Shown here in pieces: positions 1 through 62,815 of a stretch of DNA of 62,815 bases. Position 1 is the stretch's first letter, and the number at the start of each line of letters is the position of its first letter. The notes under the pieces were generated by a model. The model had not been told where the DNA came from and did not search any database. It worked only from the letters and a program-made list of their open reading frames with translations. Source of the stretch: Leptolyngbyaceae cyanobacterium. GTDB lineage: Bacteria > Cyanobacteriota > Cyanobacteriia > Cyanobacteriales > Aerosakkonemataceae. The translations under genes were made by a program, and so were the position numbers. The stretch is from assembly GCA_036703985.1 (NCBI GenBank), contig DATNQN010000123.1:1-62815 (forward strand), in the 5' to 3' direction.

Positions 1-79
1 TGGGGAGATTGGGAGGTGGGGGGATTGGGAGATAGATGAATTAAGTGACTTGGATAATTCTGAATTCTGACTCCTCACT

Positions 80-1501
80 TCATCCTTCATTCTTCAATCC
101 TGATATTTCTTTTGCAGATATCCCTTCATTTTGAGTACCGAAATACCAGAGAGAGGCAGCTGCTTCAGCGCGAGTTACTCCTTTTTTAGGTTGAAATAGG
201 GTAGTGTAGCCAAAAACTCGGCGGATGTTGGCAGTATCGCCATTTTGATAATCGCCTAAAATTGCCCGTAGCGCTTTCGGGTCAATTTTAGTGACATCCT
301 GAAATCCCCAAGTTTGCTTTACCGTTTCCAAACTAGCAGATGATGGCAATTGACGAGTATCTAAAGGTACTTTCCACAGCATCATTTGTTCTCGCGTCAG
401 GGGTGCATCGGGACGAAATAACACTGCGGCGCTATCTCCAGACAGGGGACTGGGAATTAAACCAGCTTCTGCTAATCCTTGAATGGCGGGAAAATCGGGA
501 TTGGTGCGAGAAACATCGGTGAAAGTAGGTTGGTTTGACTCGGTTGCTAAACGGATCTGTTTAGCGGGATTATTAGCATTAATGCGATTGTTGGCAGCAA
601 CTAACCAACGGGCGAATTCTCGCCGGGTAATTGGTTTATTTGGCTCAAATTGAATCCCTGTGGCAGATTCATTTCCTTTGGCGTTTGATGGTTTGACGGT
701 GATGACTCCCAACTGTGCTAAGTCGCTGATGTAGGAACGCAACTCTGGGGGCGCTTTGCTGATATCGGTAAAGGTAGTTGCGGTTGAGGTAGGGGAGTTG
801 GGATTGGTGGTGTTTTCTGCTGCGGGTGTGGGAGTTGCTTGGGTGGTAGGTGTTGGTGTCGCGGAAGTGGTGGGTGTCGGTGTCGCGGAAGCGGTAGTTT
901 CTTGGATGGGTTGTGCTGCTGCGTTAGTGCTATCCCGCAGGTACTCAATGGTAAATTCGGTGGCGGGTTGAGTGGCTGAGGGAGTGGGGCTGGGGTTGCT
1001 AGTATTTGTAGTATTGGTGGAAATGGGCGCGATCGCAACTGTTACCTTTAAGTTATTCCGCCGCGCCTCAAAAGTACCACCGGTTTGATCTGTCGGTTGA
1101 CTTAATATTTCCCAACCGCCAGCTTTTAATTGCTGTTGGTAGTAGCTTTGCACGAAATTCACCGGATCTGAGCTATTCCAGCGAGTCAAGGTAGCTGTAG
1201 CTGAGGTATTCTCAGATTGTGGACTGGTTTGGCTGACTTCCTGTAATTGCGCTTCCGGATAGGTGGGAATTTCCGATGGGAAGTCCGATGGTAAGTTAGC
1301 GGTGGTTGGATTGGGATTATTTTGGTTATTAGTCGGGGTGGCTGACTCTCCGAATGCGATCGGGTTATCTTGTAACTGAGGATCTGCTGCCAAAGATTGT
1401 TCTAAATTCTTAGCGGCTTGAGAATTGACGCATCCACTCAAGGCAGTTAGTACCGCGACAGTCAGAGTTAAAAATATAGTAGGTCGTTTAGAAGGAAACA
1501 C
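80..1501 (-). CDS. SLH-domain (S-layer homology) lipoprotein with Pro/Thr-rich linkers
   Basis: N-terminal lipoprotein-type signal (LTALSGC). C-terminal half has three SLH-like repeats (FTDI..Y...L..GV; ITRREFARWL; FTDV...DF..I..LAEAGL; FRPD..LTREQ). Long PT-rich low-complexity segments. Confidence 0.6.
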   Translation of the reverse strand: MFPSKRPTIFLTLTVAVLTALSGCVNSQAAKNLEQSLAADPQLQDNPIAFGESATPTNNQNNPNPTTANLPSDFPSEIPTYPEAQLQEVSQTSPQSENTSATATLTRWNSSDPVNFVQSYYQQQLKAGGWEILSQPTDQTGGTFEARRNNLKVTVAIAPISTNTTNTSNPSPTPSATQPATEFTIEYLRDSTNAAAQPIQETTASATPTPTTSATPTPTTQATPTPAAENTTNPNSPTSTATTFTDISKAPPELRSYISDLAQLGVITVKPSNAKGNESATGIQFEPNKPITRREFARWLVAANNRINANNPAKQIRLATESNQPTFTDVSRTNPDFPAIQGLAEAGLIPSPLSGDSAAVLFRPDAPLTREQMMLWKVPLDTRQLPSSASLETVKQTWGFQDVTKIDPKALRAILGDYQNGDTANIRRVFGYTTLFQPKKGVTRAEAAASLWYFGTQNEGISAKEISGLKNEG

Positions 1502-1560
1502 AGTTTAGCCAGAAAACATCATCTCCATTCCTACCCTAGCGCAATCAGCGGCAATTGATT

Positions 1561-4482
1561 TTATTGGCAAATCCCCAATAGACTGGCGACTGCTTTTGCT
1601 AGTTCGGCTGGTTCTACTGGTTTGGATAAGTGAAGTTGAAAGCCTACCGAAACTGCTTGTTTGTAATCAGCTTCTCCTGCATAGGCGGTAAGTGCAATGG
1701 CGGGAATTTTTCCTCCTCGTTCTGGTGATAAGTTTCTCACTTGTCGCATTAAAGTGTAGCCGTTCATATTGGGCATTCCAATATCGCTTAACAGTAAATC
1801 TGGGTTAAGTTGGGGTAATAATTTTAGCGCCTCCAAAGCGGAATCGACGGCAGTTACTCGCGCACCATAACGTTCTAGCATAAAAGTGAGAAAGTCTAGG
1901 GTATCTATATCGTCATCTACCACTAAAATGCTGATGCCATTCAGATCGACTGTGCGATCCCATTTGGTTAGATTTTCTCTAACTTGCGATCGTACTGGCA
2001 TCAACGGTAGCAAAAGCGTAAAAGTTGCTCCTTTTCCCTCGCCTGCACTATCTGCTAAAATTTTACCTCCGTGCAGTTCCGCCAAATGGCGCACAATTGC
2101 TAACCCTAAACCTAAACCGCCAAATTTTCTAGTGGTAGTGCTATTTTCTTGACGAAAGTAATCAAATACATAAGGTAAAAAATCCGGACAGATACCTTTT
2201 CCCGTATCTTTAACTTGAATTTTAGCATATTGGAGGATTAACAATTGGCGATCGGTCGAAGCCTTTACTTCATTTTCTTCGCTCGACTGCTCGCTTTCCG
2301 ATAGCAATGACAATTGAATTTCAACTTTGCCTCCTGGTGATGTAAATTTTATCGCATTAGAAAGGAGATTCCAAATGATTTGCTGCAATCGATTTGGGTC
2401 TCCTAAAACCCAAAATTTTTCATTTTTAATAGATAATCGCTCTAATTCATTCCCCAGCATTAATTCTAAGTTACCAATCTCAATTTTTTCATTTTCCATG
2501 AAAAATTGCAAGTCAATTAATTTCGCTTCCGACGCTAAATATACTGTATCGATCGCTGCTTCAATGATAAATTTTAAGTCAACTGGACAAATGTTTAAAC
2601 TGAGCTTTCCTTGTAAAATCCGGGAAACATCTAATAAATCTTCAATCAATTGAGTTTGTAATCGAGCATTGCGTTCGATGGTTTCTAATGCGCGTTGAGT
2701 AGTCGCTCGATCGAATTCATTAGTAAGTAATAATTCCGACCAACCGACGATCGGATTGAGAGGCGATCGCAATTCGTGGGATAGCACTGCTAAAAACTCA
2801 TCTTTTATTCGGTTAGCGGCTTCTGCTTCTTCTCTAGCTGTTCTTTCTCTTTCTAATAAATTGATTCTTTCTTCTTCTTCTTGTTTGCGTTTCGTAATAT
2901 CACCAAAAGAAATCGCTACCCCATCATTTAATTTTACCGTCATATTGCGGAACCAACCGTTAATGCCTTCCGAATTATATGGAATCTCAATATCATGAGG
3001 TATTCCCGTTTCTACCACCTGCACGTATCGATCGAATAATTCGCTGTTAGTTTTATTTCCCGGTAATACTTGGAGAAGATAATGACCGACTAATTCTTCA
3101 ATCGATTTACCTAAAATTTCTGCCGCTTTGGGATTAACGTATTCCCACTCAAAATCAATAATTTTTCCCTCGGCGTTTCGCACGCTTCGCAAAATAGTGA
3201 AAGCATCTAAAGATAGTTCTTGAACGATCCGAAAACGCTCTTCACTTTGTTTAAGTGCTTCGATTGCTTGTTGCCTTTCCGTTACATCTTCAACTAAGGA
3301 AAGCACGGATACCAAGTTGCCAAATTCATCAAATAAAGCGGAGTTATACCAATCGCAATAAATAACCGAACCATGCTTGGTATAGTTACGATTGCGGTGG
3401 ATAATTTGCTTTTCTGTACCGCTGAGTATTTGGTTAACTACATCTTCAATTGCTGCTTGGTCTTCCTTAAACACAAATTGCCAATCATATATATGTTTAC
3501 CCACGACTTCTTCAGCAGACCATCCAAATATTTTTTGAGCTTTTTTCGACCACCAAGTAACTCGCAAATCTCGATCCCATTCTATTACTGCAAGTGGAGT
3601 ATTTTCTACGTGAAAAGTTAGTCGCTGCAATGCACTTTCTAAAGCTTCTCGTGCAAATTTACGTTCGGTGATGTCTTCAGCAAGACCAGCTATGCGGTAA
3701 ATTTTACCAGCATTATCTCGGAGCGGAAAACCGCGATCGCGAATCCACCTTACCGATCCATCCTGATGCAGTATCCGATATTCTTCTTCAAATCCTTCTT
3801 CAAATACCTGTTCTGAAAAAGCTTTTGTTACCCGTTCTTTATCTAGAGGATGAATTGCTTCTAACCATTCTAAAGAGTTATCATATAAACTTTCACAGGA
3901 ACGTCCCCAAATTTGTTGATAAGCAGAACTAACGTAAATTAAATGAGAATTGAGATCTCTAATCCAGAAAACATTATTCTGGATATTTTCTGATAATTGA
4001 CGAAGGCTTTCTTCAGATTTTATCAGTTTAATTTTTATTGGTTTATTCTCGTTAATGTCTTTTTTACTTAACTCCAAGCTTTCATTTTGCAAAGCGAAAG
4101 CCTTTAAGTAAAAAGCAATAATATCGGTTAATATATTGGTAAATTTATAGCCTGTTTTCGTATTGATTAAGATGCCGATAACCCCGCCCAATAACAAATT
4201 CACTGATATAAATAAAAGCAACTGGATGACTAAAGAAGGGAAATTTTCCTTGTCAGGTGATGATAATAAAAAGTGGCTATAACCAATAGCAGCTAATATG
4301 TTAGCCAGCAATGTCGTTCTTGCACTGCCATAAATAGCGCTGACAATGACTGCTAAATAAAACAGTGAGAAAAGATTTGGTACTAAGAATGGCTGGACTA
4401 GCAGGTTTAACAAAAATGCGATCGCAAACGATCCTATTGTTACAATATATGGTTGTAAGATAGTAAGTATTATTTTTAACAT
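1561..4482 (-). CDS. hybrid sensor histidine kinase/response regulator (membrane N-terminus, multiple PAS, HisKA, HATPase, C-terminal REC)
   Basis: Hydrophobic N-terminal ~150 aa. Repeated PAS-like blocks. H-box FLAVLSHELRSPLN. HATPase G-boxes (DTGKGI..GGLGLGLAI). Receiver domain with VDDD...D..MPNMNG..K. Confidence 0.8.
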   Translation of the reverse strand: MLKIILTILQPYIVTIGSFAIAFLLNLLVQPFLVPNLFSLFYLAVIVSAIYGSARTTLLANILAAIGYSHFLLSSPDKENFPSLVIQLLLFISVNLLLGGVIGILINTKTGYKFTNILTDIIAFYLKAFALQNESLELSKKDINENKPIKIKLIKSEESLRQLSENIQNNVFWIRDLNSHLIYVSSAYQQIWGRSCESLYDNSLEWLEAIHPLDKERVTKAFSEQVFEEGFEEEYRILHQDGSVRWIRDRGFPLRDNAGKIYRIAGLAEDITERKFAREALESALQRLTFHVENTPLAVIEWDRDLRVTWWSKKAQKIFGWSAEEVVGKHIYDWQFVFKEDQAAIEDVVNQILSGTEKQIIHRNRNYTKHGSVIYCDWYNSALFDEFGNLVSVLSLVEDVTERQQAIEALKQSEERFRIVQELSLDAFTILRSVRNAEGKIIDFEWEYVNPKAAEILGKSIEELVGHYLLQVLPGNKTNSELFDRYVQVVETGIPHDIEIPYNSEGINGWFRNMTVKLNDGVAISFGDITKRKQEEEERINLLERERTAREEAEAANRIKDEFLAVLSHELRSPLNPIVGWSELLLTNEFDRATTQRALETIERNARLQTQLIEDLLDVSRILQGKLSLNICPVDLKFIIEAAIDTVYLASEAKLIDLQFFMENEKIEIGNLELMLGNELERLSIKNEKFWVLGDPNRLQQIIWNLLSNAIKFTSPGGKVEIQLSLLSESEQSSEENEVKASTDRQLLILQYAKIQVKDTGKGICPDFLPYVFDYFRQENSTTTRKFGGLGLGLAIVRHLAELHGGKILADSAGEGKGATFTLLLPLMPVRSQVRENLTKWDRTVDLNGISILVVDDDIDTLDFLTFMLERYGARVTAVDSALEALKLLPQLNPDLLLSDIGMPNMNGYTLMRQVRNLSPERGGKIPAIALTAYAGEADYKQAVSVGFQLHLSKPVEPAELAKAVASLLGICQ

Positions 4483-4778
4483 AAAAATATTCTTTTATAC
4501 TGAGATAAGGTTATTCAAATGATGAAGTAGTGCAAGTGTTTGTTCTCTTATTATTTGCTCTACGATCGATACTGTATGTCACTAGCTAGGTTTTTTGGTG
4601 ACAATTCATAATTATGTAATAACTTGCATAGTATCGAGCTTACAGAATGGGTATCAAATATTTTTTTCACCATATAATAATCCTGTATTTTATGCCTTAC
4701 GTTCAAAAAACCCGCTTTCTACAGGCTTTTACGGAAGAGGGATCGCGAGCGTCAGTAATGAAAAGAAAAAACTACCAT

Positions 4779-6281
4779 TTAGCGCACGTATTTTTCTAAA
4801 TCTTTAATTTGCGGATCGGGAAACTGTTTAATAATTCGCCACAAAACGATATAACTGCCATCTAAACGACGGTAAACTGGTTGAAAAGCGATCAACAAAT
4901 CAATGCTAGGAGTTTCGAGGAATAGATTGAGATTGCGTTGTTGGTTATTGGTAAGTGGTTCGCCAGTTAGAATAAAATCTGGTAATTTAAATTGAATAGT
5001 GCGGAGTAGATAAGTATGATTTAAAACTACTGGTGCTTCGGTAAGAATAGGTTGGGGTAAACCAAAATTTTGCTGTTTACCAGTGATAAATTTTCTGCGA
5101 TCGACTTGTAAAGCTTCTAATTGGGTTGGGGGAAGATATTCAAGAAAAAAACTTTGGGTGGGCGTGACAAAATTATCTAAAGTACGATCGATATCTTGAA
5201 TAGGAAAATTTCCTAAATCCACTAAAAACCCATAATTTAATTCTCGGTTAGCTAATTGAAAGTTATCGTTGTTAATTTGTAATTCTAATCGAGGAACGAA
5301 CTCATTAACGGGATTGAATAAAGGTGGAAAATCGATGCTTTGTGCAAAATTTTGGATTAAACGATTTCTCAGTATATTTTGTTCCGGGCGGTAGAATTCA
5401 GAGGGCAAAATTTGAGCGATACCAGTGTTTGGTAAAGAGAGAAACTGACGATATGGTTGTGCATTAATTGGATAAATACTGTAATTATTAAATTGATTAA
5501 TATTAGCTAACCGATCCGGTTCGGTAAATTCAGTTCCGTTTGGGAAAAATCGGCGTGCTTGGTTGAGAAATGCTTTGGCAGCTAAGAGGGGGGTAGTTGC
5601 TTGAACGGGCGTTGCGATCGCAGGTGGAAAAGGCGGCTGATAATTAGCTATAGGTTGTTTGGCTGTTCTGCCAATTATGGGTGGTGGTGCTGGTGGTAAA
5701 TCCGGTAACGGTGATAATCTGGGTGTGGCTGGTACGGATAAGTCACCCCGTTCGATTCTGGGAATACCCAAAATGCGATCGCGTCTGATTTCTCCAGTTA
5801 CTAACGGTAGCGGTTCGACTACTTCCGCTATTCCACCTAACATTGCTAAACGCCGATCTAAAATTGGTCGAAGCGAGTCTAATTTTTGAGTAGAAGCGAA
5901 GAGATTGCAGTAAGCTTTGACTTGATTTTCATCCAACGATCCGACAGGGGGAACGCTATCGAATTCGCCGGGAATTACTCCACAAAGAACGCTGGGAATT
6001 TGATAATAGCGTTTGAGTAAGCGATCGACAGCAAAAGTGTGAAGTAATATTTGTCCCCTGACGAGTCTGACTCGGTTGGGATCGGCGCTTACTAACGCTT
6101 GTTCGATCGCAGCAATTAAATTAATTTGGTCTTGTACGAGTTCTTGGGCTGGTGGCCAAAAATCTGGTAATTCCTGGGATGGAAAAAAGTTGGAGGGATT
6201 TTCTACTGCTTTGACTACAGTTGGTGGTAAAAGCAACCCTAACCAGGAAAATAAACTAAGGATTAAAAAGTAGTAACGCAT
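4779..6281 (-). CDS. hypothetical secreted Pro-rich protein
   Basis: 500-aa ORF with cleavable signal peptide (LLLPPTVVKA). Pro-rich central region. No recognisable catalytic motif. Confidence 0.4.
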   Translation of the reverse strand: MRYYFLILSLFSWLGLLLPPTVVKAVENPSNFFPSQELPDFWPPAQELVQDQINLIAAIEQALVSADPNRVRLVRGQILLHTFAVDRLLKRYYQIPSVLCGVIPGEFDSVPPVGSLDENQVKAYCNLFASTQKLDSLRPILDRRLAMLGGIAEVVEPLPLVTGEIRRDRILGIPRIERGDLSVPATPRLSPLPDLPPAPPPIIGRTAKQPIANYQPPFPPAIATPVQATTPLLAAKAFLNQARRFFPNGTEFTEPDRLANINQFNNYSIYPINAQPYRQFLSLPNTGIAQILPSEFYRPEQNILRNRLIQNFAQSIDFPPLFNPVNEFVPRLELQINNDNFQLANRELNYGFLVDLGNFPIQDIDRTLDNFVTPTQSFFLEYLPPTQLEALQVDRRKFITGKQQNFGLPQPILTEAPVVLNHTYLLRTIQFKLPDFILTGEPLTNNQQRNLNLFLETPSIDLLIAFQPVYRRLDGSYIVLWRIIKQFPDPQIKDLEKYVR

Positions 6282-6539
6282 AAGGATGAAGTCTAAAGGA
6301 TGAAGGATGAAGTTTGAAGGATGAAGTTAAAAGAACCAAGTCAAAAGTTAAAAGAACTTGATTTTTACTTTTTGCTTTTGACTTTTGACTTCTTCCCATC
6401 TACCCATTCCTACAAGATTGTTTCTTTTGGTATAGGTAAGAAACATCCAGGGATTGATGTAAGCGATTTGGCAGGACTGCGAAACTAAAAATAACGTTTT
6501 ATTGCTCAGTTTATCATTCTCAGTATAAAGGAAACTGTT

Positions 6540-7079
6540 ATGGCGCTCAGTCGTTATCAGCGTGCTTTTGGCGTAATTCTCCACCGTCGAAATGTTGACG
6601 CGGCTTTTAATGAGTTAGAAGCAGCTGGTTTTCCGATGAATAAGATTTCCGCAGTGGCGAGAGATCCCGAACAGCAAAAGGTTGAACTGCGAGAAGTTAA
6701 AGGTAATAAAGCACAGGATGGAACTACCATCGGCGCGATCGCAGGTGCTACCGTAGGAGGTACGGCTGGGTTAGCTGTGGGACTAGCAACTGCCGCCGCA
6801 CTGCCAGTAGTAGGCCCATTGGTGCTAGTTGGCGCAGCAGCAACCGCTTTGGCGACTACTCTGACTGGTGGAATTATGGGTGCTACCGCAGGTGGCTTAA
6901 TTGGTGCTTTGATTGGTTATGGCATTCCGGAAGAACAAGCAACACTATATCGCGATCGCATATATCAAGGCGATTATCTAATTATGGTGGAAGGATCGGA
7001 GGCTGATATTCGCCAAGCCGAAGCCATCCTCAGCCGTTGGGATATTCAGGAATTTAGGATTTATGACATGACGCGGTGA
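6540..7079 (+). CDS. YflT/general-stress-protein-17M-like protein (Gly/Ala-rich membrane segment)
   Basis: N-terminal RRNVDAAFNELEAAGFP...ISAVARD block resembles the YflT/DUF1269 stress-protein family. Central GxxxG/Ala-rich hydrophobic stretch. Confidence 0.45.
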   Translation: MALSRYQRAFGVILHRRNVDAAFNELEAAGFPMNKISAVARDPEQQKVELREVKGNKAQDGTTIGAIAGATVGGTAGLAVGLATAAALPVVGPLVLVGAAATALATTLTGGIMGATAGGLIGALIGYGIPEEQATLYRDRIYQGDYLIMVEGSEADIRQAEAILSRWDIQEFRIYDMTR

Positions 7080-7189
7080 GGGGAGATGGGGGGATGGGGG
7101 GAAATTTTTTACTTTATCCTTCAGACTTCAGACTTCATCCTTTATCCTTCATCCTTTCCCTACAATAAAGTCAGTCATCGATATCATTA

Positions 7190-8593
7190 TTGATTATGCC
7201 TAGCTCACTCCCGGATGCCAAAAATCTGCTATCGGATTTGATGGCGCGTTATCGTTCTCAAGTTGATTATTTAGCAATTCGCCTGGAAGAAGCAGAAGGA
7301 ACTGATATTTTAATCCGCGCTGATAAAATTGAAACGCTTTCTCAAGGCATTTCGGTGGGCGGACAAGTAAGAGCTTGTTATAAAGGTGGTTGGGGTTTTG
7401 CCAGCTTTAATCAACTTTCCACATTAAAAGAAAGAGTGGAAGAAGCGATCGCAGCGGCTAGGATCGTGGGAGAAGAGGAAACGCTTCTGGCTGCGATCGA
7501 TCCTGTGGTAGATAATTGTAGTTTGCCGTTAACTGGTACAGATCCTCGGCAAATTTCCTTAGCGCAAAAGAAGGCATTGTGCGATCGCTATACTGATATA
7601 CTTCGCAGCGTAGACAGACGCATCACCACCACTTCCGTGCGTTACAGCGACAGTGCCCAGCGAGTCATCCTTTCCACCTCCGAAGGCACTATGCTAGAGC
7701 AATCCTGGGTGGATATGGAAATGCGGTTTGCTGCGACAGCACGTAACGGCGAAACCGTGCAAACTGGCAGAGAAACCACCGGATCTCGCAAAGCTTACGA
7801 AGATTTAACCGATTTAGATACCCAAGTTCGCAGTGCTGCACAACGCGCCGTCGAAGCTTTAGCATTACCGCCAGTCAAAGGCAATACCTACACCGTAGTG
7901 ATCGATCCTATCTTGTCCGGGTTATTCGTTCACGAAGCTTTCGGACATCTTTCCGAAGCAGATATGGCGTATGAAAACCCAGATTTGCTAGAAGTAATGA
8001 CGATCGGGCGGAGATTTGGGCCAAAAGAACTGCAAATTTATGATGGTGCTGCCCCAGCCGGACATCGCGGCAGTTACTTTTATGATGATGAAGGGACACC
8101 CGCGACTACCACCCAATTAATCAAAGATGGAGTTTTAGTCGGCAGATTGCATTCTCGTGAAACTGCTGGCAAACTAGGCGAACAAGCCACCGGAAATGCC
8201 CGTTGCCTCAATTATCATTATCCTCCCATAGTAAGGATGACAAATACTTGGATCGATCGAGGTAACACCCCCGTCAAAGATTTATTTACCGATATCAAAG
8301 AAGGAGTTTATGCTCGTAACTGGTTAGGTGGCATGACGAATGGAGAAATGTTCACCTTTAGCGCCGGTGAAGCTTGGATGATTCGCAACGGAGAAATTGC
8401 CGAACCAGTGCGCGATGTCACCCTTTCCGGTAACGTATTTACCACTTTAGCCGACATCGAAGCGATCGGCGATGATTTCTATTGGGATGAATCAGGCGGT
8501 TGCGGAAAAGGTGGACAAAGCGGTTTACCAGTAGGTTGCGGTGGCCCTTCCTTACGAATTCGTAATATCGTAGTTGGTGGAGAAGCCGCCTAA
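7190..8593 (+). CDS. tldD: TldD-family metalloprotease
   Basis: 467 aa. HEAFGH zinc-binding motif (FVHEAFGHLSEAD). C-terminal GGxCGKGG motif typical of the TldD/PmbA family. Confidence 0.8.
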   Translation: MIMPSSLPDAKNLLSDLMARYRSQVDYLAIRLEEAEGTDILIRADKIETLSQGISVGGQVRACYKGGWGFASFNQLSTLKERVEEAIAAARIVGEEETLLAAIDPVVDNCSLPLTGTDPRQISLAQKKALCDRYTDILRSVDRRITTTSVRYSDSAQRVILSTSEGTMLEQSWVDMEMRFAATARNGETVQTGRETTGSRKAYEDLTDLDTQVRSAAQRAVEALALPPVKGNTYTVVIDPILSGLFVHEAFGHLSEADMAYENPDLLEVMTIGRRFGPKELQIYDGAAPAGHRGSYFYDDEGTPATTTQLIKDGVLVGRLHSRETAGKLGEQATGNARCLNYHYPPIVRMTNTWIDRGNTPVKDLFTDIKEGVYARNWLGGMTNGEMFTFSAGEAWMIRNGEIAEPVRDVTLSGNVFTTLADIEAIGDDFYWDESGGCGKGGQSGLPVGCGGPSLRIRNIVVGGEAA

Positions 8594-8769
8594 TTTTATA
8601 CCATTTCACTTAAGCGCTGTCACTTTTATATTTTGGCAGGGGGCAGGGGGCAGGGGGAAAGATTTGTGACACGGTTAAAGTTAATTGGTATTAGATTTTA
8701 GATTTTAGATTGAATTAACTTCCCAATCTAAAATCTAAAATCATCAAATCATGCCAAAAACAGATAACC

Positions 8770-8936
8770 CATCTGCGTTCATCTGCGTTCATCTGCGTTC
8801 ATCTGCGTTCATCTGCGGACATCTGCGGTAAAAAATCACCAGTAGATAGAAAATCAGTCAATCTAAAACCATCAATCCATGCCAAAAACAGATAACCCAT
8901 CTGTGTTCATCTGTGTTCATCTGTGGTCATCTGTGG
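8770..8936. repeat. STRR-type tandem decamer arrays: (CATCTGCGTT)x6 then, 70 bp later, (CATCTGTGTT/GT)x4 ending in GGTAAAAAA
   Basis: Direct reading at 8770-8829 and 8898-8936. The whole ~85-bp unit (ATCATGCCAAAAACAGATAACCCATCTG...) is itself duplicated in tandem. Confidence 0.75.
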
Positions 8937-9036
8937 TAAAAAAAAATCACCACCTTCCACCTTAGCTATAAATATACTTGTTTGTAGTGAGGACTTCAGT
9001 CCTCCCACCGCTATCAGCTAAGGACTAAAGCTCTTA

Positions 9037-9648
9037 CTACAAACTATGTTTACCAGCATACATAATATTATCCACCTGTTTAAGAAGATTCTCCAAAGTA
9101 GAAGAATTATCCAAAACCACATCAGCCATCTGACATTTTTCCTCAAGTGACATCTGACTATTAATTCTCGCTTCAGCTTGTTCTAAAGTTAACCCATCCC
9201 GATTTATCAATCTATCTAGTTGTTGTTGTTTTTCAGCAAAAACAACCCAAATTTCCGTAACTAAGCAAGTAATTTTTGCTTCAAATAATAAAGGAATAGC
9301 TAATACTGCTGTTGCATTTAAAGGTAATTCGTTAATGGCTTTTTGAAAGCGATCGCGCACGTAAGGATGAATTTGTTGTTCTAGCCAATGACGCTCATTT
9401 GGTTGATTAAAAATAATATTACCCAATTGCTTGCGGTCTAACTTTCCATCAGATATGAGAATATTTTTACCATATCTTTCTACAATTTTATCGAGAATAG
9501 GCGAACCCGGTTCAACTGCCTCGCGAGCATAAATATCGGCATCAAAAATCGGTATATTGTAAGTATTTGCCAGATAATTTGAAACAGTGGTTTTGCCAGT
9601 AGCAATTCCACCTGTTAAACCGATTATATGTTGAGATGATTTATTCAT
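9037..9648 (-). CDS. coaE: dephospho-CoA kinase
   Basis: N-terminal P-loop GLTGGIATGKTTVSNYL. 203 aa. Characteristic CoaE length and motif order. Confidence 0.85.
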   Translation of the reverse strand: MNKSSQHIIGLTGGIATGKTTVSNYLANTYNIPIFDADIYAREAVEPGSPILDKIVERYGKNILISDGKLDRKQLGNIIFNQPNERHWLEQQIHPYVRDRFQKAINELPLNATAVLAIPLLFEAKITCLVTEIWVVFAEKQQQLDRLINRDGLTLEQAEARINSQMSLEEKCQMADVVLDNSSTLENLLKQVDNIMYAGKHSL

Positions 9649-9763
9649 AATTAATTAGTTTATAGCAAATTTGGATAGGTTTAGATACCCGACTTCTTTA
9701 CTGCCTTCCTGCTAGAAGATTATGTATCATTCTTTTTCCCTTCTGCACCCCTGCGGCATCTAA

Positions 9764-10648
9764 CTATTGCCGTCTTAGATATTTCAATTGTCGCATTATT
9801 CTAGACCTTTGAGAAGCCATTTCCGGTCGGGTGAAAATTCCTTGGGTAGGACTAAACAGGAGAGCGAGGATAAACACTGCCGAAACAACTAAGACAATTG
9901 CCGCTCCCGATGGCACATTTAGATAATAACTAATATACATTCCAGCTACGCTACTAAAAACTCCAATTACTGCTCCCAATCCCATCATTTGATGTAATTC
10001 CTTCACTAATAGATAAGCAGTAATAGCTGGCCCGATGAGCAGGGAAACAACTAACACTACTCCTACTGCTTGCATACTAGCAATAATCGTGAGAGTAATG
10101 GCGGAAACTAACCCAATATTAATCAAATTTACGGGTAATCCGATCGCTTGTGCGCCCAAAGGATTAAATGTATAAAACAGCAATTCTTTATAGAAAAGTT
10201 TGACGAAAATCAGGACAAATAAAGTAATGACGAAAGTTCTCACTAAATCCGCACTGGTGACACCTAAAATATCGCCAAACAGAAAACTGTGTAAATCCAG
10301 TTTGCTTTTTAGCAGCGTAATCAGCATGATGCCCAATGCTAAAGAACCAGAAAAAACTAATGCCATTGCCGCATCGATTTTCACGCGAGATTGGGATTGA
10401 ATCCAGGCAATAACCAGAGTACTCAAGGTTCCTGAAATAAACGAACCAAGGAAAATATCAATACCTAAATAATATGCGATCGCTAATCCGGGCAAAACTG
10501 CATGGGCAATCACATCTCCCAATAATCCCATGCGTTGTACGATTAAATAACTACCGACAACTGCACAAAGAATACCCATCAAAATTGCGGTAGCGACGGC
10601 ATGGCGCATAAACTCAAATGAAAGCGGTTCAATTAGCCAATTCAACAT
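9764..10648 (-). CDS. znuB: metal (Zn/Mn) ABC transporter permease
   Basis: 294 aa, ~8 TM helices, ABC-3 permease family pattern. Co-operonic with ATPase. Zur box in the upstream divergent promoter. Confidence 0.7.
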   Translation of the reverse strand: MLNWLIEPLSFEFMRHAVATAILMGILCAVVGSYLIVQRMGLLGDVIAHAVLPGLAIAYYLGIDIFLGSFISGTLSTLVIAWIQSQSRVKIDAAMALVFSGSLALGIMLITLLKSKLDLHSFLFGDILGVTSADLVRTFVITLFVLIFVKLFYKELLFYTFNPLGAQAIGLPVNLINIGLVSAITLTIIASMQAVGVVLVVSLLIGPAITAYLLVKELHQMMGLGAVIGVFSSVAGMYISYYLNVPSGAAIVLVVSAVFILALLFSPTQGIFTRPEMASQRSRIMRQLKYLRRQ

Positions 10649-10656
10649 GATTTTGT

Positions 10657-11376
10657 TTATCTTTGCAATAAAATTACGCTGTCTCCGTAAGCTCGTTGGA
10701 TGTTCTCTGCGGTAATCACTTCCGATTTTGAACCATCCGCAATCAGAGATTTGTTAATTAACAAAAATCTGTCATATTTGCGAGAAGCTTCTCCCAATTC
10801 GTGACCGACTACTAGTACGATTTTTCCTTCATCTTTGAGTTCGTCAAATACTTCAAAAATAATCGCTTCTGTCTTTTTATCTACTCCCACAAATGGTTCA
10901 TCAAAAAAGAATAATTCTGCTTCTTGCGCCAATGCTTGTGCTAAAAATACTCGCTGCTGTTGTCCGCCAGATAATTCACCGATTTGTCTCCCTCTCAATT
11001 CCCACATTCCCACTCTTTCTAATGCCATTTTGACGATTTCTTTTGATTGGCGGGAGGGCGAACGAAACCATCCGGTATAGCGGGTACGCGCCATCATCAC
11101 CACATTCTGCACGGTGATGGGGTAGTCCCAGTCAATTTGCGATCGCTGCGGTACGTAAGCTACCTGCGCTAGTTGAGACTTCAGGGAACGCTGGCGATAT
11201 TTTACAACTCCTTGACTGGTGGGAATTAGCCCTAAAATTGCCTTCACCATCGTGCTTTTGCCAGCACCGTTTGGCCCGATTACCCCTACAATTTGTCCCG
11301 CCTCCAATCGGAAGCTGACATCCTCAACCGCAGAAATGCCTCGGTAGTTGACAGCGAGATTTAGAACCTCTAACAT
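10657..11376 (-). CDS. znuC: metal (Zn/Mn) ABC transporter ATP-binding protein
   Basis: Walker A GPNGAGKST. ABC signature LSGGQQQRV. Walker B FFFDEP. 8-bp gap to the permease gene. Confidence 0.75.
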   Translation of the reverse strand: MLEVLNLAVNYRGISAVEDVSFRLEAGQIVGVIGPNGAGKSTMVKAILGLIPTSQGVVKYRQRSLKSQLAQVAYVPQRSQIDWDYPITVQNVVMMARTRYTGWFRSPSRQSKEIVKMALERVGMWELRGRQIGELSGGQQQRVFLAQALAQEAELFFFDEPFVGVDKKTEAIIFEVFDELKDEGKIVLVVGHELGEASRKYDRFLLINKSLIADGSKSEVITAENIQRAYGDSVILLQR

Positions 11377-11394
11377 GATAGGTCTTTATTAGAA

Positions 11395-11409
11395 TGATAA
11401 TCATTATCA
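11395..11409. promoter_or_regulatory. Zur box (7-1-7 palindrome TGATAATCATTATCA) in the znuC/znuA divergent promoter
   Basis: Perfect inverted repeat read directly at 11395-11409. It lies 19 bp upstream of the znuC start and 20-47 bp upstream of znuA. It matches the cyanobacterial Zur/Fur-family operator architecture. Confidence 0.6.
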
Positions 11410-11428
11410 CATAAAAGGAGAGTCGATC

Positions 11429-12436
11429 GTGTTGCCAAACTGGAATTTCAAACCGATGGCGAGTTTTGCTATGTTAATTGGATTAATTGGTTGCAATCCT
11501 GGGCCATCTTCAACAACGGTTACTAATTCGATCGCACCCACGATATCCGATCGCCCGCAAGTTGTCGCGACTACCAGTGTTATTTGTGACTTAACAAAAC
11601 AAGTAGCTGGGGAGACAATCGACCTCAAATGTTTGCTAGGTGCAGGGGAAGATCCCCATATTTATCAACCTAAACCAGAAGACCGCAAAGCGATCGATCG
11701 CGCCCGATTAATTTTATATGCTGGTTATGATTTTGACACCAGCTTAATTCGATTAGTCAAAGCCACCAGCAATTCTGCGCCGAAAATTGCCGTACACGAA
11801 GCAGCAGTTCCCAACCCAATTATGGGGGAAGCGCACGAACATGGGGAGGCAGGACATCAACACAAATCAGATGAAACTGCGCCAGACCCCCATGTATGGC
11901 ATGATGCTAAAAATGGAATTGGCATGGTAAATACGATTTCTGATGCTTTAGAAAAGTTAGCACCAAACCACGCTTCATTATATGAGAAAAATAGCCAACA
12001 AATTATTAATGAATTAACTCAAATAGATACTTGGATTAAATCGCAAATTGCCACAATTCCACCCGCACGACGTAAGTTAGTAACTACTCACGATGCCTTG
12101 GGTTATTATGTGAAAGCTTACGGTCTTACTTATGAAGGTGCTTTGCAAGGATTTAGTAGCGAAGAAGCACCCACCGCTGCACGAGTAGGGGAATTGGTAA
12201 AAGATATCAAAAAAGCCAATGTTCCCACTATTTTTGCGGAAACTACTACTAATCCCAGGCTGATTGCTAATGTAGCGAAAGAAGCAAATGTGAAAGTTTC
12301 ACCGCGAGAATTATATGCCGATAGCTTAGGAGAAGCAGGGACAGAAGCGGAGACTTATCAAGAAATGCTGAAAGCTAACACTCGCACGATTGTAGAAGGT
12401 TTGGGTGGTAAATATACACCGTTTCAATTGAAATAA
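11429..12436 (+). CDS. znuA: metal ABC transporter substrate-binding lipoprotein with His-rich loop (ZnuA-type)
   Basis: Lipoprotein signal (LIGLIGCNPG). Cluster-9 SBP fold pattern. His/acidic loop HEHGEAGHQHKSDETAPDPH typical of Zn-specific ZnuA. GTG start at 11429 or ATG at 11456. Confidence 0.75.
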   Translation: MLPNWNFKPMASFAMLIGLIGCNPGPSSTTVTNSIAPTISDRPQVVATTSVICDLTKQVAGETIDLKCLLGAGEDPHIYQPKPEDRKAIDRARLILYAGYDFDTSLIRLVKATSNSAPKIAVHEAAVPNPIMGEAHEHGEAGHQHKSDETAPDPHVWHDAKNGIGMVNTISDALEKLAPNHASLYEKNSQQIINELTQIDTWIKSQIATIPPARRKLVTTHDALGYYVKAYGLTYEGALQGFSSEEAPTAARVGELVKDIKKANVPTIFAETTTNPRLIANVAKEANVKVSPRELYADSLGEAGTEAETYQEMLKANTRTIVEGLGGKYTPFQLK

Positions 12437-12468
12437 ATTTTCTGACAATGGCAGAAAGTGGATTATAA

Positions 12469-12483
12469 TGATAATGGTTATCA
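12469..12483. promoter_or_regulatory. second Zur-type box (TGATAATGGTTATCA, 7-1-7 with one mismatch) upstream of the sufE-like/COG0523 genes
   Basis: Read directly. It lies 11 bp upstream of the likely true start (ATG 12494) of the SufE-like gene. The annotated longer ORF start at 12458 would run through the box. Confidence 0.5.
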
Positions 12484-12493
12484 TTTTTGTGTT

Positions 12494-12949
12494 ATGTCTG
12501 CGATCGCATCCCCCCTCCCATCCTCTCTAGAACGCATCCTGCAAAGGTTTCGTCGCCTTTCCGAACCAAAACAGCGTTACGAACAACTACTTTGGTATGC
12601 CAAACGCCTGCCAGAATTTCCTGCTACCGAGAAAACACCAGAAAACCAAGTACCGGGTTGCGTTTCTCAGGTTTATATTACTGCCAAACTGGAAGAAGAA
12701 AAAATCTACTTTCAGGGAGATTCTGATTCGCAATTAGTTAAAGGATTGGTAGCGATTTTAGTAGAAGGATTAAGCGGACTAACTCCAGCGGAACTTTTAT
12801 CAATTTCACCAGACTTTATGGAAGACACTGGTTTGAATGTTAACTTAACTCCTTCTCGCATTAATGGATTTTACAACATCTTTCAAACTATCAAGAAAAA
12901 AGCATTATTAAAAGAGAATTCAGGAGTCAGTAGTCAGAATTCAGCATAA
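12494..12949 (+). CDS. SufE-like sulfur-acceptor protein
   Basis: Conserved GCVSQVYI motif with the active-site Cys. SufE length ~150 aa. Start trimmed to the internal Met at 12494 because of the overlapping Zur box. Confidence 0.6.
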   Translation: MSAIASPLPSSLERILQRFRRLSEPKQRYEQLLWYAKRLPEFPATEKTPENQVPGCVSQVYITAKLEEEKIYFQGDSDSQLVKGLVAILVEGLSGLTPAELLSISPDFMEDTGLNVNLTPSRINGFYNIFQTIKKKALLKENSGVSSQNSA

Positions 12950-13033
12950 AGTGATGATTCCTAAATCCTAACTGCTGACTTCTAAATTCTGACTTTTGAA
13001 TTCTGAATTCTGACTCCTTCTTTAACAAACACC

Positions 13034-14041
13034 ATGACTAACTTCGCAGTACAAACCAAAAACTTGATTCCCGATATCCCAAAGCGGGGAATTCCCGTTA
13101 CCATTATCACGGGTTTTTTGGGAAGTGGCAAAACTACTTTGCTCAATCAAATTCTCAAAAATAAAGAGAATTTGAAAGTAGCTGTTTTGGTCAACGAGTT
13201 TGGAGATATCAACATTGACAGTCAGTTGTTAGTTTCCTTGGATGAGGATATGGTAGAACTAAGCAACGGCTGCATTTGCTGCACTATTAATGATGGATTA
13301 GTTGAAGCAGTTTATCGAGTTTTGGAACGGGAAGATAAAATAGATTACATGGTGATTGAAACCACAGGAGTAGCTGACCCGTTACCGATTATTTTAACTT
13401 TTGTGGGGACAGATTTACGGGATTTAACTCGCCTTGATTCGATTATTACTGTAGTGGATTCGGAGACATTTACGCCGGATCATTTTGACAGCGAAGCAGC
13501 TTTTAACCAGATTACTTATGGTGATATTGTTCTGATGAATAAAACAGATTTAGTGCCAGAAGAACAAGTTACCTATTTAGAAAAATATATCCGCACTGTC
13601 AAAACTGGGGCTAGGATACTGCGTTCTCAATACGGTCAAGTTCCTTTGCCCCTAATTTTAGATGTGGAACTTGCTAAGTTAGAATCTTATCCCACAAATC
13701 AAGAATCAACTCACCATCATCATCATCATCACGATCATCATCATTCTCATCATTTAGAAAATGATGGTTTTATGTCAATGTCATTTCAAAGCGATCGCCC
13801 TTTTAAATTAGAGAAATTTCAAAAGTATTTTTTGGATGAATTACCAGAAAATTTGTTTCGCGCTAAAGGCATTCTGTGGTTTAAGGAAAGCGTGTCGCGC
13901 TACATTTTTCAACTGAGTGGTAAGCGCTTTGATATGCAGGCTGATGAGTGGGTGAAGTCTCCCAGCAATCAGTTAGTATTAATAGGACGGAATCTGCCAG
14001 AGGATTTTTTGAGGGAATCTCTGAATAAATGTGTTGATTAA
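13034..14041 (+). CDS. COG0523 (CobW/ZigA-type) zinc metallochaperone GTPase with poly-His tract
   Basis: P-loop GFLGSGKTT. CICCT metal-binding motif. 16-residue His-rich run (STHHHHHHHDHHHSHH) between the GTPase and C-terminal domains. Located in the Zur-box island. Confidence 0.8.
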   Translation: MTNFAVQTKNLIPDIPKRGIPVTIITGFLGSGKTTLLNQILKNKENLKVAVLVNEFGDINIDSQLLVSLDEDMVELSNGCICCTINDGLVEAVYRVLEREDKIDYMVIETTGVADPLPIILTFVGTDLRDLTRLDSIITVVDSETFTPDHFDSEAAFNQITYGDIVLMNKTDLVPEEQVTYLEKYIRTVKTGARILRSQYGQVPLPLILDVELAKLESYPTNQESTHHHHHHHDHHHSHHLENDGFMSMSFQSDRPFKLEKFQKYFLDELPENLFRAKGILWFKESVSRYIFQLSGKRFDMQADEWVKSPSNQLVLIGRNLPEDFLRESLNKCVD

Positions 14042-14079
14042 GTTTAGATCCGAAAGGTGTTGCGTGAGGGGTTTTTAAC

Positions 14080-14117
14080 CACAGATGTCCACAGATGAAC
14101 ACAGATGAACACAGATG
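14080..14117. repeat. STRR octamer/decamer tandem repeat (CACAGATG A/T A)x4
   Basis: Direct reading. Reverse-complement version of the CATCTGTG repeats seen at 8.9, 37.4 and 41.4 kb. Confidence 0.7.
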
Positions 14118-14145
14118 TATATCTAGATCTTGTACTTGTGTTGAA

Positions 14146-14263
14146 AGTCAGCCTGGGGTTCAAACCCCAGGCTAAGAGCGAAAGTCCACTTAAGTGGACT
14201 GAAACTCTTATTTAGTCCACTTAAGTGGACTTTTGCTATGAGACGGGGAATTGATTCCCCGTC
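14146..14263. repeat. cluster of four stem-loops within 120 bp (GCCTGGGGTT/AACCCCAGGC; AGTCCACTTAAGTGGACT twice; GACGGGGAATTGATTCCCCGTC)
   Basis: All four perfect palindromes read directly. The 18-bp AGTCCACTTAAGTGGACT palindrome is duplicated 13 bp apart. Confidence 0.55.
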
Positions 14264-14326
14264 GGGTGAAAGCAACTGGTGCAAGATATCGGTATTATAT
14301 TTAGATTTTTTGTGAGGTGAGAGATT

Positions 14327-15244
14327 ATGACAACTACGATGAATTCTCCGATCGCAAATTCTACCCCCATCCCCAGTCGCATTGGCGGGAAAGTTGAGAA
14401 ATATAGTTGGAAATGGGAAAATCAGTCATTAAATATAGTTTATGAAACTTTAGGCGAGGGTACGCCTGTTTTACTTTTACCTGCTTTCAGTACCGTTTCT
14501 ACTCGCGGTGAAATGAGGGGATTGGCTGAAGGACTGGCATCTCAATTTCATGTGGTAGCTTTAGATTGGCCTGGTTTTGGCGAATCCGATCGCTTACCTC
14601 TGGATTACCGACCGGAATTATATCATCAATTTTTGTCAGATTTTGTTAAATCAGTTTTTAATACGTCAATAATTGCTGTAGCGGCTGGTCACGCGGCGGG
14701 TTATGCAATGCAGCTTGCTGTTTCCCAACCTGATGTTTTTTCTAAGATTGTTTTGGTAGCTCCCACTTGGCGTGGGCCATTACCGACGATGGGGGCAAAA
14801 AAAGCGATCGCAGATACGGTGAGAGAAACTGTGCGATCGCCTTTGCTGGGACAAGCGCTTTACAAAATGAACACCGTCCCATCTTTCCTCAAGTTCATGT
14901 ATCGCCAGCACGTCTACGCAGATCCCGCAAATTTGAGTGATGATTTTATCCAAGCAAAATATCAGATTACTCAACAACCAGGAGCTAGATTTGCGCCGGC
15001 AGCTTTTGTTACAGGAACTCTCGATCCCGTTCGCACCAGAGAAGATTTTCTGGCCATGTTTCAATCTTTACCCGCTCCCTTAATGGTAATTATTGGCGAA
15101 CAAGCACCGCGTTACTCAAAGGCGGAAATGGAAGCTTTAGCGCAAGTACCGGGAGTGCAGTCAGTAACGCTGACCGGTTCTTTGGGATTGCATGAAGAAT
15201 ATGCGGCGGCTGTAATAGAAGCCATTCAGCCATTTTTGGCATAA
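14327..15244 (+). CDS. alpha/beta-fold hydrolase
   Basis: 305 aa. Typical alpha/beta-hydrolase layout: HVVALDWPGFGESD and the nucleophile-elbow region AAGHAAGYAM. Confidence 0.6.
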   Translation: MTTTMNSPIANSTPIPSRIGGKVEKYSWKWENQSLNIVYETLGEGTPVLLLPAFSTVSTRGEMRGLAEGLASQFHVVALDWPGFGESDRLPLDYRPELYHQFLSDFVKSVFNTSIIAVAAGHAAGYAMQLAVSQPDVFSKIVLVAPTWRGPLPTMGAKKAIADTVRETVRSPLLGQALYKMNTVPSFLKFMYRQHVYADPANLSDDFIQAKYQITQQPGARFAPAAFVTGTLDPVRTREDFLAMFQSLPAPLMVIIGEQAPRYSKAEMEALAQVPGVQSVTLTGSLGLHEEYAAAVIEAIQPFLA

Positions 15245-15267
15245 AAAAATGGCGTGAAGTACAGGCT

Positions 15268-15301
15268 AGAAACCCGGTTTCTTGAAGAAACCGGGTTTTT
15301 G
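15268..15301. terminator. bidirectional intrinsic terminator between convergent genes, member of a conserved palindrome family (GAAACCCGGTTTCTTGAAGAAACCGGGTTTTT)
   Basis: 12-bp perfect stem, 6-nt loop, T-run on the plus strand. Near-identical copies at 36154 and 58716. Confidence 0.6.
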
Positions 15302-15391
15302 TTCTTGGCAGACGATCGTTTTATATGACAATGATTATCATTCATAAAAATTGTCGTGCCTAACGCACCATCCCGCCCACATTTTATCCCA

Positions 15392-16786
15392 TTAACTCGC
15401 CAGCACAGTTTCACGTTTTTTCAAAATAACTTTAATGCCATGTTCGGGACGAAGCGTAATAGAAGCTTGGGGTACTATGGGATGTTCCGGTAAAATACTC
15501 AATTCAAACTTTTGGATAATTGTTGCTAGTAATAAAACCGCTTCCATCATCGCAAAACCTTTGCCGATGCAAATGCGTGGCCCATCTCCGAAGGGAAAAT
15601 AAACGCCTCTGGGAAGCTGTTTTTCTAAATCTTCATTCCACCGTTCTGGTTTAAATTTTTCTGGTTGATCAAAGTAGCGAGGACTGCGGTGCATTACCCA
15701 CTGGCTAATCATGATATAGCATCCCGAAGGTACTTGATAAGGCCCAATTTGACAATCTTGAGCGGCTTGACGAGCAAAAATTGATACTGGTGGGTAAAGC
15801 CGCATCACTTCTTTGATTACCATGTTGGCATAGGGCAACTTTGAGATATCTTTAATAGTGGGAGAACGATCGTTTAAAACAGATTTGATTTCGGCAATCA
15901 ATTTATTTTGTACTTCTGGATGTTGAGATAAAAGCATCCACGTCCAAGATAAAGCATTAGCGGTAGTTTCATGTCCTGCCAACATCAAGGTTACCACTTC
16001 ATCCCGCAATTGTTTATCGTTCATTTGACTGCCATCTTCTTCATCCTTGGCTTGCATTAACATCGATAACAAATCACCGGGATTTTCTCCGCTATCGCGC
16101 CGTTGATTGATAATTTCGTAAATGGTTTTATCCATGTCTTGGATGGCATTTCTGTAGCGAATATTTTCCGGTCTGGGAAACCATTCCAGCACGAAAAATC
16201 CTTGTTTGCGCTTACTTTCAAACCAGTTCATCGCGACATCAAGGGCATGGGCTACTTTGTCGGCGTCTCCTTCTGTAATATCTTGATTAAACAAGCATTT
16301 CATCACTATATTTAAAGTGAGACGCATCATATCTTCGTGAATATCGCGCGTTTCTCCATCCTGCCAGGTAGCGAGCATTTGTTCGGTGTAGTCAACCATG
16401 ATTTGCCCGTACCCATCGATTCGCTTTTGGTGAAATACTGGTTGAATGAGGCGTCGCTGACGAAACCAAGATTCTCCTTCACTGCTGAGAAGTCCTTCAC
16501 CTATTAAGCTGCCTAGCGCCCGCAAACCTTTCGATTTAATAAATAAATTCCGGTCTTTTAGCACTTGTTCGATATACTCTGGGTGGTTCAACAAACAAGT
16601 GGGAGTCAGCCCCAGGCGTAACGGTACGATATCGCCATATTCACTAGCCCATTTAGTCAGAAAGCTTAACGGATCTTGTCCTAGTTCGCCTAAATTTCCG
16701 ATAATGGTATTTCCTTCTGGCCCTGATAATTCAAATAAATCTCGTGTCATTTTTGCTCCTAAAAAGCTTTGATTTCTGAGAGCCAA
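15392..16786 (-). CDS. cytochrome P450
   Basis: Heme-binding loop FPFGDGPRICIGKGFA. EXXR motif (EVMRLYPP). I-helix AGHETT. 464 aa. Confidence 0.85.
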   Translation of the reverse strand: MALRNQSFLGAKMTRDLFELSGPEGNTIIGNLGELGQDPLSFLTKWASEYGDIVPLRLGLTPTCLLNHPEYIEQVLKDRNLFIKSKGLRALGSLIGEGLLSSEGESWFRQRRLIQPVFHQKRIDGYGQIMVDYTEQMLATWQDGETRDIHEDMMRLTLNIVMKCLFNQDITEGDADKVAHALDVAMNWFESKRKQGFFVLEWFPRPENIRYRNAIQDMDKTIYEIINQRRDSGENPGDLLSMLMQAKDEEDGSQMNDKQLRDEVVTLMLAGHETTANALSWTWMLLSQHPEVQNKLIAEIKSVLNDRSPTIKDISKLPYANMVIKEVMRLYPPVSIFARQAAQDCQIGPYQVPSGCYIMISQWVMHRSPRYFDQPEKFKPERWNEDLEKQLPRGVYFPFGDGPRICIGKGFAMMEAVLLLATIIQKFELSILPEHPIVPQASITLRPEHGIKVILKKRETVLAS

Positions 16787-16875
16787 TCAAACCAAAATTC
16801 AAGAATCAGAATGAATATTGAATTCTCCTTTATTATCGATCAAATTATGCAAAATGGACTTTCGAGCGAATCATC

Positions 16876-18147
16876 CTAAGGTAAGATACCAATTCTTGTA
16901 TAAATTGGTATGACAAACTTTCTTAAGCTGGGTAACTTTTGATAAAAAATGAATGAGCCTAAAATACAAAATGCTCCGCCAATCACTAATGTATAAGGCG
17001 CACCGATTTTTTCTGCCAATACACCAGCAAATAAGTTGCCAAAGGGTAAGGTTCCCATAAATGCCATCGTGTAGAGACTCATGATTCTTCCCCGTTTATC
17101 ATCATCTACGATGGTTTGCAAAAGGGTGTTGCTGGAGGCAATTTGCAGGATAGATGCAAATCCGATCGCATACATCATCAATAAGGAAAGCCACAGGCTA
17201 CGAGACAAGGCAAAACCCATGAGGGCAATCCCTAAAACGGCAGGAGATAAAGCAATTATTTTACCTAACCCCAATATGGTTTGTCTGGAACTAAGATAAA
17301 TCCCGCTGGTTAATGCACCAATCCCGGAAGCTGACATCAAAAAACCGAGAGTATCGGAACTGCCTTGCAAAATTTGCGTGGCAAAAATCGGGACGAGGAT
17401 GACATAAGTCATTCCCGTTAAGCTGACTAATGCTAATAACATTAAGATGGCTCGAATGGGAGGAAACCCAAGTCCATAAACGAATCCTTCTTGTAATCTT
17501 TGCCAGTGATTAGCGGTTTTAGTAGCTATTTCTTCTCTCGGCTTTATTTTCATCATTAATAATGATATAATTACGGCAATGTAGCTAAGCCCATCAATTA
17601 AAAAACACGCGCCAGCACCAACCGCAGCGATTAACAAACCTGCAATGGCTGGGCCGATTAATCTGGCACTATTAAAGAGGGAAGAATTGAGGGCGATCGC
17701 ATTTCCCAAGTTTTCCTTTTTTTCTACCATTTCGATAACGAAAGTTTGCCGTCCCGGTATATCAAAAGCATTCACTAATCCTTGGAAAACGCTTAACAAT
17801 AGGATCTGCTCGATATTAATTACGCCTGTTAATGCTAAAACTGCTAGCACTAAAGACTGAATCATCGAAAGAACTTGGGTGATGATTAACAGGCGATGGC
17901 GATTGCAACGATCGACGATGATTCCGGCTAAAGGAGTGACGAGCAAGCTGGGAATTTGGCTGGCAAATTCAACTGTTCCTAACAGTAGAGGAGATTTAGT
18001 TAACTGATAAACTACCCAAATGGTAGCAATTCTGGTAATCCAGCTACCAATCAGGGAAATGCCTTGACCGATGAAAAAAAGGCGATAATTTTTTGAATCG
18101 AATGCCCTGATTATTTGCGCTAACCTATTATTTTGTTTTGTCATCAA
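16876..18147 (-). CDS. MFS transporter
   Basis: 423 aa, ~12 TM helices. MFS signature-like loop (GIIVDRCNRHRLL). Confidence 0.7.
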   Translation of the reverse strand: MMTKQNNRLAQIIRAFDSKNYRLFFIGQGISLIGSWITRIATIWVVYQLTKSPLLLGTVEFASQIPSLLVTPLAGIIVDRCNRHRLLIITQVLSMIQSLVLAVLALTGVINIEQILLLSVFQGLVNAFDIPGRQTFVIEMVEKKENLGNAIALNSSLFNSARLIGPAIAGLLIAAVGAGACFLIDGLSYIAVIISLLMMKIKPREEIATKTANHWQRLQEGFVYGLGFPPIRAILMLLALVSLTGMTYVILVPIFATQILQGSSDTLGFLMSASGIGALTSGIYLSSRQTILGLGKIIALSPAVLGIALMGFALSRSLWLSLLMMYAIGFASILQIASSNTLLQTIVDDDKRGRIMSLYTMAFMGTLPFGNLFAGVLAEKIGAPYTLVIGGAFCILGSFIFYQKLPSLRKFVIPIYTRIGILP

Positions 18148-18383
18148 TTCATCTTGCCATTATGATGTTCGCTTTCTCTTGTATATCTTTTAACTATGAA
18201 TGAATCATCATTCTGATGGGCGAATTTCAATTCTTCAACTTTGGTAATCGCAGATTTTATGTCAGAATAAGGGCCAGCCCATAAATACTCTCTGCATACG
18301 CGATCTTGTCCGGCTAAACAGCCGCATACCTGATAATAAACTCCGTACATTTCTTGATTTTTAGCCATTACTCTTTTCAACAT
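18144..18383 (-). CDS. small Cys-containing hypothetical protein, start-overlapped with the MFS gene
   Basis: 79-aa ORF whose stop overlaps the MFS start by 4 nt (translational coupling geometry). CGC...C arrangement. No family recognised. Confidence 0.3.
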   Translation of the reverse strand: MLKRVMAKNQEMYGVYYQVCGCLAGQDRVCREYLWAGPYSDIKSAITKVEELKFAHQNDDSFIVKRYTRESEHHNGKMN

Positions 18384-18670
18384 GGTTTAGCTCCTAATTA
18401 TCGCGATCGGACAGGAATTCAACCATAATTAAAGCTGACGTTGCCAAGGAAATCAGCTAGATATATGTCATTGACAAGCAATAATTTTCGAGCGGGCAAA
18501 TCTCGATTTTTCTAATCGATCGCCTTTACTCATCCTAATTTTTGGGAGTTTTTAGTTTGCGCTGTATTTAAATACGTAATCTAGTATTTAGGATGGGTAA
18601 AATTTTGGCAAAAATTGATTAGGTCAGCCTTCTTTATGCGTGGGTTAGTTTATTTTCTGGGTTAGGGAAA

Positions 18671-19198
18671 TTAAGAAAGATTGGCGATCGCTATATCGAT
18701 TAACTCGGAAAACCTTTCTCGATCGGCAATGGGAATACCTTCGATCGCTTCGTCCCGGATCTCGATCGCGATCGGGATCAATACGTTTTTGAGTTCTTTT
18801 CCCGCTTCCGTTAACCAAATGCGCCAAATTCTGCGATCGCGAGTGTCTCTTTCCCGCCGCACTAATCCTCGTTGTTCCATCCGGTCTAGCACACCTGTTA
18901 AAGTACCGCCCACTTGTTGCAATTGATCGCCAATGCTGGAGGTTGCTAAACCATCTTCTTGCCACAAACAGCACAGCACAACCCAGTGAAAAGGCGTCAA
19001 ACCATAAGGATCGAGTCGTTCTTGAAACTTACGAGATAGCATCTGGGATAACAGCTTGATTCGGTAGCCCAAACCTTGAGGGGCTAAAACTTCTTGCCAC
19101 CCCTTGGATGTATTTTTTTCTACACATGGACTTACCATAGAGCCTCCTGCTAATTTATTTAGCATTCTTAATATTAGCGTAAGATATATTTTTGGCAA
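18671..19198 (-). CDS. MarR-family transcriptional regulator
   Basis: Winged-helix block LTPFHWVVLCCLW...GLATSSIGDQL...GVLDRMEQRGLVRRERDTRDRR. Confidence 0.75.
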   Translation of the reverse strand: MPKIYLTLILRMLNKLAGGSMVSPCVEKNTSKGWQEVLAPQGLGYRIKLLSQMLSRKFQERLDPYGLTPFHWVVLCCLWQEDGLATSSIGDQLQQVGGTLTGVLDRMEQRGLVRRERDTRDRRIWRIWLTEAGKELKNVLIPIAIEIRDEAIEGIPIADRERFSELIDIAIANLS

Positions 19199-19400
19199 AA
19201 GTCAAACTGAACAAGGAGTTTCCCAGGTTTGAACCAATATAAAATGGAGTAAGAGAAAGCCATTTCAAAAAGCAGTTGCCAAATGCCGTTAAGAGCGATC
19301 GGTATTTCAGGCAAGGAAAACAAAAAATTCCATGCCAACGAAGATTTATAACTATATAATAAACCAAGCAAAGCATTTTTACTTAAAAAAAGTGGCGAAA

Positions 19401-19913
19401 ATGAAGCCAGCTTTATTCCTAACCACTGCGATCGTAACTACAGTGAGTTCCCTCCCCTTATATTTAGCAGACTTCAGCCAAGCACAAGACTGTTTGACGA
19501 GTAATGAAGGATTGCTTATCTGTTTGGGAGACAGTCAAGGAAACAACCAGAAACCGAAAAAGCAACAAAGAGATTTTTACCCCGATTCATACGATCGGAT
19601 CGATAATATTTACCGTGCAATTCTCGATCGAAATGCCGATTACTTAGCATTAAGAACGTGGTATCGGGAATTAGAAAGAGGAAGGTCTTTGGGGGATATT
19701 AGGGGTCAACTTGCACGTTCTCCAGAAGCCGAAAATCGAATTAATCAAATTTACTTAGAACTATTAGGTCGTCCAGTCGATCCCGATGGTTTAAGGACTT
19801 GGCAAAGAGCATTAGCTAGAGGCGCTTCCTTAATGCAAATTCGCCAGTATATAGAAGAAATAATTAGGGAAAGGGAAGAGAGAAAAGAAAAATTTGTTAA
19901 CTCTAACTTCTGA
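19401..19913 (+). CDS. secreted DUF4214-repeat protein
   Basis: Signal peptide from the Met at 19401. Two ~40-aa repeats (IYRAILDRNADYLALRTWYRELERGRSLGDIRGQLARSPE / IYLELLGRPVDPDGLRTWQRALARGASLMQIRQYI) matching the DUF4214 pattern. Confidence 0.5.
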   Translation: MKPALFLTTAIVTTVSSLPLYLADFSQAQDCLTSNEGLLICLGDSQGNNQKPKKQQRDFYPDSYDRIDNIYRAILDRNADYLALRTWYRELERGRSLGDIRGQLARSPEAENRINQIYLELLGRPVDPDGLRTWQRALARGASLMQIRQYIEEIIREREERKEKFVNSNF

Positions 19914-19932
19914 CTCCTGAATTCTAGGCTAA

Positions 19933-20820
19933 TTATAATTGACGAAGGGCGAATTCTACGCCGTGACAGACACCAGCGAGAAAATCTAAGTTGAGAGTTT
20001 CGATGCGATCGCTATTTTGATGATAATGGGGATTTCGCATAAAAGCGGTATCTGTAATCATCATTGCATTATAACCATTATCCCAAAAAGGTGCGTGATC
20101 GCTCAACCGAGTTTGCTGAATCATATTACCTTTATTTGGAACGGGTAACCACTCACAGGGAGTACCGTCTTTACGAATATTTCGACTCAAGCGAATTAGA
20201 TCGGGAATTGTAGTTAAATTCCCAATTAAAGCAATAAAATTACCCCGATCGGGATAGAACTTTTCCAATCCGGCTGGGTAACGTTGGGAATTAGGATTAT
20301 TATCGCAATAACCCAACATTTCCAAAGAAATCATCAAGCGTAACTTTTGCCCTTCTGCTTTCAATTGTCGAGCATATTCCTGACTACCTAATAAACCATA
20401 TTCTTCCATATCAAAAGCAACTAATCGCACTGGATATTTGAGAGGTTCAGCAGCAAATTCTTTTGCCAATTCTAATAAAGCCGCCACACCAGTACCGTTG
20501 TCATCTGCGGCGGGACATCCCGGTACGCCGTCATAATGTGCGCCGATCAAAATTGGTGCAGATTTCCTCTGATTAGTAGAGGGTAAATTGAGAATTAGGT
20601 TTTGATGGGTTTTGCCTCTAACGGTAAATTCATAAGTTTCTAAGGTTCCCCATTGTTGAAGCTGTTCTCTGATGTATTGTTGCACGTAGAAATGTCCTGC
20701 TGATGAGAGGTAGGGATCGCGATCGCGGACAATTTCTTTCAGATGAGCGTGTAACCTTTCTTTTAAATCTACATCGGCATAATCCATATTAATAATCAGC
20801 AATTTATCACTCAATACCAT
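19933..20820 (-). CDS. M28-family aminopeptidase
   Basis: Zn-ligand blocks IGAHYDGVPG...ADDNGTGVAALLE and FDMEEYGLLGS. Confidence 0.7.
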   Translation of the reverse strand: MVLSDKLLIINMDYADVDLKERLHAHLKEIVRDRDPYLSSAGHFYVQQYIREQLQQWGTLETYEFTVRGKTHQNLILNLPSTNQRKSAPILIGAHYDGVPGCPAADDNGTGVAALLELAKEFAAEPLKYPVRLVAFDMEEYGLLGSQEYARQLKAEGQKLRLMISLEMLGYCDNNPNSQRYPAGLEKFYPDRGNFIALIGNLTTIPDLIRLSRNIRKDGTPCEWLPVPNKGNMIQQTRLSDHAPFWDNGYNAMMITDTAFMRNPHYHQNSDRIETLNLDFLAGVCHGVEFALRQL

Positions 20821-20825
20821 ATTAG

Positions 20826-22643
20826 TTAATTATACTGTGAGGAATGGTTCACAGCTAACTGGTTTTCTCTGGAAGAAATTTTACAAAAGGGATAACCTAT
20901 TTTTCCTGCAAGTAAATAAGTTTTCATATCTCCCTTCCCTTTTACATTAATAATGCCCCGCTCTTCAAATAAAAATTTATCGCGCAACATATTATAGGTA
21001 TTTTCAGTTACTTGAATAGTCCCAACCAAACCGTGAGATTCCATGCGGCTGGCAGTATTAACGGCATCACCCCAAAGGTCGTAGCTGAACTTTTTAGTAC
21101 CAATCACGCCAGCCACTACCGGGCCAGTATTGATACCAATTCGCAGGCTAAAATTAGTACCTTGAGCAGCATTAAATTGGGTAATAGCTTGCTGCATATC
21201 GAGTGCCATTCGTGCGATCGCATCTGCGTGATCCTTGCGAGGTACGGGTAAACCGCCTACTACCATGTAGGCATCTCCAATCGTTTTAATTTTTTCCAAT
21301 CCATGCTTTTCCGTTAAGCGATCGAAAATAGAAAAGATTTCGTTGAGCAAGCAAACCAATTCTTTCGGAGTAGTTTGGCTAGCCATTTGAGTGAAGTTAA
21401 CCAAGTCAGCAAACAGAATAGTTACTTCATCAAAATTGTCAGCAATAATTTTTTCATCAGTCTTTAAGCGCTCGGCAATCAGTTCCGGCAAAATATTCAA
21501 TAACAACCGCTCGGATTGCTCTTGTTGATAGCGCAATGCTTCTTCCATTGTTCTACGCTGGGTAATATCATGAAAGAAAACAGATGCGCCATCATAAGAA
21601 GGAAAAACCCGCACTTCAAACCAACGACTTAACGGCTGAGAAAAATGTTCAAAAGTGAGGCTAATTTGTTGGCTTACTGCTTGGCGATAATGATGTTCAA
21701 ATGCAGAACCGATTAAATCTGGAAAAACTTCCCATATATTTTGACCCAAAAGCTTTTCTGGCTGACATTCCAAAATATTAGCCGCCACTCGATTGACGCA
21801 AGTGAACCGCCACTGACGATCTAAAGTAAAAAAAGCATCAGTGATATTTTCTAGTAGGTCTACCACTTGGCGATCGGAAGCTCTTTGCTTGACTTCTACT
21901 TCTTTATTTCTGGCAATTTGGCGTTCTAATCTAGCTACATTTAGCCGTAGTTCCATTTGGCCGATCACCTGACGACCCAATGCTCGTAGCGCTTCCAATT
22001 GTTCTGGGGTAAGATGGCGGGGGATGCGATCGATCACGCAAAGCGACCCCAACGGAAACCCATCCGGCGTCACTACAGGGGTACCGGCATAAAAGCGGAT
22101 ACTGGGGTCAGAAGTTACCAGGGGATTACCAGCAAAGCGATCGTCTTCTAAAGCATTGGGGACAACCAACAGATCGTCTGGATTGAGAATTGTATGAGCG
22201 CAGAAAGCAATATCTCTATGGGTTTCAGTCGGTTCTAACCCAACCTTTGACTTAAACCACTGACGATTGGCGTCCACCAAACTAACTAAAGCAATCGGAG
22301 TCCCGCAAATGTATGCTGCCAAGCGAGTGAGGTCATCAAAAGCTTCTTCTGCCGATGTATCGAGAATGTCATATCGCTCCAGCGCTTTTAATCTATCTTC
22401 CTCATTATCCGGTAGAGGAGCAACTTTCATTGGCGGTGTAGCGGCGGAACGCTTACCCATCAGGGAAGGAACTATCCCAGTTTTAAAGCTTCTAACTATC
22501 TGTGCCGATACTTCGGTTATATCTTTTTGTAATATGTTATAAATAGTTTTTTTAAGATTTTTCACTTGGCATAACTCCTCAAAACGCTTTCGACATATTT
22601 TTTTATTTATGTCTGTCGGATTCTTCCAGCACCCGCTTTGCAC
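20826..22643 (-). CDS. class III adenylate/guanylate cyclase with GAF and PAS sensor domains
   Basis: C-terminal cyclase core [10 protein letters not shown]...[12 protein letters not shown]...[13 protein letters not shown]. Upstream GAF-like and PAS-like blocks. The true start may be an internal Met (e.g. [10 protein letters not shown]). Confidence 0.75.
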
Positions 22644-22765
22644 TTTATCATATCAATTATTTTTTATTGTAAAATTAAAAAGTGAAAAACTCGTGAAAAA
22701 TCTTATTAATGGCGGTGCGGCTGCTCAACTAAATATTTAGAGGTGTTGAGTCAGTTTGTGCTAGG

Positions 22766-23170
22766 CTAATTTAGCCAATTAATTACCTGAAGATCGGGTA
22801 TTCGCTGAAAGTGAGCTTGGTTGTTTGTTACGACTGCTAAACCTAACACCAATGCAGAAGCTGCAATTAAAATATCTGCATCTCCAGTTGGCAATCCACG
22901 TTTTTTCAAATCTCCGTATATATCTGCTGCTTTTATTACAATCTCATCTGTTAGGGGTAAAACGATATTTTTGGTACAAAATTCATTGAATAGGCTTATC
23001 TGTTTAGTTGCGTCTTTAGCCTTTAGTCCCCGCAGAATTTCATAGCGAGTAATAATTGAAAAGGTAAACTGACTATGTTCTGCCAAGTATTCTCTAGCTT
23101 TCGGTATTACGACTGGATTTTGGCGCATAATAGCCGAAAGTATATCGGTATCCAAAATAAATTGTGCCAC
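22766..23170 (-). CDS. vapC: PIN-domain toxin (VapC-like)
   Basis: 134 aa. PIN acidic residues (ILDTDIL...D...TNN). Paired with a small upstream antitoxin ORF at a 6-bp gap. Confidence 0.7.
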   Translation of the reverse strand: MAQFILDTDILSAIMRQNPVVIPKAREYLAEHSQFTFSIITRYEILRGLKAKDATKQISLFNEFCTKNIVLPLTDEIVIKAADIYGDLKKRGLPTGDADILIAASALVLGLAVVTNNQAHFQRIPDLQVINWLN

Positions 23171-23175
23171 AACTT

Positions 23176-23412
23176 TTAGAGGGTATTTTCAGTAAAGAAA
23201 TTATTGCGATCGCATACATTTCTTTCGATTTCATTTATTTCTTCTTCAGATAAACCTTCGTAGACTTGGGCAGCTAATTTTAACATCTCATCTGGGTTTA
23301 ATTTTGATGCTGTTTCAACTATTAATTTTACAGATTGTCCCTCAGCTATTTCTGGTTTAGTTAAAGGGCGAAAAACCCCTTTTTCATAAATTGCTTCTAT
23401 AGTTTGTGTCAT
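23176..23412 (-). CDS. antitoxin (DUF104/AF2212-like) partner of VapC
   Basis: 78 aa. N-terminal IEAIYEKGVFRPL motif typical of DUF104 antitoxins. Immediately 5' of the PIN gene. Confidence 0.55.
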   Translation of the reverse strand: MTQTIEAIYEKGVFRPLTKPEIAEGQSVKLIVETASKLNPDEMLKLAAQVYEGLSEEEINEIERNVCDRNNFFTENTL

Positions 23413-23593
23413 AATCTTAATTTGTTTTTAATATTGATTAATTATAGCAGATTTACTAAGTTTGTATTTGCCAAAATTGAACAATGCGAATACTTCGCCC
23501 TTACCCCAGCCCCAGTGAGTTATACAGTTGTAGTTGGACAGAGAAGCCTGGTTTCTGCTGCCTGATTTCTTCAATATTAGCTGATATTTTCAC

Positions 23594-26233
23594 CTAAGAT
23601 AACTTACTTTTTTTAGATTTTATTAGTGATGTTAAAAGCATTCCTGCCTGAACAGGGTCAAAGTCACTGGGGAATTTAGTTTGATTGTTATACTCTGCCT
23701 GACTCAGTTTTGTCTCGCGGAAATTGACTCCAGTTAAATTGGCTCCCCGTAAATCTGCTTTACTTAAATCAGCATATTGTAGGTTGGCTCCCTCTAGATT
23801 TACTCCGTATAAATTTGTCCGATTTAGGTCTGCTTTTGTTAGATTTACTTCACTCAAATTTGCTTCATATAGGTTCGCTTTAGACAGGTTTACCTGATTG
23901 AGGTTTGCTTGAGTTAGATTTGCACCATTCAAATTCGCCTGACTTAATACTGCCTCACTCAAATTTGCCTCTAGTAAGTTTGCTCCCCGTAAGTTAGCTT
24001 TGCTTAGATTAGCTTTAATTAGGTTGGCTTTACTTAAATTAGCTTTACTTAGATTAGCCTCACTCAAGTCTACACTTGCCAAATTCATACCCGACAAGTC
24101 TAGTTTTTGCAGTGAAGCTTTAGGGCTAATTAGGCGCAACTCCGATCTAGAGATGTTAAACTCTTCTGAAAATTGAGTTGTTTGGTCGTAAAAAGCCATT
24201 TGCAATTTTGTTCCTGTTAAATTAGCTCCTCTGAGATTTGCCCCTCTCAAATCTGCTTGATTGAGGTTAGCTTCAGTTAAATTTGCTTCTTGCAAATCAG
24301 CTTTGTTCAGTTTAGCTTGAGTCAGGTCGGCTTGACTTAGATTAGTCTGACGTAGATTAATTCCATTTAAATCAGCATTTCTTAGAGAAGCACCAAAAAG
24401 GTTGGCTCCCTGTAGGTCTACTCCCCATCCAAATCTAGCCTGACATAGCTTGGCATCTGTTAAATTGGTTTTAGAAAGTTTTGTTGATTGCAAATTTGCC
24501 CCACTCAGATCTGCACCACTTAAATTGGCTTCACTTAAATTTATTGAATGCAAGTTTGCCTCACGCAAGTCAGACTGACTCAAGTCTAGTTTCTGTAAGT
24601 TAAGATTTGCCAGATTTACTTTTCTTAAACAGGCTTTAACAGAAAGTAAGTAAACTCCAAATGAATCAACGTCAAAAACTTGAGACTCCTCTTCATCATC
24701 AAAACAAACGCTTGGAAATTGAGTACCTTGGTTACAGATTGCCTCATTTAAATTTGCACGCCAAAGATTAGCATTATTCAAATTTGTATCAAGTAACTTA
24801 GCTCCACTCAAATTAGCATAACAAAGATCTGCTCCACTCAAGTTTACTCCTGTCAAATTAGCTTTAAATAAGTTAGCTTCAAATAAGTTAGCTTCACTTA
24901 AATTAGCTCCACTTAAATTAGCTTCACTCAGATTAGCCTCACTTAAATCTAACCCTGTAAACTCTCTTTGTCCCTCATGGTATTGTTTTATAACTTGATA
25001 AGCATCTTCATCAAGAACTTTCAAAATTTTAATACCATATTCTGATACTCGGTATAGTTTGCTATCTTCTTCATCCTGCCACCAAGCATCTTCAACCTCA
25101 CCTTCACCAGCCTTTACCTGCCAAATAGCTTCTCTAGGTGAGGTAGCAAAAACACGCATATATATTTTTTCGTTATCATAATAACGCTCGCGATCGTATT
25201 CTTTTTCTTTAACTACCGAGCAGGAGACGTAGACAAAATAATCTCCACATTTACTAAACAAATATTTTTCGTGGTAATTTTTAGCTACTGTAAATTTTTT
25301 ACTATATAATTGAGTTTTTTCAGAAACCTCAGCTTCTGTTTCAAGTTGACATTTCCAAATATCCATAGGTGCGACTGTATAGTAATCGCTATCCCAAATA
25401 TCAACTTCAGTTTCACAATCACCACAACCATCACCTACGATCTCAATAGCTGTTTCAGGTGATGTAGCTTCAACACGGACTTTCATGTACTTTACATTAT
25501 CAGGAAGTTGGCTATCAATTTCAGCTTTCCACTCTTGTCCCTCTTTATAAGGGACATACACAATATAGTTTTCAGTGAATTCTATAGCTCCAGTCTCTTC
25601 AGGCTCAAAATCTTGTGGAAATACGGTTTTTTTATCATAAATGGCATCGTTCAAGGAAGCATTTTCAGAGTCATCATTCCGCCAATCTTTCAATAATTCG
25701 GCATACTCTAAGTTAGCCCCTCGTAAATTTGTATTATCTAAGTTTGCTCCTAACAGTTTGGCAAACTTTAAGTTTGCTTCCTGCAAGTTAGCACCTTGCA
25801 AATTACAGCCTTGTAGTTTAGCCTTTTCCAAGTTAGCTTTTTGCAGATTAGCTCCACTTATATTTCCCAGTTTTGACCATCTCAAATCTGCCCCTGTTAG
25901 GTTAGTTTGACTCAAGTTAGTAAGTAAACTTGCGCCTCTACAATCTGCTAATTCAAAGTTTGCATTTTGAACTTTAGTATTGCTGAGATTGGCATCCCAA
26001 AGAATTACCCCTTTAAGATTCGCACCATTCAGATCGGCATACTCTAAATCTGCTCGATCTAGGTTTGCATTTTGCAGATTAGCACCACTCAAATTGGTTT
26101 TACTTAATTCTGCTTTTTCTAGTTTTATATCTGTGAGATTACAGCCACTTAAGTTAGCTTCACAAAGATTTACTTCACTAAAATCACGTTCTCCTGCTGC
26201 GTATCGTCTCAACAATTCTTCAGCATTTATCAT
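23594..26233 (-). CDS. large bipartite pentapeptide-repeat protein (879 aa) with a central non-repeat domain
   Basis: Long runs of A(D/N)LxxANLxx pentapeptides in the N- and C-terminal thirds. ~230-aa non-repeat middle. N-terminal ELLRRYAAGERDF motif. Confidence 0.85.
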   Translation of the reverse strand: MINAEELLRRYAAGERDFSEVNLCEANLSGCNLTDIKLEKAELSKTNLSGANLQNANLDRADLEYADLNGANLKGVILWDANLSNTKVQNANFELADCRGASLLTNLSQTNLTGADLRWSKLGNISGANLQKANLEKAKLQGCNLQGANLQEANLKFAKLLGANLDNTNLRGANLEYAELLKDWRNDDSENASLNDAIYDKKTVFPQDFEPEETGAIEFTENYIVYVPYKEGQEWKAEIDSQLPDNVKYMKVRVEATSPETAIEIVGDGCGDCETEVDIWDSDYYTVAPMDIWKCQLETEAEVSEKTQLYSKKFTVAKNYHEKYLFSKCGDYFVYVSCSVVKEKEYDRERYYDNEKIYMRVFATSPREAIWQVKAGEGEVEDAWWQDEEDSKLYRVSEYGIKILKVLDEDAYQVIKQYHEGQREFTGLDLSEANLSEANLSGANLSEANLFEANLFKANLTGVNLSGADLCYANLSGAKLLDTNLNNANLWRANLNEAICNQGTQFPSVCFDDEEESQVFDVDSFGVYLLSVKACLRKVNLANLNLQKLDLSQSDLREANLHSINLSEANLSGADLSGANLQSTKLSKTNLTDAKLCQARFGWGVDLQGANLFGASLRNADLNGINLRQTNLSQADLTQAKLNKADLQEANLTEANLNQADLRGANLRGANLTGTKLQMAFYDQTTQFSEEFNISRSELRLISPKASLQKLDLSGMNLASVDLSEANLSKANLSKANLIKANLSKANLRGANLLEANLSEAVLSQANLNGANLTQANLNQVNLSKANLYEANLSEVNLTKADLNRTNLYGVNLEGANLQYADLSKADLRGANLTGVNFRETKLSQAEYNNQTKFPSDFDPVQAGMLLTSLIKSKKSKLS

Positions 26234-26664
26234 AACCTACACCTCAATTATTTTCCAAAGTAATCTAAGTCTGGTCGTTTTTAATTCTCTTCTAACAAAC
26301 TTGATGCCAGCTATCTATTTATAAAGATAGTAGTCCTGGGAAACTCCCTTGTTTTACATACATTATAGATAATGAGATTATAGTCAGCCTATTAGTGCTA
26401 ATTCCTCTTGATCCTTGGTATGCTGGTCTACCAATTTCATATCCTTGCTCGACTTAGATCGTTCCAACGCATTACTAGAGAGCCAAAATTACATTCGCCA
26501 GATCACCGTTAGAGAGTTGCGCCAATCCGAACTCGGTCGCGAAATGTTAGAATAATTATTATCACTAAATAACGTATCTTGTCAAGAGAAAGACCTTTAG
26601 AGCATCCTTTTTATTGGGGTGCTTGGGTTTGTCAAGGAAATAAACAAATTTTACTTTTCCAAAG

Positions 26665-27033
26665 ATGTCTAATTTAGAAAAAGCTTTAGCTGCTTTTTAC
26701 TCTCAAGATTACACTACAGCACTTAGCTTATTAAAACCTTTGGCAGATGAAGGAAATACGGAAGCGCAATGTACGATCGCAAATATGCACCATTTAGGAT
26801 TGGGTCTAGAAAAAAATGTCTTAGAAGCAATTAAATGGTACGTAAAATCATCTGAACGAGGTTATGCGATCGCTTCCAATAACTTAGCAGGAATTTATCT
26901 TTCCGGTGATGAAGGTATAACAGCAGATCGAACAGAAGCAGATAAATGGTTTCAAAAAGCTAGAGAACAAGGATTTTTACATAGTCCTGTTTCTAGTGAC
27001 TACTTAAACTTACAGCACTTTCGAGGTAAATGA
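26665..27033 (+). CDS. Sel1/TPR-like repeat protein
   Basis: Three Sel1-like repeats (AQCTIANMHHLGLG...EAIKWY; GYAIASNNLAGIYLSGDEG...EADKWFQKA). Confidence 0.55.
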   Translation: MSNLEKALAAFYSQDYTTALSLLKPLADEGNTEAQCTIANMHHLGLGLEKNVLEAIKWYVKSSERGYAIASNNLAGIYLSGDEGITADRTEADKWFQKAREQGFLHSPVSSDYLNLQHFRGK

Positions 27034-27132
27034 GGTACAAAGTGATGCCTAAAACCCTTGTGAAGCTAGCTTCTATTGTACCTCATAAACCCCGAATCCG
27101 CTGTAACAGGTGTTGGATAAATGCGTTTTTTC

Positions 27133-27783
27133 TTACTCCCCTTCTTTCTCCTTCGCCTGACTCCTCACCCACTCCCGAAACATCTTAATTAAACTCGTCT
27201 CCCCCATCGTTTTACTTAATTCCAAAAAGCGCATAACTTCCGATGGCGTTAACTGCGGGAAAGTAGGAGAAATTTCGCACTCCTTATACTCTCCATCTTG
27301 TAATCGCAAAATTATCAAGCGGTTATCATCATAACGCCACACTTCCGGTACACCCAAAGCTGCATAAATATCTAATCGATTAATAGAACTAGAGGTAATA
27401 TCAATCTCAATTGCTAAATCTGGAGGTGGGTATTGATTGAGGTCAATTTGACTTATTCCTCTAACAATTCTCTCATTTTGAATATAATAGCATTTATCTG
27501 GTTCCAGTCCACGAGCTAGATCTTGGCGATTGCAAGTTCTCGATCCCAAACTGCGAATTTCAACGTTAATTTCTTCTGTTAATGCTATAATAAAACGACC
27601 AATCAGTTCAGAATAAGTTTCATGTGGATCTAATGGTGTCATAATTTCTAGTTTACCGCGATCGTAAGTCAGTCTTATTCCTGCTTGTTCCTCAAAATCT
27701 TTCAATAACGATTGATAAGTCTGCCAGCTAATATTCTCTAGCAGGACTCGATTAGCACTTTTGGTTTGCGTAGTAATCATCAT
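27133..27783 (-). CDS. Uma2-family (DUF820) endonuclease
   Basis: Characteristic Uma2 blocks LTYDRGKLEIMTP...E and PDLAIEIDITSSS...D...Y..LGVPEVWRYD. Confidence 0.7.
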   Translation of the reverse strand: MMITTQTKSANRVLLENISWQTYQSLLKDFEEQAGIRLTYDRGKLEIMTPLDPHETYSELIGRFIIALTEEINVEIRSLGSRTCNRQDLARGLEPDKCYYIQNERIVRGISQIDLNQYPPPDLAIEIDITSSSINRLDIYAALGVPEVWRYDDNRLIILRLQDGEYKECEISPTFPQLTPSEVMRFLELSKTMGETSLIKMFREWVRSQAKEKEGE

Positions 27784-27798
27784 AATTAACTCACTTAT

Positions 27799-28446
27799 TT
27801 ATTCAATTATAATAATTTCAGCAAATCGTTTCATAATACTGAGAACATCATACAATTCATTACCTCGATCGCGAATATCAAATAAATTAGATAACCCGTA
27901 TTTCGGTAAATTTTCTTTCACCAATTTAATGAATCGAAAGCTACTACCATTCGTCAACATTCCCAAAACTGGTTTATCTAAATTCGGACTACCCAACATA
28001 TAAGCTAATGCTTGCGGTAAACCAGCTTCTAACGATATGCCACTTCTTTTAGACTCAATTACTAATACCCAAAATCGTTCTTTTACCACTAAAATATCGA
28101 TTTTTCCCTTAATAATTGTCTGTTCATCTTCAATCGCAATTTGTACTTGATTTTCTGTTATCAACCGAAATGGAGGTAAATAAAAGCCTGCCATATCTAG
28201 CAACGGCGAAACTACCACCATTTTCACCGCTTCTTCTAACAAAGAATATTTGACTAAATTCAAATAACTTGCCTTCACTCGATCTAGCCGTTGCTTTTCT
28301 ATATCCGTGATTTCTGGCAAATTATCTACCCATTCTGGAAAAAACTGTTCGTCTTCAACCAGTTCTATACCAAATTTCGATTCCAAGTCAGATAGAGTTA
28401 GTTCTGTAGCCTGAATTGTTTGCACCATCTTTCTTTTCCTAAACAA
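27799..28446 (-). CDS. HsdR_N-like PD-(D/E)xK nuclease-fold protein
   Basis: SPLLDMAGF ... GKIDILVV ... VLVIESKR arrangement equals the D...(D/E)xK core of type I restriction R-subunit N-terminal domains. 15-bp gap to the Uma2 gene and 8-nt overlap with the PhzF gene. Confidence 0.45.
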   Translation of the reverse strand: MFRKRKMVQTIQATELTLSDLESKFGIELVEDEQFFPEWVDNLPEITDIEKQRLDRVKASYLNLVKYSLLEEAVKMVVVSPLLDMAGFYLPPFRLITENQVQIAIEDEQTIIKGKIDILVVKERFWVLVIESKRSGISLEAGLPQALAYMLGSPNLDKPVLGMLTNGSSFRFIKLVKENLPKYGLSNLFDIRDRGNELYDVLSIMKRFAEIIIIE

Positions 28447-29326
28447 ATTCTCCTTTAGCTATTATAATCGAATTACCACCCACATTTACTTCAATTCCTG
28501 TTGCACTTCTTTGCGCTTTTAATAACAACAAAGAAGGTCTACCAATTTCATATCCTTGTTCGACTTTAATATCAATTGATGATTCACCAAAATAAGCATA
28601 TTCCACTAAATAGCCAGCCAAACAACCATTGGCGCTGCCAGTAGCCGGGTCTTCCGGAACACCCATTGCATCGGCAAACATTCGCACGTTCAAGTTATTT
28701 TCGGCATGATAAGTTTCCGGACAAAATACCAAAATAGCTTTTGCTTTAGTATTCCTAATTAAATCAAAATACTTCTCTTTATTTACCTTAATTCTCTTCA
28801 CCGATGCGAGACTATTTAACGGTACGATGATAAACGGTACTCCCGTAGAAACTTCTTCAATCGGAAACCTGTTATCAATTTCTGCTACATCTAAATTGAG
28901 GACTGGTGCAATCTGATCTGGCGAAAAACCTTGACCGAAAGTAGGTGTTTTTTGACGCATCCACAACCATTCAACTGAGTCTACCGCATAATGTAGAGTT
29001 ACCGGAATTTGTCCTACTTTTAGATTTAATATAACCGTTTCAACTTGATTTTTAATGATTTCTTGTTGTAAGATAAAAGCAGTTCCCAGAGTTGGATGTC
29101 CGGCAAAAGGTAACTCCTGTTCCGGCGTAAAAATCCGCACGTCGTAACCACCATTTTTCATTTCATTAGATGGAATAAAAGTGGTTTCCGAATAATTCAT
29201 TTCCTTGGCGATGCGCTGCATATCAATATCGGATAATTTGGCAACTTCATCACCAGTAAAAACAGCTAATTGATTGCCTGTATATTTTCCAACAGCAAAC
29301 ACATCGACAATGTAAAAATTCAACAT
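28439..29326 (-). CDS. PhzF-family isomerase (phenazine biosynthesis PhzF-like)
   Basis: N-terminal MLNFYIVDVFA...GNQLAVF and overall 295-aa PhzF/DAP-epimerase-like fold pattern. Confidence 0.75.
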   Translation of the reverse strand: MLNFYIVDVFAVGKYTGNQLAVFTGDEVAKLSDIDMQRIAKEMNYSETTFIPSNEMKNGGYDVRIFTPEQELPFAGHPTLGTAFILQQEIIKNQVETVILNLKVGQIPVTLHYAVDSVEWLWMRQKTPTFGQGFSPDQIAPVLNLDVAEIDNRFPIEEVSTGVPFIIVPLNSLASVKRIKVNKEKYFDLIRNTKAKAILVFCPETYHAENNLNVRMFADAMGVPEDPATGSANGCLAGYLVEYAYFGESSIDIKVEQGYEIGRPSLLLLKAQRSATGIEVNVGGNSIIIAKGEFV

Positions 29327-29435
29327 ATTTTCTTGGTTTCCTTGGCGTCTTGGAAGTTTACAAAATCATTCGATCGCACTGAAAAAAAAGCTGGTTGTGG
29401 TGCGTTACGGCGATCGCTTAACGCACCCTACGGAG

Positions 29436-30959
29436 TTAGCGCAAGCAGCGAATCGCTTCTAACAAACCTCTGGCTTTATTGAGGGTTTCTTCATACTCTT
29501 TTTCTGGTACGGAATCAGCTACTAAACCGGCACCTGCTTGTACGGATACGGTGTGTTTTCCATCACCTCGATCGCGCACAACCATCGTGCGAATTGCGAT
29601 CGCGCTATTCAACTGTCCCTCAAAATCATAATAACCGTAAACCCCAGAATAAGGGCCACGGCGACAACCTTCTAACTCGTGGATAATTTCCATTGCACGA
29701 ATTTTCGGTGCGCCACTGACAGTTCCCGCTGGAAAACAAGCTTTCAACAAATCCCATGCAGTTTTATCAGATGCAACTTCTCCAATTACATTACTTACAA
29801 TGTGCATGACGTGAGAGTAACGTTCGATCGTCATTAATTCATCAACTCTCACCGTTCCGCTTTTGCAAACTCTACCCAAATCATTTCTTCCCAAATCTAC
29901 TAACATGACGTGTTCGGCAATTTCCTTGGGATCTTGCAACAATTCTTCTGCTAAAGCGGTATCTTCTTGTGCAGTTTTTCCCCGGTGGCGAGTTCCGGCA
30001 ATTGGTCGTAAAGTAGCTATAGTTCCCCCAGATCGATCGCGTTCTGCTTTTACCATCACTTCCGGACTCGAACCAATTATTTGCCAATCACCGAAGTTAA
30101 AATAAGCCATATAAGGCGAAGGATTAATTAATCGCAAAGAACGATACAATCCAAACGGATCGCCAGTATATTCCGATGAAAGTCGCTGAGAAAGCACTAC
30201 TTGGAAAATATCGCCAGCTTTGATATATTGCTTGGCTTTCTGCACGTTAGCACAAAAATTTTCTCGCGATATATTGCTGTTGTATTCAATTTCCCCTTTA
30301 CCCGTTCCCGGTGGCGTCCATTGCAGCAGGGTACTTTGCTGAGAAAGGGGGGATTGCAATTTCTCTACCAAGCGAGTTACGCGATCGCACGCCTGCTGAT
30401 AAGCTTGCTCTAAAGTTAAATTAGCATATCTCAGATCCGCATATGCGATCGCCCAAATTTTCCGCTTAACCTGATCGAAAATCAACAAATTATCTACCTG
30501 CATCCACAAACCATCCGGCAAATCATCCGATGAACCTTGGTAAACTGGTACGCGAGGTTCCATCCATTTAATTAATTCATATCCCCAAAAACCAAACAAT
30601 CCACCAATCCCAGGTGGTAACTCAGGTAACTGAACAGGTTGAATGTGTTGGAGAGAATAAGTTAATGCTTCAAACGGATCGCCTTCAAACTCGATTAACG
30701 ATCCATCCCGGTGAGTTTGGACAGTGCGATCGCCCCTTGCTTCCATTATCCACAGCGGATCGCATCCCAGCAAACTGTAGCGTCCGATTTTCTCCCCACC
30801 TTCCACAGATTCTAACAGGAAGCTGTAAGGCTGGCCTGCACAAACCTTATACCAAGCAGACACGGGTGTATCCAAATCGGCCACCCATTCTTGGTAAACT
30901 GGAACAAAATTACCTTGTTTAGCTAGTTCGCAAAATTGGGAGAAATCGGGAAATATCAT
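29436..30959 (-). CDS. chorismate-utilising enzyme, anthranilate synthase component I-like (TrpE/PabB family)
   Basis: LLESVEGGE motif near the N-terminus. C-terminal chorismate-binding core (GGPYSGVYGY...AIRTMVV...GAGLVADSVPE.EY.ET.NKA). 507 aa, no fused amidotransferase. Confidence 0.75.
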   Translation of the reverse strand: MIFPDFSQFCELAKQGNFVPVYQEWVADLDTPVSAWYKVCAGQPYSFLLESVEGGEKIGRYSLLGCDPLWIMEARGDRTVQTHRDGSLIEFEGDPFEALTYSLQHIQPVQLPELPPGIGGLFGFWGYELIKWMEPRVPVYQGSSDDLPDGLWMQVDNLLIFDQVKRKIWAIAYADLRYANLTLEQAYQQACDRVTRLVEKLQSPLSQQSTLLQWTPPGTGKGEIEYNSNISRENFCANVQKAKQYIKAGDIFQVVLSQRLSSEYTGDPFGLYRSLRLINPSPYMAYFNFGDWQIIGSSPEVMVKAERDRSGGTIATLRPIAGTRHRGKTAQEDTALAEELLQDPKEIAEHVMLVDLGRNDLGRVCKSGTVRVDELMTIERYSHVMHIVSNVIGEVASDKTAWDLLKACFPAGTVSGAPKIRAMEIIHELEGCRRGPYSGVYGYYDFEGQLNSAIAIRTMVVRDRGDGKHTVSVQAGAGLVADSVPEKEYEETLNKARGLLEAIRCLR

Positions 30960-31035
30960 AAATTTACTAAAATCTTAGATGGGAGTGCGTGCTACCACCG
31001 TATAGTTTTTCACTCCCAGTATAAATGAGTCAATC

Positions 31036-31068
31036 AATTTTAGATTTTAGATTTTAGATTTTAGATTT
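31036..31068. repeat. STRR heptamer tandem repeat (ATTTTAG)x4-5 adjacent to a GGTGCGTGAC/GTCACGCACC inverted repeat
   Basis: Direct reading in the spacer 30960-31150. Confidence 0.7.
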
Positions 31069-31150
31069 ATTTTATAGTAGGGTGCGTGACTGTAGTTTAT
31101 GATAGGGTTTACCTATTTATTTAAAATTGCGTCACGCACCAAATAACCTA

Positions 31151-31633
31151 CTATCTATTAGAAAATAGCCTGATACATTCTGGCAACCTTCTTTTGGCAT
31201 TAGAATCTTGTGGAATTTGGTTAAAATTCAATTTATTGAACGTTGCCAAATTGATTGGATTTCCGCGCCTGATTTGAGTTGGACTACCCAAACCCAATTC
31301 TACGTATTCTCTAGAAACATTATTAATTGTATTCCCGTTTACCGTGCCTTTAAAGCAATAACCTTCTCCTCTATATATATAGCTGATTCCTACTACCCGA
31401 TTACCTGTTTTCCGAAAAATTAAGTAATTAACATCTGCTTGTGCTGGCGAACGGGATTTTCCATAAAAATAGTCGCCATTGGGTAATCTTTGTGCTGTTT
31501 GTCTAGACTGCTTAGTTAACTCCCCGGCAAATTGTGACGAACCGGGTAAAGAACTAACAACTAAAATGGCTAGTCCGAACGCAAAACTAACTAGGGTTTT
31601 TTGAATTAACATATTTATTTCTAAGTCTAACAC
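31151..31633 (-). CDS. hypothetical secreted protein
   Basis: Signal peptide (LAILVVSSLPGSSQ). No recognisable domain. Confidence 0.35.
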   Translation of the reverse strand: MLDLEINMLIQKTLVSFAFGLAILVVSSLPGSSQFAGELTKQSRQTAQRLPNGDYFYGKSRSPAQADVNYLIFRKTGNRVVGISYIYRGEGYCFKGTVNGNTINNVSREYVELGLGSPTQIRRGNPINLATFNKLNFNQIPQDSNAKRRLPECIRLFSNR

Positions 31634-31732
31634 TAAAAATCAATACAACTCTCCAAATAACTTTTCCAGGCTAGTTGAGAATTTTTATGTTAACCAGATT
31701 CATCTTTAAAGCCATCTAAAATCAATTAACAT

Positions 31733-32365
31733 TTATCTTGATGGCAAACCAATTTTACAGCCAGACTCATTAAATTTCCGGACAACTGCTTCGATTTCTT
31801 GTGTTGTAGCGGCAGATAATTTAGCAAACTCTCTTGGCGGTTGAAGAACAGTAGAAAAGTGATAAGGAACTGCTACGGGAATGTCTGGTTGATTATTCAT
31901 CACTACACCTATTCCCAGATACTCTCCTTCCTTTAAAATTACCTCGCGATCGCTAGTCCGAATTACCCCATTTGATATATTTCCCAAACTAAAATCTGCT
32001 GCTTGTATCCCAATATAAATCAAGCAAACACGGCCTCTAGTATTGGAAGGATAAACTGCTAAACTTTCTTCATATCCTCCCCATTCTCCTAAAAAAGGCG
32101 CAGTTGCCGGATCGATCCTAGACCAATCTCTTACGAATGATTCTCTACTTTGCCGTCCAGCTAGATTGCGATTATCCGTGACTTGACCACTACTTTCTAT
32201 ATCGCGGATTTGTTGACGTAATTTTTGTCTTAATTTCTGTATCTCTGCTGAAGTTGGATGTCTTTCTGATTGAGCAAAACTTGGTAAATAGCTAATGGTT
32301 AAAATTGATAAAATCACCAATAACAAAGCAATTACTCGCTGATTTTTTCCTATTTTTACTACCAT
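31733..32365 (-). CDS. hypothetical secreted protein
   Basis: Signal peptide (ALLLVILSILTISYLPSFA). No recognisable domain. Confidence 0.35.
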   Translation of the reverse strand: MVVKIGKNQRVIALLLVILSILTISYLPSFAQSERHPTSAEIQKLRQKLRQQIRDIESSGQVTDNRNLAGRQSRESFVRDWSRIDPATAPFLGEWGGYEESLAVYPSNTRGRVCLIYIGIQAADFSLGNISNGVIRTSDREVILKEGEYLGIGVVMNNQPDIPVAVPYHFSTVLQPPREFAKLSAATTQEIEAVVRKFNESGCKIGLPSR

Positions 32366-32433
32366 ATAATTTCATTGCTGAAACTCTCATTCCTAATCCC
32401 TTCTTCCCCTAATCCCTAGCCCCTAGCTATACT

Positions 32434-32482
32434 AAAACTCAAGCCTCGAAAGGATTAAACCCTCCGAAACTTGAGTTTTTTT
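32434..32482 (-). terminator. stem-loop with flanking A/T runs, downstream of psaD (bidirectional-type intrinsic terminator)
   Basis: AAAACTCAAG ... CTTGAGTTTT with a 26-nt loop and T-runs on both sides. Located 190 bp 3' of psaD. Confidence 0.4.
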
Positions 32483-32669
32483 CTAAATGCTGTACGTTGA
32501 CAGCACTAAAATTTTGACATTCCGCACAGAAAATTCCTGTGGGATTCTTAGGCTCATCTTTTTTGATGATGTCTAGGTTTTGCAACCTAATCCTTAAGCG
32601 TATACCAGCCCGAAGGCTAGCAGTTTCCGTCTGCCCGACGGTACTTTTAGGAGTTTAGCAGTAACCCTA

Positions 32670-33095
32670 CTAGACTTCGTAAGGTTTTTGACCGCTGAAT
32701 TTGATCTTAGAGGGTTCGGGATTGCTACCGATATTGCGGTCTTTCTTACCTACATAAGGACGGCCTTGGTTCACTTTTTCAGGGAACACGCCATCCGCAG
32801 GGTGGAGGTATTCGGTGTCACCGTTAGGGAAAACCCGGTAAATCTTGTAGTTATTGATTTTGAATTTAGCACGCAGTTGCTGACCGCCTAAAGCGATACA
32901 TTGTTCTTTGCGAGCTAAATACAGCAGGTTATCACCTTGGCGCATTACAGCAGCACCGCCTGTCGGCATCTCAAACACCTGTTCTTTGGGGCTAGTCCAG
33001 GTGATGGCGTACTTTTCTTCAATTTCCGCTTTGCTGAGTAAACCGCCGGTGCTGCCACCGAACAGAGGTGGTTGTCCAGTCAGAGTTTCTGCCAT
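32670..33095 (-). CDS. psaD: photosystem I reaction centre subunit II (PsaD)
   Basis: [20 protein letters not shown]...[14 protein letters not shown]...GRPYVGK matches PsaD nearly residue-for-residue. Start taken at the internal Met (MAETL); the longer ORF begins 12 codons upstream. Confidence 0.9.
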
Positions 33096-33272
33096 AGATT
33101 CCTCTCTCAACTTTTTAGGGAATCCTATCACCGACGCAGGGGTTGTCTTGCGAATTCGTCAAGAACTGTAACAGTTCTTCAGGTTTGGGGGGCAAGAGGC
33201 AGGGGGCAGGGGGCAGGGAGCAGGAGGAAAGGGAAAACCTGAATTCTGACTCCTGACTTCATCCTTCAGACT

Positions 33273-35237
33273 TCAGACTTCATCCTTCATCCTTTTACTC
33301 ACTTTTGGGCTTTCTACGATCGGAATTGTAAAGTGTAACTGGCTGCCTTGGTCTTTACCGGCAGATTCGGCCCAAATTTGGCCGCCCCAGCCGTTGACGA
33401 TTTGGCGACAAATGGCTAATCCCAAGCCTGTACCGCCTGTAGTTCGCCTTAAAGCACCTTCTTCTTGATAAAAGCGATCGAACACGGTTTCCAGACGATT
33501 TGGCTCGATTCCGCGCCCGGTATCAGCTACGGTGACTTTCACCATTCGATTGCCGTTTACTTTAGCTTCAATTGTTACCTGTCCTTCGGGATCGGTAAAT
33601 TTGCAAGCATTATCCAACAGCTTTGATAGTACTTCTACCAGCCACTCACCATCAGCTTTGACTAGCGGTAGTTTGGCTGGCACTTGGGCAGCAATTTGGG
33701 GTAATTCTTCTTTAGAACGACGGGCGTGAGTGCTGCTAATGGCTAAATCCACGCATTCTTGGAATTCCAGCGCTTCTGGATGCCACTGCACGCGACCGCT
33801 TTCTAATTGGGAAAGGGTAAGGAAATCTTGAACTAGTTTCCGCATCCTCTCCCCATCTGCTAGGGCTGAGTTTAACATCACCTGTCGCAGTTCGAGGGAC
33901 ATATCCGGTTCGCTAGCCAGACTTTCCAAACAAACTTGAATGGTGGATAGGGGAGTTCGCAGTTCGTGACCTGTAATGGCAATTAGATTGCTGCGGGTGC
34001 GTTCTAGGGCTTCTAATTGTTGGTTGAGGTCTTCTAGGTTAGCGTAGGCTTCCGCTTGAATTAAGGCTACCCCAATTTGGTTGGCGATCGCTTCTACTAG
34101 TTCTACATCTTCTTCTTGCCATTGGTGGGGCTTTGTACCGCAATGGTGCAATTCCACCATTCCTAGTAATTTGCTGCCTTTATCTACCACCGGGACTAAT
34201 AGCCAGGATGCTATTTTAGAGCGGCGTACTAATTCTTTTAATTGGGGCGAGTTATTAATGGCGGTGTTTTTCTGGGTATCAGCTACGTAAACAGGTACTA
34301 GCCCTTGGGCTACCTCCTGAAACAAAGGATTCTGTTGTAATGGCCATTTTTCTCCTGCCAAAGAGCGAACGCCCGGAGTTAAAAATTCATGTAGATTAGT
34401 TGTTTCAATGTCTGTTTCTTTACAACGGTATATTAAACACCGACAAACTTGCATGGCTTGGCCTAATTCTAGGGCTGCTTTGGCGAGAACTTCTTGAGGA
34501 TTGAGGGATTGCCTGATAGCAGTGGTGATGGAATTTACCAGCCGTTCTTTACTTTCTTGTTTGGCGATCGAGCGATAAGCTTTGAGTAATTTATATTGTC
34601 CTGCTTGCAGGTAAGTTACCAAACGCTGGGCAAACGGGTCTGGGTCGATATTTTGCCCTCTTGATGAGGCTTTGGCCAATAATTTGGTTTTTACCTGTTT
34701 GATTTTTTTGGCTAACTCAGGGCGATAAACCAAAATTTTGTCTAGCAATAATTCAGCTGCTTTACAGCTTACCTGCCGATCGAATGTCCAAATGCCTTCA
34801 AAGCGGCGAGATGGATCTATGTCAACGTGCATATGTTCGGGGGAGGGCATTATAGGCACTTGCCGTTCCCGACACACTATGCAACTGGCGTATTGCTGCC
34901 CGATTACTACTAGATGCCACTCTTGAGAGAGGATGTCTTGGGGGTCAAACGCGATCGTTTCGTAGGTGTCAGAACGGCTGCAAAAATCTGTTTCCGGTGC
35001 CGCTAATACGTACACCTGATTGCTTTTTTGCGCGATTCGCTTATAACGGTGCGCTTCCTGACGGTAGAAGCGTTCTCTCTGAAAATTAGCAATCACTAGC
35101 GGCTGATCTGACCCCGCCAAAACTTGGTCTTCCATCGCGTGAGAAAGCGCGGTTAAGGAAGACTTGAAATACATTTGTGGCCGCAGTTGGGGCAGTTCTT
35201 CCAGCAGTCCTGCCAGCACGGAAGTCTGGATGCTCAT
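33273..35237 (-). CDS. sensor histidine kinase with N-terminal DICT-like and GAF domains
   Basis: N-terminal ~120 aa resemble a DICT sensory domain. GAF-like middle. H-box ITGHELRTPLSTI. HATPase N/G boxes (LLDNACKFT; DTGRGI; GGTGLGLAICRQIV). No receiver domain. Confidence 0.75.
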   Translation of the reverse strand: MSIQTSVLAGLLEELPQLRPQMYFKSSLTALSHAMEDQVLAGSDQPLVIANFQRERFYRQEAHRYKRIAQKSNQVYVLAAPETDFCSRSDTYETIAFDPQDILSQEWHLVVIGQQYASCIVCRERQVPIMPSPEHMHVDIDPSRRFEGIWTFDRQVSCKAAELLLDKILVYRPELAKKIKQVKTKLLAKASSRGQNIDPDPFAQRLVTYLQAGQYKLLKAYRSIAKQESKERLVNSITTAIRQSLNPQEVLAKAALELGQAMQVCRCLIYRCKETDIETTNLHEFLTPGVRSLAGEKWPLQQNPLFQEVAQGLVPVYVADTQKNTAINNSPQLKELVRRSKIASWLLVPVVDKGSKLLGMVELHHCGTKPHQWQEEDVELVEAIANQIGVALIQAEAYANLEDLNQQLEALERTRSNLIAITGHELRTPLSTIQVCLESLASEPDMSLELRQVMLNSALADGERMRKLVQDFLTLSQLESGRVQWHPEALEFQECVDLAISSTHARRSKEELPQIAAQVPAKLPLVKADGEWLVEVLSKLLDNACKFTDPEGQVTIEAKVNGNRMVKVTVADTGRGIEPNRLETVFDRFYQEEGALRRTTGGTGLGLAICRQIVNGWGGQIWAESAGKDQGSQLHFTIPIVESPKVSKRMKDEV

Positions 35238-35597
35238 GGATATATTTTTTTATATAGTCTCAAGCAAAGTCCACCAAAAAGAGCGATCGCTCCAGCCACA
35301 ACCTTTACTCAACTGATCTGTGCTGGAGATTTACCCCAGTACGTTGGCTTTGAGTTGAGTGGATTTTGTTAATTTCTAGTTTAACTGCCAACGATCCCGT
35401 CGATGAAAAGAGAAGGGGAAGGGAGATTTGACGATATGGGTTGAACTTGTTATCTTATATGTAGTCGTAATGAGTACGTTTTATTGCCAGGTAATTTAAA
35501 TTTATCTGTTTAAGCGATCGCGTTGAGGATTGGATTAAGTAAAGTTAAGTATTTTTGCCTTTATTGAAGCCCATATCGATACCCAAGAGAAAACAAC

Positions 35598-36143
35598 ATG
35601 GTGAAAATAGTTGGTATTGGCGGTAGCCTCAGAACAGACTCCTACAGTCAACAAGCTTTAAATTTAGCGGCTTTGCGCGTAGAAGCACTCGGCGCGGAAG
35701 TAGAAATACTCGATCTGCGAGAAATGAACTTGCCGTTTTGCAATGGGGAAGATGAGTATCCCGATTACCCAGATGTGGAGAAGTTGCGAAACGCGGTACG
35801 TAGTGCTGATGGATTAATTTTGGCAACGCCGGAGTATCACGGTAGCGTTAGTGGCGTATTGAAAAACGCCCTCGATTTGATGAGTTTCGAGCATCTCAGC
35901 GATAAAGTAGTTGGTACGATCAGCGTTTTGGGCGGACAATCTAACAACAACGCCTTAAATGATTTGCGAGTAATTTTACGATGGGTACACGCATGGGTTA
36001 TACCGGAACAGGTTGCGATCGGTCAAGCATGGAAAGCTTTTGGTTCTGATGGCAAACTGTTAGATGAAAAGCTTTCTCAACGCTTTGATAAGTTTGCCGA
36101 AAGTTTGATAGAAAGTACTCGCAAGTTACGGGGAGTTGCTTAG
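35598..36143 (+). CDS. NAD(P)H-dependent FMN reductase-family oxidoreductase
   Basis: MVKIVGIGGSLRTDSYS flavodoxin-like N-terminus and 181-aa length typical of the NADPH-dependent FMN reductase family. Confidence 0.65.
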   Translation: MVKIVGIGGSLRTDSYSQQALNLAALRVEALGAEVEILDLREMNLPFCNGEDEYPDYPDVEKLRNAVRSADGLILATPEYHGSVSGVLKNALDLMSFEHLSDKVVGTISVLGGQSNNNALNDLRVILRWVHAWVIPEQVAIGQAWKAFGSDGKLLDEKLSQRFDKFAESLIESTRKLRGVA

Positions 36144-36153
36144 GAGAATTCAA

Positions 36154-36184
36154 GAAACCCGGTTTTTCTAAAAAACCGGGTTTC
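36154..36184 (+). terminator. intrinsic terminator, second copy of the GAAACCCGGTTT...AAACCGGGTTTC palindrome family
   Basis: 11-bp stem, 8-nt loop, followed by TTTCTGG. 10 bp after the stop of the FMN reductase gene. Confidence 0.55.
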
Positions 36185-36216
36185 TGGCAAAGGGCAACCG
36201 AAAGTTTAGAATTAAG

Positions 36217-36630
36217 TTGCCGAGTATTGTGAGGAATCAAAAAATGTTATTACGTTACATTTTGGCATGGATTCCAATGATTGCGATCGCCATCTTCAAC
36301 GCGACGATTCGAGAAACTACTTATGGCAAGTATTTTAGTGAATTGCGTTCCCATCAAATCTCTACTATCACTGGGGTTTTGTTCTTCGGTTTATATATTT
36401 GGGGCATCACGCAACTTTGGGGTTTTACATCGATGACAGAAGCGCTCTTGGTGGGATTGATTTGGCTGGGATTAACAGTTATATTTGAGTTTGGCTTTGG
36501 TCGTTACGTAGCAAAGCATTCTTGGGAAAAACTACTTGGTGACTATAATATTTTGGCAGGCAGAATATGGATAATCATATTAATCTGGCTTGCCATTGCT
36601 CCGATGTTATTTTATAAGTTACTGGGATGA
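36217..36630 (+). CDS. hypothetical 4-TM membrane protein
   Basis: 137-aa ORF with four hydrophobic helices. No family recognised. Confidence 0.4.
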   Translation: MPSIVRNQKMLLRYILAWIPMIAIAIFNATIRETTYGKYFSELRSHQISTITGVLFFGLYIWGITQLWGFTSMTEALLVGLIWLGLTVIFEFGFGRYVAKHSWEKLLGDYNILAGRIWIIILIWLAIAPMLFYKLLG

Positions 36631-36669
36631 AATAACGATCGCCAAGAGTAATCAAATTTTTTTAGGCAT

Positions 36670-37425
36670 TTAACTCGCGATTGCTAAGGCATCTAAATTG
36701 CCATCGCTAATCAGGCGTCCGTCTTCCATGTAGACAATGCGATCGGCTATATCCAAAATTCGGTTATCGTGGGTAACTAATAAGATAGTACAACCTTGTT
36801 CTTTGGCTAATTTTTGCATCAATTCTACTACATCTCGTCCGGATTTTTTATCTAGGGCGGCAGTCGGTTCATCTGCTAGGACAATTTTCGGTTGACTGAC
36901 TAAGGCGCGTGCAATAGCTACTCTTTGTTTTTGTCCTCCAGATAAGTCATCTGGATAGTAATTGACGCGATTTCCTAATCCTACTGCTTCTAGCATTTCT
37001 TTGGCCCGATCGTTCATTTCGGCAGGGGAAATTTTGGGATGTACTTCTAATCCCATTCGCACGTTTTGTAGTGCAGTTAAGCTTCCGTGTAAATTATGGG
37101 CTTGGAAAATATAACCGTTCTGGCGACGTATTTCGGTTAATTGTTTTTCATTGGCACGGCAAAGTTCTTTTCCTAATACTTTTAAGCTGCCTTCTTGGGC
37201 AGAACGCAAACCGCCTACTAAGGTTAGTAGGGTGGTTTTGCCGGAACCGGATGGGCCAGTCATAATGATGATTTCGCCAGCGTTAATTTCTAAGTTGATG
37301 TCGAACAACGCTTGTTTACGAAGTTGCCCTTTTCCGAAGTAATGGTTTAGGTTTTGGATGGAAATTACGGCTGTCATGATATAATTATGGGTGTTTTTTA
37401 CCACAGATGAAACACAGATGAACAC
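36670..37425 (-). CDS. ABC transporter ATP-binding protein, DevA/MacB-type
   Basis: Walker A GPSGSGKTT. Signature LSGGQKQRVAIARAL. Walker B LADEPTAALD. Probable true start at the internal Met at 37377. Third gene of a B-C-A exporter operon. Confidence 0.8.
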   Translation of the reverse strand: MFICVSSVVKNTHNYIMTAVISIQNLNHYFGKGQLRKQALFDINLEINAGEIIIMTGPSGSGKTTLLTLVGGLRSAQEGSLKVLGKELCRANEKQLTEIRRQNGYIFQAHNLHGSLTALQNVRMGLEVHPKISPAEMNDRAKEMLEAVGLGNRVNYYPDDLSGGQKQRVAIARALVSQPKIVLADEPTAALDKKSGRDVVELMQKLAKEQGCTILLVTHDNRILDIADRIVYMEDGRLISDGNLDALAIAS

Positions 37426-37519
37426 AGATGAACACAGATGAATATTTAGATAGTTTGTGAGAGTTGATGGGTTATTTTTAACCGCAGATGTAAGAGGATA
37501 AACGCGGATGAACGCAGAT
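37402..37519. repeat. composite STRR element: (CACAGATGAA)x4 ... (CGCAGATG/CGCGGATGAA)x3
   Basis: Direct reading. Reverse-complement orientation of the element at 8.77-8.94 kb and 41.30-41.45 kb. Confidence 0.7.
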
Positions 37520-37551
37520 AATATTTTTGTTCTGACTCTTGAATTCTCCTC

Positions 37552-38727
37552 TTAAAACATATCTGCGGGGTCGGCGGATTGTAGTTTGCTGGTTGCGATC
37601 GTACCGGAAATTACGCACATGATAATGGTTAAGGTTAAAACCATTATGGCGCGTGCTAAAGTCATGTAAAGTGGTAAGTTAGTAGCGGTGCGAGTTACAT
37701 GGTAAAGTCCGATCGGTACTACGAATCCTGGCAGAAAACCTAAGACTGCTAAAATGATTGCTTCTTCAAAAATTACTCCCAACAAATAGGAGTTGTGATA
37801 GCCCATTGCTTTGAAGGTGGCGTATTCTTTGATGTGGGCGTTTACATCGGTGGAAAGTACTTGATAAACGATAATGACACCGACGATAAAACCCATCGCT
37901 ACTCCCAAACCGAAAATGAACCCGATTGGGCTTCCACTTTTCCAATAGTCTTCTTCAAATTTGACGAATTCTTCAATGGTTAGTACTTTTACATCATCGG
38001 GAAGGTAAGCTTTTAATGCTGCGGCTACTTGGGTGGAATCTGCGCCTGGTTCGATGTCAATTAAGCCGAGATTCACGCTACCAGCTTGTCGTTTGGGAAA
38101 TAGTCTTAAGAAATTTTCATCGCTGGAAATTATCGAACCATCGGCACCAAAGGAAGCACCAAGTTTGAATAAACCACTAATAGTAATTGTTCTTTTGTCT
38201 ATTTCGGTGGTTACTTCTTTTCCTGCTTCTAATTGAGTAAAAACTTGTTGGTAATCTCCTCTGGCACCTCTGTCAAATAGAAAGTGATCGGGTAACCGAA
38301 TTTTGTCTAGTTGGGCGTTAATTTCTGGTAACTTTAAAGCTGGTTGTTCGGTACTGATGCCAAGTACTTGGACGGTGGTTTTTTTGCGCGTCTGGGGATT
38401 TTTCCAACTGATGGTGTTGATATACATGGCTTGGGCAGATTCTACCCCAGGCACATCGGCAGCTTGGTAGAGTCGCCGCCGGGAAAAGGTGGATAAACTT
38501 TGGGTGTTGCGGGCTTGGGGACTCATCAGCACGATGTCTCCCTCTAGGGCGCGGTTGAGGCGGGTGTTGCTGTCATACAAGGCGTTCTGAAAGCCTAGCT
38601 GCATGAACATCAAGACATCGGCAAAGGCTATCCCGGATAAGGCTACTAGCAGGCGGCTTTTGTGGCGGCTGAGTTGCAGCCATCCCAAGGGGGTGCGCCG
38701 CCGGATGGTATCGATAAATCCAATCAT
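37552..38727 (-). CDS. ABC exporter permease, DevC/FtsX-type
   Basis: N-terminal TM, large periplasmic domain, C-terminal FtsX-like 3-TM bundle. 4-nt overlap with the upstream membrane-fusion gene. Confidence 0.75.
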   Translation of the reverse strand: MIGFIDTIRRRTPLGWLQLSRHKSRLLVALSGIAFADVLMFMQLGFQNALYDSNTRLNRALEGDIVLMSPQARNTQSLSTFSRRRLYQAADVPGVESAQAMYINTISWKNPQTRKKTTVQVLGISTEQPALKLPEINAQLDKIRLPDHFLFDRGARGDYQQVFTQLEAGKEVTTEIDKRTITISGLFKLGASFGADGSIISSDENFLRLFPKRQAGSVNLGLIDIEPGADSTQVAAALKAYLPDDVKVLTIEEFVKFEEDYWKSGSPIGFIFGLGVAMGFIVGVIIVYQVLSTDVNAHIKEYATFKAMGYHNSYLLGVIFEEAIILAVLGFLPGFVVPIGLYHVTRTATNLPLYMTLARAIMVLTLTIIMCVISGTIATSKLQSADPADMF

Positions 38728-40142
38728 AATTCGATCGCAACTTTGACTTGTAAGTTGGTAAATTTGGCCGCTTTTTGGGTGGAGGCTTCGTCTAAGCGGA
38801 TGTGAACTTCTACTACTCTGGAGTCGATGTTCTCGCTGGGGTCGCTGTTGATCACGTTTTGGCGTTCGATTTGCCAGCCGATGCGATCGACTATTCCATG
38901 TATATCACCTGGTAGAGAAGTGCTTTCAATCCGCACTTTCTGTCCTGGTTCGATTTTGCTGACATCGGTTTGGTAAACTTCTGCTACTGCCATCATTTGG
39001 TTGACTTGTCCGATTTCGACGATGCCATTGTTGGAAACGGTTTCGCCAGGACGAGTATGGATTTTGAAAATTACGCCTTCTTGGGGCGCTTTTAGGTAAG
39101 TTTGGTCTAAATTCGCTTTGGCTTCTTTCGCACTTGCGATCGCTTGTCTGAGTTCCGCTTGTGCTGCGGCGACATCCACCGGGCGCACTTCGGCAATTTT
39201 GTTTAAAGTGGCTTGTGCAGAACTGGCTTGTTGGCTACCAGTGGCTTGAATTCGCGCCAAAACTGCTTTGGCTTCGTTAATCTGCTTGCTGCCGGTGGCG
39301 GTAATTCTTTCTAAGTTAGCTTTGGCTTCGCTGATTTGCTTGCTGCCGGTGGCGTCGGTTCTGGCTAAAATGGCTTTGGCTTCCGTTAGTTGTTCGGTGA
39401 GAGTTTGTACGGAAAGTCGTTTGCTGTCAAATATCGATTGTGCGATCGCACCTTCTTTGTACAATTGCTCGTAACGCCGAAATTCCGATTTGGCATTCTC
39501 CAACTCGGCTTCTAATCTTTTAATTGTGGCTTGTTGCGCCCGCTTATCTCCTTCCCATTGCGCTTCTAGTCGCGCCAACGTCGCTTGTGTAGTTGCTTTA
39601 TCCCCTAGCCATTGGGCTTCTAGTCTGGCTAAGGTTTCTCGTTGCGCCCTTTCGTCACCAAGTGATTGTGCCTGAATTCTGCCAATTTCCGCTTTTTGCG
39701 CTTCGATTTCACCTTCTTTTGCGCCAGCTTGCACTTTAGCTAGGTTTGCTTTCGCCACTTGCACGGCTTCTTGGCTTTTCTCGTAAGCGGCTTGTAAGCG
39801 ATCGCGATTATCCAAAATCGCAATTACTTGTCCTGCTTTAACGGAATCTCCCTCTTTAACTAATAGCTGCTCTACCCGACTCCCTTGACTCGATGAAGGA
39901 GGCGAAAGCTTAATCACTTCTCCCGCCGGTTCAAGTCTACCCAGCGCCGTCACCGTTGTCACCTGCGGGACAACCACCTGAGATACTTGGCTTTCTTTGG
40001 CAGAATCCGGTAGCTGTAAGTTGAGGACTCGCGAGGCTGTCATTCCAGCGATGCCCAGGCTGGCGGCGATGCCAAGTATTACAACCTGGCGGGGAATGGG
40101 CTTGAGGAAGGGAAAATCTTTAACCGTTAAGTCGCGAACCAT
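38724..40142 (-). CDS. membrane-fusion (HlyD/DevB-type) protein with repeated coiled-coil segments
   Basis: N-terminal TM. Long coiled-coil containing near-identical tandem units (TLARLEAQWLGDK...; ATGSKQI(S/N)EAKA(N/V)L(E/A)RI). C-terminal beta-barrel/lipoyl-like region. Confidence 0.75.
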   Translation of the reverse strand: MVRDLTVKDFPFLKPIPRQVVILGIAASLGIAGMTASRVLNLQLPDSAKESQVSQVVVPQVTTVTALGRLEPAGEVIKLSPPSSSQGSRVEQLLVKEGDSVKAGQVIAILDNRDRLQAAYEKSQEAVQVAKANLAKVQAGAKEGEIEAQKAEIGRIQAQSLGDERAQRETLARLEAQWLGDKATTQATLARLEAQWEGDKRAQQATIKRLEAELENAKSEFRRYEQLYKEGAIAQSIFDSKRLSVQTLTEQLTEAKAILARTDATGSKQISEAKANLERITATGSKQINEAKAVLARIQATGSQQASSAQATLNKIAEVRPVDVAAAQAELRQAIASAKEAKANLDQTYLKAPQEGVIFKIHTRPGETVSNNGIVEIGQVNQMMAVAEVYQTDVSKIEPGQKVRIESTSLPGDIHGIVDRIGWQIERQNVINSDPSENIDSRVVEVHIRLDEASTQKAAKFTNLQVKVAIEL

Positions 40143-40166
40143 AAGCTTTCCTCTGGGTGAAGAATG

Positions 40167-40189
40167 GTAAACTAAACGATTTAGTTTAC
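40167..40189. promoter_or_regulatory. perfect 10-3-10 palindrome GTAAACTAAACGATTTAGTTTAC in the devB-like/tetR divergent promoter (candidate TetR operator)
   Basis: Read directly. 25 bp upstream of the membrane-fusion gene start and ~200 bp upstream of the TetR gene. Confidence 0.45.
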
Positions 40190-40385
40190 TAAATACTAAA
40201 CTAGACTGTGTAGTATGGAAATGTCAAGGGGGGAGGGAAAGAAGGATGAAGTGTGAAGTCAGAATTCAGGAGTCAGAAGTTAGAGTTAACAAATTTCCTC
40301 TTTCTCCCTGCCCCCCGCTCCCCTGCTCCCCATCTACCCACCTTGCAAAATGGGCGAAACATTTAATGTAGTTATGGGATAGGCT

Positions 40386-41255
40386 ATGAAAGCTGGAGTA
40401 AAAAATATAATGAAGAAGGCAGATAGCGATCGCGCGGGACGTTCACAATCAACAGATAAAGTCGAAGCCATCTTACAAGGGGCGATGCAAGAATTCCTGG
40501 CGCATGGCTATGCTGCTACCACGATGGACAAGGTAACTGCGGCGGCTGGAGTATCGAAAACCACGGTTTACAGTTACTTTCAAGATAAAGAAAGCTTATT
40601 TGCCGCCTTAGTTGAAAGATTAGTAGACGATCATTGTCAAGCAGCATTAAATCCCGAAGACGCGCAATCCTGGGAAGGAGAAACTAGTGAAGTTTTGCAA
40701 CGTTTCGGGGTAAACTTTTTGGAAAATGTCAAAAGTAAAGAGCAATTGCGAGATTTAGTTAGATTAATTATTGCTGAATCCGGACGTTTTCCCGTGCTAG
40801 CACAAATTTTCGTGCGGAAAGTCGATAAAAAGGTTTTTCAGCTTTTAGTCAAATACTTTGTATCCAATCAAGAATTACAACTTCCCGATCCTGAAGCAGC
40901 AGCGAGAGTATTTCTCGGTTCTTTAGTGCATTTCGTAATCGTGCAAGATATGTTGCACGCTAAAGATATCATGCCGATGGAAAGCGATCGCTTAATTAAC
41001 ATTTTAGTTTACTTATTAACAGCCAATCTAAGAGAAAAATCAGACGATCGATATTCCGGTACGAGACAAAAATCATCTCGCCGCAAGCGTTCCCCCTCCG
41101 GTAAATTTGAACCAGACTATCAAAGCGAACCAAAACGCTTGAGGTCGATTCGCCTAACTGACACAGCATGGGAAAAACTAGCAGAAATTGCCAAAGAAAA
41201 CGAACTAACTCGTAGCGAATTAATTGAAAACTTGGCTAGACAAGAAGAAATATGA
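40386..41255 (+). CDS. TetR/AcrR-family transcriptional regulator with C-terminal basic extension
   Basis: HTH block TTMDKVTAAAGVSKTTVYSYFQDKESLF. 289 aa with an Arg/Lys-rich tail. Confidence 0.8.
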   Translation: MKAGVKNIMKKADSDRAGRSQSTDKVEAILQGAMQEFLAHGYAATTMDKVTAAAGVSKTTVYSYFQDKESLFAALVERLVDDHCQAALNPEDAQSWEGETSEVLQRFGVNFLENVKSKEQLRDLVRLIIAESGRFPVLAQIFVRKVDKKVFQLLVKYFVSNQELQLPDPEAAARVFLGSLVHFVIVQDMLHAKDIMPMESDRLINILVYLLTANLREKSDDRYSGTRQKSSRRKRSPSGKFEPDYQSEPKRLRSIRLTDTAWEKLAEIAKENELTRSELIENLARQEEI

Positions 41256-41300
41256 TGAAGGGAAAGGGCAAAGTAGCAACATCAATTCAAAATCCATATT

Positions 41301-41450
41301 CATCTGCGTGCATCTGCGTGTATCTGCTTTCATCTGCGGTTTAAAATCAAAAATAAACTACAGGTATCAAAAATAGATCCGTGTAACAAATCCAGAAAAC
41401 TGAACAGCAACATCTGTGTTCATCTGTGTTCATCTGTGGACATCTGTGGT
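41301..41450. repeat. composite STRR element: (CATCTGCGTG)x4 ... 70 bp ... (CATCTGTGTT/GA)x4 GGTAAAAAAA
   Basis: Direct reading. Same bipartite organisation as the 8770-8936 element. Confidence 0.7.
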
Positions 41451-41538
41451 AAAAAAAGCCCTCACCAAAGATTTTCGGCTCCCAAAAAAGATTATAATAA
41501 TAACCTTCATCAATAAAATATAGTAAGAATTCCTACTC

Positions 41539-44500
41539 ATGAATTCCCAAGAAAATCGCTGGCAATTCTGGATCGATCGCGGTGGTACATTTACTGATAT
41601 TGTGGCGCGTCGTCCTGACGGACGGCTAGTAATTCATAAGCTGTTGTCAGAAAACCCCGAACGCTACCCAGATGCGCCAGTGCAAGGAATTCGGGACATT
41701 TTGGGAGTTTCTGCCGATGCACCCATTCCATCTGACCAAATTGAAGTGGTTAAAATGGGTACGACGGTGGCGACAAATGCCTTATTGGAAAGAAAAGGCG
41801 ATCGCACTGTATTACTAATCACCAAAGGTTTTCGGGACGCCCTTCGCATTGGTTATCAAAACCGCCCGGATATCTTCGCCCGTCATATTGTACTGCCAGA
41901 AATGCTGTACGAGCAAGCGATCGAAGTAGAAGAACGCTACAGCGCCGATGGCAAACAATTAATGCGAGTGCAAACCGGATATATTTCTGCTTTACAAAAA
42001 GCTTATTATGAAGGAATTCGTAGCTGTGCGATCGTCTTTATGCACGGTTATCGTTATCCAGAACACGAAGAACAAGTAGCAGATATTGCCAAAAGAATTG
42101 GCTTTTCTCAAATATCGGTTTCGCACGAAGTAAGCCCGTCGATGAAACTTGTCAGTCGCGGCGATACCACTGTCGTTGATGCTTATTTATCTCCTATTTT
42201 GCGGCGATATGTTAATCAAGTAAGCAGTCAATTAGGTGATACCAAATTGATGTTTATGCAGTCAAATGGCGGACTGGCAGATGCTAAAACATTTCAAGGA
42301 AAAGATAGCATTTTATCCGGCCCTGCGGGGGGAATTGTTGGTGCAGTGCAAACTAGTTTAATGGCAGGTTTCGATAAAATTATTACTTTTGATATGGGTG
42401 GAACTTCCACCGATGTTGCCCATTACAATGGCGAATACGAACGCACATTGGAAACAGAAGTGGCGGGGGTGCGACTGCGGACGCCGATGATGGCTATTCA
42501 TACGGTGGCGGCTGGTGGTGGTTCGATTATATACTTTGACGGTGCGAGGTATCGCGTAGGGCCAGAATCGGCGGGAGCTAACCCCGGCCCTGCTTGTTAT
42601 CGCAAGGGTGGCCCTTTAACGGTGACGGATTGCAACGTGATGGTGGGTAAGTTGCAACCGGAGTTTTTCCCCAAGGTGTTTGGCGAAAATGGCGATTTGC
42701 CTTTGGATGGGGAGGTTGTGCGGCAGAAGTTTGGGGAATTGGTAGGGGAAATCGGGGGTGATGTAAAAGCGGAAGAAGTGGCGGCTGGTTTTTTGGCGAT
42801 CGCAGTTGATAAAATGGCCAACGCGATTAAAAAGATTTCCCTTCAGCGCGGATATGATGTTTCAGAATATACTTTGTGTTGCTTCGGTGGTGCAGGAGGA
42901 CAACACGCTTGTCTGATTGCCGATGCTTTGGGAATGAAGCAGGTGTTTCTCCATCCTTACGCAGGGGTGTTATCCGCTTATGGTATGGGATTGGCGGATG
43001 TGCGCGTGATTCGGGAAAAGGCAGTTGAGGCAAGGTTGAGTGAGGATTTGTTGTCATCGTTGGAGGAAATGTTGGCGCAGTTGGTGAGGGAGGGAGAGGA
43101 AGAATTAAACCGCAGAGGCGCAGAGGACGCAGAGAGAAAAGAGAAGAAGATAGAGATTTTTCGTAAGGTGCATTTGCGATATGAGGGAACTGATTCGGCG
43201 CTGATTATTGATTTTAGTAATATGGCGGCAATGGGGCGGGATTTTGAAAAGGCGCATCGTCAACGTTATGGTTTCATCGCATCAGAAAAGGCGTTAATTG
43301 TTGAGGCGGTTTCGGTTGAAGTGGTGGGTAAAAATGATGTGCCGGAAGAATCTATAATTGAGCGAAAAACAAATGATTCTGCTTCGCCAGTAGCAGTGGT
43401 GCAAATGTATGCGGCGGGTGATTGGCGGGAAACTCCTGTTTATCATCGGGATGATTTGCAACCGGGAGATATTATTGTTGGGCCCGCAATTATTATAGAG
43501 CAAACTGGTACGAATGCGATCGAACCAAATTGGCAAGCCGAATTAACGAATCGAAATCACTTAATTTTATCTAAATTTGATAACGAAGGAGGACTAAAGT
43601 CCTCACTACAAACGGTTCGTAGTAAGGACTTTAGTCCTTTGAATCTAAAATCGCCAGATCCGGTGATGTTGGAAATTTTCAATAATTTGTTTCGCGCCAT
43701 TGCCGAACAAATGGGTATCACTCTCCAAAATACTTCATCATCCGTGAATATCAAAGAACGGCTAGATTTTTCTTGTGCAATCTTTGATGGAAATGCACAA
43801 CTCGTGGCAAATGCGCCTCACATTCCCGTCCATTTAGGTTCGATGAATGAAAGCGTAAAAAGCTTAATAAACGCCTGGGGAAATAATATCAAATCAGGTG
43901 ATGTTTATATTTTGAATAATCCCTACAACGGTGGCACTCACTTACCTGATATCACCGTCATTACTCCGGTTTTTCCTCTTTCAACTTCTCACTCTTCCTT
44001 ATCCCCACTTTTCTATGTTGCTTCGCGAGGACATCATGCTGACATCGGTGGAATCACTCCCGGTTCAATGCCTCCTAATAGTAAAACTGTGGAAGAAGAA
44101 GGTATATTAATTGATAATTTCCAATTAGTAGAACAAGGTGATTTTCGAGAAAAAGAATTACTAGAACTTCTCAGTTCAGGCAATTACCCAGTGAGAAATC
44201 CTGCCCAAAATATCGCTGATTTGCAAGCGCAAATTGCTGCCAATGAAAGAGGTGTGCAAGAACTTGCCAAAATGGTTGAACATTACGGTTTAGAAATCGT
44301 GCAAGCTTATATGCAGTTTGTGCAAGATAACGCGGAAGAGTCGGTGCGTCGTGCCATTGAAGTTTTGCAAGATGGTAGTTTTACCTGTCCTTTGGATAAT
44401 GGTAGTCAGATTCAGGTGAAAATTGCGATCGACAAAACCAACCGCAGCGCTAAAATTGATTTTACAGGTACTTCCCCTCAACTCGATAGTAATTTTAATG

Positions 44501-45195
44501 CTCCATCAGCAGTCTGCAAAGCCGCCGTTTTATACGTTTTTCGCACATTAGTAAATGATGATATTCCTCTGAATGCTGGTTGTCTGAAACCACTGGAAAT
44601 TATTATTCCGGAAGGATGTATGTTAAATCCTCAATATCCGGCTGCTGTAGTAGCGGGAAATGTGGAAACTTCCCAAGCAATTACTGATGCTTTGTATGGT
44701 GCTTTGGGAGTAATGGCAGCTTCTCAAGGAACGATGAATAATTTCACGTTTGGTAATGAGAAATATCAATATTATGAAACAATTTGCGGCGGTTCTGGTG
44801 CGGGTGCTGGTTTTGATGGCACTGATGCAGTTCACACCCACATGACCAATTCCAGATTAACCGATCCGGAAGTTTTAGAATGGCGTTTTCCGGTACTTTT
44901 GGAAAGTTTTTCGATTCGCCCGAATAGTGGTGGAAATGGGCAATATCGGGGCGGAAATGGCGTAATTCGCCGCCTTCGTTTTCTGGAAAACATGACGGCG
45001 GGAATTTTATCCGGGCGTCGAGTTGTGGCACCTTTTGGATTAAATGGTGCTGAGTCTGGCGCGGTTGGTAAAAATTACGTGCAGCGCAAAGATGGCACGG
45101 TGAAAGAGTTGGGGAGTACTGGTGTGGTGGAAATGAATATTGGGGATGTGTTTGCGATCGAAACTCCTGGCGGTGGTGGGTATAATCAATTGTGA
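41539..45195 (+). CDS. 5-oxoprolinase / hydantoinase (fused HyuA-HyuB, ATP-dependent)
   Basis: 1218 aa. N-terminal hydantoinase-A region (DRGGTFTD...). C-terminal hydantoinase-B region. Fused architecture typical of 5-oxoprolinase. Confidence 0.85.
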
Positions 45196-45319
45196 TAATT
45201 GAATAATGCCAAATTAAACCTGTGTTAAATTATTTTTAGTAGTAAGTAAGGAGAAGTGATGACTACCAGTTCCTTCTTTGATGAATCGAAAGAACAATCT
45301 TTAGTTAAAGCTACTATAG

Positions 45320-45616
45320 TTGCTAAATACTTTTGGGCTTGGGCCTCATGCTAGAAAGCGGAATGTTGAACCAATCCCCCATGTCGGACAAGAGTTTTTG
45401 ATGGAAATATTTGACGGTAAATGTGCCTACTGTCTTCAGGTTGCTAATAGTTGGGATCACATTGTTCCTATCTCTCAAGGAGGTAGAACTACGCCAGGAA
45501 ATATAGTACCTGCCTGTAATAAGTGCAATAGTTCCAAAAACAATCAAGATGTTTTTGAATGGATGAATAAAAAAGGTAAGGTATTACGCCTCATCCTGAG
45601 TTTTGGGAAAGAATAA
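45320..45616 (+). CDS. HNH endonuclease
   Basis: CAYCLQ...WDHIVPISQGGRTTPGNIVPACNKCNSSK equals the HNH motif with a Zn-binding Cys pair. The ORF begins at TTG right after an in-frame stop. A 30-codon ATG ORF (45259-45351) overlaps in another frame. Confidence 0.6.
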   Translation: MLNTFGLGPHARKRNVEPIPHVGQEFLMEIFDGKCAYCLQVANSWDHIVPISQGGRTTPGNIVPACNKCNSSKNNQDVFEWMNKKGKVLRLILSFGKE

Positions 45617-46048
45617 TTCTTGCTGAATGTGGGCTTTATGGTTAGACTGGTTCTATCAGTCCACTCTATACCAGTATTTGTGCTAGCCATATGCAGACTT
45701 TACCATTAAAACAGCAGATTTTCTTTTTAAGGCCACTATGAATTAGCAATACATTTGTACTACCTATCTACAGTATCGCTTAAAATATACAAAATTACAA
45801 CCAATTTTTCAGGAATACTTAATTAGGCATAAAAAATCCAAAATTAAATGAAAAAGTGTGAATAAATAATATAAAGATAGCACTTAATTTTATCAAGGTT
45901 GATTTATTTGATTTACTAACTTAGCATATAATATTTATCTATATTACTACTAATAATTAATTTTATAACCCCTTGATAATCAGATTATATACAAACAGTC
46001 TTAAAACTAAATTTAATCGTTTAATTTAAAGAACACTAATATAATTAA

Positions 46049-46085
46049 AACTGCGAACTTTCTCTAAAAGAATTGTTTCGCAGTT
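46049..46085 (-). terminator. stem-loop AACTGCGAA...TTCGCAGTT followed by a T-run on the minus strand, 3' of the pentapeptide-repeat gene
   Basis: 9-bp stem read directly, 50 bp downstream of the stop of the 46138-47133 gene. Confidence 0.4.
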
Positions 46086-46137
46086 CCCTAAAAAGAACGA
46101 TCGCACTAAAAATCGCTCTACTCATTACCGACTAAAT

Positions 46138-47133
46138 TTACTCGTGACGGCTGCCATCAGGCATCGTAGCTCCGGTTAGAATAGCTTCTGGCCAGTATGC
46201 TTCTTCTCGCTTGAGATACGCTCCTCTCAAGCTAGCTCCCGTCAAATCAGCCCCTCGTAGTTGCGCCACGTTAAAATTAGCGCCCCACAAATAAGCGCCC
46301 CGCAAACTGGCATTGCTCAGATTGACATCGCTGAGATTTGCCATATTTAAATTAGCGCCAGTCAAATCTGCATCGCTCAGATTAGCTTCGCTTAAATCTG
46401 CTTTACTCAAATTAGCTTCGCACAAATCAGCTTTTGTAATCGTTGCACAAGTTAAATTAGCTGCATGGAGATTTGCTCTTGCTAATAGCGATACCCGCAA
46501 TTGTGCAGAAGTAAAGTTAGTAGCGCACAAATTAGAACCGCTTAAGTTGGCTCCGCTCAGTTTAGCCTCGCTTAAATTTACTCCATCTAAATCTATGCGG
46601 TTCAAATCTACACCATTCATAAAAGCTTTACTTAGTTTTACTCCATTTAAAGAAGCTCCCCGCAATAAAGCACCGCTTAATCTGGCACCAGTTAAATTAG
46701 ACCAATTCAGATTAGCATTTACCAAGTTAGCAGAGCGCAAATTAATTCCCCGTAAATCTGCACCGCACAGGTTAACACCCTCTAAGTTAGCCAAACGCAA
46801 ATTGACGCCCAGTAGTATGGCTCCAGCTAATCGCGTACCGACTAGCACCGATTTGACAAAATAAGCTCCTTGCAGGTTAGCTTTTGTTAAATCTGCGTCT
46901 GAAAGGTTTGCTTCATTAACTTTAGCAAAACTTAAATTCGTGCGATGTAAAAAAGCTCCGATGAAAATCGCTCCTGTTAGGTGAGTGCGGCTCAGATTGG
47001 CTGCTGCTAGGTAGGCGTCAGAAAAGTTAGCGCCTTCTAAGTTGGCATTTTCTAGATTAGCTCCGATCAGGTTGACGCCCCGAAAATCTCTTTCTCCTGC
47101 CGCATAACGTTTTAGTAATTCATTGGCATCCAT
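46138..47133 (-). CDS. pentapeptide-repeat protein (331 aa)
   Basis: Continuous A(N/D)LxxA(N/D)L repeats. N-terminal ELLKRYAAGERDF motif. C-terminal GATMPDGS(R/L)HE. Confidence 0.85.
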   Translation of the reverse strand: MDANELLKRYAAGERDFRGVNLIGANLENANLEGANFSDAYLAAANLSRTHLTGAIFIGAFLHRTNLSFAKVNEANLSDADLTKANLQGAYFVKSVLVGTRLAGAILLGVNLRLANLEGVNLCGADLRGINLRSANLVNANLNWSNLTGARLSGALLRGASLNGVKLSKAFMNGVDLNRIDLDGVNLSEAKLSGANLSGSNLCATNFTSAQLRVSLLARANLHAANLTCATITKADLCEANLSKADLSEANLSDADLTGANLNMANLSDVNLSNASLRGAYLWGANFNVAQLRGADLTGASLRGAYLKREEAYWPEAILTGATMPDGSRHE

Positions 47134-47516
47134 AAGTTAGCCCTCAGCACGGCTCATTTAAGCCTGTCTAATTCTAGATTGCCCTAATAAATCCGCAAAA
47201 TTCATTAATTTTTCTTGCTATTTAATACAGTTGATTGTCACTGATGAAGTAAATCTATCTTGATGTTTTGGCATAAATACTTATGGGGCTACCATTAATC
47301 GAACAGGACGCTTAGGGAATGGAAGAATTCTTACCGCTCTCAACCTCGGCAAACAAGAGCAGAAACCTCACATAGCAAGGCTTTGCTAGCAAAATACATC
47401 CCGAAAAAACACCAGAAATAAATCTTGGCGTTACTTTGCAGTTAAATTCTCGCTACAATCAAACTTCAAAATGCGATCATGTTGATTCAACACGAGCTTG
47501 CGCGAAAAGGTTGGAT

Positions 47517-48245
47517 ATGGAATTGCAAGATTTTCTGGCTTTAATTCACCCCGCTCTAGCAGTTACAGTAGTTTTCCCCTGCCTTGGTATGGTAGTCAAT
47601 CTTGCATGGCATACGCGCCAGCGCCGATTATTGCCAAACGCAAATAAAAATAAAAGCATTTTGCCTTTGCCAAATCCCGGTTTAGCGCATCTCGAACTAG
47701 GACGTTGGTTGACAGGTTTAGTTGTCACCGTTACTTTAATCGGGCTAGCTTATCCAATTTTCGACCATATTATCACTAAACAAGTGTGGAAGACCGCCCC
47801 TTTGAAATCTGCCTCGATCTCGCTGATATTTATGGACACCCTCGCCTGTTTACTATTGCTTTATCGCTCGGAAAAGAAACTATGGCGGGCGATTTTTGCG
47901 ATTTTAACCGGCACTGGTTTGGTCGTTCTCGGTTGTCAGGATGGCGTTTTTCGGCGGACTAATGAATGGTATTGGTCTCACTATTACATCGGGATCGCCG
48001 CTACCTTACTGATGATTTTTTCTTTGTCGATCGCACAAGATATTTATCGGGATAAATCGAATCGCTGGCGCATTTTTCACGTGATTCTAAACATTTTTGC
48101 AGTTTTACTATTTGTCGGACAAGGCTTCACAGGTACGCGGGATTTATTAGAAATTCCTTTAAGCTGGCAAGAAAAATATATTTATACCTGCGATTTTATT
48201 ACCAAAGTTTTCCCGACCTCAGCGATAACACTGCCGTTCACATAG
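47517..48245 (+). CDS. DUF4079-like multi-TM membrane protein
   Basis: ~6 TM helices. Start taken at the internal Met (MELQDFLALIHPALAVTVV); the longer ORF from 47436 lacks a plausible N-terminus. Confidence 0.45.
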   Translation: MELQDFLALIHPALAVTVVFPCLGMVVNLAWHTRQRRLLPNANKNKSILPLPNPGLAHLELGRWLTGLVVTVTLIGLAYPIFDHIITKQVWKTAPLKSASISLIFMDTLACLLLLYRSEKKLWRAIFAILTGTGLVVLGCQDGVFRRTNEWYWSHYYIGIAATLLMIFSLSIAQDIYRDKSNRWRIFHVILNIFAVLLFVGQGFTGTRDLLEIPLSWQEKYIYTCDFITKVFPTSAITLPFT

Positions 48246-48329
48246 ATATGCTGAAACAGCAGATTAATCTCTCAAATGCAGTATTCCCTTTCCCAGTCAG
48301 ATTTGTAGCAACACCAAGCGTAATTCATA

Positions 48330-49319
48330 TTACTCGTGGAGAGAGCCATCTGGCATCGTAGCACCGCTTAAGATTGCCTGCTGACAATCGACTCCTTCCA
48401 TATATGCTCCGCGCAGACTAGCACCGCTCATATCGCAACCCCGCAAGTAGGCAGAATTCAGGTTAGCACCCCACAAATAAGCATTCCGGAGACTAGCATT
48501 AGTTAAGTCTGCTTCGCACAATCTAGCTACGTTCAGATTAGCTCCAGTTAAGTCTGCTTCGCTTAAATCAGCTAATGATAAATCTGCCTTACTGAGATCC
48601 GCTTCGCACAAGTCTGCTTTAAATAGTACGGCTTTATTCAGATTGGCTGCATGGAGATTCGATCGCGATAGAATAGAAACTCTTAATTGAGCATTACTCA
48701 AATTGCTAGCAGAAAGATTAGCGCCGCTCAAATTAGCGCCGCTCAGCTTGGCATCGCTTAAGTTTACCCCATCCAAATCAACGTTGTTGAAATCTACTCC
48801 ATTTAACAAAGCACCGCTGAAAGTCACGCCATTTAGTAATGCTCCTCGAAGTAACGCACCACTCAATCTCGCCCCGCTCAAATTAGCCCAACTTAGATTA
48901 GCATTCATTAAGTTGGCAGAACGCAAATTAATTCCTCGTAAATCCGCTCCACAAAGGTTAACTCCTTGTAAATTAGCTAAATGTAAATTCACCGATGTGA
49001 GAATTGCTCCGCTCAACTTTGTCCCTACCAAGATTGATTTAGCGAAGTAAGCTCCTTGTAAGTTCGCTTTTGTCAAATCTGCTTCTGTTAGTCTTGCTTC
49101 GTTCACTTTGGCATAGCTTAAATTTACTCGATGCAAAAAAGCACCAGTGAAATTAGTACCCGTCAGCCAAGTTCTACTGAGATTTGCAGTCGCCAAGAAA
49201 GCTTCTGAAAAATTTGCCCCTACTAAGTTTGCTCTTTCTAGATCGACTCCAATCAAGTTCGCTCCTCGAAAATCTCTTTCTCCCGCAGCATAACGTTTGA
49301 GCAGTTCATCGGTATCCAT
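48330..49319 (-). CDS. pentapeptide-repeat protein (329 aa), paralog of 46138-47133
   Basis: Collinear with the 46138-47133 protein over the whole length, including the identical N-terminal ELLKRYAAGERDFRG and C-terminal SGATMPDGSLHE. Confidence 0.85.
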   Translation of the reverse strand: MDTDELLKRYAAGERDFRGANLIGVDLERANLVGANFSEAFLATANLSRTWLTGTNFTGAFLHRVNLSYAKVNEARLTEADLTKANLQGAYFAKSILVGTKLSGAILTSVNLHLANLQGVNLCGADLRGINLRSANLMNANLSWANLSGARLSGALLRGALLNGVTFSGALLNGVDFNNVDLDGVNLSDAKLSGANLSGANLSASNLSNAQLRVSILSRSNLHAANLNKAVLFKADLCEADLSKADLSLADLSEADLTGANLNVARLCEADLTNASLRNAYLWGANLNSAYLRGCDMSGASLRGAYMEGVDCQQAILSGATMPDGSLHE

Positions 49320-49674
49320 TTTATTAGTCTCCTTTCAAGCTGTCTCAGCCAGTTTAGTTATATCTATTAACTTTCCCAAAACCAATCTCGATTCGCTCGA
49401 TCGCAACAATATATTAGATTTTACGAATTACGTAAAGTAAAGATTAATTTAGCCTATTGCCAAAATTTATTAAATCTTATATTATATGAAACACTCTTGC
49501 TTACGAGTAATATAGTTTGTTTCCAAATCTGGCCAAATCTAACATTAGATTACAGTTAAACCATGTTCTTTTGTTTGACAAAAAAAGATATATCTCCTTT
49601 AGTATATAAAAATAGCTAGATTATTTAGAAAATTAAGATGGCTAAAAATATAAAAATTAACATAAACACAAAAA

Positions 49675-51801
49675 ATGAAACAAATCGATCGGTCAAAGTT
49701 GATATTTAAACTTTCCTTAGTACTTTGTCTTGCCAGTGCAATGACAATCTGTGCAGACATTGTTTATTATATGAAACAAGAAACAGAACGAACGGAAAAC
49801 GCTAAAAGCAATGGCAAGCAAGAAGCTGTTCGCGCTAAAAACGAGATAGAAAAGAGACTTCGCCAACTCCAAGTTGCGGCTGACTCGATTGCAGGGGATC
49901 TGAATTCGGGAAAATTGAAAGAAGAACAATTATTAGGGAGACTCGCCAGAGATTTAGAAAAAAACAGCGAATTTTCCGAAATGGGAGCCGCTTATATACC
50001 TTTTGCTTTTAATCCCAAGGAGCGACTGTACGCACCATTTTATAAAAGAGAAAATGGCCAAATCAAACTAGATCGGATCGAAAATTATTACGACTACGCT
50101 CAGCCGATCAAAAACAATCAATGGTATTTTAACGCTCTAGCAAAAGGCTCGTTTTGGATAGAACCTGCATTTGATAAATCTTCTAACACGGTAGTAGCAG
50201 AATATCATAAGGTTTTTACTCGTAATGACCCTCAAACTAAAGAAAAAAAGCCGACTGGATTGATTTATGCCAACTATTCGCTCGAACGGCTTAATGAATT
50301 GTTCGATTCGCTCGATTTAGGTAAATCCGGCTATGGAATCTTACTATCTAAACAAGGCAAATTACTGATACATCCCAATCGAGATTATACCAAGAATCAA
50401 AGGAGTATTTTCGATTTAGCCAATCAAGTAAAAAGTCAACAACTGCGATATATAGGCGAGCAGGCGATTCAGGGTAAATCGTTTACAGTTGATTTTACTC
50501 AACCTAGTACGGGTCAACCTGCTTGGGTTTTTATCGAACCGATTCCTTTAACTGGATGGTCGCTGTTAGTAGTAATTGTTAAGGAAGATAGTGCTGTAGA
50601 TCAACGATTTATAAGACAGCAATTAATCCGGATCGCATTAGAAACGATCGCATTTTTGTGGTTTATTTCCATTCTCATTTTCCGTGCTTATCGAGGCAAT
50701 TTAAAAAGCCTCTGGGCAGTTTCTGTGAGTTTATCTCTTTATTGCATCGGTGGCATCGGATTTATTTGGTATCTGGTATGGTCGGAAAATAATTATAAAA
50801 ATACTCCTAATTTACTGCTCGGCAACCCAGCGGTCGAAACGTTTTTAGAACAGCAAGTTAAATTAGCCGAACAATCAAACCAAAAGCAGCCTATAATATC
50901 TATACCAACTGGTGTTTTTATTGAAACGCTTAAATTTACTAGTTCGAGTGATGTATACATGACTGGATACATCTGGCAGAAATATTATAATGGCGTACAT
51001 AACGGAGTAGAAAGAGGTGTTATATTACCAGAAGGTGCTGAAGACTTAGAAATTAAGGAAGCAACCCGTAAAAAAATCAAAGATTATGAATTGATTGGTT
51101 GGGAGTTTAAAGGAAATGTCCGTCAAACTTTTGATTTTTCTAAATATCCATTCGACTATAATGATATTTGGCTGAGGATATGGCCGCAAGATTTTCTGCA
51201 TAAAGATAAAAAATCTTTAATAGTTGCCAAGCCTGATTTTAATGGCTACGAGCTATTAAATCCCCTAAGTAAACCAGGGTTATTAGACAAAATAGCTTCA
51301 GAAAATTGGCTGATTGAAAGTAGTTTTTTTCAATACCAATTTGCCAACTTTAATACAAATTTTGGTGATGTAGACGCGGGAGAATTGAAAAATTATCCTG
51401 AGTTATACTTTACGATTATTCTCAAAAGAGGTTTAGTTGGCATTTTAATCGCTCGAATTATCCCCCTGAGTGTCGTGGCAATTTTGTTGTTTATTCTGCT
51501 CTTACTCAGTCGCGATAGTAGTATGGAAGTTTTGGGTGCTTGTGGCGGATTAATTTTTATTTTAATAGTCGATCAAATTGGTTTAAGAGGAGAAATTGCG
51601 GCCAGCGGAATAGTTTATTTGGAGTATATTTATTTCATATTATATCTGTTGATATTGCTGGTAGTAGTGAATGCCATCTTGTACAACGGCGAACAAAAGT
51701 TCTCTTCGATCGAGTATAAAAATAATTTATTACCAAAAATACTTTACTGGCCTGGTCTTTTAGGTGTTTTATTGATCTTAACAGCTGTCGCGTTTTATTA
51801 A
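49675..51801 (+). CDS. multi-TM membrane protein with an N-terminal periplasmic double-Cache-like sensor domain and no recognisable output domain
   Basis: TM1 at residues 10-30. ~300-aa extracytoplasmic region with a dCache-like pattern (YIPFAF...WYFNALAKGSFWIEPAFDKSS...; GLIYANYSLERL...GYGILLSKQGKLLIHPN). At least 6 further TM helices. Confidence 0.5.
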   Translation: MKQIDRSKLIFKLSLVLCLASAMTICADIVYYMKQETERTENAKSNGKQEAVRAKNEIEKRLRQLQVAADSIAGDLNSGKLKEEQLLGRLARDLEKNSEFSEMGAAYIPFAFNPKERLYAPFYKRENGQIKLDRIENYYDYAQPIKNNQWYFNALAKGSFWIEPAFDKSSNTVVAEYHKVFTRNDPQTKEKKPTGLIYANYSLERLNELFDSLDLGKSGYGILLSKQGKLLIHPNRDYTKNQRSIFDLANQVKSQQLRYIGEQAIQGKSFTVDFTQPSTGQPAWVFIEPIPLTGWSLLVVIVKEDSAVDQRFIRQQLIRIALETIAFLWFISILIFRAYRGNLKSLWAVSVSLSLYCIGGIGFIWYLVWSENNYKNTPNLLLGNPAVETFLEQQVKLAEQSNQKQPIISIPTGVFIETLKFTSSSDVYMTGYIWQKYYNGVHNGVERGVILPEGAEDLEIKEATRKKIKDYELIGWEFKGNVRQTFDFSKYPFDYNDIWLRIWPQDFLHKDKKSLIVAKPDFNGYELLNPLSKPGLLDKIASENWLIESSFFQYQFANFNTNFGDVDAGELKNYPELYFTIILKRGLVGILIARIIPLSVVAILLFILLLLSRDSSMEVLGACGGLIFILIVDQIGLRGEIAASGIVYLEYIYFILYLLILLVVVNAILYNGEQKFSSIEYKNNLLPKILYWPGLLGVLLILTAVAFY

Positions 51802-51824
51802 GATAATTAGCTAAAATATCAATC

Positions 51825-53147
51825 ATGCCTTCTCTAGATGCTCGATCGATCGCTTCGATCCTTTTCCTCCAACGCCAAGCGGCGTCTCTGTTGTTGTATC
51901 AGTCTGTTCTCCAGGAAGAACCGGGAATAGCTTTCATCAACTTGCTGGATGCTTTGCGACGACGAGATGCTGATGGGATAGTCTACTTATCTGCTTATGG
52001 GAGATGGTTTCGCGCCGTTGCCGCTACCAATCTCAGCTGGCAAGATTATTTACTCAAACAAATTCTCCGTAACGATAACCCATTTACTCAGCAATTGCAA
52101 AAGCAAGATTTGGCTAGTTTGTCACCAGCTTTGGTAGCAGCCGTTCAGCAGGATTTACAAGCTTTGCAAAGTCTCTACGAGTGTAGCGGTGCAGAACTGA
52201 GTTGTTGGGTACAAGAGGCATCGGAGTTACCTTTAGCACCTGTTGCTTGGTATCGCGATGACGATGGAACGAGCTTTTTATCAAAATTAGAAAAAAAGAC
52301 GATCGCATTTCTGCAAGAATCAGAAAATTGGGCAGACGCCATCGAAGATTTAGCCACTTACTATCGAGAATGCGGCGTTGGTATATTTGCCGAATATCGC
52401 GCTTTCCGCTGGCAGTCGGGACAGTTAATCGGCATTGGCAATCCCGATCCGATTAAACTAAATGAGTTAGTTGGTTATCAAACTCAAAAAGAAGCTTTAG
52501 TAAAAAATACCGAGTTTTTACTGACGGGTTTTTCAGCCCTGAACGTGTTACTTTATGGCAGTCGCGGTTCGGGAAAATCTTCTTTAGTTAAAGGATTGTT
52601 GAACGAATATTGGGATAGCAATCTCCGTTTGATTGAAGTTTCTAAAGCTGACTTGAAAGATTTAGCAATTATCGTGAATCGCTTGCGCGATCTCAGACAG
52701 AAATTTATTATTTTTGTAGACGACCTCTCCTTTGAGGAAGATGACGACGCTTTTAAATCACTCAAAGTAGTATTGGAAGGCAATATAACTGCTAGACCGC
52801 AAAATGTCGTGGTTTATGCTACTTCTAATCGGCGTCATCTAGTGCGAGAATTTTTTGCAGACCGCCCCCGTCCTAAGGATGCCGAGGAAATTCATAATTG
52901 GGATACGGTACAAGAAAAGCTTTCATTTAGCGATCGCTTTGGTTTAACTCTTACTTTTGAGCCAGCTAATCAAAAAACTTATTTAGAAATTATTAATCAT
53001 TTAACCGCACAAGCTGGTATTGCGATCGATCCGGAACAATTAGAAAAGCGGGCATTACAATGGGCAACTCGCCACAACGGACGTTCTGGCAGGACAGCAC
53101 GCCAATTTGTTGATTTTCTAAGGGCTGAGTTGGCAATTTCAGAATAG
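51825..53147 (+). CDS. COG2607/DUF815-type AAA+ ATPase
   Basis: Walker A LLYGSRGSGKSSLVKG. Walker B IIFVDDLSFEEDD. Sensor-1 VVYATSNRRHL. 23-bp gap after the Cache membrane-protein gene. Confidence 0.65.
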   Translation: MPSLDARSIASILFLQRQAASLLLYQSVLQEEPGIAFINLLDALRRRDADGIVYLSAYGRWFRAVAATNLSWQDYLLKQILRNDNPFTQQLQKQDLASLSPALVAAVQQDLQALQSLYECSGAELSCWVQEASELPLAPVAWYRDDDGTSFLSKLEKKTIAFLQESENWADAIEDLATYYRECGVGIFAEYRAFRWQSGQLIGIGNPDPIKLNELVGYQTQKEALVKNTEFLLTGFSALNVLLYGSRGSGKSSLVKGLLNEYWDSNLRLIEVSKADLKDLAIIVNRLRDLRQKFIIFVDDLSFEEDDDAFKSLKVVLEGNITARPQNVVVYATSNRRHLVREFFADRPRPKDAEEIHNWDTVQEKLSFSDRFGLTLTFEPANQKTYLEIINHLTAQAGIAIDPEQLEKRALQWATRHNGRSGRTARQFVDFLRAELAISE

Positions 53148-53398
53148 AATCCAGAATCCAGAATTCAGAATCCAGAATTCAGAATCCTTCAATCAATATA
53201 GTTTGCAGACTACCAAATTGAAAATTTAGCGAGGGACTTAAACCAGTTTATACATCTGCCAGTTACGCTACAATTCCATTGGAGAATTCTGACTCCTGAC
53301 TTCTGAATTCTGTTTTATTAAATTTTTTTTACGAAATTGCCGATCGTACTCCTGTAGTAGCAATACTGAAAACAGTTTTATGGCAAGAGGAAACCAAA

Positions 53399-53845
53399 AT
53401 GGGCTTGTTCGATAAAATAACTGGTGGTCGCAGGCAAACCCAAACAACGCTAGGGCCAGCCGAAGGATTTGCCGCGATCGCGTTAATCGCAGTCGCCGCA
53501 GATGGTTACATGACTGATTCGGAAGCTCAAGTTATTAGCAGTACTCTATCTCGGATGCAACTTTTCCGGAGTTATCCCGGAGATGTCATGCGAAGAATGA
53601 TCGATAAACTCCTGGGAATTCTCCAACGAGAAGGAGTTGATGCTTTATTTAATGCTGCGCTGGCTACTCTTCCCGATGAATTAAAAGAAACTGTTTTTGC
53701 CGTAGCAACGGATATCGTTTTGGCAGATGGAGAAGTTACTGAAGAAGAAGAAAAACTGTTGAACGATCTTTACCGCGCTTTAGAAATTTCCGAAGCAACC
53801 GCCATCAAAATTATCGATGTAATGATGATCAAAAATAAAGGTTGA
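53399..53845 (+). CDS. TerB-family (tellurite-resistance TerB-like) protein
   Basis: 148 aa. Two TerB-like helical hairpins with the acidic motif (ADGEVTEEEEKLLNDL). Confidence 0.55.
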   Translation: MGLFDKITGGRRQTQTTLGPAEGFAAIALIAVAADGYMTDSEAQVISSTLSRMQLFRSYPGDVMRRMIDKLLGILQREGVDALFNAALATLPDELKETVFAVATDIVLADGEVTEEEEKLLNDLYRALEISEATAIKIIDVMMIKNKG

Positions 53846-53910
53846 ACAAGCATAGAAAATTCAGAATTCGGCAAGCGATTAGCAGTAAATCAAAGTCGTT
53901 AGCCAAATAA

Positions 53911-54014
53911 TATAGCGATCCTAAATGAATTGCGAACAACTCAACCCCACCCAACCCTCCCCTTACTAAGGGGAGGGCTAGGGTGGGGTTGATTACTTAA
54001 ATAGGATCGCTATA
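53911..54014. repeat. MITE-like element: 12-bp terminal inverted repeats (ATAGCGATCCTA / TAGGATCGCTAT) enclosing a GC-rich ~22-bp-stem hairpin (CAACCCCACCCAACCCTCCCC...GGGGAGGGCTAGGGTGGGGTTG)
   Basis: Both nested inverted repeats read directly. It shares the GGGGAGGGG and GGGGTTGGGG cores with the element inserted in the patA-like gene at 60.4 kb. Confidence 0.5.
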
Positions 54015-54091
54015 GAGCACTTTTTTTGGTAAACGATGCAACCGGACATGATATAAATCCTGAATCTTGAATTCTGAATTCTTCTTTTATC

Positions 54092-54229
54092 ATGTTCGTA
54101 TTCGAGTTTAAATGCCTGGGAAAACCTAAGCAGTACACAGCAATTGAAGAAGCCATTCGCACATCCCAGTTCATCAGAAACAAATGCCTAAGGCTTTGGA
54201 TAGATAACAAAGGCGTCAATTGTCAATAA
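54092..54229 (+). pseudogene. IS200/IS605-family TnpB (OrfB) N-terminal relic, 45 codons
   Basis: MFVFEFKCLGKPKQYTAIEEAIRTSQFIRNKCLRLWIDNKG matches the conserved N-terminus of cyanobacterial TnpB proteins. The frame terminates after 45 codons and overlaps the stop of the convergent histidine kinase gene. No downstream RuvC/Zn-finger part. Confidence 0.5.
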
Positions 54230-57200
54230 CTCAATAAACTAAAAATTGCTGATATTAATTCCGTGGTATCTACGGGTTTGGCAATATGTTTCTGAAATCC
54301 GGCTGCTAGCGCTTGTTCGCGATCGTATTCTGCTGCATAAGCAGTTAAAGCGATCGCCGGAATTTTTCCTCCTTCCCATACCGATCGCGACCTGATCTGA
54401 CGGATCAGCATATAACCATCTACTTCTGGCATTCCAATATCGCTAATTAAAATATCTGGTTGAAACTCATCTAATATAGATAAAGCTTCTTTTCCAGAAG
54501 CCGCAACTTTTATATTTGCTCCGTATTCTGCCAAAATAATACTGACTAACTCTCTGATATCTGCATCATCATCTACCACTAAAATTCGCCAGCCACTTAA
54601 GTTATTAGGAGTAACGGGTAACTGACAATCTTGATTAGTTTCCTCAATTGTTTCGATCAGAGGTAGCCTAATCGTGAAAGTCGCCCCCATTCCTTCTCCC
54701 AAACTTCCCGCTTCCACAGTACCGCCATGCAGTTCGGTTAATTGGCGCACGATCGCTAATCCTAATCCCAGTCCACCAAATTTGCGCGTAGTACCCCCAT
54801 CAGCTTGTCGGAAATAATCAAATACATACGGCAGAAATTCGGGTGAGATCCCCATTCCGGTATCTTTAATTTGGATTTGAGCAAAAGAACCAATTGATTC
54901 TAAACGCACTTCCACTCGTCCGCCAGTCGGGGTAAACTTAATCGCATTAGAAAGTAAGTTCCAAAAAACTTGCTGAAGGCGACCGGCATCACCAGAAATT
55001 TGCCCGACATTCCAATCCAGCCAAGTTTGAATTTCAATTCCTTTTGCTTCTGCTGCTAATCGCACAGTTTCTAAAGCAGCGTCAATGGTGCTGATTAAGT
55101 TAACTCGGTCAACATTTAAGACCATTTTGCCGCGTAGAATGCGAGAAACATCGAGCAAGTCTTCGATTAATTGTGTTTGCAATTTGGCGTTGCGTTCGAT
55201 CGTTTCTAAAGCTTTTTCGGTGGTTTTTTCATCTAACTGGCGAGTTCGCAATAAATTAGTCCAGCCTAAAATGGGGTTGAGAGGCGATCGCAATTCATGG
55301 GAAAGCACTGCCAAAAACTGATCCTTGATTCGATTAGCGTTCTCTGCTTCCAGGCGTGCTGCTTGCTCTAGCGCTAGCAATCGCTCTTTTTCTTCCTCTG
55401 CCAATTTGCGATCGGTTACCTCTTGCACTACTCCCAACATCCGCAAAACTTGACCGTTAGCATTATATTGGGCGCGTCCTTTGGCAGAAATCCACTTTGT
55501 GGTGCGATCGCGATCGACTAACCGATACTCGATATCGTAATCAATCCGTTCGGCGATCGCTCTTTCCACTGCTAAGCGAGCCCGTTCCCTATCTTCTGGA
55601 TGAAGTAGTTCTCTCATCATCCGCCAAGTCACGAACGATCCGGATGGGATACCGAAAATTTCCGCCGCTCGATCGCTTAACGTTACCGCATCGGTTGCGG
55701 CATCCCAACTCCAGTCTCCCAAATGAGTAACTGATAGTGCCAAATTTAACCGTTCTGCATTTTCCCGCACCGCCTCTTCCGCTCGTTTGCGCTGACTCAG
55801 ATCGAGAATAAAACTAATCACGTTTTCGCGGGGATCGTTCTCTAAAAGGGCTGCCCCCACTAGAACGGGTACTCGACGATTATCTTTACTGATAAATGCT
55901 TTTTCATAAGGAGTATGTGCTCCTTTCGTAATCAATTCCTCTAAAGCAGGTACGTCCAGATAGCGTAAATCCGGCGGTGTCATTTCGTCCCAGCGCACCC
56001 GTCCCTCTGCGACATCTTGGCGGGTGTAGTTCGTCATTTTCAAGAAAGCATCGTTGGCATCGGTAATTGCACCGTCCGTAGTCGCCGAAACTACACCGAT
56101 GATATTGGCATCTACTAATCGTCGAAATTTGGCTTCGCTGCGGCGCAGTTCTTCCTTGGCGCGTTTGGCTTCCGTAATATCGTTAAAAATGGCGACGGCG
56201 GCAGTAATTTCTTTGCGATCGTAAATTGGTGCGGAACTGATTTCTACAAAACCGCGACTGCCGTTTGTATGGATGAACTCGACTTCTTCTTTCACGATCG
56301 TTTCTCCCGTTTTCAGCGATCGCGCGATCGGGTATTCTTCTTTTCTAAGAGGCGTACCGTCTTCGTGAATACCCGTATATTCGTCGTATCTTTCTATTTC
56401 AGAAATCGCTGGATAGCCCAAAATCGCTTCTACTTGCTGATTGGCTAAAATCGTTTTACCAGTTACCCGATCGGCAATAATTACTCCCGCAGGCATTTGC
56501 CGTAGCACGGCTTCAAAAAGCGATCGTTCGATTTCTAATTGATGTAGCAATTGTTCTCTTTCTGCTTCGATCTTTTCCCTTTGCGCGATCTCTTGTCTGA
56601 GTTTTTCTAAAGCAACTGCCATATCCGCACGAGTAGCGCTATCTGTTGCCAACAGTCGATCGAGTTCTTCTTCCAAAGTGCGATCGCTCGATCGCACTAC
56701 AAACTCATCAAATTCATCACCCCTAGCAATAAACGACGTTTGTTCGCTCCAGCAATTCGTATCGAACAGCTTAGTACAGACACCCGCAAACTTACCCGCC
56801 ATCATTCCGCTACCCCAGCACACCCCCAGCGCTTTTTGATAACGTCCTTCCCAACTATCCGCTACTCGAAAGCGACATAATTGTTTTTCCCAATCTATAT
56901 CGAGCAGTTGCATATTTCCCCAACCAGCTGCCCGCGCCATTGTTGCTAAAGTAGCAAATCCTTCCTCAAAAGTTTCAAATTGAGAAATCACTTGCCAATC
57001 TGTTTCCACGCTTTTGCGCCCCTCACTTTGGAGTGCCAAAGCAAACCTTTGGTTACCTACCATTGCCTGAAAAGCAGACATCAAGCCAGCTAGGGTTGTA
57101 TCTAACCACATCAGGATGCCCGGAACTCCCGCGATCGTAAAAGTGCCTCGTTCCACCTGCCATTCGATATCGCAACCCGAGACGTGAATTTTATTTGATG

Positions 57201-57330
57201 AGGCTGGCGATCGTACCTGGGGAAACTTTGTTTGTTCTATTTCTACTAGTTGTTGACGCAAAGCAACTAGTTCTTCAATCAACTCATCTTTAGTTTTTTC
57301 TTTATCTTGCATCGTCGCTATACCAAGCAA
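54223..57330 (-). CDS. hybrid sensor histidine kinase/response regulator with N-terminal V4R-like domain, multiple PAS, HisKA, HATPase and REC
   Basis: N-terminal ~230 aa (GVPGILMW...GWG...) resemble a 4-vinyl-reductase-type small-molecule-binding domain. Three PAS blocks. H-box FLAVLSHELRSPLNPILGW. C-terminal receiver (VVDDDADIRE...DIGMPEVDGY..K). Confidence 0.8.
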   Translation of the reverse strand: MLGIATMQDKEKTKDELIEELVALRQQLVEIEQTKFPQVRSPASSNKIHVSGCDIEWQVERGTFTIAGVPGILMWLDTTLAGLMSAFQAMVGNQRFALALQSEGRKSVETDWQVISQFETFEEGFATLATMARAAGWGNMQLLDIDWEKQLCRFRVADSWEGRYQKALGVCWGSGMMAGKFAGVCTKLFDTNCWSEQTSFIARGDEFDEFVVRSSDRTLEEELDRLLATDSATRADMAVALEKLRQEIAQREKIEAEREQLLHQLEIERSLFEAVLRQMPAGVIIADRVTGKTILANQQVEAILGYPAISEIERYDEYTGIHEDGTPLRKEEYPIARSLKTGETIVKEEVEFIHTNGSRGFVEISSAPIYDRKEITAAVAIFNDITEAKRAKEELRRSEAKFRRLVDANIIGVVSATTDGAITDANDAFLKMTNYTRQDVAEGRVRWDEMTPPDLRYLDVPALEELITKGAHTPYEKAFISKDNRRVPVLVGAALLENDPRENVISFILDLSQRKRAEEAVRENAERLNLALSVTHLGDWSWDAATDAVTLSDRAAEIFGIPSGSFVTWRMMRELLHPEDRERARLAVERAIAERIDYDIEYRLVDRDRTTKWISAKGRAQYNANGQVLRMLGVVQEVTDRKLAEEEKERLLALEQAARLEAENANRIKDQFLAVLSHELRSPLNPILGWTNLLRTRQLDEKTTEKALETIERNAKLQTQLIEDLLDVSRILRGKMVLNVDRVNLISTIDAALETVRLAAEAKGIEIQTWLDWNVGQISGDAGRLQQVFWNLLSNAIKFTPTGGRVEVRLESIGSFAQIQIKDTGMGISPEFLPYVFDYFRQADGGTTRKFGGLGLGLAIVRQLTELHGGTVEAGSLGEGMGATFTIRLPLIETIEETNQDCQLPVTPNNLSGWRILVVDDDADIRELVSIILAEYGANIKVAASGKEALSILDEFQPDILISDIGMPEVDGYMLIRQIRSRSVWEGGKIPAIALTAYAAEYDREQALAAGFQKHIAKPVDTTELISAIFSLLSY

Positions 57331-58147
57331 AACTCAAAACGACCGAGCTAATTTGTCGCGATCGGGTAAATTTCAGTAGATTATTAGTTATAAGTTTTTA
57401 AAACTATAGCCTAAGTCTACTATTTTACTTACCAATCTAACGATAGATGACAAGTTAAAATAATTCACCATTAGATAGACTTTTTAACCTTTGCTGAATA
57501 AACTTGTTGCTCCTTTGTTTTAACCGTTCAGTTTGCTAAATTAACGGCTGCGTCATACAGTACAATAGAGGAAACAACAACCAAACATTATCTTTTCTTA
57601 ATAACTCAAGTTGCTAGTTATCCAAACTTAGGGAGGTAGGGACTCTCTTGCTAGGGAAAGAAGGGACTAGAAGTAAATCATCTGAAAAAGGTTTCAATTT
57701 TTAATCATCTTCTCATCTCAATACCAGCCTAAACCTTATAAATAGCAACTTACGTTAATATTTTTGAACTGCTAATTAGCATTTGCCAACTCTACTCATT
57801 TTGGCATACTCCATAATCTACTGCCCATTTAAATTTCACGGTTAAGCCTCTCGGCTGAAAGATTGAATCTGGTATCCTCCACTACATTAAAACTATCACG
57901 CTTAGCTGACCGGGGTTTCCCATCCTTCAGGACAGTAACTTTTCTAAAGTATTAGCATTTTTTTCAAAAAAATAACCTTTCAGCATGAAGATAAAAACGA
58001 ATTATTTTGCATTTGTCTATCTTTATCTATAATTAAAATAGGTTAAAAACATTTAAAACTATTCCGCAACCCTCTCCCATTTGGCCGATGAAATTGATTG
58101 ATTAATTTGTTTAAATTGTATGGTACGAAACAGTGGAGAGTAAAATT

Positions 58148-58687
58148 ATGCGCCCATTAAATATTGGTTTATCAACCGAACAACGTCAAGGTGTAATCGA
58201 TTTATTAAACCGCGATTTATCCGACGCTTATCTACTTTTAATTAAAACCAAAAAGTACCATTGGGACGTAGTAGGGCCACAATTCCGTTCGTTGCACCAA
58301 ATGTGGGAAGAGCATTACACTGCTTTAACGGAAAACATTGATGCGATCGCAGAACGAGTCCGCGCTTTAGGTGGCTATCCCTTAGGTACAGCCGAAGGTT
58401 TCCTGAAATATGCCTCCCTCAAAGAAGATGCTGGCAGCCTGCCGAACGCTCAAGGTATGGTAGAAAACCTCGTCAACGATCACGAACAAGTGATCCGCAA
58501 CTACCGCGATCATATTGACCAATGTGCAGAAAAATTCCACGATCAAGGTACAGCTGATTTCTTAACAGGTTTGATGGAACAGCACGAAGAAATGGCTTGG
58601 ATGTTGCGTTCCTTTATCGAAGGTGAAGATATCGTTCCCGACGGTAAGCTGAAGTCAGAATTGAAAGTTCCAGTGAACTCTAAGTAA
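58148..58687 (+). CDS. dps: Dps-family ferritin-like DNA-protection protein
   Basis: LLLIKTKKYHWDVVGPQFRSLHQMWEEHY...E...D.IAERVRALGG equals the Dps ferroxidase-centre region. Start taken at MRPLNIG. Confidence 0.8.
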   Translation: MRPLNIGLSTEQRQGVIDLLNRDLSDAYLLLIKTKKYHWDVVGPQFRSLHQMWEEHYTALTENIDAIAERVRALGGYPLGTAEGFLKYASLKEDAGSLPNAQGMVENLVNDHEQVIRNYRDHIDQCAEKFHDQGTADFLTGLMEQHEEMAWMLRSFIEGEDIVPDGKLKSELKVPVNSK

Positions 58688-58715
58688 TCAGATTCCAGAA
58701 CTTTTCAGCTACATA

Positions 58716-58746
58716 GAAACCCGGTTTCTTCAAGAAACCTGGTTTC
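58716..58746 (+). terminator. intrinsic terminator, third copy of the GAAACCCGGTTTCTTCAAGAAACC(T)GGTTTC palindrome family
   Basis: Stem-loop read directly 28 bp after the dps stop. One stem mismatch relative to the copies at 15268 and 36154. Confidence 0.55.
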
Positions 58747-58917
58747 TGATTTTACTTAATCCGATCGCAAATGGTATCAAGAATACAAACAGCCGAAATC
58801 CGGTCAAACGATCGAGAAAGTAATTAATTGTTGGAAAAAATCGCAAACAGCTACTTTTGGAGAACGCCACATTAGAGGAAATTCAGAAAATTTTAGAAAA
58901 TAGATTTTAGCTAGATT

Positions 58918-59346
58918 CTAGCCCCTTCTTCCCCTAGCCCCATCACTTCTATTTTGACAAACTACTGCATCAGAATACTGAGACCCAAGGGTATACAATC
59001 GAGTAGCTTGAGAGCGCCGGAAAAGAGCTTCGGCTTGAGTTTGATTTCCCATTTTGAGGTGCAGTTCTCCCAGAGCGATCAGACTGAGAGCGAAATCGGG
59101 ATGTTCCGAACCCAAAACATTCTCCTGCATAGCCAAAGCGCGTTCCACAATAGGAATTGCTTGAGCGTACCTACCTTGTTTGTAAAGCTGAGAAGCTTGC
59201 TGGATCAGGCGTTTTGCTTCTTCCACTTCAGCACACTGTTCGGCAGAAAGCGTTGGCTTTTGTGCCATCATTCTACTAGGAACGATCGTTACAATACCCA
59301 GCGTGGCGATAAAAACAGTTGTCCACAGCAGCATTCTCCGGCTCAT
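58918..59346 (-). CDS. secreted TPR-repeat protein
   Basis: Signal peptide/TM (LLWTTVFIATLGIVTIV). Two or three TPR units (AEALFRRS; YAQAIPIVERALAM...; ALSLIALGELHLKMGNQTQAEALF). Confidence 0.55.
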   Translation of the reverse strand: MSRRMLLWTTVFIATLGIVTIVPSRMMAQKPTLSAEQCAEVEEAKRLIQQASQLYKQGRYAQAIPIVERALAMQENVLGSEHPDFALSLIALGELHLKMGNQTQAEALFRRSQATRLYTLGSQYSDAVVCQNRSDGARGRRG

Positions 59347-59426
59347 AATGTTTCCCCATCCGTAAGTTAAGGTATTTTATAGATAGAATTCTGCTTATCC
59401 ACTGCGATCGTTGCTCCTGATTTTTG

Positions 59427-61583
59427 TCATTTTGGCACAGACCAAGAACGAACTTCGCCCAAAGTGACGGGAATTCTGTCACTCACATCAACGGTAAACC
59501 GATAAACCCTCTTCGCCCTGCGACTGTTTTCCGGATCGAAAAACTTTAATATCACATCCCAACAATCGCTATTAATCCGACAAAACGGGCTTTTTTCTAC
59601 TTCAATCGTATCGAGTTGCATTCCTCTGGAAATCGCTTCAGCGAAGCTCGAAGCTGCTTGGAAAGCGTTAGTAACGGAAAAATTCAACGCCCTGTCTTTA
59701 GAAGTTTGTCCTAAATTTTGGAACTCAAAATAAACTTTATTTACGAAGCTAATAAGAGCTTGTCGCATGGCAATTTCATCAACTTGCGGTGCTTGGGCAG
59801 CGACACTTTGCAAAGCTGCTTCGACTAAATTGTTGATTTTCCAACCGTACATTCCCCTGATATTGATTAAGGTAATTACGGGAATTTCTTGCCCTGAAAA
59901 TAGCTGCACGGTTTTATCGGTGGTTTTGGCGGGAATGCTGACACGTTCGATAAAATCATCGCTGTCTTCCGGTTCAATTTGTCCCGCCAACATCAGGATC
60001 AATGTTTCGTAGACATCCGCAGCAAAACCCTGTCTTGGTTCTAAGACATAAATGGGTTTAAGTTCTTGATTGAGCGTCCAAATTAAGGCTTTGGCTTCAC
60101 TGGGATTTTCTGAGAGATAATCGACCATTTGACGGGCATCGTAGGGATTGGGGGGAATTACTGTACCGTCAATTTCAAATGCTGGCATGAGTTGTTTGAA
60201 GGTGTCGCGCCTAGCTTCGCTGCCAAAGTCGTAACCGATGGTTCCCAAGGCGTAGACGAGTTTGGAGGCGGCGCTGGGAGTGATGCCTTCGGTGGGTTGA
60301 CTGGGGGTGAGGGTAACAACCGTTGTATTGGATGGTTGCGTTGTACCGCAGTCCGCCTGGGAATCAGTGATGCTGTTGGCGAATTCGGAAAACCTAACCC
60401 CCCAACCCCCTTCCCTCGCAGGGAAGGGGGAGTCCGAAAGCCCCTCTCCTCTTAGGGGAGGGGTTGGGGAGGGGTCATACCCCTCAGTTAATTTAGCAAC
60501 AGCATCGTTGATTTCCGGGTGAATTGTGCTAAAAGGTTGAATACTGGTTAACGGTTCTCCGGTTAGTAATTGGAATGCACCGGGAATATTTAATTTACCC
60601 ATTAAACAGCGTTCCGGTTCTTCTACTTCTTTAGGGTTGCAAGGAATAGCACTATTTAAAATAGCTTGGCGAACTGCCTCGGCATCGGGTTTTTCGCCGC
60701 GTTGCAGTTGTATGCTCATTAATAATGCTGAGATTCCGGTAACAATGGGTGCAGCGCAACTGGTGCCTTTTTCGCGAATCGGTTCGTCGGTTCCCGGTTG
60801 TGCGCCTAAGATATTTTCCCCATTTGCCATTACGCCTTTACTTTGATAATCTCCACCATAATTACTGAATTTAAAAGGTTGTCCGTCATCGCGGATTGCA
60901 CCGACAGTAAGGACTCCGGGAAGAATGGCAGGAATGCACCAACATTCTCCTTTGTTGTTGCCACCAGGAGCGACAATTAAAATATTATTGTCTTGGCATT
61001 GTTTGACAGCACGAGCAAATAATTCATGGGATACCCCTGTTTGAGTGGGGTGACAGGCGGCGATGTGGATAATGTTTGCGCCTGCTTTTAAGGCTTCGTT
61101 GATAGCGTGGGTGAGGTTAATGGGAGAGATGAAGTCATCGCCTGCGAAGGAAATGGGAATATTAATAGCCGTGCAATGGGGGGCAATGCCGGGGACGGGT
61201 GAACCGTGTTGTCCTAAGATGGTACTGGCAATGTGGGTGGCATGACTGGATAAGTCGATGCGTCTGCGAATCTGTTCGGGGAACCGGGCAAAAAAGGCTT
61301 CTCTTTCTTTTTTGGTTTCGTCCTTGTTGTGGTCTGGGTCTGCTTCTTTTTTGGCTTTTTGTTGTTGGTTAAATTCTGTAGCTAATTTAAGGTAGTAATA
61401 ATATTCGTCGTTTAGTTCGATATCTTCTGCCCAATAAGGTTTAAATTGGGTAATGTTTGCGCCAACAAAGCAACCCCGTTCTAAGTCTGCTGCACCGTCG
61501 AGGATGGCGATTTTGATGCGGGGGTCGCCTTTTGTCCGCTTCCAAAGTTCCGGTATTCCGGGGATGGTGATGAGGTCGGGCAT
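59427..61583 (-). CDS. patA: cyanobactin N-terminal protease PatA/AcyA homolog: S8 subtilisin-like domain plus PatA/PatG-type C-terminal domain
   Basis: Catalytic triad blocks ILDGAADLERGCF (Asp), SHATHIASTILGQHGSPVPGIAPHC (His) and GTSCAAPIVTGISALLMS (Ser). The C-terminal ~250 aa, ending CRINSDCWDVILKFFDP...YRFTVDVSD..PVTLGEVRSWSV, match the domain shared by PatA and PatG. Confidence 0.8.
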   Translation of the reverse strand: MPDLITIPGIPELWKRTKGDPRIKIAILDGAADLERGCFVGANITQFKPYWAEDIELNDEYYYYLKLATEFNQQQKAKKEADPDHNKDETKKEREAFFARFPEQIRRRIDLSSHATHIASTILGQHGSPVPGIAPHCTAINIPISFAGDDFISPINLTHAINEALKAGANIIHIAACHPTQTGVSHELFARAVKQCQDNNILIVAPGGNNKGECWCIPAILPGVLTVGAIRDDGQPFKFSNYGGDYQSKGVMANGENILGAQPGTDEPIREKGTSCAAPIVTGISALLMSIQLQRGEKPDAEAVRQAILNSAIPCNPKEVEEPERCLMGKLNIPGAFQLLTGEPLTSIQPFSTIHPEINDAVAKLTEGYDPSPTPPLRGEGLSDSPFPAREGGWGVRFSEFANSITDSQADCGTTQPSNTTVVTLTPSQPTEGITPSAASKLVYALGTIGYDFGSEARRDTFKQLMPAFEIDGTVIPPNPYDARQMVDYLSENPSEAKALIWTLNQELKPIYVLEPRQGFAADVYETLILMLAGQIEPEDSDDFIERVSIPAKTTDKTVQLFSGQEIPVITLINIRGMYGWKINNLVEAALQSVAAQAPQVDEIAMRQALISFVNKVYFEFQNLGQTSKDRALNFSVTNAFQAASSFAEAISRGMQLDTIEVEKSPFCRINSDCWDVILKFFDPENSRRAKRVYRFTVDVSDRIPVTLGEVRSWSVPK
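60393..60476. repeat. GC-rich palindromic small dispersed repeat inserted in-frame in the patA-like linker (encodes PPLRGEGLSDSPFPAREGGWGV)
   Basis: Two adjacent hairpins CCCCCTTCCC-TCGCA-GGGAAGGGGG and CCCCTCTCC-TCTTA-GGGGAGGGG, flanked by CCCCAACCCCC / GGGGTTGGGG. Related to the element at 53942-53991. Confidence 0.5.
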
Positions 61584-61926
61584 TGGGGGATTTTAGTTAA
61601 ATGCTTAGTCGAAAATGTATTTTACGTGAATTGGTTTACCCTCAAGGATAAGATTTATAACTATAGAGATATGTGTAGGTTGGGTTTCGTTCCTCAACCC
61701 AACATTCATTCATCGATTGTGTTGGGTTTCGCTGTCGTTCGATCCAAGCTACAGTAAATAAGTTTGCAAAAGTCGCAGTCCCGTTTTGCTTCGCCACCGT
61801 GCCAGCTAACGGAAAACCCGGAACTGACTCATGTTTTACGTCAATTCATTGAGGCAAACAGAGCGCAATCGTGAGGTGGAAAAAGAGTTTTGACATGAGT
61901 TGAGGTAAGTGGTTGAATCGGGGCAG

Positions 61927-62103
61927 TTACTCCGCGTCGTCGCCCACAAACGGAGTTTGATAACAAAAATACCTATCTTCCGTTTTATCACAATGAGTAA
62001 ATCCGAAAAGGGGAACCACCCCTTTTTTTCCCGCCCAAGAAGTGGCAGTGATTTCGCGTTGCACAGGAGCAACTTGTTGGGGTCTAATATTTTTCTTTCT
62101 CAT
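61927..62103 (-). CDS. cyanobactin (anacyclamide-type) precursor peptide, 58 aa from the internal Met
   Basis: Leader MRKKNIRPQQVAPVQRE carries the conserved KKNxxPxQxxPVxR cyanobactin motif. C-terminal ...CYQTP-FVGDDAE-stop is the F(A/V)GDDAE C-terminal recognition tail, preceded by Pro. Confidence 0.7.
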   Translation of the reverse strand: MRKKNIRPQQVAPVQREITATSWAGKKGVVPLFGFTHCDKTEDRYFCYQTPFVGDDAE

Positions 62104-62177
62104 GATTGTTTGTTTCAAGCTTACTTGTTGGGATTGATTATTGACTTAATCCATTGGCTTGTCAATGCTGATACAGA

Positions 62178-62339
62178 TTACTCTGCGTCGTCGTCCGCAA
62201 AAGGAACGGCGTGGACCCACAAGGACGCCCCCACACCCACGGCGGCGGCGAACATAGCCAGCGGGCCGCGGGAGGTGCTACCAGCTTGGGGACGTTCAAC
62301 GGGAGCAGCCTGAGTGGGTTTTAGGTTTCTTTTTTTCAT
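62178..62339 (-). CDS. cyanobactin (anacyclamide-type) precursor peptide, 53 aa from the internal Met
   Basis: Leader MKKRNLKPTQAAPVERP. C-terminal ...GVGAS-LWVHAVP-FADDDAE-stop. Second precursor gene 60 bp upstream of the first, same strand. Confidence 0.7.
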   Translation of the reverse strand: MKKRNLKPTQAAPVERPQAGSTSRGPLAMFAAAVGVGASLWVHAVPFADDDAE

Positions 62340-62529
62340 GGTGTTTGAGTTCGGAGAGAACTTGTTTGATGCCAATTGTTGATTACTTAATAACTTCTGT
62401 CAAGATTCTATTGAGTTAACTTTTGTCAATGGCTCAAATACCACCCAAAACGCAACATTGAGTAGATTTTAAACTTTTATATAATAATCCTTGAGGGCGC
62501 GCATTTTATTAATAATAATGATATCGTTC

Positions 62530-62815
62530 CTACTCAACCAAACGCTTATGGGTAGTCTTCGACTCAGCTATCCAACTCATGTAAGGTTTAAGATGGCGTT
62601 CCACAAACTCCAACATCGGTGGATTGCGGCTACTAACAGCATAAGCATAATAGGGAATTGCGCGATCGTACTGACGCTGAAATGACTCTGCCATTAGCAC
62701 GATTCCTCGTCCCAAACGCTGCCATCTTTTGTCCACAAACATAGAGGTGTAGCGAAGTGTGTCAGGTGCAACGCGGTGAGTTACCATCCAACCCACGACT
62801 TCACCTTGATAGCGC
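62530..62815 (-). CDS. GNAT-family N-acetyltransferase, N-terminally truncated by the window edge
   Basis: VDKRWQRLGRGIVLM equals the acetyl-CoA-binding (R/Q)xxGxG/A motif. The reading frame is open to the last base of the window. Confidence 0.4.
   Translation of the reverse strand, partial: RYQGEVVGWMVTHRVAPDTLRYTSMFVDKRWQRLGRGIVLMAESFQRQYDRAIPYYAYAVSSRNPPMLEFVERHLKPYMSWIAESKTTHKRLVE

Follow-up and report, generated by a model that had tools for sequence, protein, structure and literature searches.

Two precursor genes and an AcyG/PatG-type macrocyclase gene as the probable distal part of an anacyclamide-type cyanobactin cluster in a Leptolyngbyaceae cyanobacterium

Three adjacent minus-strand genes near the end of the 62,815-nucleotide stretch of Leptolyngbyaceae cyanobacterium DNA analyzed here (the window) raise the question of which part of a cyanobactin pathway they represent and which peptides they would yield. 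The sequence-only reading had assigned them to the front end of an anacyclamide-type pathway, with a PatA/AcyA protease preceded by two precursor genes. All three genes were found as described, in the order E1, E2 and G (E-E-G), and all pass curated family thresholds. The largest encodes 718 aa (61583..59427 in the ORF list). For the two small genes the ORF tool had taken upstream TTG codons at 62375 and 62118 as starts; the leaders begin at ATG 62339 (E1, 53 aa, MKKRNLKPTQAAPVER...LWVHAVPFADDDAE) and ATG 62103 (E2, 58 aa, MRKKNIRPQQVAPVQR...CYQTPFVGDDAE), and both run to the stop codon. The family scores of the enzyme and of both peptides are far beyond chance. No paralogs and no further precursors were detected by window-wide tblastn with the G protein and both peptides. 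Very probably, the window covers the distal end of a complete anacyclamide-type cyanobactin cluster that is organized bidirectionally; this end comprises E1, E2 and an AcyG/PatG-type macrocyclase lacking the oxidase domain.

The 718-aa protein scored 868.6 bits (E 2.7e-261, cut-off 421) on TIGR03895, the PatA/PatG family model, and carries the Pfam domains Peptidase_S8, PatG_D (PF18047, 65 bits) and PatG_C (PF18065, 128 bits). The motifs CRINSDCWDVILKFFDP, RFTVDVSD and VRSWSV, quoted earlier for its C-terminus, were all present. An identical protein in NCBI, from a Leptolyngbyaceae MAG, is named "PatA/PatG family cyanobactin maturation protease". These matches agree with the assignment to the leader-removing N-terminal protease PatA/AcyA at the front end of the pathway, but the models and domains are common to A and G and hence do not discriminate, and the NCBI name is generic. 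A significant match to the PatA family model was thus obtained, while the closest type proved to be G and not A. The catalytic triad D29/H114/S275 is intact and lines up with the triad residues in all 83 homologs. Among these, the Asp-to-His spacing was bimodal, with 33-34 residues in 21 A-type and 70-98 in 62 G-type proteins; the window protein has 84, and the insert responsible is missing from every one of the 21 A-type proteins. The Peptidase_S8 match in the window protein begins only at residue 102, so that the contiguous S8 domain without insert that marks the A type is not seen, and a true A-type paralog shows the opposite.

Structure searches gave the same answer. The best protease-domain matches were the PatG macrocyclase structures 4H6X, 4AKS and 4AKT (341-346 bits, E about 1e-100), which share the subtilisin fold, the D/H/S triad and the Asp-His insert and align from residue 7 to residue 348, insert included; against 4AKS, D29 and H114 correspond to PatG D548 and H618. 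The PatA/PagA structures (4H6V, 4H6W, 3ZXX) have the S8 core, the PatG_D/PatG_C domains and the same NCBIfam model in common with the window protein, but lack the insert (spacing 33-34) and aligned only from residue 110 (230-277 bits). The PatG DUF domain (4UVQ) matched residues 438-717 with 358 bits. In the reciprocal test, the A-type paralog encoded at the related locus L003 was closest to PagA/PatA (518/446 bits), with PatG at only 208 bits. Over its entire length, the window protein shares 72% identity with the protein that NCBI names AcyG in Anabaena sp. 90, and its closest homologs are from Kamptonema and Microcoleus. The same genome has a separate, true A-type gene (659 aa) further upstream, outside the window, and separate A-type genes also occur in L001, L003, L005, L008, L011 and L019. 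The PatA/AcyA assignment, to which we leave practically no probability, is therefore refuted at the sequence level. Judged from the same comparisons, the 718-aa protein is a C-terminal protease/macrocyclase of the AcyG/PatG type without oxidase domain, its N-terminus opening directly with the protease domain, and its predicted activity, by analogy, is tail removal and head-to-tail macrocyclization. Since the enzyme is of the G type, the E-E-G genes are the back end of the pathway and not the front end.

The window G protein also differs from PatG. PatG has an N-terminal oxidase domain and recognizes AYDG after a heterocycle or Pro, whereas the insert of the window protein is 13-14 residues longer and the tail to be bound is F(A/V)(D/G)DDAE. 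Across 18 proteins of the AcyG clade, many positions of the insert do not vary. The invariant K76 aligns with PatG Lys594, which we take to be the residue contacting the acidic residue of the AYDG signal. An AF2 model of the protease domain, built with 18 close homologs, had a mean pLDDT of only 40.3; the insert was its only moderately confident part and was predicted as two helices. Because the model is poor, the fold proposed for the insert is taken from the alignment to PatG. The features of the locus are listed in Table 1.

Table 1. Features of the cyanobactin locus in the window
Feature	Position	Strand	Basis
acyG-like gene	59427..61583	-	TIGR03895; Peptidase_S8 + PatG_D + PatG_C; 4H6X/4AKS; AcyG identity
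C-terminal PatG_D + PatG_C (DUF) domain, G codons 438-718	59430..60272	-	PF18047; PF18065; PDB 4UVQ
GC-rich palindromic element in G linker	60381..60485	no strand	Inverted repeats; missing in closest homologs
Macrocyclase-specific insert, G codons 45-108 (FKPYWAEDIELNDEYYYYLKLATEFNQQQKAKKEADPDHNKDETKKEREAFFARFPEQIRRR)	61260..61451	-	Asp-His spacing; PatG alignment
Y1 transposase gene remnant, E2-G spacer	61713..61883	+	tblastn with L003 254-aa protein
Precursor gene E2, 58 aa	61927..62103	-	TIGR04446, 68.6 bits
Predicted E2 core, codons 33-51	61951..62007	-	Start of variation among homologous precursors; identity in three genomes
Promoter-like element 5' of E2, TTGACA-17-AATAAT	62137..62165	-	11/12 matches; positional recurrence
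Precursor gene E1, 53 aa	62178..62339	-	TIGR04446, 42.5 bits
Predicted E1 core, codons 40-46 (LWVHAVP)	62202..62222	-	Conserved leader end GVGAS
Promoter-like element 5' of E1, TTGACA-17-AACAAT	62375..62403	-	Motif scan and positional recurrence
Truncated GNAT gene, 3' part	62530..62815	-	Weak GNAT matches; 90% identity to L003 GNAT

The precursor assignment of the earlier reading was borne out. On TIGR04446, the model of the anacyclamide/piricyclamide family with a cut-off of 35, E2 reached 68.6 bits and E1 42.5 bits; on Pfam DUF5840 (cut-off 25) the scores were 60.5 and 39 bits. The earlier reading was also correct in calling this a cyanobactin locus of the anacyclamide/piricyclamide type. 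When compared with more than 60 precursors from related loci, both showed the same layout: a conserved leader, a single hypervariable core with Pro as its last residue and, directly before the stop codon, an acidic tail. These tails, FADDDAE (E1) and FVGDDAE (E2), are variants of the FAGDDAE type. In E1, a leader of the second subtype (residues 1-39, ending GVGAS), common to L001, L003 and L080, is followed by the predicted core LWVHAVP. The E1 cleavage was placed after GVGAS because this site is analogous to the GLAAS/TLRESTAMYP boundary in AutE2. In E2, a leader of 32 residues precedes the predicted core FGFTHCDKTEDRYFCYQTP, a 19-residue stretch that has its Cys residues at positions 6 and 15 of the core and Pro at its end. 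Variation among homologous precursors starts immediately after ...G(V/M)VPL, and cleavage of E2 is predicted after GVVPL, a position placed solely by where homolog conservation ends. Applied to the L022 precursors, the cleavage-site rule recovered the autumnalamide cores that had been determined chemically. Three genomes (the window, L001 and L002) have an identical E2 core, with the same 57 nucleotides while the leader differs.

Both cores end in Pro, as had been proposed. The earlier suspicion that they were unreported also held: four strings queried from the two cores were not found in the searchable literature, and neither core is in the anacyclamide table of PMC2854353. Such variation is usual in the family, where cores are generally hypervariable and a cluster commonly has more than one precursor gene; several precursor genes, hypervariable cores of 7-22 residues and double-Cys cores are documented (PMC3428304; PMC2854353).

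The remaining pathway genes were sought beyond position 62815. A search with the E1 peptide led to Logan contig L085, which is 100% identical to positions 62815..61677 of the window (1139-bp overlap), runs 7.4 kb beyond the edge and gives a composite region of 14.2 kb; L085 belongs to another assembly, made from a public read set, and this perfect overlap is its sole link to the window. It holds homologs of patA (TIGR03895, 959 bits), patB (TIGR04220, 132 bits) and patC (TIGR04447, 52.7 bits), arranged divergently on the opposite strand 3.4-7 kb past the window edge, in addition to a third precursor gene, Uma2 and DUF29 genes and the truncated GNAT gene. The B and C partners that the earlier reading had proposed to look for past the edge were thus recovered together with A, on the opposite strand and as the front end that it had ascribed to the window. 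The PatF homolog that it had also proposed to look for was absent: tblastn for LynF/TruF/PatF homologs found none in the 14.2-kb composite and none in L001 between A and G. A prenyltransferase gene is present in the relatives L003, L004 and L005. The prenylated product mentioned in the NCBIfam name of TIGR04446 is accordingly not expected here. The sole weak PatD match in the composite was an artefact located on a shared linker repeat element. With A, B, C, E and G linked, no PatD and a G protein without oxidase domain, the region has the composition of an acy-like cluster.

As no prenyltransferase or heterocyclase was found in the composite, the products are predicted to be unmodified. By analogy with characterized systems they would be the head-to-tail rings cyclo-LWVHAVP, cyclo-FGFTHCDKTEDRYFCYQTP and, from the third precursor outside the window, cyclo-SFITAILPP, with cyclo-FGFTHCDKTEDRYFCYQTP probably carrying a Cys6-Cys15 disulfide. 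The following steps are modelled on the characterized PatA/PatG, acy, pir and aut systems. The off-window A protease would cut the precursors after a five-residue site (GVGAS in E1, GVVPL in E2), freeing the N-terminus of the core. The G protein would then recognize the Pro-ended core with the acidic tail, form an acyl-enzyme on Ser275 and shed the tail. Finally, the N-terminal amine of the core may resolve the acyl-enzyme under the Lys-rich helical insert capping the active site, closing the ring.

Whether the cluster is active was considered in view of the debris within it. Three Y1-transposase remnants, the Uma2/DUF29 genes and the truncated GNAT gene were identified. In the E2-G spacer, tblastn matched residues 196-252 of the 254-aa Y1 protein of L003 with 51% identity, a remnant of an IS200-like, REP-associated-type transposase; at the same position, the relatives L003/L005 have an intact Y1 copy and a patF-type prenyltransferase gene. 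The variable G linker contains a GC-rich palindromic in-frame insertion encoding ...PSPTPPLRGEGLSDSPFPAREGGWGVRF..., with perfect inverted repeats at 60406-60416/60420-60430 and 60400-60409/60460-60469; it occurs once in the window. A correctly identified but silent or decaying cluster that makes no peptide, comparable to the pir cluster that is IS-disrupted in Microcystis NIES-843, would fit the transposase remnants, the inserted Uma2/DUF29 module, the GNAT gene cut to its C-terminal half, the loss of the prenyltransferase of the relatives and the repeat element in the G linker, and inactive pir clusters are documented (PMC3428304). However, A, B, C and G have undamaged reading frames and retain catalytic residues, the three precursor genes are intact and keep conserved promoter-like elements, the E2 core has been kept in three genomes, and the G linker naturally varies in length and sequence among homologs. 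TTGACA-17-A/T-rich elements lie about 60 nt 5' of most precursor genes examined in ten related sequences, and E1 and E2 each follow their own. The number of such elements in the region (9 versus 5.7 +/- 2.7 expected) is not significant alone, so their weight comes only from positional conservation across the cassettes. We regard a silent cluster as possible but unlikely.

The truncated GNAT gene raised the further question of acylation. Its ORF of 196 aa covers only the C-terminal half and continues past the window edge, the truncation being visible in L085. The window part shares 90% identity with residues 214-301 of the L003 GNAT (301 aa) and gave weak Pfam GNAT matches; a PDB search returned generic small GNATs only. 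That the products carry an acyl modification and are not plain cyclic peptides would be consistent with the intact 301-aa two-domain GNAT that L003 and L080 encode among their E1-type precursor genes, with a 54%-identical homolog adjoining DUF5840 precursor genes in Moorena producens, and with remoter homologs in lanthipeptide/Nif11/C39-transporter clusters, where the cores have Lys as their first residue. The latter context resembles the architecture described for selidamide acyltransferases, a likeness of genomic context only. In the source genome, however, the N-terminal domain is missing and no intact two-domain protein of about 300 aa is encoded; in L001, the closest relative, a stop codon interrupts the gene; Lys is absent from the E1 core LWVHAVP; and three of ten sampled GNAT contexts contained no RiPP genes. 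Acylation of the products is therefore very unlikely, and plain cyclic peptides remain the preferred reading. For the relatives it is somewhat less improbable, though still doubtful, that the GNAT of about 300 aa among E1-type precursors (leader MKKRNLKP...PQAGSTSRDPLAMFAAGGVGA) could be a leader-guided RiPP-associated acyltransferase defining an acylated, possibly lipidated cyanobactin subclass, of which the window copy would be a decayed remnant. Neither a report of a GNAT or acetyltransferase in cyanobactin clusters nor a description of an acylated cyanobactin subclass was found in the searchable literature, and Nostoc punctiforme PCC 73102 was not among the best 120 matches listed to the Scytonematopsis GNAT homolog.

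Among known systems, the acy cluster of Anabaena sp. 90 is similar in its G protein, where the 72% identity includes the insert and the oxidase domain is likewise absent, in the lack of PatD, in bidirectional transcription, and in single-core precursors with an MxKKNxxPxQxAPVxR leader and a Pro-ending core before a FAGDDAE-type tail. Anacyclamides consist of proteinogenic residues with only Pro conserved (PMC2854353). The cluster studied here differs in lacking an AcyF-type prenyltransferase in 14.2 kb, in having three precursor genes of two leader subtypes versus one gene in acy, in its FADDDAE and FVGDDAE tails, and in the truncated GNAT and mobile-element remnants. The pir clusters of Microcystis share several precursor genes (1-4 per cluster; PMC3428304), cores of about 7-22 residues, disulfide-bridged double-Cys cores and the TIGR04446 family, but their G proteins are only about 54-55% identical (L027, L028, L030), PirF is encoded in them, and prenyl or geranyl groups occur on some of the products. 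The aut cluster of Phormidium autumnale CCAP 1446/10 (L022) comes from a filamentous oscillatorian host, as do the closest named relatives, and encodes two precursors with FAGDDAE/FAGGDAE tails, the cores of which were determined experimentally and fit the cleavage rule (...GLAAS/TLRESTAMYP, ...VEAQ/GLDFRFP). It differs in that its G protein is 60% identical, that A is encoded on the same strand within one operon, and that it has the Arg-N-prenylase AutF.

The locus leaves the understanding of cyanobactin biosynthesis unchanged. The correction from A to G reverses the direction in which the remaining pathway genes are to be looked for, and the missing half of the cluster was recovered. New chemistry could come only from the GNAT association seen in the relatives. 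Three predicted cyclic peptides from an uncultured organism, one of them a 19-residue double-Cys ring, are added to the cyanobactin catalogue, and the minimal A/G-only cluster, with neither prenylation nor heterocyclization, could serve as a simple macrocyclization toolkit.

The minus strand of the window at 59427-62375 contains three ORFs, as the sequence-only reading had described, and all of them exceed curated family thresholds, far beyond chance. The 718-aa protein, G, reached 868.6 bits against a cut-off of 421 on TIGR03895, which models cyanobactin maturation proteases of the PatA/PatG family; its Pfam domains are Peptidase_S8, PatG_D and PatG_C. The two precursors, E1 and E2, scored 42.5 and 68.6 bits, respectively, on TIGR04446, the anacyclamide/piricyclamide family model (cut-off 35), and both matched Pfam DUF5840. 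In the mechanical ORF list these two start at upstream TTG codons and not at the leader ATGs. A tblastn search of the 62.8-kb window returned nothing further resembling the protease or the peptides. The anacyclamide-type family assignment and the precursor reading were therefore right, whereas enzyme identity and pathway orientation had to be revised.

Since TIGR03895 and these Pfam domains are common to both cyanobactin proteases, they cannot separate the PatA/AcyA-type N-terminal protease (A) from the AcyG/PatG-type macrocyclase (G), and four independent tests were used for the assignment: structures, a reciprocal test, Asp-to-His spacing and orthology. The best structure matches of the protease half were the PatG macrocyclase domains 4H6X, 4AKS and 4AKT (341-346 bits), aligned over residues 7 to 348, a range that takes in the segment separating the catalytic Asp from the His, while the structures of the N-terminal proteases PatA and PagA (4H6W, 4H6V, 3ZXX and 3ZXY) aligned only from residue 110 (230-277 bits). 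The 659-aa paralog of Microcoleus sp. SVA1_B3 (related locus L003) behaved in the opposite way, matching PagA with 518 bits and PatA with 446 bits over residues 5-302 but PatG with only 208 bits, from residue 61. Among 83 aligned protease domains from 78 related loci, the catalytic Asp-to-His spacing was strictly bimodal, being 33-34 residues in 21 proteins and 70-98 in 62, and all oxidase-fused proteins fell in the long class. The window protein has a spacing of 84, with the triad D29/H114/S275 intact. It is 72% identical, end to end including the insert, to the NCBI entry "subtilisin-like protease AcyG [Anabaena sp. 90]", and like AcyG it begins directly with the protease domain, without an oxidase domain, an absence tied to the lack of heterocycles in anacyclamides (review PMC2854353). 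All four tests favour G. The 718-aa enzyme is thus G-type by sequence comparison, and both the earlier PatA/AcyA assignment and the view of the locus as the front end of the pathway are wrong.

The relatives compared were drawn from species representatives, the source genome not being among them; the closest G proteins were those of a MAG (L001, 90%), a Kamptonema MAG (L002, 85%) and Microcoleus sp. SVA1_B3 (84%). An identical G protein is listed in NCBI as the product of a TPA MAG under the label Leptolyngbyaceae cyanobacterium, encoded on a contig of 162 kb. A look-up with the E1 peptide gave three Logan contigs, which share 1139, 2380 and 2341 bp with the window at 100% identity. One of them, L085, overlaps the window edge by 1139 bp and runs 7.4 kb past position 62815. 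In the orientation of G, its order is a vWA-like gene (-), PatC (-), PatB (-), A (-), the third precursor gene E0 (+), Uma2 and DUF29 genes, a GNAT fragment, E1 and E2, followed by G in the window. Partner genes, whose absence the sequence-only reading had named as evidence against it, are therefore present: homologs of A, PatB and PatC lie with E0 on L085. Neither a PatF-type prenyltransferase nor a genuine PatD heterocyclase was found by tblastn in the 14.2-kb composite of L085 and window sequence. The acy cluster (PMC2854353) has the same layout, with divergent A-B-C facing E...G, no heterocyclase and no oxidase; the present cluster differs in lacking the prenyltransferase.

Features of the cluster and of related loci (slashes mark predicted cuts; strands on L085 are in the orientation of G)
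Feature	Position	Strand	Description
G ORF	window 61583..59427	-	718 aa
E1	window, conserved leader from ATG 62339	-	53 aa
E2	window, conserved leader from ATG 62103	-	58 aa
E2 core	window 61951-62007		57 nt
Promoter-like TTGACA-17-AACAAT	window 62403..62375	-	upstream of E1
Promoter-like TTGACA-17-AATAAT	window 62165..62137	-	upstream of E2
Palindromic element	window 60381-60485		in G linker
Inverted repeat	window 61674-61708		in E2-G spacer
Y1 transposase remnant	window 61713-61883	+	in E2-G spacer
Further Y1 transposase remnants	L085 5126-5518 and 6558-6659
GNAT fragment	window 62530-62815, continuing into L085 7108-7698	-	196 aa, C-terminal half
Uma2 and DUF29 genes	L085 5687-7150		between E0 and GNAT fragment
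E0	L085	+	third precursor, ...EKGASA/SFITAILPP/FAGDDAE
A protease	L085 2518-4497	-	659 aa, TIGR03895 959 bits
PatB homolog	L085	-	TIGR04220 132 bits vs cut-off 55
PatC homolog	L085	-	TIGR04447 52.7 bits vs cut-off 30
Tandem vWA-like gene	L085 191-1840	-	two vWA-like repeats, about 550 aa
E1-type precursor	L001 8046-8264		duplicated variable region

A protein of the two-vWA-repeat type, not a described cyanobactin gene, is kept directly downstream of patA-patB-patC in five loci (L085, L003, L005, L011 and L019). Uma2-family endonuclease genes recur in or beside cyanobactin precursor arrays (L085, L001, L004, L005, L012, L030 and L079), as do DUF29 genes at those of L085, L001 and L079.

The cleavage site was set at the point where conservation stops among sixty-odd precursors of related loci. 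Applied to the Phormidium autumnale CCAP 1446/10 precursors (L022), ...HVGLAAS/TLRESTAMYP/FAGDDAE and ...GTVEAQ/GLDFRFP/FAGGDAE, this rule reproduces exactly the cores chemically determined for autumnalamides B and A (PMC9609003). It predicts a cut after GVGAS in E1, giving the core LWVHAVP, and after GVVPL in E2, giving FGFTHCDKTEDRYFCYQTP. The E2 cleavage motif, G-x-x-P-x, resembles the GVEPS site of patellamide precursors. Acting on LWVHAVPFADDDAE, the protease domain of G would remove the tail and yield a cyclic product. As prenyltransferase and heterocyclase are absent, the products of E1, E2 and E0 should be unmodified head-to-tail rings, with calculated [M+H]+ ions of 803.4562 for cyclo-LWVHAVP (E1) and 940.5502 for cyclo-SFITAILPP (E0). 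For piricyclamides, disulfide bridges were demonstrated in double-Cys cores of 12-22 residues, with a shift of +116 Da on reduction and carboxyamidomethylation (PMC3428304), and by analogy a disulfide is predicted for the E2 product (disulfide-bridged cyclo-FGFTHCDKTEDRYFCYQTP, calculated [M+2H]2+ 1169.4882). Four strings from the two window cores had no match in the searchable literature or among the anacyclamides tabulated in the 2010 review (PMC2854353), in agreement with the earlier impression that the cores are unreported. In L001, an E1-type precursor has a variable region formed by tandem duplication, with poly-Pro runs (TSMDWRIPPPPPP GTSMGWQIPPPPPP) and a single FAGDDAE tail; it encodes either one core of 27 residues or two cores with no recognition site between them.

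Several features are predicted signs of function. The E2 core has the same nucleotide sequence in L001, L002 and the window, at a G protein identity of 85-90%, and the window and L002 differ by five non-synonymous changes in the leader and one more in the tail. The usual cyanobactin pattern is a conserved leader and a variable core, the reverse of what is seen in E2, which suggests that this core is under selection or was recently exchanged. The insert of G is strongly conserved within the AcyG clade, including K76, aligned with PatG Lys594. The region's two best promoter-like matches precede the start codons of E1 and E2 by 34-36 nt; the total count of such matches in the region was not significant. 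Most precursor cassettes examined (window, L085, L001-L005, L008 and L080) have a TTGAC(A/T) hexamer at positions -59 to -67 relative to the start codon, followed after 17 nt by an A/T-rich hexamer in most, whatever the leader subtype. This pattern fits an own promoter for each precursor gene, as reported for the pirE genes (PMC3428304), and suggests that each cassette travels with its promoter.

It is unlikely that the cluster has been inactivated, even though remnants of a Y1 (IS200-like/REP-associated-type) transposase lie next to precursor genes, in the E2-G spacer and at two sites on L085, the GNAT has lost its N-terminal domain, and the G linker has received an in-frame insertion of a GC-rich palindromic element. 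Since this linker varies naturally, the insertion is probably tolerated. At the spacer position, L003 and L005 carry an intact Y1 transposase copy and a prenyltransferase gene. Intact or fragmentary, the Y1 transposase gave 62 ORF matches in many of the 78 cyanobactin loci, as a rule next to precursor or prenyltransferase genes, a recurrence unusual for a mobile-element gene. The linker element contains nested perfect inverted repeats and encodes …PLRGEGLSDSPFPAREGGWGVRF…. In Microcoleus asticus (L019) the heterocyclase is interrupted by a peptide resembling it, …PLLRGEGSRTPPFPTREGELGGLG…, indicating that members of one repeat family have inserted in frame into different cyanobactin enzymes. 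A short imperfect inverted repeat, TGTAGGTTGGGTT / AACCCAACATTCA, which has the look of a small dispersed repeat, also lies in the spacer, in a stretch that L001 shares upstream of its G gene.

L003 and L080 each carry, amid their precursor genes, an intact GNAT of 301 aa with two Acetyltransf_1 stretches. In L001 a stop codon splits the gene, and in the window genome only its C-terminal half is left; there the DUF29 gene of L085 abuts the junction of the deletion that took away the N-terminal GNAT domain. Among the related loci compared, the GNAT is always flanked by the E1 leader subtype, which is confined to GNAT-bearing loci. As these genomes are close relatives, the co-occurrence may reflect shared descent alone. 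Independent support comes from Moorena producens (L079), where a 54%-identical homolog adjoins two DUF5840 precursor genes. More distant homologs (33-42% identity) occur in mixed contexts: no RiPP genes were present in three of the ten contexts sampled, and four homologs lie in LanM/Nif11/C39-transporter clusters, with precursor cores starting with Lys in two of the four. The latter clusters are similar in architecture to the npu selidamide cluster, whose GNAT attaches a fatty acid to Lys1 (PMC8784127), a likeness of gene context. A GNAT in a cyanobactin cluster was not found reported in the searchable literature; the association is a lead about the relatives and not a property of the window.

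The locus is a genuine anacyclamide-type cyanobactin cluster, complete when the L085 extension is added, and its cores are new. Precedents in the acy, pir and aut systems exist for all its features: multiple precursor genes, cores of 7 and 19 residues, a core with two Cys, a G without an oxidase domain and the bidirectional layout.

Follow-up and report, generated by a model that had tools for sequence, protein, structure and literature searches.

What peptide is made from a cyanobactin precursor that carries two cysteines in a cluster without a visible heterocyclase? This question is raised by a 58-residue open reading frame, E2, at positions 61927..62103 (minus strand) of a 62,815-nucleotide stretch of contig DATNQN010000123.1 from a Leptolyngbyaceae cyanobacterium, the whole of which is referred to here as the window. 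Read from 62103 to 61927 on the minus strand, stop codon included, E2 translates as MRKKNIRPQQVAPVQREITATSWAGKKGVVPLFGFTHCDKTEDRYFCYQTPFVGDDAE. The NCBIfam profile TIGR04446 matches this translation with 68.6 bits (E = 4e-19; curated cutoff 35), PF19158 (Pfam DUF5840) is annotated on an identical product, and the same 58-residue product is encoded on contigs of six independent public sequencing runs. From the TIGR04446 score and the recurrence of the identical product in these six runs, we conclude that E2 is a real gene and no chance reading frame.

E2 was assigned to the anacyclamide/piricyclamide (PirE/AcyE) type. Its residues 3-16, KKNIRPQQVAPVQR, contain the leader motif KKNxxPxxxxPVxR defined in PMC3428304, and its single core, with the conserved terminal proline, is followed by a tail of the FAGD(D)AE type (...QTP, then FVGDDAE). 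The patellamide/microcyclamide type is defined by a TIGR03678 score above cutoff, a LAELSEE leader, cores ending in Cys with an (A/S)YDG tail, and PatD. TIGR03678 reaches 26.7 bits with E2 (cutoff 39.6) and covers residues 1-20 only; a full-length match, LSEE and an SYD tail are all absent from E2, and PatD is absent from the window and from contig L001, which extends the locus beyond the window. By these features E2 fits all that is expected in sequence of an anacyclamide/piricyclamide precursor and fails what is expected of the patellamide type; its original assignment is borne out. A profile search returned 1493 members of this precursor family, from which 122 sequences were sampled.

The limits of the core were placed with an alignment, A1, of 40 family precursors (E2 and 39 relatives). 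On the C-terminal side, P51 and F52 are invariant, and A53 G54 D55 D56 A57 E58 are conserved in at least 90% of the sequences. The recognition sequence of E2, FVGDDAE (RSIII; family consensus FAGDDAE; 61930..61950, minus strand), has Val at position 53, where at least 90% of the relatives have Ala. On the N-terminal side, the absence of a G(L/V)E(A/P)S motif was rightly noted in the original prediction, but the boundary is clearer than was assumed there: absence of GLEAS is normal in the anacyclamide/piricyclamide family, and alignment A1 puts the junction after Leu32. The four closest homologs (P0001-P0004) share the leader through ...G(E/K)KG(M/V)(V/I)PL, and their next residue is F, S, T or N. 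In the alignment, GVVPL of E2 lies opposite QVTAQ of AcyE-like precursors from Dolichospermum and opposite ALFAS of Planktothrix precursors, whose next residues are TECDIFTKQCTP; a further relative, P0005, reads ...GEKGLFAS and then TQCDLATKQCTP. Because these two cores are near-copies of the proven 12-residue piricyclamide TFCDLATKQCYP, the junction was placed one residue past the conserved Ala/Pro. The AcyE junction itself we take to be ...QVQAQ followed by TSQIWGSPVP. We infer from the alignment that the A protease would cut E2 after Leu32; a 20-residue core beginning at Leu32 might be produced instead.

The resulting leader consists of residues 1-32 (MRKKNIRPQQVAPVQREITATSWAGKKGVVPL; 62008..62103, minus strand), and the predicted core of residues 33-51 (FGFTHCDKTEDRYFCYQTP, 19 residues; 61951..62007, minus strand), the variable region after the conserved G(M/V)(V/I)PL. 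As originally described, the core is charged (D, K, E, D, R and H; net charge about -1) and holds two cysteines. These are residues 38 and 47, or core positions 6 and 15 (codons 61990-61992 and 61963-61965), with 8 residues between them (C-x8-C) and not the 14 first counted. The core ends in ...QTP, with Thr at P2; Thr at this position is disfavoured by PagG, whose RSIII is FAGDDAE (bioRxiv 10.1101/2020.03.17.996157), and many natural cores of the family likewise end in TP. No copy of any of 33 published core sequences or fragments is present in the loci fetched or among the 122 family proteins.

Within the window, E2 has a second precursor gene on one side and a protease gene on the other, all on the minus strand. 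The precursor gene E1 (62178..62339; 53 residues) lies 74 bp upstream; its product ends in ...AVGVGASLWVHAVP followed by FADDDAE, has no Cys and scores 42.5 bits with TIGR04446 (cutoff 35). The gene 343 bp downstream (59427..61583) encodes a 718-residue cyanobactin macrocyclase/protease (TIGR03895, 868.6 bits; Pfam S8, PatG_D and PatG_C) with the triad Asp29/His114/Ser275 and an adjacent Cys276. The structures of PagG (PDB 4h6x) and of the PatG macrocyclase (4aks) align with this protein from residue 7, across the capping-helix insert, whereas those of A-type proteases (4h6w, 4h6v, 3zxx) align only from residue 110. Thus, the protein is a G-type macrocyclase, and since it begins directly at the protease domain, it is without an oxidase domain. 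An exact look-up of the 718-residue protein in public assemblies gave no match. Its residues 146-150 (61134..61148, minus strand) read FAGDD, a copy of the C-terminal recognition sequence of the substrates. An embedded recognition sequence has been hypothesised for PagG, for which the Ser-Cys dyad has also been described (bioRxiv 10.1101/2020.03.17.996157), and the FAGDD segment matches this idea. The genes downstream of G encode a TPR protein, a ferritin-like protein and a hybrid histidine kinase, from which we conclude that the cluster ends past G. An inverted repeat between E2 and G was considered as an attenuator and rejected (folding z-score -0.98, not significant), and the GTTGGGTTTCG repeat within it is not above chance.

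At its other end, the window cuts a tandem-GNAT gene (62530..62815, minus strand), which is 301 residues long in relatives; Pfam Acetyltransf_1 is found in a full-length relative. With the 301-residue protein of locus L009 as the tblastn query, residues 208-301 were matched in the window and residues 112-301 in L001. The GNAT gene of the E2 cluster is thus cut down to the part for the last 190 residues, and the first GNAT domain, the one that scores strongly, is gone; the remnant sits between E1/E2 and the remaining cluster genes. The 301-residue gene recurs beside precursor genes in the closest clusters, with one copy in L009 (7814..6909) and three copies or fragments in L007 (4787..3885, 5763..5281 and 6962..6792). 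Acylation of Lys or Orn by GNATs is known from other RiPP classes, and none of the RiPP acyltransferases listed in PMC13647313 is from a cyanobactin pathway.

The rest of the cluster could be read from contig L001, on which E1 and E2 are identical to those of the window and which continues for 7.4 kb outside the window (L001 positions are converted to window numbering by subtracting them from 70228). Outward from the edge come the remainder of the GNAT-like gene, a DUF29 gene, a Uma2-family gene and a third precursor gene, E0 (MTKKNLRPQQVAPVQRETNATLSGEKGASASFITAILPPFAGDDAE; TIGR04446, 64 bits). These are followed, in divergent orientation, by genes for a 659-residue A-type protease (PatA; L001 4497..2518), PatB (TIGR04220) and PatC (TIGR04447), and by a gene for a VWA-like protein of about 547-549 residues with two similar halves and weak VWA-like matches (L001 1840..191, minus strand; about 68388..70037 in window numbering). 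Both proteases, A and G, are full length. The VWA-like protein stands behind PatA-PatB-PatC in all close relatives, including L008-L011, whether a heterocyclase is present or absent, and since the genes past it are unrelated among these relatives, the cluster is taken to end there. The Uma2 and DUF29 genes (L001 5687..7150, between E0 and E1) are an insertion within the cluster; the A-B-C genes and E0 lie on one side of it, and E1, E2 and G on the other.

Among species-representative genomes, the best match to this cluster is a MAG whose PatA is 98% identical, and the closest loci are from Microcoleus and Kamptonema. PatA is also 95% identical to that of L008 (Microcoleus asticus IPMA8), a cluster with LAELSEE precursors, PatD and ThcOx. 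Cyanobactin pathways of different chemistry appear to exchange their A-B-C-VWA half. In L007, the closest MAG locus, a polyproline segment occurs twice in the variable region of one precursor (3684..3466, minus strand; ...STSMDWRIPPPPPPGTSMGWQIPPPPPPFAGDDAE), a core unusual for the family.

The fate of the cysteines depends on whether a heterocyclase is encoded. In tblastn searches with two cyanobactin PatD, three PatF and one ThcOx oxidase, none was found in any of the three sequences examined (window, L001 and L007). A profile HMM made from 41 PatD homologs gave a best E-value of 1.4 against all open reading frame segments of the window and L001. One PatD match in the window (60488..60399; 30 residues, E = 0.001) was dismissed as the low-complexity linker of the G protease. 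Neither a YcaO protein nor a prenyltransferase was found across about 70 kb, that is, the window plus the 7.4 kb beyond its edge. The absence of a heterocyclase from the window, first noted from the sequence alone, is thereby upheld, and a YcaO gene just past the edge, which would have altered the picture, did not turn up in these 7.4 kb. With no heterocyclase in either part, the cysteines are expected as thiols or a disulfide, not as thiazolines, in agreement with the earlier expectation.

A wider set of 80 loci, fetched with a PatA query, has the same division. PatD is absent from all loci with PirE-type precursors (19/19) and present in 40 of the 80, of which 29 have LSEE-type precursors and 11 have no precursor by pattern search; none of the 80 mixes PirE-type and LSEE-type precursors. 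Heterocyclisation is directed by the RSI leader element (review PMC4663559), and neither LAELSEE (RSI) nor LSEE occurs in the E2 leader. Heterocyclisation in trans is therefore unlikely, given a leader without RSI and the lack of any locus among the 80 that combines a PirE-type precursor with PatD. A PatF-type prenyltransferase is typical of, though not universal in, the family named 'prenylated cyclic peptide'; no PatF homolog is present in the window, L001 or L007, and the F gene is also missing from other PirE-type loci, such as L014 and L019. Without an F gene, no prenylation is expected.

The chemistry of paired cysteines in such clusters is known. Leikoski et al. (2012; PMC3428304) described piricyclamides from heterocyclase-less clusters, with a double cysteine pattern in some core regions. 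For TFCDLATKQCYP (pirE4) and TLGCMNGTERCLGLP, one disulfide each was demonstrated by 34S labelling and by a gain of 116 Da after reduction and carboxyamidomethylation, and in E. coli, with no additional enzyme supplied, the pirE4 product was obtained with its disulfide formed (PMC3428304). Table 1 of the same study also lists predicted 22-residue acidic C-x8-C cores, DWGTFCVQEDGEGNCKEWYEVP and GWGTFCVGEDGDGNCEEWYELP; these double-Cys pirE cores were never detected as products by LC-MS in Microcystis. Disulfide formation in cyanobactins is considered spontaneous (review PMC4663559).

Like the disulfide-bridged piricyclamides, E2 has a double-Cys pattern in its core, and both of its cysteines are kept in P0001-P0003. 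Across the 122 sampled family members, the variable region has no Cys in 106, one in 3, two in 11, three in 1 and four in 1, compared with Poisson expectations of about 94, 25 and 3 for zero, one and two; the sample includes related sequences, and comprises at least 7 unrelated double-Cys core types versus 3 single-Cys cores. With double-Cys cores above and single-Cys cores below expectation, cysteines in the anacyclamide/piricyclamide family come in pairs, as selection for disulfides predicts. The view that E2 represents an unusual chemotype thus gives way: disulfide piricyclamides were proven in 2012, and 13 of the 122 members (about 10%) have at least two Cys. That is, a disulfide macrocycle from a heterocyclase-less cyanobactin cluster is chemistry already described, to which E2 adds a new example. 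One metagenome protein from ENA, P0035, has four Cys in its 17-residue core (GFCGCRDVDERLCKCTP), which would allow two disulfides on a head-to-tail ring.

Homologs of E2 tell how its core evolves. In every copy seen the reading frame is intact, which argues against the idea that E2 might be a degenerate copy; L007 has an intact ortholog, and so has a Kamptonema MAG, whose ortholog (P0001) has the same order of E2 and then G. In the more distant P0002 and P0003, the core flanks differ, yet T-E-D-R-Y-(F/Y) and the two Cys codons are retained, with synonymous variation (AGG, CGG or CGT) at the Arg codon of this loop. Conservation of the loop, with synonymous Arg codons, in divergent cores argues for purifying selection on C-x2-TEDRY(F/Y)-C. 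The loop is a mildly new feature, conserved across otherwise divergent cores; it has no mention in the searchable literature, and a literature search for disulfide cyanobactins of Kamptonema or Microcoleus returned nothing relevant. We tentatively consider, at somewhat less than even likelihood, that E2 and P0001-P0003 form a subfamily of 19-20-residue bicyclic cyanobactins with this conserved loop and a core more constrained than the leader. The core-coding 57 nt (61951..62007) are identical between the window and the Kamptonema MAG (L087), and the leader differs at seven codons. An identical core with a differing leader is the reverse of the usual cyanobactin pattern of conserved leader and hypervariable core.

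Upstream of E2 lies a promoter-like site, TTGACA-17-AATAAT (62137..62165, minus strand; 11 of 12 consensus matches), which ends 34 nt before the start codon. Its -35 box, TTGACAAGCC, is conserved before E2-like genes in L087, L088 and L090, and E1 has a promoter-like site of its own (62403..62375). As consensus matches only, the E2 site and its -35 box are regarded as a putative promoter. About 25 nt right after the E2 stop codon (61903..61926, minus strand; CCGCCCnATTCAACCACTTACCTCAA) are likewise conserved among the divergent E2-like genes of L087, L088 and L090; promoter, precursor gene and 3' flank appear to travel together as one cassette.

Taken together, we consider it probable that E2 is a functional precursor in a heterocyclase-less, proline-type cyanobactin pathway that yields a 19-residue head-to-tail ring with one disulfide. 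E2 is a family member encoded by an intact gene, with a G-type macrocyclase gene downstream and PatA, PatB and PatC genes beyond the window edge. In the proposed pathway, the A protease would remove the 32-residue leader, cutting after Leu32 and freeing the amino group of Phe33. The G macrocyclase would then recognise Pro51 and FVGDDAE, release the tail and join Pro51 to Phe33, so that the 19 core residues form the ring cyclo(FGFTHCDKTEDRYFCYQTP), closed head to tail. Without a dedicated enzyme, core residues Cys6 and Cys15 would oxidise to a disulfide. The peptide would thus be bicyclic and unprenylated, and its monoisotopic mass is calculated as 2336.962 Da ([M+2H]2+ 1169.488). Disulfide formation may occur only after export or extraction. 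Several points count against this model: the macrocyclase would have to tolerate Val in RSIII and Thr at P2, the long double-Cys pirE cores were never detected as products, and the cluster is disturbed by the inserted Uma2/DUF29 genes and the truncated GNAT gene.

Other outcomes have to be weighed against this bicyclic product. It is unlikely, though deserving of some weight, that the ring is made but its cysteines stay free thiols in the reducing cytoplasm of the producer, in which case any disulfide would arise as an artefact during extraction, or the thiols would have a different role, such as metal binding. No thiol oxidase is encoded in the cluster, and the disulfides of cyanobactins are thought to form spontaneously (review PMC4663559); however, two-Cys piricyclamides were isolated as disulfides, in E. 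coli included (PMC3428304), and the family-wide pairing of cysteines together with the conserved C-x8-C loop points to selection for a bridge. We assign a low probability to E2 being a decaying or silent extra copy that gives no product. Such a copy would be consistent with the several leader positions, and the one in RSIII (A53V), at which E2 deviates from the family consensus, with the mobile-type genes and truncated GNAT gene of the cluster, and with the failure to detect long double-Cys pirE cores by LC-MS in Microcystis (PMC3428304). Decay is nevertheless hard to reconcile with a reading frame that is intact and identical in six independent assemblies, with the intact orthologs in L007 and the Kamptonema MAG, with core DNA equal to that of the Kamptonema copy and a loop kept through synonymous changes in P0002 and P0003, with a promoter-like site whose -35 box is conserved, and with A and G proteases of full length.

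A linear product, which the original prediction had entertained, is not favoured, as a Pro-type macrocyclase gene follows E2 and the core ends in Pro before F(V/A)GDDAE. In that case cleavage would take place and the long charged core or the FVGDDAE variant would block macrocyclisation. Linear cyanobactins do exist, and the Val in RSIII could be read in this way, but the known linear examples are thiazole-terminated peptides of 3-5 residues (review PMC4663559). In the G enzyme, the capping-helix region of macrocyclases occurs together with the Ser-Cys dyad known from Pro-specific cyclases, the core of E2 ends in the invariant Pro, and anacyclamide rings are known up to 20 residues; we therefore hold a linear product to be quite improbable. 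Highly improbable, finally, is a YcaO heterocyclase encoded elsewhere in the genome that turns the E2 cysteines into thiazolines. Some Microcoleus genomes do hold two cyanobactin clusters, and the 95% identical PatA of Microcoleus asticus occurs in a cluster with PatD and ThcOx. Against such an enzyme acting on E2 stand the missing RSI (LAELSEE), the combination of a PirE-type precursor with PatD in 0 of 80 loci, a G protein without an oxidase domain, and a core that ends in Pro, not Cys.

The disulfide-bridged ring proposed for E2 has its closest counterparts in the disulfide piricyclamides of Microcystis (TFCDLATKQCYP and TLGCMNGTERCLGLP; PMC3428304). These share with E2 the KKNxxPxxxxPVxR leader, the Pro-ended core and the FAGDDAE-type tail, and their clusters likewise have no heterocyclase, a G protease without oxidase and several precursor genes. 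In the piricyclamides, two core cysteines form one disulfide on a head-to-tail ring, which for E2 is predicted. The E2 core is longer (19 residues with C-x8-C, as against 12 and 15 residues with C-x6-C), its tail reads FVGDDAE, E and G have no prenyltransferase (F) gene between them, and the host is a filamentous, Microcoleus/Kamptonema-like cyanobacterium. The predicted pirE cores DWGTFCVQEDGEGNCKEWYEVP and GWGTFCVGEDGDGNCEEWYELP resemble E2 in being long, strongly charged, C-x8-C and heterocyclase-less, with a product that is only predicted, but they are more acidic and have no similarity in loop sequence.

The anacyclamide (acy) cluster of Anabaena sp. 90 (Leikoski 2010, via PMC2854353) is bidirectional like that of E2, A, B and C forming one arm and E and G the second; it also lacks PatD, its AcyG is without oxidase, and its N-terminal flank is unlike GLEAS. 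Anacyclamide rings consist of 7-20 proteinogenic residues, of which one, a Pro, is conserved; in contrast to E2, none of the anacyclamides tabulated in PMC2854353 has a Cys pair, and the acy cluster has an F homolog. PagG of the prenylagaramide pathway (PDB 4h6x; bioRxiv 10.1101/2020.03.17.996157) is, like the G protease of the E2 cluster, a proline-specific macrocyclase with an embedded RS-like sequence and FAGDDAE as RSIII, and its Asp29-His113-Ser274 and Cys275 correspond to D29/H114/S275/C276. The pag cluster, however, has PagF, and its products are Tyr-prenylated 7-mers. The ulithiacyclamides (pat-type, Prochloron) are cyanobactins with a spontaneous disulfide, as proposed for E2, but are octapeptides whose other cysteines are heterocyclised by PatD and whose leader is of the LAELSEE type. 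Outside cyanobacteria, SFTI-1 and the plant cyclotides are head-to-tail rings braced by one or more disulfides and made via asparaginyl endopeptidase. The likeness of E2 to these plant peptides, a comparison also drawn in PMC3428304, is an analogy only, as biosynthesis and sequences are unrelated.

E2 changes little in the biosynthetic logic of the family, since heterocyclase-less disulfide cyanobactins have been known since the piricyclamides, and it adds evidence for paired cysteines in anacyclamide/piricyclamide precursors. For natural-product mining its use is modest, as an exact mass to seek in mats of the Microcoleus/Kamptonema type. If the proposed product is correct, it would be larger than any disulfide cyanobactin of confirmed structure (12 and 15 residues). 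The conserved loop, C-x2-TEDRY(F/Y)-C, is a possible marker of an epitope for target binding, and a core-constrained subfamily, if true, would reverse the rule of hypervariable cores and imply a specific molecular target.

Follow-up and report, generated by a model that had tools for sequence, protein, structure and literature searches.

A cyanobactin precursor gene with a predicted heptapeptide core, LWVHAVP, in a multi-precursor gene cluster

The stretch of DNA analyzed here (62,815 nucleotides, hereafter the window) carries a short gene, E1, whose translation is laid out as MKKRNLKPTQAAPVERPQAGSTSRGPLAMFAAAVGVGAS-LWVHAVP-FADDDAE (Table 1). The gene starts with an ATG at 62339 and ends with a TAA at 62180..62178 on the minus strand; a mechanical ORF list begins this frame at an upstream TTG (62375), and all homologs begin at the ATG. 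In profile searches, E1 scored 42.5 bits against TIGR04446 (E 6e-11; curated cut-off, 35 bits) and 39 bits against PF19158 (curated cut-off, 25 bits). Residues 3–16, KRNLKPTQAAPVER, keep the spacing of KKNxxPxxxxPVxR, the N-terminal leader motif of such precursors (PMC3428304), with Arg replacing the second Lys. A protein search with E1 found 17 relatives with a common leader, 15 of them full-length, and these 15 together with E1 formed the set used for alignment and statistics (n = 16). A protein identical to E1 was also called on four independent Logan metagenome contigs, one of which was ~0.7% divergent from the window within the overlap. Exact look-up in the assembly collection matched E1 itself, with no match for the PatG of the window. 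Because the profile scores exceed the cut-offs, the gene lies in a cluster context and relatives share its leader, E1 is a real gene, and a random ORF and an annotation artefact were both rejected on the basis of these scores, the genomic context and the homologs. E1 is an ordinary cyanobactin precursor gene of the anacyclamide/piricyclamide family, and its peptide is encoded exactly where the initial annotation had placed it, as judged from the translations and the family cut-offs.

Table 1. Features of the cyanobactin locus. Coordinates are those of the window, except for E0, which lies on the metagenome contig L001.
Feature	Coordinates	Strand	Remarks
G-type protease/macrocyclase gene	59427..61583	minus	718 aa; TIGR03895, 868 bits; 343 bases 3' of E2
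Precursor gene E2	61927..62103	minus	58 aa, MRKKNIRPQQVAPVQREITATSWAGKKGVVPLFGFTHCDKTEDRYFCYQTPFVGDDAE; leader class different from that of E1; 75 bases 3' of E1
Promoter-like site TTGACA-17-AATAAT	62137..62165	minus	5' of E2; consensus match 11/12
Precursor gene E1	62178..62339	minus	53 aa + stop, MKKRNLKPTQAAPVERPQAGSTSRGPLAMFAAAVGVGASLWVHAVPFADDDAE
Putative C-terminal recognition sequence FADDDAE	62181..62201	minus	FAGDDAE variant; from translation (FADDDAE and stop, 62178..62201)
Predicted core LWVHAVP, residues 40–46	62202..62222	minus	translation; hypervariable block in protein and DNA alignments
GVGAS, putative A-protease recognition site	62223..62237	minus	predicted cut after Ser39; translation, position statistics and analogy
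E1 leader peptide, residues 1–39	62223..62339	minus	K(K/R)NxxPxxxxPVxR motif, GVGAS end; conserved in relatives
Promoter-like site TTGACA-17-AACAAT	62375..62403	minus	36 bases 5' of E1 ATG; consensus match 10/12
196-aa protein gene, 3' part	62530..62815	minus	faint GNAT Pfam match; cut by window end
Third precursor gene E0	L001 4949-5089	plus	46 aa, MTKKNLRPQQVAPVQRETNATLSGEKGASASFITAILPPFAGDDAE; beyond window end

The second precursor gene reported in tandem with E1 is real as well, E2 scoring 68.6 bits against TIGR04446. An exact TTGACA with a 17-base spacer was observed ~35 bases 5' of each of the two genes, and the region holds 6 promoter-like sites versus 1.9 ± 1.2 in shuffled sequence. 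That each precursor has such a site of its own suggests that they may be separately transcribed cassettes. The closest named relatives of the locus were Microcoleus sp. SVA1_B3 (L006, ~90% DNA identity in PatG) and a Kamptonema MAG (L007), and another MAG, L005, showed 91–97% identity in the locus flanks. The predicted core of E2, FGFTHCDKTEDRYFCYQTP, has 19 residues with two Cys and recurs unchanged behind differing leaders in three genomes (the window; L005, 10236-10412; a Kamptonema MAG, P0021), and the loop C-x2-TEDRY(F/Y)-C is kept in two more relatives (P0027 and P0029). Its retention within a hypervariable family suggests that E2 gives rise to a conserved, probably disulfide-bridged product beside variable ones.

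The G-type protease consists of a subtilisin domain with an N-terminal insert, PatG_D and PatG_C, the oxidase domain being absent. Its residues 7–348 span the whole of the PatG macrocyclase structures 4AKS, 4AKT and 4H6X, whereas PatA structures align from residue 110 only, and these alignment spans indicate that it carries the N-terminal insert typical of macrocyclases. A TPR fragment and then a hybrid histidine kinase, located 3' of this gene, mark the end of the cluster. On the other side of E1, the 196-aa protein had no match in an NCBIfam search; its L006 homolog is longer (301 aa) and matches GNAT models. Of the four metagenome contigs, L001 is the longest, at 8551 bases; it matches the final 1139 bases of the window with 100% identity and carries, in order, the 196-aa GNAT-like gene, DUF29, a Uma2 endonuclease and E0, followed by the divergent PatA (659 aa, 959 bits), PatB, PatC and a 549-aa protein. 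Thus, E0 is separated from E1 by the Uma2, DUF29 and GNAT-like genes; its predicted core is FITAILPP or SFITAILPP, preceded by a third leader class that ends in GEKGASA. If L001 belongs to the same genome as the window, which we assume, the cluster has A, B, C and G and three precursors in the bidirectional C-B-A / E…G layout of the acy, tri and sph clusters. The 549-aa protein of L001 (191-1840, minus), made up of two tandem halves, also adjoins PatC in L006 (5253-6896, minus; ~548 aa). It showed a weak, sub-threshold match to the VWA domain and may be a conserved accessory gene of Microcoleus-type cyanobactin clusters.

The leader and the core of E1 were delimited by comparison with its relatives. 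All 16 sequences have in common the consensus MKKRNLKP(T/N)Q(T/A)APVERPQ(A/S/T)GSTS…PLAMFA(A/S), followed by a Gly/Val/Ala-rich run to V-G-A-S (alignment A1). After V-G-A-(S/A) come 7–20 hypervariable residues, of which the final Pro alone is conserved, and then FAGDDAE. Relative to the predicted cut in E1, the fourth residue before it is Val throughout (16/16), the third is Gly in 13 sequences and the second is Ala in 15, while the residue directly before the cut is semi-conserved (S 10/16, A 3/16, others C, Q and G) and no residue exceeds 2/16 at the first position past it. In a DNA alignment of six genes (A3), a conserved upstream region and leader were followed by an unalignable block and then by CCTTTTGCGGGCGACGACGCGGAGTAATC. 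BLAST homology between the window and L005 extended from the window end to 62224, within the Ser39 codon, and ended there. The L005 gene in the position of E1, after the GNAT gene, reads MKKRSLKPAQTAPVERPQAGSTSRDPLAMFAAGGVGAS-TSMDWRIPPPPPPGTSMGWQIPPPPPP-FAGDDAE; its leader is kept through GVGAS, but its core of 26 residues is unrelated to LWVHAVP in spite of the similar flanks. This predicted L005 core (gene at 8744-8962, plus) is unusual for a cyanobactin, as it contains an internal duplication and, twice, a row of seven prolines.

Experimentally anchored precursors offered a reference for the position of the cut. Cleavage by PatA is known to follow GLEAS (PMC4282754). In Anabaena sp. 90, AcyE, which we identified by an exact look-up match as MTKKNIRPQQVAPVERETISTAKDQSGQVQAQTSQIWGSPVPFAGDDAE, gives anacyclamide A10, TSQIWGSPVP (PMC2854353), and a sister precursor in strain 1tu31s9 gives B10, SSVIWGSPVP; the sequence and these products therefore place the cut directly after …VQAQ. 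A scan of metagenomes with a degenerate DNA pattern that encodes the piricyclamide core TFCDLATKQCYP recovered a PirE4-type precursor of 51 aa, MKTPKLTPRITAPVQRDNIATVPSDGNVITPA-TFCDLATKQCYP-FAGDDAV (L008–L011), with the junctions …ITPA/TFCDLATKQCYP/FAGDDAV (slashes denote cuts here and below). PirE4 has 51 aa, and its product was confirmed via heterologous expression (PMC3428304). With the four verified cores, the sum 32 + core + 7 gives exactly the lengths reported for PirE1–4 (48, 53, 51 and 51). The column entropy of 96 pir-type leaders rose from 0.08 to 1.22 and then to 3.44 at positions 31 (Pro), 32 (Leu in 79%) and 33, respectively, and this jump agrees with the 32-residue leader implied by the PirE lengths. 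In all anchored precursors, conservation ends exactly at the cut, which lies one residue past a conserved Ala or Pro. Presumed PagE and PirE sequences, with and without Leu after GLTP, had no exact match in the collection, and a 713-aa concatenate of 21 experimentally known cores with a generic leader and tail yielded 8000 word candidates and no significant protein-database match.

In E1, the Ala/Pro + 1 rule of the verified precursors falls after GVGAS, and a core of seven residues is for this reason best supported, with the cut G-V-G-A-S / L-W-V-H-A-V-P, whose exact N-terminal site we infer from this analogy. The GVGAS site and the core LWVHAVP that had been proposed from the sequence are supported at the level of sequence analysis: GVGAS sits at the leader/core junction according to the position statistics (n = 16) and the analogy with GLEAS, and both the conservation boundary and the break in L005 homology lie directly after it. 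A longer core including AAAVGVGAS, given as an alternative in the initial annotation, is disfavored because this stretch belongs to the block conserved across the family. By inspection, the three precursors of the cluster, with the junction motifs GVGAS, GVVPL and GASAS, all fit G-(V/A)-x-(A/P)-x before the cut (GVGAS/LWVHAVP, GVVPL/FGFTH… and GASAS/FITAILPP), which matches the requirement of one A protease. The leader class of E1, …PLAMFAAGGVGAS (full form, …PQAGSTSR(D/G)PLAMFAAGGVGAS), was met only in Microcoleus/Kamptonema-like sequences. We found no characterized product for this class of 39–41-residue leaders (…PQAGSTSRDPLAMFAAGGVGAS), and a literature search for GVGAS/LAMFAAGG and the three core strings gave nothing relevant.

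A true precursor could also be cut elsewhere by the A protease, and the resulting ring would then be larger: SLWVHAVP, ASLWVHAVP or the 13-mer VGVGASLWVHAVP, the last being roughly the longer alternative mentioned above. The residue before the cut varies (S, A, C, Q or G), and AcyE-type recognition sequences have been described as substantially unlike those of other cyanobactins (PMC2854353). Moreover, the extra Ala/Val-rich AAAVGVGAS of E1 supplies alternative Ala-x sites, and the cut after FAAA that would release the 13-mer likewise has Ala two residues before it. However, V-G-A-S is conserved (V 16/16, G 13/16, A 15/16) while verified cores are hypervariable, the homology with the same-position L005 gene breaks exactly after GVGAS, and verified cuts always coincide with the conservation boundary. 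We consider a larger ring unlikely. The calculated [M+H]+ values would be 890.4883 for cyclo(SLWVHAVP), 961.5254 for cyclo(ASLWVHAVP) and 1273.7051 for cyclo(VGVGASLWVHAVP).

At the other end of the core, Pro46 is followed by FADDDAE, in which 6 of 7 residues equal those of FAGDDAE, with Gly changed to Asp. P/FAGDDAE is the characterized C-terminal site of the proline-specific macrocyclase PagG (bioRxiv 10.1101/2020.03.17.996157). Among ~155 family sequences examined, FADDDAE was found in two, E1 and an intact L005 precursor (9617-9778). Maturation of E1 may be envisaged as follows. The 39-residue leader bears the motif KRNxxPxxxxPVxR; the A protease, whose gene lies just past the window end, would cleave after GVGAS and leave a free amino group on Leu40; and the G macrocyclase would bind FADDDAE, cleave after Pro46 via an acyl-enzyme intermediate and couple Pro46 to Leu40, giving the homodetic heptapeptide cyclo(LWVHAVP). 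We infer that FADDDAE is accepted by the G macrocyclase and that the peptide is made. A heptapeptide ring, as suggested initially, is within the known size range of the family, which includes anacyclamides A7 (RERFVYP) and B7 (LIGIMHP), prenylagaramide B (INPYLYP) and autumnalamide A (GLDFRFP); cyclo(INPYLYP) was produced in vitro by PagG (PMC12814516). The calculated monoisotopic mass of cyclo(LWVHAVP) is 802.449, with [M+H]+ at 803.4562, compared with 821.4668 for linear LWVHAVP. LWVHAVP and the other core strings of the cluster had no match in the searchable literature, and cyclo(LWVHAVP), if made, would add to the cyanobactins a new hydrophobic member of very small size whose mass can be predicted. 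Overall, it appears fairly likely that E1 is a functional-looking precursor in a heterocyclase-free, proline-type pathway of a filamentous, Microcoleus/Kamptonema-like cyanobacterium and leads to unmodified cyclo(LWVHAVP).

Comparison of the window (62100-62345, minus) with L005 (8738-8990 and 9611-9860) pointed to a mixed origin of E1. Its 5' half, comprising the promoter-like region and the leader, matches the same-position L005 precursor, while its 3' end, from the Pro codon, is nearly identical to another L005 precursor, that at 9617-9778 with the leader MTKKNIRPQQAAPVQRETGAVNF…. The nearly identical stretch includes the FADDDAE tail and the entire spacer to the next gene start, and the window lacks this precursor and one more, both lying between the two in L005. 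E1 therefore seems to be a recombination or deletion product of cassettes, and looks like a chimera in which the leader of one gene and the tail and spacer of another enclose a new core of 7 codons. If this is true, cassette recombination, rather than point mutation alone, would generate new cores in natural populations. A leader class without a characterized product, a single A/G pair serving three junctions and a chimeric E1 are together a combination that we put forward only tentatively, its joint chance being somewhat short of even.

The number of precursor genes per cyanobactin cluster is known to reach ten; pag has seven and mon has five. The initial idea of a combinatorial library at one locus is accordingly sound in that multiple precursors are present, here at least three, but such arrays are already well documented and the idea is not new. 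Decayed-looking precursor genes, which keep the leader and have lost the P-FAGDDAE tail, were observed in related clusters (L005, 2878-3030 and 7162-7308; P0016 and P0018), showing turnover of precursor genes. In L006, genes similar to REP-associated tyrosine transposases lie among the precursors (10966-11730 and 14081-14842, both minus), with scores of ~61 bits, under the 80-bit cut-off of the model.

The same comparison raises the question of whether E1 has a mature product at all. As a recent recombinant cassette, with two halves that match different L005 precursors, it might be transcribed or simply kept and yet poorly processed because of its FADDDAE tail or its very short hydrophobic core. 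The G-to-D change in FAGDDAE is rare, decayed genes occur in the related clusters noted above, and silent or undetected piricyclamide precursors have been documented (PMC3428304, Table 1). On the other hand, the E1 ORF is intact with every motif in frame, four contigs, including the one with ~0.7% divergence, carry it unchanged, it has a promoter-like site of its own, and FADDDAE is also present in an intact L005 precursor. Macrocyclases of the PagG class are, in addition, promiscuous toward cores and accept 7-mers. The absence of a product from E1 is improbable in our estimate.

With regard to tailoring enzymes, the PatF prenyltransferase of L006 had no tblastn match in the window or in either L001 or L005, the best E value being 6.8. 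A domain scan that covered most window ORFs of ~290 aa or more, together with those close to the cluster, likewise showed neither a YcaO heterocyclase domain nor a prenyltransferase domain. In L006, a PatF-family gene (14858-15739; TIGR04445, 271 bits) is located between the precursors and PatG, and the E2-PatG spacer at this position in the window has 343 bases, too short for patF. Since these searches of the window and its extension turned up neither a prenyltransferase nor a heterocyclase, we expect an unmodified ring. The prenylated or geranylated variants that had been suggested for this peptide are without genetic support at this locus, as tblastn found no F gene in the window or the extension, and prenylation as the default expectation was rejected. 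Further modification of the LWVHAVP ring by enzymes encoded elsewhere, either prenylation or geranylation of Trp or His or epimerization as in autumnalamide A, is very improbable: the core does have Trp and His, two residues on which known cyanobactin prenyltransferases act (PMC11774001), the related L006 cluster has its PatF-family gene, and a prenyltransferase gene could sit elsewhere in the genome, but PatF homologs are absent from the 62.8 kb window, its 8.5 kb extension and L005, the short spacer occupies the place of patF, and non-prenylated products are common in the family.

Several features of E1 and its cluster can be compared with those of known systems. The acy system of Anabaena sp. 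90 is similar to E1 in its KKNxxPxxxxPVxR motif, single hypervariable core ending in Pro and acidic tail F-A-x-D-D-A-E, and the two clusters have in common A, B and C divergent from E...G, no heterocyclase and a G without an oxidase domain. Acy rings have 7–20 residues, a range whose lower end equals the ring size predicted for E1. However, the E1 leader has 39 aa and belongs to a distinct class, compared with 32 for AcyE, and its junction, GVGAS, is nearer to the GLEAS of patellamides than to the GQVQAQ of AcyE. Furthermore, acy has one precursor and a prenyltransferase, whereas in the E1 cluster at least three precursors were found but no prenyltransferase. The pir (Microcystis) and pag (Planktothrix) clusters resemble the E1 cluster in having several precursor genes with hypervariable cores (7–17 residues in pir and pag). 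In pir and pag, P/FAGDDAE is processed by a proline-specific macrocyclase, and each precursor has its own promoter, to which the promoter-like sites of E1 and E2 may correspond. Their two-Cys cores, which form a disulfide, may be compared with that of E2. Their leaders end in …GGTGLTPL or …NVITPA, in contrast to …GGVGAS in E1, the tail of E1 is FADDDAE, and both pir and pag encode a prenyl or geranyl transferase, unlike the E1 cluster, in which none was found.

The closest taxonomic neighborhood, Microcoleaceae, is represented by aut (Phormidium autumnale) and mon (Microcoleaceae LEGE 16532). These clusters likewise have several precursors (two to five) and small rings, among them the 7-mer GLDFRFP, and they also yield congeners without a prenyl group. 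Both of them, unlike the E1 cluster, carry an F prenyltransferase, and no aut or mon core equals LWVHAVP. The lengths of AutE1 (47 aa) and AutE2 (49 aa) imply leaders of ~32–33 residues versus 39 in E1, which argues against their membership in the leader class of E1. The PatE site, G(L/V)E(A/P)S, is similar to the E1 junction in having G-hydrophobic-x-(A/P)-S directly before the core, with the A-protease cut after Ser. In contrast to E1, PatE has multiple cores that are terminated by Cys or a heterocycle, AYDGE-type C-terminal sites and a need for the heterocyclase D. Patellamide-type features are absent in the E1 cluster, which has no YcaO domain among the ORFs scanned and no G oxidase domain; in E1, a Pro closes the core and is followed by the tail FADDDAE.

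These comparisons support the view that the predicted cyclo(LWVHAVP) would be an undescribed compound of a well-known kind. The underlying biology, in which ribosomal precursors with hypervariable cores, several of them in one cluster, are processed by two proteases, is already well established, and we do not expect it to surprise specialists. The value of the locus lies in its offering a single protease pair three natural substrates whose leaders differ, with no tailoring enzymes found. It could help define A-protease recognition in proline-type pathways, which is less well defined than in patellamide pathways, and could supply enzymes for peptide cyclization.

Some additional features of the window were observed. 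A G+C-rich palindromic element, CCCCAACCCCCTTCCCT…AGGGAAGGGGG…GGGGAGGGGTTGGGGAGGGGT, lies in frame inside the PatG gene (60400-60475), in the linker that joins the protease domain to the C-terminal domains, with the translation …PTPPLRGEGLSDSPFPAREGGWGVRF…; the PatG genes of L006 and L005 fail to align over this stretch. The remaining window ORFs that were scanned encode ordinary cyanobacterial chromosomal functions unrelated to the cluster, such as hybrid sensor kinases, ZnuA and a P450. The window also codes for three pentapeptide-repeat proteins, one of them of 879 aa (46138-47133, 48330-49319 and 23594-26233, all minus).
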